A stretch of 64,000 nucleotides of DNA, taken from positions 248,001-312,000 of the forward strand of contig JBBPEB010000025.1 in the NCBI GenBank assembly GCA_039096225.1. Direction: 5' to 3'. A program made the translations under genes and the position numbers. The notes beneath the pieces were generated by a model. It saw only the letters and a program-made list of their open reading frames with translations, was not told the origin of the DNA and made no database searches. Below, one piece after another: positions 1 through 64,000 of this stretch. How positions within the stretch are numbered: the first letter of the stretch is position 1; the number at the start of each line of letters is the position of its first letter. The DNA is from Blastocystis sp. Blastoise (lineage: Eukaryota; Protista; Bigyra: Opalinata).

Positions 1-226
1 ACGTTTTTATCTTTTGATCACATACTTTTAATACACAGAGAACAACTAAAGAAGCGTCGTTATGGTCGGTGTAGATATCATGAGCTAACTTTGCAACACG
101 ATCGACAATCATACCATGGGGAATCAATACAGATTCAACACAATCATCAAATTGTTTAGGAACATAGAAACAGTCCTTATCATAAACGGCGTTATCGGCG
201 ATGTTAATAATACCTTCTCTACCCAT
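1..226 (-). CDS. HPRT: Hypoxanthine-guanine phosphoribosyltransferase, first exon (26-226); gene continues beyond window start
   Basis: Manual translation MGREGIINIADNAVYDKDCFYVPKQFDDCVESVLIPHGMIVDRVAKLAHDIYTDHNDASLVVLCVLK, then a GTATGT donor; matches the eukaryotic HPRT N-terminus (IPHG..DR..LA.D...LCVLK|GG). Confidence 0.92.
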   Translation of the reverse strand, partial: MGREGIINIADNAVYDKDCFYVPKQFDDCVESVLIPHGMIVDRVAKLAHDIYTDHNDASLVVLCVLKVCDQKIKT

Positions 227-737
227 AGTGGAATTGATCAAAAAATGAAAGAATAGTCAAAAATGTAAACCATGAAAAATCAAAAAAAAATTCTTGGTTG
301 TAGAAACAGCCGTATTTGATTGGATGAACAGGTTTCGTTTATGAAACAGACACCCTATTATCGAAAAAGGACTTTCTAGGGAAGGTTTTTCAGATTTAAA
401 AATGTGTAATTATCGAGATCAAGTCGGATTTTATTGAGTAAAGAAATAGATTTAATTAATTTTTACATCTATCGATGAAAATGTATCGTGTCCAGAAAAG
501 AATTAGTCAATAAAATATTTTAGATGCGTAGAATATATACATTGGAGTTAGTATTTGATATTAGAATTGCGTTTTATGATTGTATATACAAATATTTTTA
601 AATGATAAACTACAAAGGTTAATTAGACAAAAACTGTTTATTAAGTGTAAAAAATGAATACAAGAGTAACTTAGTATTTACATTTTACAATATGTAGCGA
701 CGTGTACATAGTTCAATATGGATTATTTGGAAAAAAA

Positions 738-2839
738 TTAGAGATCACCCCAAGGTACCCATGTATTATTATGTTTAGATGGAGCACCATTAGGGTCTGT
801 GGAAGGAACATAAGGATTGACATAAGTTTCTAATTAAGAATATGAGAATAGTGTATAAATAATTATAATAAAATATATTTAAATACTCATATAACGAACA
901 AGTCTAGCTAATAATTCCTCAACAACCTAGAGATAGTAATAAATAAAAATATTAATATAATAGTATATATGTACATCAGGATGATCAGTCATGCATTCAT
1001 TGTGTTCTGTTGGATCCTCTTTGACGTTAAATAATTGTAAACGGCTTTCTTCAGAATAATTCATAGATTTTAGTAATTCTCTTTGTCTCCCTGTTGTAGC
1101 TTCTATATATATTATATATTATATATTATATATTATATATTATATATTATATATTATATATTATATATTATATATTATATATTATATATTATATATTATA
1201 TATTATATATTATATATTATATATTATATATTATATATTATATATTATATATTATATATTATATATTATATATTATATATTATATATTATATATTATATA
1301 TTATATATTATATATTATATATTATATATTATATATTATATATTATATATTATATATTATATATTATATATTATATATTATATATTATATATTATATGTT
1401 ATATGTTATATGTTATATATTATATATTAATAATAAAATATTATTATATTATATATTAATAATAAAACATTATTATATATTATATAATAATAAGGTATCC
1501 AAAATAGGATCATTTCTAATAAATATAATAATATATATAAACTATACATAATACTATATATACTCTTATTAAGATCTTGAGCTTTCTCAATGGTCATATC
1601 TTCCAGTTGCCAGCTATAAGGACATCCTGTGTCTCCTACCAAGAGTTTCCATTCCTTATATATTATACCGCCCATAGGACCATTAAACCCAGTTGTATCC
1701 ATATTCAATATAATCTATAAAAAAATGTAAAAATAATAATGAAATTATATTTAGTATAATCTATAAAAATTATATATAAAAATAATAATGAAATTATATT
1801 CAATATAATCTAAAGAAAATATATAAGAATAATAATAATATATAATATTTAGAATTACTATACAATAACAATAAAATGATATATGCTATATTTAATAATA
1901 TATATATATACTTCATCACGAACTCCCTCTTGGGTATCCACAAGATCGTTCCATAAACTGTAACCGTCAAGATCCAGCACGTGCTTATGATTCTCAATAG
2001 TAATATAAGTCATGTCATCCGTTGAATTTCTAGAGAGAGTAAATATATTTATAAGCAATACAATCATTATCAATTATTAAAAAATTTATATGTATAATCT
2101 CTATTGTTTTCTAAATACAGTTAATATATATATATATATATATACCTATGAACATCTACTCCTACTGCTTCTAAAAGTGTTGGTAAGAGATCTGCTGTAT
2201 GTATATATCCATTATATACAGTACTATATAATATAGGAATATATAATATAAATAGTATTCATGTAGATAATAATAATATAAATAGAATTTATAAATATAA
2301 AGAGAAGAGATTATTATAAGTATATATATACCCAGCTTTTTGTTTGACAAGGTTTCCCGCCAAAGCTCCAGTAATACGAACACCCCCTTCATATAAAGAG
2401 TGCTTACCTCCTCGAAGCGGGAAATTCAAACTTCCCGCGTAATCAGAGCACATATTACAAGTAGCATCATGAATAGGACCACCGTTATCGGAAGTGAAGA
2501 GGAAGATAGTATTATCATAAAGACCTCTATATATAATATAATATATATAAATTTACAAAAAAATATAAATATAACATTTATTCTTATCATAATAAAGAGA
2601 ATTGCTAGTTAAAAAAAAGTGATTCATTATATATATATACTTATCTTTTAATGCTTGTGTGATATTTCCAATACCCTCATCCATACAAGTAACCATACCT
2701 ATATATATATATATAATAATAATAATAAAATAGAATTACAACAGCATTATAACTACTCTATATATATATATACCTGCAAAATGTCTTCGTTTTTCATTAG
2801 TAATAGTTTTTTCATATCGTGTTACATAACTATCTGGAA

Positions 2840-2892
<53 letters not shown>

Positions 2893-3651
2893 TATGCTTA
2901 TTTTAAGCAAATTAAAACATATATATAAATCAATAAATAAAATATACACAAATATATGTAATAATTATATATATATATATACTTCAGTAGGATCATGGAG
3001 AGCTTGAAATGACATATACATATAAAAAGGTGTGCTTTCATCATGTTTATTAATAATATCAATAGCTTCCTTCGTAAATAAGTGAGTACTATATTTACCT
3101 TTAGCATCATAATCAATAATAGAACAATTCTGACCACATCGAGGGCCATTATCACGTCGGAAATCATATCCTCCACTAACAGAATGTGTATAATAATCTT
3201 GACCGCCATTATAGTAACCATAAAATGTATCAAAACCTCTAAATGTAGGCGTAAAATCCCATTTCCAGAAACCTTGATGCCATTTCCCAATAGCATGAGT
3301 CGAATATCCAGCTTCTTTTAATAATGATGGTAGTGTAGTCTCATTTAAGGGAAGACCCTGAGGTTCTTGAGGGAAAATAACGTAGTGTTGAAGACCATAA
3401 TGAGAAGGATAACGACCTGTTAAAATAGAAGCACGTGAAGGACTACACACATCTTGAGTATAATAACGATTTAAGTTGATTCCATCCTTCATAAATGAAT
3501 TAAGTGTTGGAGTATAGATGAGATCTTTTGTCCTTGTTCCAATATCGTTCCATCCCATATCATCAGCGATGAAAATAATAATGTTAGGCTTTGTACCAGT
3601 TACTCCACATAACAAAGCAAAGAAAAAAATAACAACCGAAAACTGTTTCAT
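738..3651 (-). CDS. Secreted arylsulfatase (S1 family, ARSB/ARSI-like), multi-exon
   Basis: Signal peptide MKQFSVVIFFFALLCGVTG; KPNIIIFIADDMGW; formylglycine motif CSPSRASILTG; GKWH; later exons AGMVTCMDEGIG, FTSDNGG, PLRGGKHSLYEGGVR, LFNVKEDPTE, WVPWGDL*. Exons join in frame via GT-AG introns. Confidence 0.93.
1105..1430. repeat. Intronic heptamer microsatellite (ATTATAT)n
   Basis: About 40 tandem copies inside a sulfatase intron; source of spurious ORF 1083-1430. Confidence 0.95.
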
Positions 3652-4837
3652 CTTAATAGTGACTTTATAAAACAACGAAATAGTGTTTACTTATAATTTA
3701 TATGTTTTTATAGCTTTCTCACTTATCAAAATTTTTTTTGACTTTGTTCATATGTTTTTAGCAAAAATGTTATTATATATACTCATCTATTATGATAAAA
3801 ATATTTTATGATATTCTTAGCTTTCTATAAGAGTGTTCAGTGCTTTTTCATTATGTACTGAACTGTTTTTGGTGATCATCACAATCGTCATTTGTTTTTT
3901 TTTATTAGTGCTCTCTTGAAACGATTTATTACTGATACTGAAAACAAAAATATTGATAAAATGGACATAAACAGCAATATTCCTTTTTAGTAGTTTTTTC
4001 TGTTCTTTTAGAAAAGCCAAATAAAAGAAAAAAATGAAGAGCTAACGTTGGGATATGTATGAATATCTTATTTATATAGCATAAATAAAAACAATGTCAT
4101 CATTTTTTCATTTTCCATTCTCATCACTAAGGTAATTATTTGACCGTCAATATAACCAATTAAAATAATAACCGTACGGTTAGAATAAATAGTGGCCAGA
4201 TTTTCAGTTAAGCATCTTTGTCAAAAACCATTATTGATCTTCTAGGTAGCCACAGTTATCATAATTAAAGCATTTATTATTATTCACACAATTCTTATTT
4301 ACAAAATGTCAATCATAAGAATAGAAATTTGAATCATTTTTCTCTACCACAACTAAAACTCAAAAATAACCTTTTTGTGGACTGATGTAAAATTCAATTT
4401 ATATAATGTACCTTCAAATATACAGCTTTAAAAAAGAGACTGCTACATCTTTAAAAAAAGAAGAAGAATCTATTCTTCCAAGGAATGGGCGATAAGATCT
4501 GGGTAAATAGCGATAGTTCTCCATTATTATGGTTGACTGGGTGCTCGTCATTCTGTTTTATGGCAGCAAACTTCTTGCGATTATCTTGAATCCAAATAAC
4601 AAGTGACAAATTGATTGGTGTAATTTTTATGGAAAAGACACTAAGTGTCGACACACCTTATTTTTAACCAATAAAATCGAGGAACTTTGACAATCTATGT
4701 TTTGATTGGTGAATCTCGTTTTAAAATCTCGTTTTCATCTTAATGATCGAGATAAGAAGGAGATTCGCTTTTTGACTTAATCTCATGTCAAAACAGAGAA
4801 ATGTTTAGAGAATTCCATAACAACCCTAGATGAAAAC

Positions 4838-4866
4838 CATTATTTGGCGGTCGTCGCCAAATAATG
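4838..4866. promoter_or_regulatory. Perfect 12-bp inverted repeat with E2F-like TTTGGCG arms in a divergent promoter
   Basis: CATTATTTGGCG-gtcgt-CGCCAAATAATG between the divergent sulfatase and surface-protein starts; several CCAAT/ATTGG boxes nearby. Function is inferred. Confidence 0.45.
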
Positions 4867-5194
4867 ACATAATTGATATTAATATTTTTTTTTGAATTAT
4901 TTATTCTTTTTATATATATATATGACAAGAAAAACATTTACAAAAGCCAGAATTGTCCAGTTTTTTTGTTTTTATTTTCATTTTTCATACAAATTTTGAA
5001 TATTCCCGTGGTAATATCTTTGTTTCTTCGACACTTTTTAATGGTAAACACATTTCATCATCAACCTTCAAAAACGCAAACAGGAGATTTTTTGATCTGA
5101 CTTTTTAACCAATCATATGAGTAGCTGTTAGATTGAAATTGGAATTATTCTTTTGAAGACTAAGATATAATATTTTTTATTTTCGTAATTCAAT

Positions 5195-13153
<7,959 letters not shown>

Positions 13154-14644
13154 ACATTGTATAGTATAGTCTAATATAATATACTTTATGTATATGTATT
13201 TTAAAAATTGATTCTCTTTTTATTTTATACGATATTTTTTTTGAATAAAGAATGTGTACAATTATTTAATTTTAAAATTTTATCGTTTCTTTTTATATTT
13301 ATACAATACTAATTTATGCACTTTTATATTTTTGCTATATCTTAAACTTTCGTTTTTTAAAGAGTTTATAAAAATATTATTGTTTTGTTATATTTTAGCT
13401 TTAGATAAATATAAATAAATATTTTTCTAAACATGAATGTCCTTAAAAAACAAGAATTGATTTGGTATCTAGTAAGTGTAAAAATATGTATGTATGAACG
13501 ACTATTTTTCAAAGTACTTTACTGTCACAGTATATTATATATTACTCTTTAAATATACAAAAAATCTTTAGACTTGTAAAGAAAAGAATTATAAACGATC
13601 TATTTTTTTTCATGATTCTTTTGGATTATTTCAGTGATTTTTTTGGTTTATTTGAAAAAATAATAGAACACAATTTTTTGTATTGGATTATAAAGATGAA
13701 AAAAAAAATATTTAAAAATAAAGAAGCTAATGTTTTTCTGATTCATAGGATATCCCAATAGTTCGAATTTTTATTATATATAGAGAAGAAAGAAAAGAAT
13801 TATTATATGTAGATATTTTTATTTCAACATGTTTTTATTTGTTAATAGTGATATTTTGAGTTATGAAATTATTATTTAATTGAGTGATTGTTTTTCGTTA
13901 ATGCATGATGGGAGTAAATATATAAAATAAACAATGGAGTTGTTTGGGATACCGTTTAAATCTATCCTCACAAATACAGCTTAATAGTCTGGCTATATGA
14001 CTGAATATTGAGTAATCAGACCAGTGAAGGTTAATTTAGACAACAAAATGGCTCTATCATCAACAATAATAATGAAAATAAAAGTTGGTCAAATTAACCA
14101 CAATTTGATAAAGAGCTATATGATTTTAAGAAAAAATGTTCATCATTTTACCGTGAAACTAATGGAGTCATTACGTTAGAACAATATTAAAACACGTCAA
14201 TAATAATAAGGGCCAGCCCATATTATTTTCCATGACTCAAATGAAAAACGAATATCGTCGAACAATATTCTTAACCATTCATGAGATTATTAGGAGCCAT
14301 CAAGATGAACAATTTCTGGTCAAGCTCCAATTTGTGTTCTAGCCTTTATTCCCATAATTCTTTTATTTCTAAAAGAATCCATTGATTATAGAGTCAACTC
14401 AATTTTGGATAACCGTGATTCGTCTAGAAATATAGCCAGTATTTTGTAGATTTTCATTCTTTTTTTCACGTTAGAATATTTTATTAAAAAAGAGATAATA
14501 TATTACTGATTGACCTTGTCTTTTTGATTCTATAAGGGTACATATAATAAAGGTTACGTGTTTAAACAAAAAAATAGGCTATTTTAAGGGTCAACTTTTA
14601 AAGATATTCCTCTAATAAATTTCTTTTGTTTTGGATTATATACT

Positions 14645-16731
14645 ATGTCTACTAGTGTATGAATATTTACTATTATTTTTGTTATTTATATTGAATAGAT
14701 TGAACTCAAGCCTGTGGAATCAATTGATGTATATATATTGACATTTTTTTTTTAGTGATTATTCTACTTAATTTTGAATAATTTATTATTTCATTTTGCT
14801 ATTTAGGTCCAAATTAGAAGAAATTCTACTATTGCCAAACAAGAATTACCTGGTATTAAATACAATGTAGATGGAGAAGAAGGTGTTTCTACTATTGTTG
14901 TTCAACAACGTGCTTCTTCCGTCATTGGTGATGATCCTTTATTCCAAGATCATGATCCCGTTAGAATTGCTCAAATTATCAAATCTGCCTCTACAGCTGC
15001 TGCTGCTCCTGCTGGTGATGTTGGTATATATTACATCTATACTGAACATAATTTTGCTTTATATTTTTTTTTAAATTATATGAATATTCTTATTAATTTA
15101 TTTTTTTTTAAATAGAAAATAATGGTGCCAATCCTAATGAAAGTAAAACTGAAGATGAATATATTAATTGGTATGATTGCTTTAAAGGAGTTATGCCTAC
15201 TATTGGTATAATTGGTATTTTATGTGCTATTGCTCTTCTTTTCATTCCTCTTACTGAAAATGTTTCCGTTCAAAGATGTGCTGCTGTTTTAGTTCTTATG
15301 GCTATTTTCTGGGTTACTGAAATGCTTCCTCTTGCTGTTACTGCTTTATTCCCTGTTGTCTTCTTCCCTTTCCTTTCTGTTTTAAAGAATGATGAAGTTG
15401 CTTCTCAATATTTCAATAACACTATTTTTATGTTCTTCTCTGGTTTCTTAATGTCTCTTGCTATGGAAAGATGGAATCTTCATATTCGTATTTCTTGTGC
15501 TGTTACTCAACTTTTCAAGACTCCTAGATCTCTTCTTTTTGGTATTATGTTTGTTACATGGTTCTTATCTATGTGGATTTCTAATACTGCTTCTGCTCTT
15601 ATGATGGTTGCTAATGCTAATGCTATTATTCTTAATCTTGAAAATAGATATGGTACTAAAAAGATGGAAAAATTCTCTAAAGCTATTATGATTGGTATTG
15701 CTTTTTCTTGTAACTGTGGTGGTCTTGCTACTCTTATTGGTACTCCTCCTAATATGATTTTCCAACAAATGTATCAAGAACGTTTCAAACAACCTGGTAC
15801 ACCTGAAATTACTTTTGCTAATTGGTTATTCTCTCAATTCCCTACTTCTTTACTTCTTTTCATTTTAATTTGGCTATTCCTTGCTTTCCTTTATACTCCT
15901 TCTTCTAAAGAAATTTCTATTGATGTTAAACAATCTAAAGCTGAATATCATGCTTTAGGTAAAGCTTCTTATGAAGAATGGGTTGTTGGTATTGCTTTCA
16001 TTATTCTTGCTTTCCTTTGGTTATTCAGAGCTACTATTTCTTTTGGTTCTTTCGAAATTACTGGTTGGACTAATCTCTTAAATCTTGATAAATACGTTAG
16101 TGATGCTACTGTTGGTATGGCTATGTCTTTATTATTATTTATTTGGCCTACTAAAGCTCTTCTTAATGGTAAACTGAAGTCTACTGATCAAAAATTCATT
16201 CTTACTTGGGAAACTGCTAAGAAACTTCCTTGGGATCTTGTTTTATTATTTGGTGGTGGTTTTGCTTTAGCTAAAGCTTGTACTTCTTCTGGTTTCAGTG
16301 CTTATTTAGGTGGTTTATTAAGTGGCTTACGTAATTTACCTCTTGTTTTATGTATTTTCATTATTTCTTTGATTGTATGTGTTCTTACTTCTTTCACTTC
16401 TAATACTGCTACTGCTTCTATCATTATTCCTATTATGATTAGTATTGCTCTTGAAATTAAACAAAATCCTTTATTCTTCTTATTCCCTGCTACTCTTGCT
16501 ACTTCTTGTGCTTACTTAATGCCTGTTGGTACTCCACCAAATCTTATTGTTTTCACTTCTGGTAAGATTACTATCGTTGATATGTTCAAGTGTGGTGCTT
16601 GTGTTACTGTCTTCGCTGTTATTGCTATTCTTTTCAGTACTTTCGTCATGGTACCTGCTGTTTATGGTGCTCAAATGGATGTCTTCCCTGAATGGGCTAT
16701 TGATCCTGTTGTCAACGCTACTAGCTTCTAA
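14645..16731 (+). CDS. SLC13/DASS Na+-coupled dicarboxylate (or sulfate) symporter
   Basis: Three short 5' GT-AG introns, then a 1.6-kb exon; motifs WVTEMLPLAVTAL, AMERWNLHIRI, SMWISNTA, GGLATLIGTPPN, LLFGGGFALA, FTSNTATA, LMPVGTPPN. Confidence 0.93.
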
Positions 16732-17294
16732 GTTATTTATATATATTTTGAATTAATAAAAAATATATATAAACAAATTAAAAATTATAAACAGTGAGAT
16801 TTTTTATACAAGTTTCTTTATTTCTTTTTTTTTTACTAACTTTTTATTGTCTATATTTGTTTTTAAAAGTTTTTATATTTACTATGAAATATATTATTTA
16901 TAGTAGATATAATTTCTATATGTACATAATCATTTGTTTTGTTATGATTATATTGATTTTTTTTAATTACCATTTATTATTGAATTTTTTAAAAATGAAA
17001 AGTGGAGTTTTATGTATTACATTGCGTTTCCTTTATTATCATCAAATATATATTAGTCATTATAAGTAAAAGATTAAATAAATGGAAACACTTTTTCTTC
17101 AGACAAATAACTCGAAATGTGAATAATAAAAGATTCTTTACTATGAATTGAATTTTAACCGTGATTAAATCTATTTTTTTTTTAAGAAAAAGGAGAAAGA
17201 ACATTTGCAAAAACTATCTATTCTGTACACTATTTAAATTATAAAAATCTCATTATATCAATATATACTTTCTTTTTTATACAAAGTACATAAG

Positions 17295-28514
<11,220 letters not shown>

Positions 28515-29153
28515 TAGATATATAAATATATATATATATATTAATCTATATTATATGTATATATTCTTCATTTTTTCTTTGAATACTAAAATTGTTTTTA
28601 TTATTTTCTTTTGTTATTACTCTATATATAAAAAAGTATTTTAATAATATTAAAAAAACATATATATTATTTAGTTTATAATTAACAGATATATTTATTA
28701 TTTTTATATATATTTCGTTTCTCTTTTTTATTTGTTTTTAATTAACAGCATATTCAACTATTCGTTATATTTTTCATCTTTTTTATCTTTTTTTTCTAGT
28801 ATTTACTAATTTGATTGCATATAATTAATTAACGAGTTATTTATAACTGTTTTTGTTTCATAAATAATTCATTTATAATATAATTTCTCTGTAATTCTTT
28901 TGTTTTTCATGTTAGAATGTTGTTCAAAATCCATTAGTTCTGTTTAAAATCGCTTTGTTATTTGAATAGTATATTTTTTAGTAGATAATTGTATTCACAA
29001 ACTATAATATCATGCATTCAATATATAGTAATAAAATAACTAAACATAATAAACATGATTTGATGCTATTCATATTTAATATAGGATACAAATATATATA
29101 TGTTATTTTATTATAAGAAAAGTAAAGATAAATTTATATGTTAAAATATCACT

Positions 29154-29493
29154 TTATTTTAAATGAATATTTTTATCAAACATCTGCTCAAAATCAACAG
29201 CCTATATATATGTGTTATATATATTATGCGTGTTATATTATATTATATTATTTTATATTATATATATAATATATATATTATTATATATATACAGAAATGA
29301 GTGTGTCAAATAAAAAGGGACCTGCATTCGCTCTCTTTATATCCATTTGTGAATATCCTCTTACTATATGTATATATAATATATATATTATTCTACATAA
29401 AAAAACTACCATATATATATATATATATATATACAAGGATTCACAAGTCCGAGAAATTTGGTCATATCTTTTAATTCTGTAAATACTTGATTC

Positions 29494-29538
<45 letters not shown>

Positions 29539-29573
29539 TTGTTGTTATATAATGATTATGATGATATGAATGA

Positions 29574-29605
<32 letters not shown>

Positions 29606-32151
29606 CAACTGGATGTTCAGAATCTCTCATGAGATCACTAATATCGCTTATAGATATATATCCATCTTCATCATAATCTAGAATATTAAACCAAAATGGA
29701 AAACTAAAACTAGTCATCTTATCCTATATATATATATATAATTAAAATAATAAATAAAATAAAATAATATATTGTAATCTTTAATAAATATAAATAATCA
29801 GAGATATATAGAATAAAAATAAAACTAAGAAATATACTGCTAAAAAAAGATGAAGAAGAAAATATCCATCAAAAGTTAGCCAGTTCTTTCTGTTACGATC
29901 CAAACTGGCTTCTTTATCTTGTCCAAAAGATATATCACATTCTGATTGGTCTGGGATAGAATACAATTTCTTTAGAATAGAACACATATGTTGGTGAAGT
30001 GAGTTTTGTTCTGTGATCCCGAGAAATCTGTTAATCCTGCAGAGTACACGATGAATAATAGTAGAATTAAGGTATTGTTTAATTTGATTATGTATATGGC
30101 AATAAGGAAGAGCTATTTGAAATAATGGAATCGATGTATATATAGATAAGTGAGGAACATAGGAATAGAGAGAAGAAATAAATGAATTCTGTGATGAATA
30201 TAAGAATGAAGAAGATAAATATAATACTGACTGTGGAAATAAATATATATATTCAGATGATAATAGAGATGAAGAAGGAGACATAGTATTATTAATAGAT
30301 GAAGGAGATATATTATTGTTAATAGAAGAAGGAGACATATTATTATCAATAGAAGAAGAAGACATATTATTATTAATAGAAATATTATTCGTATTAAGAA
30401 TAATATTATTATTGATCTGATTATGAAGTGGATATATATATGTAGCTTTCTTTAATGTAGATTTAAAAGAAGAAGAAGAAATAGAATTAGTATATAATGT
30501 TGGCTAGAGATGTGTATATATTATTAGATATAGTATAACATATATATTATTATATATATAGTATAATATAAATAATATATTTAAGAATATGTATAATAAA
30601 AATAATGTTGATAATAACAATAATAATATATATATACAAGGAATGTATATCGAATACAGTTTTGATAAAGCTCAAAGTATCGTTTAATATACTGTGATAT
30701 AGAGAGAGGAGAGAAAGGAGCACTTTCAGGAAGGGATGAATATGTAAATAATGACAGTATTAATGACTATATGATATAGTATGAACTCAATGAATATTAT
30801 TATATGTATATATAGATAATAAACAAAAATAATACATATGAATATAGATATATATACACAATTTGATTTTTTCCATTCTCGTTGAAGAATTTGATTCCAT
30901 TGTGTTCCATTACAGTAAGCGAATAATAATAATATAATACATCGTATATATACTAAAAGAAATCGTTTGTTTACTTCTTCTTCAGAAAGAACCGCGGGAG
31001 TTTTAGAGATATATAGAGAAGTGGAAGAAGTTGGGAGAATTGAATATATATATGAATGTGATGAATCCCCGTGATTATTTATTTTATTATTAAAAGAATG
31101 ATTATTTTGAATTGAATAATGTTCCACTGACGCATCCAGATAAAATCCCTCCAGGAAATCAACATTAATATCGAAATCTTTTCGAATTCTTTGAATAAGA
31201 TCCGGTTTCTCCCATAGATATGTATAAAACATAAAAAATAAATTCCAAAAAGAAACTGTGTTCTGATTATATATAGATATACATAGAAATAGTCTATTTT
31301 GAAGTGTTTTTCTCTTTAAATACGATGAATAATAATCTAAGAATGTTTCAGAATGAATTAAAGAAGAATTTTCACATAGAAGAGGGAAATACGAAGAATG
31401 ATTGGGTGGAGATGTAGACTGAATAGAGCTGAATATGGCTGATTTGGAGGGATTTGCTATAGGGATAGATAGAATACCATTTGGTGAATAAGTGAACATT
31501 GTATGAGATGTAGTTATATTCGCGGGGGAAACATCATTATAGGTTGTCGATGAGTCTATATTTATTATAATATATAAATAAATATGTTAATAATAAATAT
31601 GTTAATAATAAGTATATTAATAATAAATATGTTAATAATAAATATATTAGTAATAAATATATTAATAATAAATATGTGAATAAAAAGTATGTTAATACTA
31701 AATATATAAATAGAATACTGGTCATGACTAAATGAGTATATTGTTTGTAATTATTGAATAAGGAGTGACGCAAGGGACAGGGGAACTGCAAAGTCTATTG
31801 TTTATTATATATATAGATATATAGAATTGATAGAAAGTATGTATATAGAATAGTAATAGTATTATATATATATATATATATATATATACTTGAAGAATCA
31901 TAGTATAAAGTCGTTGTCCTTTCATGGTATGTATATTTATATTCTGACGATGCAATATCATCGATAAACTGGAGTCAATTTCCGCGGTTATTGGCTATAT
32001 AAAATAGTCTATACTATATTTATATATACCTTATTTATATATAATAATGAATGAGGTATAATGTTATAAGAACACAATTCCTCAATTAATTTCTTGTTAT
32101 TCCCGCGGGAATATACTTTCTTTAGTTGAGAAGAACTATTATCTTGTGCCT

Positions 32152-32214
<63 letters not shown>

Positions 32215-32451
32215 GAATAGTTGAGTGGTTCACTTTTTATATTAATATCTATATATATATAATAATATAGATTAGTATATATATTAATAGCATATAAATA
32301 TATATCGTAACATTTAGTAATATATATATACATTTCTTTTGAATTTGTGACTTCATCTTATTATATAAATGAAGGTATAATTCGCTATCGGATAAGACCT
32401 TATGAATACGAATTCGAAGAAGAGACAATGTTATTGGCTTTATGCTATATA

Positions 32452-32484
<33 letters not shown>

Positions 32485-33795
32485 TGATATATATTGATAT
32501 ATATATACATATATTCACATGCTCCTGCATTCATACAATTAGCAATCTAGTTATTAATAATAGTAATATGTATAATAAATAAAATAAAAAAAATAAGTAT
32601 AATAAATAAAATAAAAAAATAAGTATAATAAATAAAATAAAAAAATAAGTATAATAAATAAAATAAAAAAAATAAGTATAATAAATAAAATAATAAACAC
32701 TATAAACATAATAAACGTACAATATCAGCCGAGTTGCTTGAGGATATAATAATCACGGGAATCATGAATAAATAAGGATCTCTCTTAATTGTTAATATGA
32801 ATTCTTCTCCCATCATTCCTGTCATTATATGATCCACTAAAATCATATTATACTATATATATATATATAGAATAAGAATAATATTCTGACTGTCTATATC
32901 TATTAAATAACATAATATTTCAATATATAAATAATAAAAAAAATTTAATGTACTAAATAATTAACTTATTACGTATTATATATATATACTGGAATGGGTT
33001 CATTAGTATATTTATATCTATATAATAATTGAAGTGCTTCTTCTCCACTGGAACACAAATCAGCGTCAATATTCAGTTTTTGTAACATCATTCTATTATA
33101 TATATAATATATATATAATATATACAATCTATTATAATAAATAAGGTATTCAAGAAAATAGAATTATTTATATATAATATATATAATCTATTATAATAAA
33201 GTATTCTTGAGAATAAAGTTATATATATAATATATATATAGACTTTAACATTTTTAGAATAGCAATACTATCATCGACACATAAAATTCGAATTGTATTA
33301 TTCTCTTTTTTTCTATTTATATATTTAGTTATAGACAATTCTTTAATACTATAAATAGAATACCTTTCATTTGTTTCAATAAGACATCTGATTAAGGCAT
33401 CTTCAGTGATTGGCAGTGTTAAGATTAAATAATCATAAATATTATTATAGGAATGAAATAATTCTTCATCTGACTATTCATAAAGTAAATTTTTATCATA
33501 AATAACTATTATTTAAACATACTTTGTTGCATACAACTATTGTCTTTATCTTCTTAACAGTTGGATCAGTTGCTATTCGTGTTAGAAAATGCAACCATTC
33601 CACTTCATATCGATTTCCATATATACATAGTATATTCGCAGTTTCTTCCCTTAAGTACTTGATAGCATCTGCAGCGTACATATAAGAAAGTACTTCATAA
33701 TCCTTAGCTTTAAAATGAGAACTGATATGAGGGAATAAATGAGAAGGGAATCCACAGAAAATAACAATTTTTCTATTTTGAATGTTTATTTCCAT
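29154..33795 (-). CDS. Response-regulator receiver x2 fused to a PP2A B''(PR72/PPP2R3)-like EF-hand regulatory subunit; 18 exons
   Basis: Receiver 2: IRILCVDDSIAILKML...SSGEEAL...YNMILVDHIMTGMMG...IPVIIISS...AGACEYIIKP. B''-like blocks: LQFPCPLRHSLF, FLLVYIRCIILLLFAYCN, PFSPLSISQYIKRYFEL, LNSTIIHRVL, DKMTSFSFPFWFNILDYDEDGYISISD, QMDIKRANAGPFLFDTLIS..DFEQ. All 17 introns are GT-AG and phase-compatible. Confidence 0.8.
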
Positions 33796-34312
33796 CTAGT
33801 AAATACCTTGAAATGAAGAAATGCAAAATAGTAGTCAACGAAGTGGGCAAAATGTGAGTTTTATATCAGGATCCTATTCTATTTTCATAATTGTTTTTGT
33901 TTTTAGGGATACCTCATATCACCCAAACTCCTAAGCACAATAAGAAATGGATCCTAAAAAGAAAAATTCATGGATATCAAAATTAAAAAATTATAATAGT
34001 TTGCAATAATTGATTGCAAAGAGCACTGGTTTCTTATAACGATTTGTACTATATTAGATGATAAAGTTGAGAGCAATGAATATAATAGTCTATCAACGAC
34101 AATATAAATAATATTTTAGAATTATTAGCTATATGAACTATTTCTTTGAATATCATAAGTACATTTTACAACATAGAATAAGAATATATGGCTTTTTAAA
34201 AATGAACTAAACATCAATTTTTATTCATTTGGTCTGGCAAATAAATAACACTTTCTCTATAAAGAAAATAAGAATTACTTTTTTGATTATCCATCCTTCG
34301 TCTTCATCTACT

Positions 34313-35780
34313 ATGCGAAAATCTACAAGTGTCATATTATATATATCAGTCTTTGCCTGTAATATCGTCTTTATACTTTATATTTTTCCTTATATGAAGC
34401 AAATGAGTACTTCGTCTTCAACAGTAGATAATCATCAGTTAGCTGGATATATCATAGGTATCTTCAAAAAATATATATTAATAATAAATAATTTATTTTC
34501 TAGAAGAGGAAACTGGAATTGATGGAAAAAATAATCAAAATAGTGTTGTAAATGGTATTAAAAATAGTACCAATGAAGTGGACAATGATTCAGAGCAACT
34601 GAGGTATAATTCTTTGAATGGAACATGGAATAAATTGAAAAACACGGCTCGATCCTATTTAGTTTCTAAAAAGAATAATTCCAGAAAGTCGTATCGACGC
34701 AATTTTCATTCAATGATCGAATTAGTAACGAATCAAACTATGGATTCTTCAATTAATCGATATGATTTCTTTGATTATCCTCTTGTTGTTGAAAATGAGA
34801 CTTATAAATATGGTCAAGTTGTTTATTTATATACTGATAATACTGCTGTTGATATATTGGAAACAAAGACAATAAATAATTTTACATATCCTTTTTCTCT
34901 TCCTTCTTCTCGTCCATATTTTTATAATAAAAGTAGTAGTTTGGAGTTATCTATAGATTCTACAGGTAATGATTCATATCAATCTTTTTCATATAATCGT
35001 GATACTCATTTTTCATTCTTCTTATTACCTTCTGTAACAATAGAACAATTATTTGAAGATGTTCAATTAGTGGTATTTATAAAAACGAAATGGGAAGAAT
35101 TAGGAAGAAGATTATTAATGCGTAAACATTGGAAACAAATGATAGAAGAAGCAGATGAAGTCGATTCAGCTCGTGTTTATTTCTTATTTGGTATTGATAT
35201 GAATGATCAAGATAATACAGATATGAGAATAGAAGAAGAAGAAATGTATAATGATATTATTATATGTAATATAGAAGATTCAGATAGTAATAATACATTA
35301 AAAGTTATGATGGCTCTAGATCTTATTAATATATCAAAAGTTAAAATACCGAAAGTATTATTCATTGAAGATAATGTATGTATTAATTATAATAAACTTC
35401 AAACTTATATGAAAGAACTGAAATCAAAACAAACTTTTTCTGGTTTTCCCTCTTATTTCGACTCTCAACTCACCACAAATACTTACCCCACACAAATGTC
35501 CGTTTGTTTTCCTCATTCTTTTCCTTATTCAACGTCTCCCTTTATGCTATTTTCTGGATCTATTATTCCTCAAATCTTAAGTATATTCCCCTATATGCCG
35601 TGTATATATGATGAAGATACTCTTTTTCTTGGTCAAATACTATATTATATACATATTCCTTTATATTCTATATTCTCTTATCAACAATTGAATACTCTAG
35701 CCATGGATAGAACTAATTATTTACGATCTTTATATTTATATCCTGTTAATACATTATATATTAAAACTGTTTGCATGTAA
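34313..35780 (+). CDS. GT31-family beta-1,3-galactosyltransferase-like type II membrane protein
   Basis: N-terminal TM anchor, one GT-AG intron, then RRLLMRKHW, VYFLFG, EEEMYNDII...EDSDSNNTLKV, FIEDNVCIN (degenerate KxDDD) and DEDTLFLG. Confidence 0.75.
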
Positions 35781-37214
35781 CTTTTTTATTCAATTCTTTT
35801 CTAGTATTATTATTATTTCAATTTCTTATAGAATATTTATATTTTTCTTTTTTTTTACCTAATTTTTGTAATTCTATTTATCATTTGATTATATTTCATT
35901 TTATATTAGCATCTATATATAATCATAATTGATTTTTTTAATGCTGTTGGTATACTTATAATAATCCTAATTCTATTTCATAATATATTTAAATACTTAT
36001 ATAAATATATTCTTCTTTTGTATAATTTTTTTTATATTATGTCTTTCAATAGTATTGTTAATTATATTGTATTAATAACTTATTTGAATTGTCCTCGTCT
36101 TCTATTATTAACAAATTATGCTGTTTCTTTTTCATAATTCTTGTTTCAATGTTTATTATAATATCTACTTTTATTTGTCGATATGCATTTTTTTTTTGAT
36201 TTTAGTATTTATATGAATATATTCAATCTTTTCATTCTATATATTTTTTTAACTCTAATCAATGTATTTATTATATATTACATTCTTTTCTGTAATAATA
36301 TTTATATTATTTTATTCATTTATTATATATATTATTATATCAGCTTTTATTTATGCAATTTTTTTGTATTTTGTTTCTAATTATTTTTTATCCTTATTAT
36401 ATACTTTTTAAATTTAAAAAGAAAAACTATTTATTTTTTTTTATCTTACATTCATATTAATCAATATTATATAGATTTATGGTACATACAGAATTCTGTT
36501 TTCATATTATTTTTTTTAGATATTTACATTTTGTTGGCTTTATGTATATAAACTTTTAAGCCCATAAATATAGTATTTCTGTAGATATTATATATTTATT
36601 ATGAATTACTTTATAAACTGATATTAATTGTTTATTCATATAAAAGTGTTGGTCATATAAAGATTCATTTATGTTAAACAATTTCTTATAATATGATTAA
36701 ATAGTCACTTATATCGTTCCTCATATATTTATAATATTATATTATAATAATATTCTATTCTTTCTTAATCACATAATATTCTATTAATATAAAACATACT
36801 CTCTTTTCACTTTGGACAAACATTTTTATTTTTCAATACTATACATTGTACTCACTATTTTCAGACATTTGACTCAATCATTATTTGTTTTTTTTTTTAT
36901 TTGGTGGCACGTATATCAATAGAAATATATTGTTGTTTTGAGCAAATAATTCATTGTCAGTTCCTTTCTTATTCTTATTTATGCATGATTAATTGGAACA
37001 TGCTATTATCTCTTAAATTATTTCCTATCTATTCTTGTTGACTTGATGACTAGTGAGATTATTAACAATAAAACAAAAATAAAATTTTAATTCGTGGAAA
37101 TTTAAAAAAAAAAAAGCTCAACAGAAGTCAATAAACCACACCTTTTGATGATTTCCATGAAAAGAAAGGCAATTTTTAATTAATTTCAATTTATTGTATA
37201 AAACAGCACTTAAG

Positions 37215-42001
<4,787 letters not shown>

Positions 42002-42596
42002 ATAGACTGTTTTTATTTATTATTTTGATTTACTTATAGAGATTATTATTTTTTATTTCTCTAGTTTATTTTTATATTCTCTGTATTGATTTTTATATTT
42101 CTCCATTTTTTTTTATTTACTTATATATTTTTCTCCATTTTTTTTCTTCCATATATATCTATATAACTTTCCTTATAGAATTATGAATTTATTACTCCAT
42201 ATTAATTTATTATATAACTTATGGAATTATTTGTCTATATTAATTTATTACTTCATATTTATTTACTTTTCTCATTTTTTCTTTAACTTACATCTTTATT
42301 ATTGATGAAGAACGTATCTGTAATACCCATTAAATTATTATTTGTTTTGCTCATTTTTTTATTTCTAAAAAAAAAATAACATTAGTATCAATTATACACT
42401 ATTGTTTCTAAAAAAAAAACTTTAAAATGTCAAAAATAATACGTTGTGAATACAAATGCCGAATAAAATACATAATTTATACATATGTTGCATAGAATTA
42501 TATATATAGAATCGTATGAAACATTTAAAAAAATAAAAATTAACAAAAGTAGATAATAAACCTGGTCTTCAAAGCTTTATTAATACTAATCTATAT

Positions 42597-43087
42597 TTAG
42601 AGACTAGAAGGATAAAGCATAACACGGACAGTCTTGCCCATAGCTTGAGGAGGAAGATTCTTCTTGAAGACAGCACGTACAGATACAAATAATGAATAGA
42701 AATATTGTTTTCAAATGCAGATATTATTCGTAAAATGAAGAGAAAGTAATATGTTAAAAAAATATATCAAATAATATATTATATAAATAAATATAAAAAC
42801 ATATAAAACACATTTAAAACAAAAAATATATTGACAGCACGTACAGTTCCGTTAGTACCGTGAGTCTTGGTGATCTTACCCCAAATGCAACGGATCTTGC
42901 TACCATTGATACGGTTGTGAGCTCTGTAAACATAAGCAACACGCTTGCCGAGGTAGAAATCAGCAGCCTTTCTGCTTTGAACACCGTCAATCTTGAGGAG
43001 AGAAGTGTTAGAATATTGAGCACATTGAGATCTCTTGTAACCAAGGAAAACACTGTTGACGTATAATCTAATGGATTGAGTAGACAT
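42597..43087 (-). CDS. RPL35A: 60S ribosomal protein L35a (eL33), with one 164-nt non-canonical intron
   Basis: MSTQSIRLYVNSVFLGYKRS...FYLGKRVAYVYRA...WGKITKTHGTNGTVRAV + FKKNLPPQAMGKTVRVMLYPSSL*. Confidence 0.95.
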
Positions 43088-44159
43088 TTTTAAATAAAGT
43101 AAAAGTCATAAATTAGCTTCAATTTTGATAAAAAATGATTAGAGAAGAGATTCAAATTTCGTTTGTTATCACAATTTATAATACAAAAAGTTATAATCAT
43201 ATCTATATACTTACTTTCTGCGTAAAAAGACCAAGAAAATTATTAACAAGTTTATAAGAACAATGGTTTAAAGGGACTTTTCTCAAAATTCATTTTACAT
43301 GGGGATGAATACAAGTTATTAATAAACTCTGTATGAAAATAAATTTATCCAGGGGGTCAATTAGTTTTCCAAGGTTATTCCAGTATCCGTGAATATTCGA
43401 AAAAAATACCTATATTTGTATAATTTCCTATGTTTATTCATTTTTGTTTTTATTTTTCATTTTTGTTTTCATATCCTTTTTCTATTTTTTTTCTCACTGT
43501 ATTACAAGAAATAATCAGAATTAATTTATTTTATCTTTTATACCTTTATTATACAATTAGTTTTTACTATTACAAAGTACTTCTTTTTTACTTTTCATAT
43601 TAAAAGTTTTTGAAACGTATTGTAAGTGTTTTTACGAAGAACGAGAATAAATTACAGTATAGTACTCTAGTGATTCTTCTTTTTATTTCATAATTCTACA
43701 TTTCATTATCTCTGTAATATGAGATATATATGGGTTATTCATTTTTCTAAGTGTACGCACATTATGATTGATATGATATGTGATATCCTTATTTAAAGTT
43801 TTTTTATTTTCACAATGAATTGTACAAATCGTTTAAAAGTTAAAAAAAATAAAAAATACACAATGCAAGGAAAAACATTGTTCACAATTATCTTAAATCA
43901 ACATAAAGCCTATGCTAAAGACCTACGTGAGATAACTAAATTAACTTTCATATGTAAAAAATATTTTTATAAGAATTGATATAACTATAATAGACTATAA
44001 TAAATATTTAGAAACTTTTAAAATGAAAAATCTAGAATTTTTTTTAAAGAAACGATTGGAGTTGGTTTTGAAGACCACAATCGTTTTTATTGTTTTTCTA
44101 TTGAAGTATGAGTTACTCTGTTATTCTATATGCATTTATTATAGGTATTCTGATTTGTG

Positions 44160-48911
<4,752 letters not shown>

Positions 48912-49007
48912 ATAGTCTCTATCTGAGATCAATATATCATTCAAAACAAGTTGTTTAATTGTTATTGTCTGTTTTTTAAATATTTATGAATATCATTTTT
49001 ATGAAAT

Positions 49008-49015
49008 TGTTTGTT
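49008..49015 (+). promoter_or_regulatory. TGTTTGTT motif downstream of the DDX54 stop (also 50223-50230 on - after the RRM gene, and 53966-53973 on + after YbeY)
   Basis: TGTTTGTT is the described Blastocystis polyadenylation-associated element; sense-oriented 3' of three genes here, but a T-rich octamer can arise by chance. Confidence 0.4.
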
Positions 49016-49628
49016 ATTTGTTTTATTTGTTGTAGTTTTGTTCATTTGTCTTATCTTAACAATTTATAGAACACAACATTACTTATATTTTTGTAAAAAT
49101 GAAGTTTAGTGTGTCTTTTAATATCATTTATCTACAATTAAAAATATATCTCCATTTTTCATAAACATTTAAATACTCTCTAGATTCAAATTTGTAATGT
49201 AAAAAGAGTTGAACTAGTTCTATGATATAAACTATATAAAAATGTTAATTGAAATGATAATTGGCTTTGTTTAGAATTCAAAAATAAAAATTTAGATAGA
49301 TAATTTGAAAATAAGTAATAATAAATTAGACTAGTGGTTTATAGAATAAGAATAGTCTAGAACAAAATAAAAAACAAATCTGTCTCTTTTTAGGCAAAGA
49401 AGCGAGAGAAAGCAACATAAGAAAAAAAAGCAATAAGAAGTCATATTCCCATGAATATGAATACAAAACATTTACCCTAGGCCTAAATGAGAAATTATTA
49501 AGAGTTGTTAGTACTAAAAATTTCAATAGGGTGGGGGTATTTCACACAACTTTTTCTTTTCTCTTTTCATTAAAATTGTCTCTTAATATACTTTGTTTTT
49601 ACAGAGACTCGTTTGACTTATCTATATA

Positions 49629-50056
49629 ATGGTATGTGCTTATTCTATTGATTATTACTTCTTGATTCTTGTGAAATTAGATAATGAAAATTTATCTAAG
49701 AGATATAAAACAAAAATGTTGTTTGACTTATCTATATAATGCCTAAGCAAATAACTGATATTCGTGATTTCTTACAAAAGGCTCGCCGAAAGGACGCTAA
49801 GAACATCAAGATCAAGAAGTGCGCTCAAGGAGTCACTAAATTCAAGATCCGATGCAGCAAGTATCTTTATACTCTTGTTGTTAAGGATGCTGCTAAGTCC
49901 AAGAAAGTACTTTCTACTCTTCCCCCTGGTATGCTTATTAATATATTTTATTATCATAACATCTAATTATATATGTTATGAATTTTTTCGAATTTAATTA
50001 ATCATATTTATTATATTTTTCTATATATAGGTCTTAACAAGATCACCATTAACTAA
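49629..50056 (+). CDS. RPL38: 60S ribosomal protein L38 (eL38)
   Basis: MPKQITDIRDFLQKARRKDAK...KFKIRCSKYLYTLVV...LPPG|LNKITIN*. ATG|GTATGT at 49629 suggests an ATG-only first coding exon; a second ATG copy at 49739 also opens the frame. Confidence 0.95.
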
Positions 50057-50259
50057 ATAAGCCCCATAAAGACGAGAACTCTGAAGTAATTACTGTTTTA
50101 AGTTGAGATAGTAATGAAACTACTTTTAGTTTGGTTTCAATTATTTATAATATTTTCAATATACAACTATTGACTTACACTATTAAATATGTTTTTAAAA
50201 TCAATAACAAAACAGACAAGTAAACAAACAAATAATAACATGAAACAAATATTTATAGT

Positions 50260-51128
50260 TTAATCCTTTCTGAAAGGCTTCTTGTTACCACCACGGAAAG
50301 GTTTTCTATCACCATTGAAAGGCTTTTTGTGAGCATTAAAGGGCTTCTTTTCTCCATTAAAAGGTTTTCTATCGTTATTGAATGGTTTTTTGGTTCCATT
50401 GAAAGGCTTTCTATCACTATTGAATGGTTTCTTATTACTATTAAAAGGCTTTCTATCACTATTGAATGGTTTTTTGTTTCCATTAAAAGGCTTTTTATCA
50501 CTATTAAAAGGCTTCTTATCACTATTAAAAGGCTTCTTATCACTATTGAAAGGCTTTTTATCATTATTAAAAGGCTTCTTATCACTATTAAAGTGAGGTT
50601 TTCCTCCCTTCTTTGTATTTCTCTTCTGTTCCATTTCTTGTTTCATTTCTAATCTCTTTAAGACCTTCTTTTGCTTTCTTCTTTCCTCACGGTTAAATAC
50701 ATCTAAACTCTCAATCTTTTCAACAGTTAATGGTCTTTCACAAACAATTTCACCAGACTTTTTAAGAGCAGCTTCAACACATTCAGGTTTAGTAAATTCA
50801 ATACAACCATATCCTGCAAGTCTTCCATTAGAATTCTGTTGAAGGAAAATGGTTTTAATGTCTCCTAAAGAAGCGAATATAGATTTTAATTGGTCTTCAG
50901 TGATTTCAAATGACATATTACGTAAGAAACTATAATAATATATATATATAAAGTATTTTAAGCATAAAAATAAATAAGAAGAATTTAGATAAATATATAG
51001 AAGAAGAATATAATAAAGAGTTAAAGTATTCTTATTATTCTTATTCTTATTATATATATATACACGCAATTATTGACATCCATATGAGGCACAACTTGTA
51101 CTACACGAGGTTTCTTTTCAACAACAGG

Positions 51129-51206
<78 letters not shown>

Positions 51207-52035
51207 TTCTACTTCTTTTTCTTTAGGAACAGGAGTTATTTGTTCTTTACGAATAGCTTCTTGTTTATTATTTTGAACTTTTTTATTATCTGAAACTGGT
51301 TCCGCAGTTCTTTTTATGGATTTCTTTTCTTCAACTTTCGTAGCTTTAGGAGTTTCTTTTTTAATTTCAATAACCTTCTTTTCTTCTTTTTCTTCTTCAT
51401 CATCATCACTTTCTTCTTCATCATCATCATCATTATCACTTTCTTCATCATCATCATCATCACTTTCCTCTTTTTCACTTTCTTCTTCATCTTCTTTATC
51501 ATTATCACTTTCATCATCATCATCTTTATCGCTTTCATCATCATCTTTATCATCACTATTACTGCTTTCTTCATCACTAGAAACATCACTTGCAGATTCA
51601 TATTCTTTAGCAAAAGTTTCTAACCATTTACCATTAGAGTCCTTTAATTCACTGAAATCTACAGCTTCCTATTTTTAGAAAACATTATATAAAAAATAAA
51701 CAAAGTATAAATATAATCTTAAAATATAAAAAAAAAATACCTCATCAGCAACAGGATTAGGATTCCAAGCATTTTCTTCTTCACTACCTACTTCAATTTC
51801 TTTTTCCTCTTCTTTCTAATTATAAACACATTATAAAATAACATTAAGAAATATTTAAAAGTAAAAAATAGTGAATAATTAAAGGCTATAATAAAATTCA
51901 ATGATTTAAAATAAATACAAAGTTCTCTTCTACAGATATCTTATTCTTAGTATCAGGGTTTTTTTGAAAGAATGAAGAAATACCTCCTAATTTATAATCA
52001 CCGAAGGGTAAAGCATTTGAAGTATTTGTGGACAT
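50260..52035 (-). CDS. Nucleolar RRM protein, RBM34/NOP12-like, with acidic tract and C-terminal heptad repeats
   Basis: N-terminal YKLGGISSFF, long D/E tract, RRM (CVFLRNMSF...AGYGCIEF), K-rich tail; three GT-AG introns in frame. Orthology uncertain (only one RRM seen). Confidence 0.7.
50263..50590 (-). repeat. Coding 21-bp tandem repeat, 15 x [K/R]KPF(N/R)xx
   Basis: Visible in ORF 50260-51069 (KKPFNSD units). Confidence 0.95.
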
Positions 52036-52228
52036 TATATATGTAATCTAATTTGTAAACGAGTCAAGAATAGATCTATCAATTCTTTTTCTGGTCAACC
52101 AAACAGTTATAAAAAAAATCTCCGAATTTCCAGGAAATTTTTCCAAAACTCGCTCTAAAATATTAATTTATTTTGTGAATACTGTTTGCCTTATATCGAT
52201 TAACTTATTGACAGTAGTTAAATAAAAA

Positions 52229-53744
<1,516 letters not shown>

Positions 53745-54530
53745 ATAAATTTATTATATAGATTCATTTATTTCTATGGTCTTTTATAAAAGTTATTATA
53801 AATATTCATATTTTCCTTTCTTTATTATATTTATATTATTGTTTTTTCTATAACTATTTTATTATAATCTTTATTATATATATTTTTAATTTTATCTTTT
53901 CAACTTTTCTTCTCTTTGTATTTCTTTCTGTGGGATTTGGGAAATTATTTTTTTATATATTTATTTGTTTGTTATTATGACACTAAAAAATACTATTTTG
54001 GACACTTTATATGTTTATTCATATATATGCGCTATATACTCCGTTTTCTTTTTTTTATTCATAATAATGAATATTATTTTATAGAAACATATAATACTTA
54101 TTTTTTAAATATATAAACTATAATATACTTATCTGATATTCTAATATTTAACATAACTCTATGCTCAAGATAAAAATATATATTTGTAATAATAAATTTC
54201 TCAAAAAAACTCTCCTTAAATAAAGTTAAATAATGATATATATATAGTTTACTTTCATTATACAACTAAAAAACACGAAATTCTGAACAAACAATATTTG
54301 TCACAATTCACAGAAAAAAAAAATTTATCAATAATTAGAAAAGGAAAAAAGTTTTAAAAAATTCATAAAGCAAGTTCTAGAAATTAATTTAATCAAGAAA
54401 ATACACGATAGACAAATATTTAAAAGAATTTAAAACAGTATTATATACATAATGATAAATTATATATTAATTAAAATAACAATAAAAACAATATATATAT
54501 ATATATTCCATAGATATATCTATTAATTGG

Positions 54531-55481
54531 TTAATAATAATCTTCCATTACATTTTCATACATAATAGTAAAAGGAGGAGCGTCCCTTGTTTGGAATGTA
54601 ATTATTTGAAATAACCACGAATATAGTTCCTTAACACGTCTTAAGAAATAAGGAATAAAAGGCGGAACTGTGTCGTGATATTTTGTTGTATGAATAAACC
54701 ACTCGTTTTCTTTCTCTTTCTCTTCTGCAGTATTATATTTAGCATATATATCATCATATAAACAATGATAAACATAGAATTTATCACAGAAGGAAACAGA
54801 ACATAATGGATAGAAGAAGTAATAGAGTATTTTATATAGATAATAACAAGACCAGCAAATAAAATGATGATAAGGATGATAAGAATTGAACAAAATACGA
54901 GTTTTATACTTTTCAATATCCAAAAAGTATATATATACAAACCAGAGGGCAGAAATAATAATAAAGTTTCTAACAGTGAATATTCGACAGAAGATCATCA
55001 TTAAGGAATTGAGTGTAGGAGGAGCCCATTCTATGAAATACAGAATAGTCACTGATAATATATAACTAATATTAATCAATATTCGATAACTAAGAAATAT
55101 ATAGAGCGAAAATATACTTTGGAAAAAAGGAATCAAACGAGAATTCCATCTATCCATAGTTTCATCTTTAAATAATTTGCTACATTCTACAAGAGACTTT
55201 TTGAGTTCTTTGAATGAAAAAGTCTTTCGTAAACTACTTAAAGAAATGGCACCTTCCAAAGTTTTGGATCCTTGATAAGTTGGTCTCGTGTAGTTATACA
55301 CCACATGAACTGAATTGTTCAACGAACCAGAGAAAGTCGTAAAATTATGTTCATGATAATTAAAGTAGTGAAGAACTTGCATCATACTCTCATAAACATA
55401 TACGAAATCATCTAAGATAGATGTGATATAGTATAATATAAAACGAAAAGGAAGTAATAATAAGGAATCACTCATTCTCAT
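54531..55481 (-). CDS. Hypothetical single-exon hydrophobic/aromatic-rich protein (316 aa)
   Basis: 950-bp non-repetitive ORF in AT-rich DNA with several hydrophobic stretches; no recognised motif. Confidence 0.55.
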   Translation of the reverse strand: MRMSDSLLLLPFRFILYYITSILDDFVYVYESMMQVLHYFNYHEHNFTTFSGSLNNSVHVVYNYTRPTYQGSKTLEGAISLSSLRKTFSFKELKKSLVECSKLFKDETMDRWNSRLIPFFQSIFSLYIFLSYRILINISYILSVTILYFIEWAPPTLNSLMMIFCRIFTVRNFIIISALWFVYIYFLDIEKYKTRILFNSYHPYHHFICWSCYYLYKILYYFFYPLCSVSFCDKFYVYHCLYDDIYAKYNTAEEKEKENEWFIHTTKYHDTVPPFIPYFLRRVKELYSWLFQIITFQTRDAPPFTIMYENVMEDYY

Positions 55482-55888
55482 ATAAAAACAAAAGTCAAAA
55501 AAAAATTATTTAAAAGTTATGTTTGAGTGATTATGGTATAGAAATAAGATAAAGAATATTTGGAATCGTGAATTGAGTGTATTTTGCTCATATAAATAGC
55601 GTATATATTTAAAAAAAATGAAACCATTTATAATTCTTCAGTTTGGTTGTATATTGTTTTGAGAATTACATTTATGTATAACAAATATAAAATATTATAT
55701 ATAATTGATCCATAAAAAACAATTATAAGGAACAACATAGTATTAATCCACTACATTTTTAAAGAAGAATGATTAAGATGCTTAAAGAATTCTTTTGAAA
55801 AGATTGAACATGAATCGAAACAACAAGACAATGAACAAAACACTAAAAGGGAGTTATTCTATAAATAAAAAAATGAGATTCATATGAC

Positions 55889-57288
55889 TTAATAGCCTTG
55901 TTTAAAATATAACGATGTTATATATAATAGAAGATTGATGTGAGGAAGTGTCGGAGAGTTTTCTATCTATATATATGTTTATGATAAATATTTTCTTTTT
56001 GTTTATAAGTTATACATAATCCACATACCATTTCATTTCTTTTTTGTACACAGTATTTATATAAAGATCTAATATTACCATAAATATCTATATATATAAA
56101 TATTTAAGTTATAATATATATATATAATATATAATTATTTAAGTTATAAGATATAAATATATAATATTATAAGATATAAATATATAATATTATAATATGT
56201 AAATATATAATAATATATAATAAATATATATATATATATACCTGAGCTAAAAGGTTCTTCAATTCTCGCTAATATAGCATATAACCATATACATCTATCC
56301 ATTCTAAATAAATAGTCAATATATATATACATATAATTATTAATAATATCAATAAAAATAAAAATGACAAAATATACGTGAATTCTTCGTTGCCAATTGT
56401 TAGCCATTCTATTTGAAATGTTAGTAGTTTTTCTAATCGTATCTATATATATATATATAAGTAAAGAATAATAATAACAATAACAAGTAAATTTATTGAT
56501 TTTAAGACATTAAAAACAAAATAATCCATAATGACAAAACTACATAAACATATATACCTGATCAATATTATACATCATTGTTAATGTCGGTACACGAACA
56601 TTTACTTGACTATTGTCATCATTTGTCAATTCTTTCTTTACAATACTCTTTATACATGTATTTTGGTTATCATTATCTGGTGTAGAGGATGATTCAGACT
56701 TCAAATCAATATTTATTTCTTCCAAAGAGAGTTCTTCTTCTATATTCTCATCATCATCATTGGCTTCTTGTTTTAATGATGAGGAGTTTGAACTTAATAA
56801 ATCATCTATATCTGAATCAATTGTAGGAATAGATGGAAAACAAAAGTGATGCCATGATTTCTCATCATTTTTATGTGGATAAATTTTATTATTCTTTGGT
56901 ATTTTTTGTGATTCTCTCACTTTAAACATCTACAATCAATAATAATATAGTAAATTAATTTGGAGATTGTATGGTATATATATAAAAATTTAATTTAATA
57001 TACTGTTCTTAATGAATCAAAAAGTTCGAGAGATTCTTCAATCCAGTCATCTGTTGGCGTTAATTCTTCATTTAAATGAATATCATCTTTTGGTATGAGA
57101 TTTGAAAGATTTGTATGCTTTTTGATCTTCTTATTTGAAACTAGAACATCTGCATAATTTTTAGCTTCTTGAGATACCATGTACATGTATTCTAAAGCTG
57201 ATTGTGGCGCACCACCATCTTTAAGTCGTTCAGAATCTTCTTTAGATAATGATTTAGGTACTGGTAATGCTACTTTGTAATCATCCAT
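55889..57288 (-). CDS. GEMIN2: Gemin2/SIP1 (SMN complex, snRNP assembly)
   Basis: APQSALEYMYMVSQEAKNYADVLV, PTDDW..F..LR, WHHFCF, PTL, WLYAILARIEEP, IRSLYKYC, NLLLYITSLYFKQGY*. Confidence 0.85.
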
Positions 57289-58282
57289 GGTTCAGTAATT
57301 GAAAAAAAATAATAAATTGTTTTTCAAGTCATTCCTACTAATTGCTATTTTTATAATAGACAATTTATATCTACTCTTTGCTTTCAAATGTTTAATGAAA
57401 AAGAAATATCATCAATTAATGTATGTAAAAATATGATTCAAGCGGTTGGTAAAGGTTTGTAGCTTTGAGTTTATAATTATTATAAAAAATACAATCTTAT
57501 AATCAGAAAATAGAAGGAAAATCATAAAATCATAAAATCATAAAAAAAAAATAAATTAAAAAAAAAACAAAACAAAACTACACTAAAACAAGAATTGGCA
57601 TATGTTAAATATGAAAACAAGTATAAAATTTAAATTAAAATATGTATATAAAAAGTATATATGAACACGAAAGAAGAAATTTATCTATAATTATCTGCAA
57701 CTGAATGGACAACAAAAATAAATGAGATGAAAGAATAATTAAAAATAAAAGAATCAATATAAGGTACAAAAAAAAAATGTCTGTAACAATATAAAGAAGA
57801 GTATAAAATACTATTAAAAAGTTGTTAAATAAAACTAAGAAAGAAATATATATATAGAGAGAAACAAAATACACATAGAAGAACAAAAACAAATTAAAAA
57901 AGACAGAATTGTATATACATAAAAGAACCAAGAAGAGAGTGAAGAGAAAAAAAGGGGATTATGAAGAAGTCATTATATATATTATAAAGAAATCATTATA
58001 TATATTATAAAAATAATATATATATATAATATAAATCAAACAAAAGAAATACTTATTATACTTAGGAATTAAAAACAATATATATAGGTATATAAACACA
58101 ATCAAGGAATAAGATTATAAACTAATATAGAATGAGTGACATAAATACAATTAAAATAGAAATATTATAAAATCATATAGTCTTAGAATGAAATACATTT
58201 ATAAATATATATATTCTATTTTATAAATAATGTAGATATAAAATCGATATAAATTCTATATATATATATATAAAACTAATGT

Positions 58283-59365
58283 TTATTCATGTTGTTGTAA
58301 CTTTCGTTTCTTTGGCAGACAACAGGTAAATAAACAACAAATATTGGATTCTATTTCATTATTATCATCACTATCATTATCATCATCATCATTATCATCA
58401 TCTATTTTAGAAGCAGTTGATGATTGTTGAGTTGGAATAATAGAATTATTCTCTACATTATCAACAATTCCTGTTTCCGAATTTACAGTAGGTACATTAG
58501 GTACATTAGGTACAGTAGGTACATTAGGTACATTAGATACATTATCATGAATAGGTACAACATGTTCTGAGGGAGATGTATTGGAAGCCATAAAAGGAGA
58601 CCCAATTTGTTTTTCTTTTAATTCACTTTCTATCTGTTGCATTTGTGCCAAATGTCTTACAAGTGCAGCTTCTTCTTCTCTTTCTCTTTTACGTTCTCTT
58701 TCTCTCTCTAATACTAATTGTAATCGTTTCTTTCGTTCTTCTTCACTATCTAAATCAGCATCACCTACATCTAAAGGATAAACTTCATTAACAGTATCAT
58801 TAGGTACACTACTTACACTACTTACAGTATTTTCAATAGTTGGTTCTTTCTCCATAATACTAAATTCATTTACATTTGCTAATATTTCTTGATTTATATT
58901 TTCATTAGGTTTCTCATTTAAATAAAAAGCCGCGCTATCTCCCGGGCGATTCTTTAAGTTGGTAATAAATGATGCTTCAGGACGAGGAGGAGGAAGAGAA
59001 TTAGGCATAGGAGGAATATCTTTTACTTGGGGCATAGGAGGTTGAGTTAAAATAGGAGATAATTTATGAGTTGATATATCTATATCTTGTGAACTAGAAT
59101 CCATAGATAATGAATCTTGAGGACCAACAATAGATGTATTATTGTCTATTATAGGAATTTGACCTTGTGACATATACAGTTGTTCACCTTCATTAACAGT
59201 GAAATCCTCATCCGTTAGAGGGATTTCATTATCATCCAATGAGGTGGGTGTATTCTCATTTGTGTTACTCGTATTTATAATATTATTATTAGAAGTACTC
59301 TTCACGGATATATCCTTTGTCTCTACTTGCTCAGTAACATCTATATTATTATTATTATTAACCAA

Positions 59366-59399
<34 letters not shown>

Positions 59400-59687
59400 T
59401 TATTATTATTATTATTATTAATAGGAACAGGTGTAACTTCATCTTCTGAATCGGGTGCTGGTGGATATACTAACGAACTAATATTTAAATCTATATCTAA
59501 ATCACTTAAATCACTTAATATAGAATCATCTAAAGACTGTTCCGTGGTTTTTAAGAAAATATCAGATACTCGAGACACTATAAACATATTATAAATAATA
59601 TATATATATATATAAATATAATAAACAAATAAAATATATAAATGAAATAAAAATAAATAAATAAATAAAATAAATTAAAAAAAAAAA

Positions 59688-59750
<63 letters not shown>

Positions 59751-60629
59751 ATTAAAAAAATAAATAAATAAATAAATTAAAAAAATAAATAAATAAATAA
59801 ATTAAAAAAATAAATAAATAAATAAATAAAACAAATATATATACTCTTGGTAGAGAAATTTTGATTTCCTTGTCCCTTTCGTTCATATACAGTTTTTATA
59901 AATAATAATAAACTTCCAACGAGACGATAAGACTAGAGAAACATATAAATATATAATATAATATATATATAAATATATATATACGTAAATAAATAAAATA
60001 ATAAATATATAAATATAATTACCCATAAAACATATATAAAAATATATATCTATATACATTTTTAGATTCGAAATAAACATAATCTAATATAGAATTTGAA
60101 GGAATACCTATGTCTTTACATCCTTGTATAAAAACAGAAATATTATCTCGTTTAAATAAAGGAAATCTAGATATATAAAAATAAAAAGAACCATTTCATT
60201 TAGTATATATGATATCATACATATATCTCTATGCCAAGACTTTAGTGGAACATCAGGAATAACAGTTTCAAATAACTCACACAAATCCTATAAGTAAAAC
60301 AGAATTAAAATATACATAACCAAAAACAAATGACTATAAGAAAAAACAAAACATATATATATACTCGTCCATCTTCTAATGATTCTACAAGATTGTTTCC
60401 AATTGGTCTTCCTAATATTGAAGACATCCAGTCAGAAATAGACGTTTGAAGATTCTAAATGTTAAAGATAAACGAAATATTAATTATGTACTTTTGTTTC
60501 TATTTCTAAAATATCGTTTCTTTGATTAACCATATCATCACAATCAACACTCTTTCGCTTAAATTTCATAGATGTAAGCTTTGCGGTGAAGGGAGGTATC
60601 TCGAAATCTGAATCAATTATATTAGACAT
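58283..60629 (-). CDS. Calponin-homology (CH) domain protein with acidic/Pro-rich disordered tail and C-terminal Cys cluster
   Basis: DWMSSILG...LEDGRDLCELFETV...DNISVFIQGCKDIGIP (CH domain); tail ICCLFTCCLPKKRK. One junction (60167-60222) needs a non-standard boundary. Confidence 0.72.
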
Positions 60630-61636
60630 TCTTTATTATATATATAAGTATATTAATAAATGAATCAAAGAGAATTATTCATTTAAATACTAAAATATGA
60701 TTTTTTTTAAACTCATTTTCTTTTTTTATAAATATCCGCGATTATAGTCACTTTTTATTTGAATTTTCTATTCATTACATATAACTGAATAATTGGGTCA
60801 TTTTTGTGTGTCATAAAATGTTTGACCACTTATTTGTGAAAAATAAAAACATCAAAACAGTTTTCATGCTCTTACTTGTGCTTGTATTGTTTCAGAATTC
60901 TTTGATATATTCATGGGTTTCTTAACAAATAAAGTAAAAATTTAAGAATTTCATTACAGTCCTATTATAAAGGTTGTATTCTGTTTTTTTACGTAATTCT
61001 CTTAGTATATGTTTCATTTGAAAGTTACAAAGTTTCCCTCACTTGTTATATAATTTTTCAAATGTATGAAAAGCAACGAATTCACTATTTCATGAAGATA
61101 TGGGTATTTTTATGAGCTATATTCATTGAAAATAATTCAATAAATAGATGTAATATACCTACAAAAAAATAAAATGGAACTATACAATAATTAAATTGAG
61201 AATTATGAAAAAGCCATAATAATCATATTATAGACATATATAAGTGTGAAAAAAAGATTGGGATATATAATAAAATAAAAATTTATATATATTTTAGAAT
61301 ATGAGAGCAACAAAATTAAAAACGAAATAATAATAAAAAAAAGTAGAAAAAAGTGAAAAATGAGTGTCCAATGAAATTATATATCAATAATAATAGATAT
61401 GAAAACAATTATAGAATTTATTTATTAAATGCCAATAACAACAATAATGATAATGAAAGAAAATGAATAGTATATACAAAAAAAAATATGATTTTCACTA
61501 ATAAAACAGTTAATAATACTAATAACAAATAATATATATATTTATATATATTTATATATTGTTTGAACGAAAAGTGAAATAAAAAAGCAAATAATACATG
61601 TGAATGAATTATTTACTCTATATTTCTATTGATTCT

Positions 61637-61898
61637 TTAGTTCGATTCAGTTATATTTCGATCATCATTCTTTTGAGTAGTCTTACTTTCAGGATTTTCA
61701 TTATTATTATTAGTATTCGAGGCTTCATCTGATTCTGTATTATTATGATTGTCATTAGTATTGTTATTCTCATTATTATCATTAGGAACAGTCTCTATAT
61801 TTCCTTCTTTACTTTCAATTCCCGTGGGAGAAACTATATTGATATCTATAGGTGTTTGTGGAGAAACAGAGGCGGTCTCTTCAATTGTAGATATATCT

Positions 61899-61953
<55 letters not shown>

Positions 61954-62617
61954 CTGAGATATTATTATTATCTGAGATATTATTATTATCTGAGATATTA
62001 TTATTATTATCAATTGTGTTGAGAATATCCTCAGTATTATTTGAGATATTCTTTGATGTTTCTTCATTTTGATTGGAGGATTCTTCAATGGGGGTTTCTG
62101 TTATGGGGGTTTCGGAAACACTAATACTCATAGGTGTAGACAAGATACTTTGAGCAGAAGGAGTACTAGAAGCAGAAGTCGATATACTATTGGTAGGAAT
62201 TTGTACGGATAACGATGAGGGAATATTGATTTGTTTAGTAGATTCTATTTCTGCTTTAGTATAAAGTAGTGTTTTCATAGATGTTTCTAATGCTATTCCT
62301 CTATCTGGAAGAGAAGGAATCGTTCGAATGGCCGAGAGGAAACTACTGATATCACCCATTATACTATAGAATACGAGAGATTAAGGAGTTGTATATAGAC
62401 ATACAGTATAGATAATATATATAGTATATATAACATAAGAATATATTATATATATGTCTTAGTATCTTTACTATAAGATGACTATATATATATAAATACC
62501 GGTCTTTAGCAGCAGTATTGAGGTCTCTTAAAGGAACTGTGGCGAATGAATCGAGGAATAGTGTAGTACAAGATGACACTATACGACCAAATATTAACTA
62601 TATAATAATATAATTTG

Positions 62618-62699
<82 letters not shown>

Positions 62700-62998
62700 T
62701 ATATATATATATATATATATAGTACCTGGATATGTTCTTCAGTAAGAATAGGAGAAAGTTGTCCATATAGCATATTAATCTTCTTTATAATAGTATCCAT
62801 GTACGGAGAAGGAGGAGTTTCAGGAGTGAACCAATCAATTCTCTAGAAAAGAAATATAAAATAAAATAAATAAAAATAGAATATATATATATATATATAT
62901 ATGTATATACAGGTATTTCTAAACATGATTTTTGAGCAATTCCATAGATCATTTCTGGTAATTTATATAGTAACTGTTGTCTATGATCCATATAGATC

Positions 62999-63040
<42 letters not shown>

Positions 63041-63533
63041 GAAGAAGAAGAAGAAATATATATATATATATACATTAGATATTCCACTAATAAGTTCTTT
63101 GAGTATTTTGTGTTGCAGAGGAGGAAGATAAAGAGATATATTGGATTGAATACAAGGTAATAAGGAATATAAGCAGCCGATACATTGAGATACAATAGCT
63201 AGAAGGAAATATAGAATAAGATAGTATTCAGTTAGCATTTATTTGGTATATATATAATAGTATTTATATATAATATATATATATTCATATAATAAATGTA
63301 ATAAAATAGTATATAATATATACCTATATGCTTAGCATTAATTCTTTTTAAATATCCCTTCACAACTGCCTGAGCATTTAAAATTAAATTATTTGTCATA
63401 TTATCATATAACTATATACATATATATATAATTATAATTATTAATTAATAATAATCAACATAATGTAATATAATATATATATATATATATATAAGTTATA
63501 ATAAAAGATTTATGAATATGGTCTATTCTTGAA

Positions 63534-63584
<51 letters not shown>

Positions 63585-64000
63585 CTTCAGTATATCGAAT
63601 ACTCTATACATGACATCTGTTCCTAGTCCCTGAAAAGACTTGGCATATAATATATATACAAACATCATCTTTATACACTCTAACACACTACTACTAACAC
63701 AGAAATACTGATTACTGATGAATAACCGCGGGGATGCAGCAGACACATCATTATTTGAATTACCTAATGTATATGTAGCCTCTTCAGGATGGTCTATCAT
63801 TAATTGAATTTGTTTTTGTATATCACTTGGTACCAGGGTGGGCTTCCAGTTCTCTTCCGTTAATAGCCGTTTCATTGTGTCTAACTGAATACTATGAACA
63901 TATTCCAACGAGCTTCGCACTTGTTTCATTAGGGATGCTAAAAGGAGTTTCCCGCGTGTTCCAAACATTCTTCCCGCCACAGTAACAAAATCTAATGTAT
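61637..64000 (-). CDS. VPS54: GARP complex subunit Vps54, 3' part; gene begins beyond window end
   Basis: LLTEENWKPTLVPSDIQ, LFISNQYFCVSS, ILKLYDNMTNNLILNAQAV..LKRINAKHIAIVSQC match the Vps54 C-terminal domain; low-complexity tail. Confidence 0.85.

Follow-up and report, generated by a model that had tools for sequence, protein, structure and literature searches.

A Blastocystis gene joining a canonical two-component receiver to an EF-hand tail that is possibly derived from a PP2A B'' regulatory subunit

Introduction

Eukaryotic response regulators with non-DNA-binding outputs include Dictyostelium RegA, in which a receiver is combined with a cAMP phosphodiesterase, and yeast Ssk1. In bacteria, response regulators of the RsbY type fuse a receiver to the catalytic domain of a PP2C phosphatase. 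Coupling of a His-Asp phosphorelay to the PP2A holoenzyme has, to our knowledge, been described in no organism, and our literature search returned no description of it for any organism; likewise, we know of no B'' subunit that carries an N-terminal receiver. In the B'' subunit PR70, EF2 is needed for assembly and touches the A scaffold, a later helix contacts the C subunit, and Ile125 and Phe128 form an N-terminal hydrophobic latch on HEAT repeat 1 (PMC3698643).

Here we describe a gene of tortoise-clade Blastocystis that resembles RegA and Ssk1 in its single canonical receiver (DD, D, S/T, K), its signaling output and its predicted solubility, and in having a hybrid histidine kinase encoded in the genome. 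It differs from them in that its output is an EF-hand tail and no enzyme or known adaptor, in having an additional N-terminal alpha/beta domain, and in that HPt was not found. With the RsbY-type regulators it would share the concept of Asp phosphorylation gating Ser/Thr phosphatase activity, but there is no homology, and the present protein contains no more than what may be left of a regulatory subunit.

Results

A single intron-rich gene under selection

The window analyzed is a 64,000-nucleotide stretch of DNA from Blastocystis sp. Blastoise. On its minus strand, between 33795 and 29154, splicing via 17 GT-AG introns joins 18 exons into a 987-codon ORF plus TAA (2964 nt) with no in-frame stop. 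This reproduces the gene structure of the original prediction, and all of the motifs quoted there (ILCVDD, LVDHIM, IIISS, IKP and DYDEDGYISISD) can be read in the ORF.

29154..33795, minus strand: whole gene model, introns of 35-174 nt, based on the ORF, GC contrast and third-position excess against a second copy at C34
33795-33523, 33473-33364, 33312-33244, 33092-32990, 32852-32721, 32546-32509, minus strand: exons 1-6
32444-32332, 32248-32211, 32149-32030, 31994-31890, 31794-31719, 31555-30858, minus strand: exons 7-12
30766-30638, 30503-29838, 29723-29607, 29492-29435, 29363-29293, 29201-29154, minus strand: exons 13-18

Mean GC content is 29% in exons (range 22-38%) and 10% in introns (range 5-16%). 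On the minus strand, the median stop-free segment is 5 codons long and the 99th percentile lies at 82, so the large exons, at 232 and 222 codons, are far longer than expected by chance. The same genome also holds a partial second copy of the gene, at C34, that lacks exons 1-5. Substitutions between the copies number 24/24/68 at codon positions 1/2/3 (30533-30580, in intron 13, was masked or left out of these comparisons). Because it is chiefly the third codon position that differs (pN/pS 0.19), the reading frames are under selection. By exon, pN/pS ranges from 0.09 in exon 12 to 0.39 in exon 14, and exon 15, the EF-hand exon, shows zero nonsynonymous changes. An NCBI gene model on the second copy (P0001) has the same 11/12 and 13/14 junctions as our model; it begins at the Met of exon 11 and has no receiver, as expected from the absence of exons 1-5 in that copy. 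Interpretation of P0001 as an ortholog from another strain was dropped, as its locus is C34 of the same genome. Judged by its sequence, 33795-29154 holds a single genuine gene of tortoise-clade Blastocystis that codes for protein and is rich in introns.

Profile, database and fold searches were made exon by exon, and the joined exons served for the ORF check and for residue mapping. Homologs outside the source genome were found neither by phmmer with exon 12 against 1.84 billion representatives (sole homolog, the second copy), nor by a homologous-protein search with P0001 (only P0001 itself returned), nor in a scan of JGI metagenomes (nothing found). Within the genome, no second copy of exons 1-2 was found. 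The gene is thus far seen in the tortoise-clade Blastocystis genome only.

A canonical receiver and a candidate partner kinase

32332..33312, minus strand: receiver domain, residues 128-280, from the Response_reg match of exon 5, PDB matches and residue spacing
33275-33270, 32834-32832, 32744-32742 and 32440-32435, minus strand: receiver residues D141/D142, D192 (predicted phospho-acceptor), S222 and K244-P245, respectively

Exons 3-7 appear to encode a genuine canonical receiver with a complete phospho-acceptor pocket. D141/D142, D192, S222 and K244 are all retained, bearing out the proposal that the second domain is a receiver with every canonical residue, and their 50/30/22 spacing is CheY-like (44/30/22 for the corresponding residues of CheY). 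With the domain split over five exons, exon 5 matches positions 43-82 of Pfam Response_reg (PF00072) at 18.1 bits (E 0.003; cut-off 30.2 bits), and 21/21 of its PDB matches are response-regulator receivers. D192 would be the phosphorylated residue.

The genome encodes a hybrid histidine kinase at C8 (HATPase_c 1e-14, Response_reg 3e-10), whose receiver is the only other Response_reg match in the genome. Neither HPt nor HisKA was matched in a six-frame genome search, which is rendered insensitive by the tiny exons. Of the phosphorelay components for which the original prediction proposed a genome search, at least one hybrid histidine kinase is present, but HPt was not found. Many signal-transduction genes have been lost in Blastocystis (PMC12129017).

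An N-terminal domain without family assignment

33364..33795, minus strand: N-terminal domain, residues 1-128, predicted (beta-alpha)4 pattern, no family assignment from Pfam

The region encoded by exons 1-2 lacks the acidic pocket, as first noted, but its description as a degenerate receiver-like domain finds no Pfam, pairwise or specific fold support. Pfam gives no match at E <= 10, pairwise tests against receivers detect no similarity, and an AF2 model of exon 1 (pLDDT 57) yields unspecific Foldseek and VIA matches to generic alpha/beta folds. CikA PsR and Spo0F are among the weak Foldseek matches of this model. Pseudo-receivers such as CikA PsR and plant PRR/TOC1 likewise combine alternating beta-alpha elements with a missing acidic pocket; unlike a member of that group, however, this domain has no sequence or fold match above generic alpha/beta folds, and the label of pseudo-receiver is unproven.

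A divergent middle region

29838..32248, minus strand: lineage-specific region, residues 280-890, rich in low-complexity Ser/Asn/Ile
32062-32042 (exon 9) and 30965-30861, minus strand: IIPHSLLY and RFLLVY...KKSN, respectively, aligned to B'' in the original prediction

Exons 8-14 have no match in Pfam, PDB, Atlas or B'' profiles. Nothing relevant was returned by Pfam for exons 12-14, by PDB phmmer for exons 12, 14 and 17, or by the ESM Atlas for the tail of exon 14, and the AF2 model of part of exon 12 (pLDDT 41) is unusable. The tail of exon 12 aligns to B'' at the expected place, with P 0.22 and -2.0 bits, exons 12-14 score below decoys in a B'' core HMM, and exon 13 matches B'' neither by HMM nor by hhalign. 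Pfam EF-hand_13 (PF17958) matches no exon of the gene, and its only match in a six-frame genome search is C24, the site of a canonical B'' that reaches 46-101 bits in tests where this gene scores below zero. The EF1 block FSYEHFYVIYCKFWELDxDHD has 19 invariant columns in 15/15 sequences of alignment A1, and the candidate EF1 segment, FSPLSISQYIKRYFELYQNCI, retains about 5/19 of these residues. For the IPxF hydrophobic latch the sole candidate is IIPHSLLY, which has Ser in the Phe position and is without profile support.

A C-terminal tail resembling part of B''

29607..29723, minus strand: EF-hand, exon 15, residues 891-929, loop DYDEDGYISISD at 29678-29643, with a DK...S..FWF ahead of it that is also seen in B'' EF2
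29154..29492, minus strand: C-terminal helices, exons 16-18, residues 930-987, with GLVNP and with DIKRANAGPFLFDTLIS at 29343-29293

The tail shares two elements with B'' subunits (PR72/PR70, PPP2R3; plant TON2/FASS), in the same order and spacing: a canonical EF-hand with preceding DK...S..(Y/F)WF and, about 45 residues on, D(L/I)K(R)......F(F/L)DT(F/L)(I/F). Exon 15 matches Pfam EF-hand_6 (E 9e-5, 22 bits), aligns at EF2 of B'' alignment A3 (hhalign prob 84%, P 7e-6), scores above all 2120 decoys in our own B'' HMM (9.7 bits) and gives z = 8 against the EF2 exon of the canonical B'' paralog. Its fit to the generic EF-hand profile (22 bits) is nevertheless better than to the B'' profile (9.7 bits), and its best PDB matches are calmodulins, not PR70. 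The exon 15 match may accordingly be a merely generic EF-hand match, which would speak against derivation of the tail from B''.

Downstream, GLVNP and DIKRANAGPFLFDTLIS resemble the B'' sequence (M/L)D(L/M)(I/V)KP ... DLKxC....FFDTF, with FLGLVNP at the position of (M/L)D(L/M)(I/V)KP and thus LVNP in place of (I/V)KP. In hhalign, exon 17 falls on the expected columns of B'' C-terminal exon alignment A4 (P 2.2e-4, prob 45%), over 18 columns only; as a control, the canonical B'' exon gives P 4.8e-6 against the same alignment. In our own HMM exon 17 is the best noncanonical segment among 2222 (7.6 bits), and it contains no Pfam EF-hand. Exons 15 and 17 are collinear with B'', with 51 residues from the EF loop to the D(L/I)K motif versus about 57. 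Taken alone, exons 16 and 18 are not significant against B'', and the NLEK and RDPF of the B'' C-terminal segment are absent from the tail. By eye, no intron position around EF2 is shared with the canonical B'', which speaks neither for nor against a relationship.

The ordered PR72/PPP2R3 blocks of the original prediction thus survive for exons 15 (EF-hand) and 17 but not for exons 9-14, where similarity is not significant. In contrast to B'' subunits, the protein has no detectable EF-hand_13, EF1 block, IPxF latch or RDPF, and it carries about 250 residues of low-complexity inserts besides its N-terminal receiver. B'' identity would rest on about 70 residues (EF2 and the following segment) with modest statistics. 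Most likely, the tail is what remains of a PP2A B'' subunit that had been duplicated, and it is predicted to bind Ca2+.

Discussion

The reading that we favor, at somewhat better than even confidence, is that the gene encodes a lineage-specific response regulator with a Ca2+-sensitive protein-interaction tail that is possibly B''-derived, and that it is no bona fide B'' subunit. The product would be a soluble signaling protein of 987 amino acids with four parts. An N-terminal alpha/beta domain would be followed by a canonical receiver of the two-component type whose phospho-acceptor pocket is complete, then by about 600 residues that are fast-evolving and rich in low complexity yet still under selection, and finally by a module of some 100 residues at the C-terminus, comprising one canonical EF-hand and subsequent helices. 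This last module would correspond to the PR70 EF2 region, which lies on the A scaffold, and to the next segment, which touches the catalytic subunit.

The original prediction went further, proposing a true receiver-B'' fusion. Its linkage of a receiver to an EF-hand region within one gene model holds, and a kinase is present, but hallmark B'' features are undetected. Such a fusion would assemble with PP2A A and C, with Asp phosphorylation and Ca2+ jointly gating the holoenzyme, and we consider it unlikely. The matching segments (exons 15 and 17) are exactly the A-scaffold and C-subunit contact elements of PR70 (PMC3698643), FLGLVNP stands where B'' has its KP motif, the genome has a hybrid kinase, and the EF-hand exon has remained free of nonsynonymous change relative to the second copy. 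Against this, the latch reads IPHS here where PR70 has Ile125 and Phe128 (PMC3698643), EF-hand_13 is undetected, few of the invariant EF1 residues remain and the B'' core HMM places exons 12-14 below decoys, and the genome retains a normal B''. A further proposal is that a B''-derived output still docks on the PP2A core, so that His-Asp phosphorelay and Ca2+ would directly converge on a Ser/Thr phosphatase holoenzyme; we regard this as doubtful, and rather unlikely. A phosphorelay-gated phosphatase is therefore possible but unproven, and PP2A binding by the tail is speculative.

Two further explanations dispute either the gene model or the signaling role. Two adjacent genes might have been misjoined, a receiver protein (exons 1-8) and an EF-hand protein starting from an internal Met, for example that of exon 11. 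This is where P0001, the sole public model of a copy, starts, without a receiver; the lack of exons 1-5 in that copy, however, accounts for its receiver-free form. Moreover, the 18 exons are read through without an in-frame stop, and the gaps between exons 7 and 12 measure 35-163 nt at 5-14% GC, far below the 645-719 bp that is the median for intergenic stretches in tortoise Blastocystis isolates (PMC12129017), and misjoining is accordingly very improbable. Alternatively, the receiver could be an orphan outside any phosphorelay, serving as a constitutive scaffold or responding to small phosphodonors or Ca2+ alone, with the tail as an unrelated EF-hand that resembles B'' through convergence or by chance. 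The unmatched HPt and HisKA, a single other Response_reg match that is the kinase's own receiver, the loss of signal-transduction genes in Blastocystis (PMC12129017) and the modest B'' statistics are all consistent with this. Yet the five catalytic residues are kept with exact spacing, which is unusual among pseudo-receivers, and the likeness of exon 17 is no generic EF-hand feature, since that exon has a B'' match and no Pfam EF-hand; we find an orphan receiver distinctly improbable.

On the favored reading, a receiver with its phospho-acceptor pocket intact, a hybrid kinase and a predicted Ca2+-binding output would make up a small, testable signaling module, in an organism from which much signal transduction has disappeared. 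No eukaryote is commoner in the human gut than Blastocystis, and two-component signaling, rare in gut protists, is poorly understood there. Should the tail bind PP2A, the protein would provide the first direct link between a His-Asp phosphorelay and PP2A; if it does not, the gene may illustrate how a regulatory subunit was broken up and reused as an output domain.

Gene structure and expression

Rebuilt from coordinates alone, the originally predicted minus-strand gene (window 33795-29154) is a single open frame of 987 codons plus TAA (2964 nt), with 17 GT-AG introns, all phase-compatible, between its 18 exons. Donors at the 17 junctions are all GT, mostly GTATAT and once GTC, and acceptors are all TAG; the GTCTAT donor of intron 3 (33243-33238) is the only one not starting GTA. 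Two exons stay open for 232 and 222 codons, against a same-strand background of stop-free segments with a median of 5 and a 99th percentile of 82. Mean GC is 29.4% in exons (range 22-38%) and 10.4% in introns (range 5-16%), in a genome of 33.3 Mb (34 contigs, ~23% GC). These long open exons and this GC contrast, together with the short introns (all 35-174 nt), show that the gene model is not a chance construction. Spacing to the neighboring genes (~640-780 bp) is close to the median intergenic length of tortoise Blastocystis isolates (645-719 bp; Lind et al., PMC12129017), and the gaps inside the model are all far shorter than that median. Introns 5 and 11 (32720-32547 and 31718-31556) consist mostly of tandem AT-rich units of ~15-25 nt, and introns 8 and 15 are almost pure (TA)n or (ATT)n. 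Among listed sequencing runs, a run that is probably RNA from the organism contained 23% of the words sampled, and a gut metatranscriptome (poly-A) contained 5%; these matches hint at expression and carry no information on splicing.

A partial copy and purifying selection

Part of the gene is duplicated elsewhere in the same genome:

Contig C34, ~547476-550512 (locus L010, 3976-7013), minus strand: partial duplicate of exons 6-15 (intron 5 to intron 15), matching window 32648-29497.

The copy, flanked by trinucleotide repeats and without exons 1-5, has exons 87-100% identical to those of the gene, and carries stop codons as well as frame-breaking indels in exons 7, 12, 14, and 15. Differences between gene and copy number 24, 24, and 68 at codon positions 1, 2, and 3, and overall pN/pS is 0.19 (Table). 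From this third-position excess and low pN/pS we conclude that purifying selection has acted on the model's reading frames, its orphan middle region included. The gene is real.

Table. Exons 12-15: pN/pS between gene and C34 copy; hhalign comparison with the B'' alignment A3
Exon 12: pN/pS 0.09; exon tail at the expected place, P 0.22
Exon 13: pN/pS 0.05; no match
Exon 14: pN/pS 0.39; no match
Exon 15: pN/pS 0; probability 84%, P 7e-6, at EF2

NCBI annotates the copy as a hypothetical protein of 439 aa (KAK8808536.1, 'Blastocystis sp. Blastoise'), whose exon 11/12 and 13/14 junctions are identical to those of our model. The annotated protein begins at the Met of exon 11 because exons 1-5 are missing from the copy, and this start is not a gene boundary. 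Exon 12 contains an alternative GTAATG donor (30900-30858). In the copy, the (TTA)n run ahead of this donor has lost 4 nt, which shifts the frame, and the annotation regains the frame through the donor. KAK8808536.1 is also the sole database homolog of exon 12: no other genome yielded one in a search of 1.84 billion representatives, and a metagenome scan for homologs was blank.

A canonical receiver and its phosphorelay context

Homology searches of the protein were run exon by exon, with exons joined only for the frame check and residue numbering. As originally predicted, all canonical receiver residues are present in exons 3-7: the acidic pair D141/D142, D192 (within LVDHIMTGMMG), S222, and K244-P245, with spacing 50/30/22. 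Exon 5 alone matches positions 43-82 of the Pfam Response_reg profile (E 0.003), although this 44-residue piece is too short for the gathering score, and 21/21 of its PDB matches are receivers of response regulators, with the phospho-acceptors aligned. Judged by these residues and matches, exons 3-7 encode a real canonical receiver. A degenerate receiver had also been proposed at the N-terminus, but nothing supports those 128 residues as one: they show no Pfam match and no pairwise likeness to receivers. AF2 modeled exon 1 with low confidence (pLDDT 57) as alternating beta and alpha elements, and Foldseek and VIA-align searches with this model returned generic alpha/beta folds only.

A six-frame Response_reg search of the genome identified one other receiver, on contig C8, surrounded by exons of a hybrid histidine kinase:

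Contig C8, ~242000-243400 (locus L002, 4033-5338): hybrid histidine kinase, with Response_reg exons (E 3e-10) after an HATPase_c exon (E 1e-14).

GC content of this region is visibly above its surroundings. HisKA and Hpt profiles had no match in the genome, which is weak evidence since the exon-by-exon search missed even the present gene's receiver; the HisKA search likewise overlooked the C8 kinase. Many signal-transduction genes are reported to have been lost in Blastocystis (PMC12129017).

Relationship of the C-terminal half to PP2A B'' subunits

The genome also contains a canonical B'' (PR72/PPP2R3) gene:

Contig C24, ~859400-861550 (locus L003, 4414-6543): canonical PP2A B'' gene, 54-residue exon matching Pfam EF-hand_13 (55.7 bits).

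In this gene the EF2 loop (DIYNHGYLDESV) is degenerate, and the conserved DLK...FFDTF region is interrupted by an insert of ~30 residues.

No exon of the receiver gene matched EF-hand_13 or P2R3B_EF-hand in Pfam. We built a B'' core HMM (280 positions) from B'' fragments of the protein collection and scored all exons; 2120 open segments of the window served as decoys. Exons of the canonical paralog reached 101.7, 46.6, 23.7, and 6.6 bits. Exon 15 was the only exon of the receiver gene to score (9.7 bits, E 0.058), exceeding all 2120 decoys and located at the EF2 positions, with exons 12, 13, 14, and 16 below zero. The hhalign comparison was in agreement (Table). The block FSYEHFYVIYCKFWELDxDHD is invariant across all collected B'' sequences, and its best counterpart in the gene is FSPLSISQYIKRYFELYQNCI. 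The predicted EF-hand loop is borne out: exon 15 scores 22 bits on Pfam EF-hand_6 and is a canonical EF-hand; because its best PDB matches are calmodulins, this exon alone is no proof of B'' ancestry. The DK...S..FWF ahead of the EF-hand is of B'' type.

For the region after EF2, we retrieved the genomic locus of each of six B'' fragments and took the next exon, which reads (M/L)D(L/M)(I/V)KP...DLKxC....FFDTFxNLEK...RDPF. Exon 17 (DIKRANAGPFLFDTLI) matches its center (hhalign P 2.2e-4; control, canonical Blastocystis B'' exon against the same alignment, P 4.8e-6) and scores 7.6 bits on our own post-EF2 HMM, the top non-canonical segment of 2222. EF-hands in general do not carry a segment of this type. 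The D(L/I)K motif lies 51 residues from the first Asp of the loop in the gene and ~57 in B'', a nearly matching distance, and the two matches come in the correct order. Of the ordered B'' blocks of the original prediction, only exons 15 (EF2) and 17 match B'' profiles; exons 12, 13, and 14 gave no significant match.

A probable response regulator with an unusual output

In silico support for the fusion of the receiver with an EF-hand tail is good. The last ~100 residues are somewhat more probably a remnant of a B'' paralog than something else, and B'' ancestry of the tail is plausible, if weakly supported; by its profile scores, the predicted protein as a whole falls outside the B'' family. 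In the PR70 holoenzyme, EF2 lies on the A scaffold and is needed for assembly, a helix after EF2 contacts the catalytic subunit, and the latch on HEAT repeat 1 is an Ile/Phe motif near the N-terminus (PMC3698643). By our own count, PR70 helix 439-446 falls on the (M/L)D(L/M)(I/V)KP stretch. In contrast to the PR70 latch, the sole candidate in the gene reads IIPHS. A role for the protein as a subunit of PP2A is speculative, and the proposed phosphorelay-gated PP2A is unlikely. Our literature search found no paper joining a receiver domain with a PP2A regulatory subunit and EF-hand. On its predicted domains, the protein is best classed with the eukaryotic response regulators, among which its putative output is unusual.
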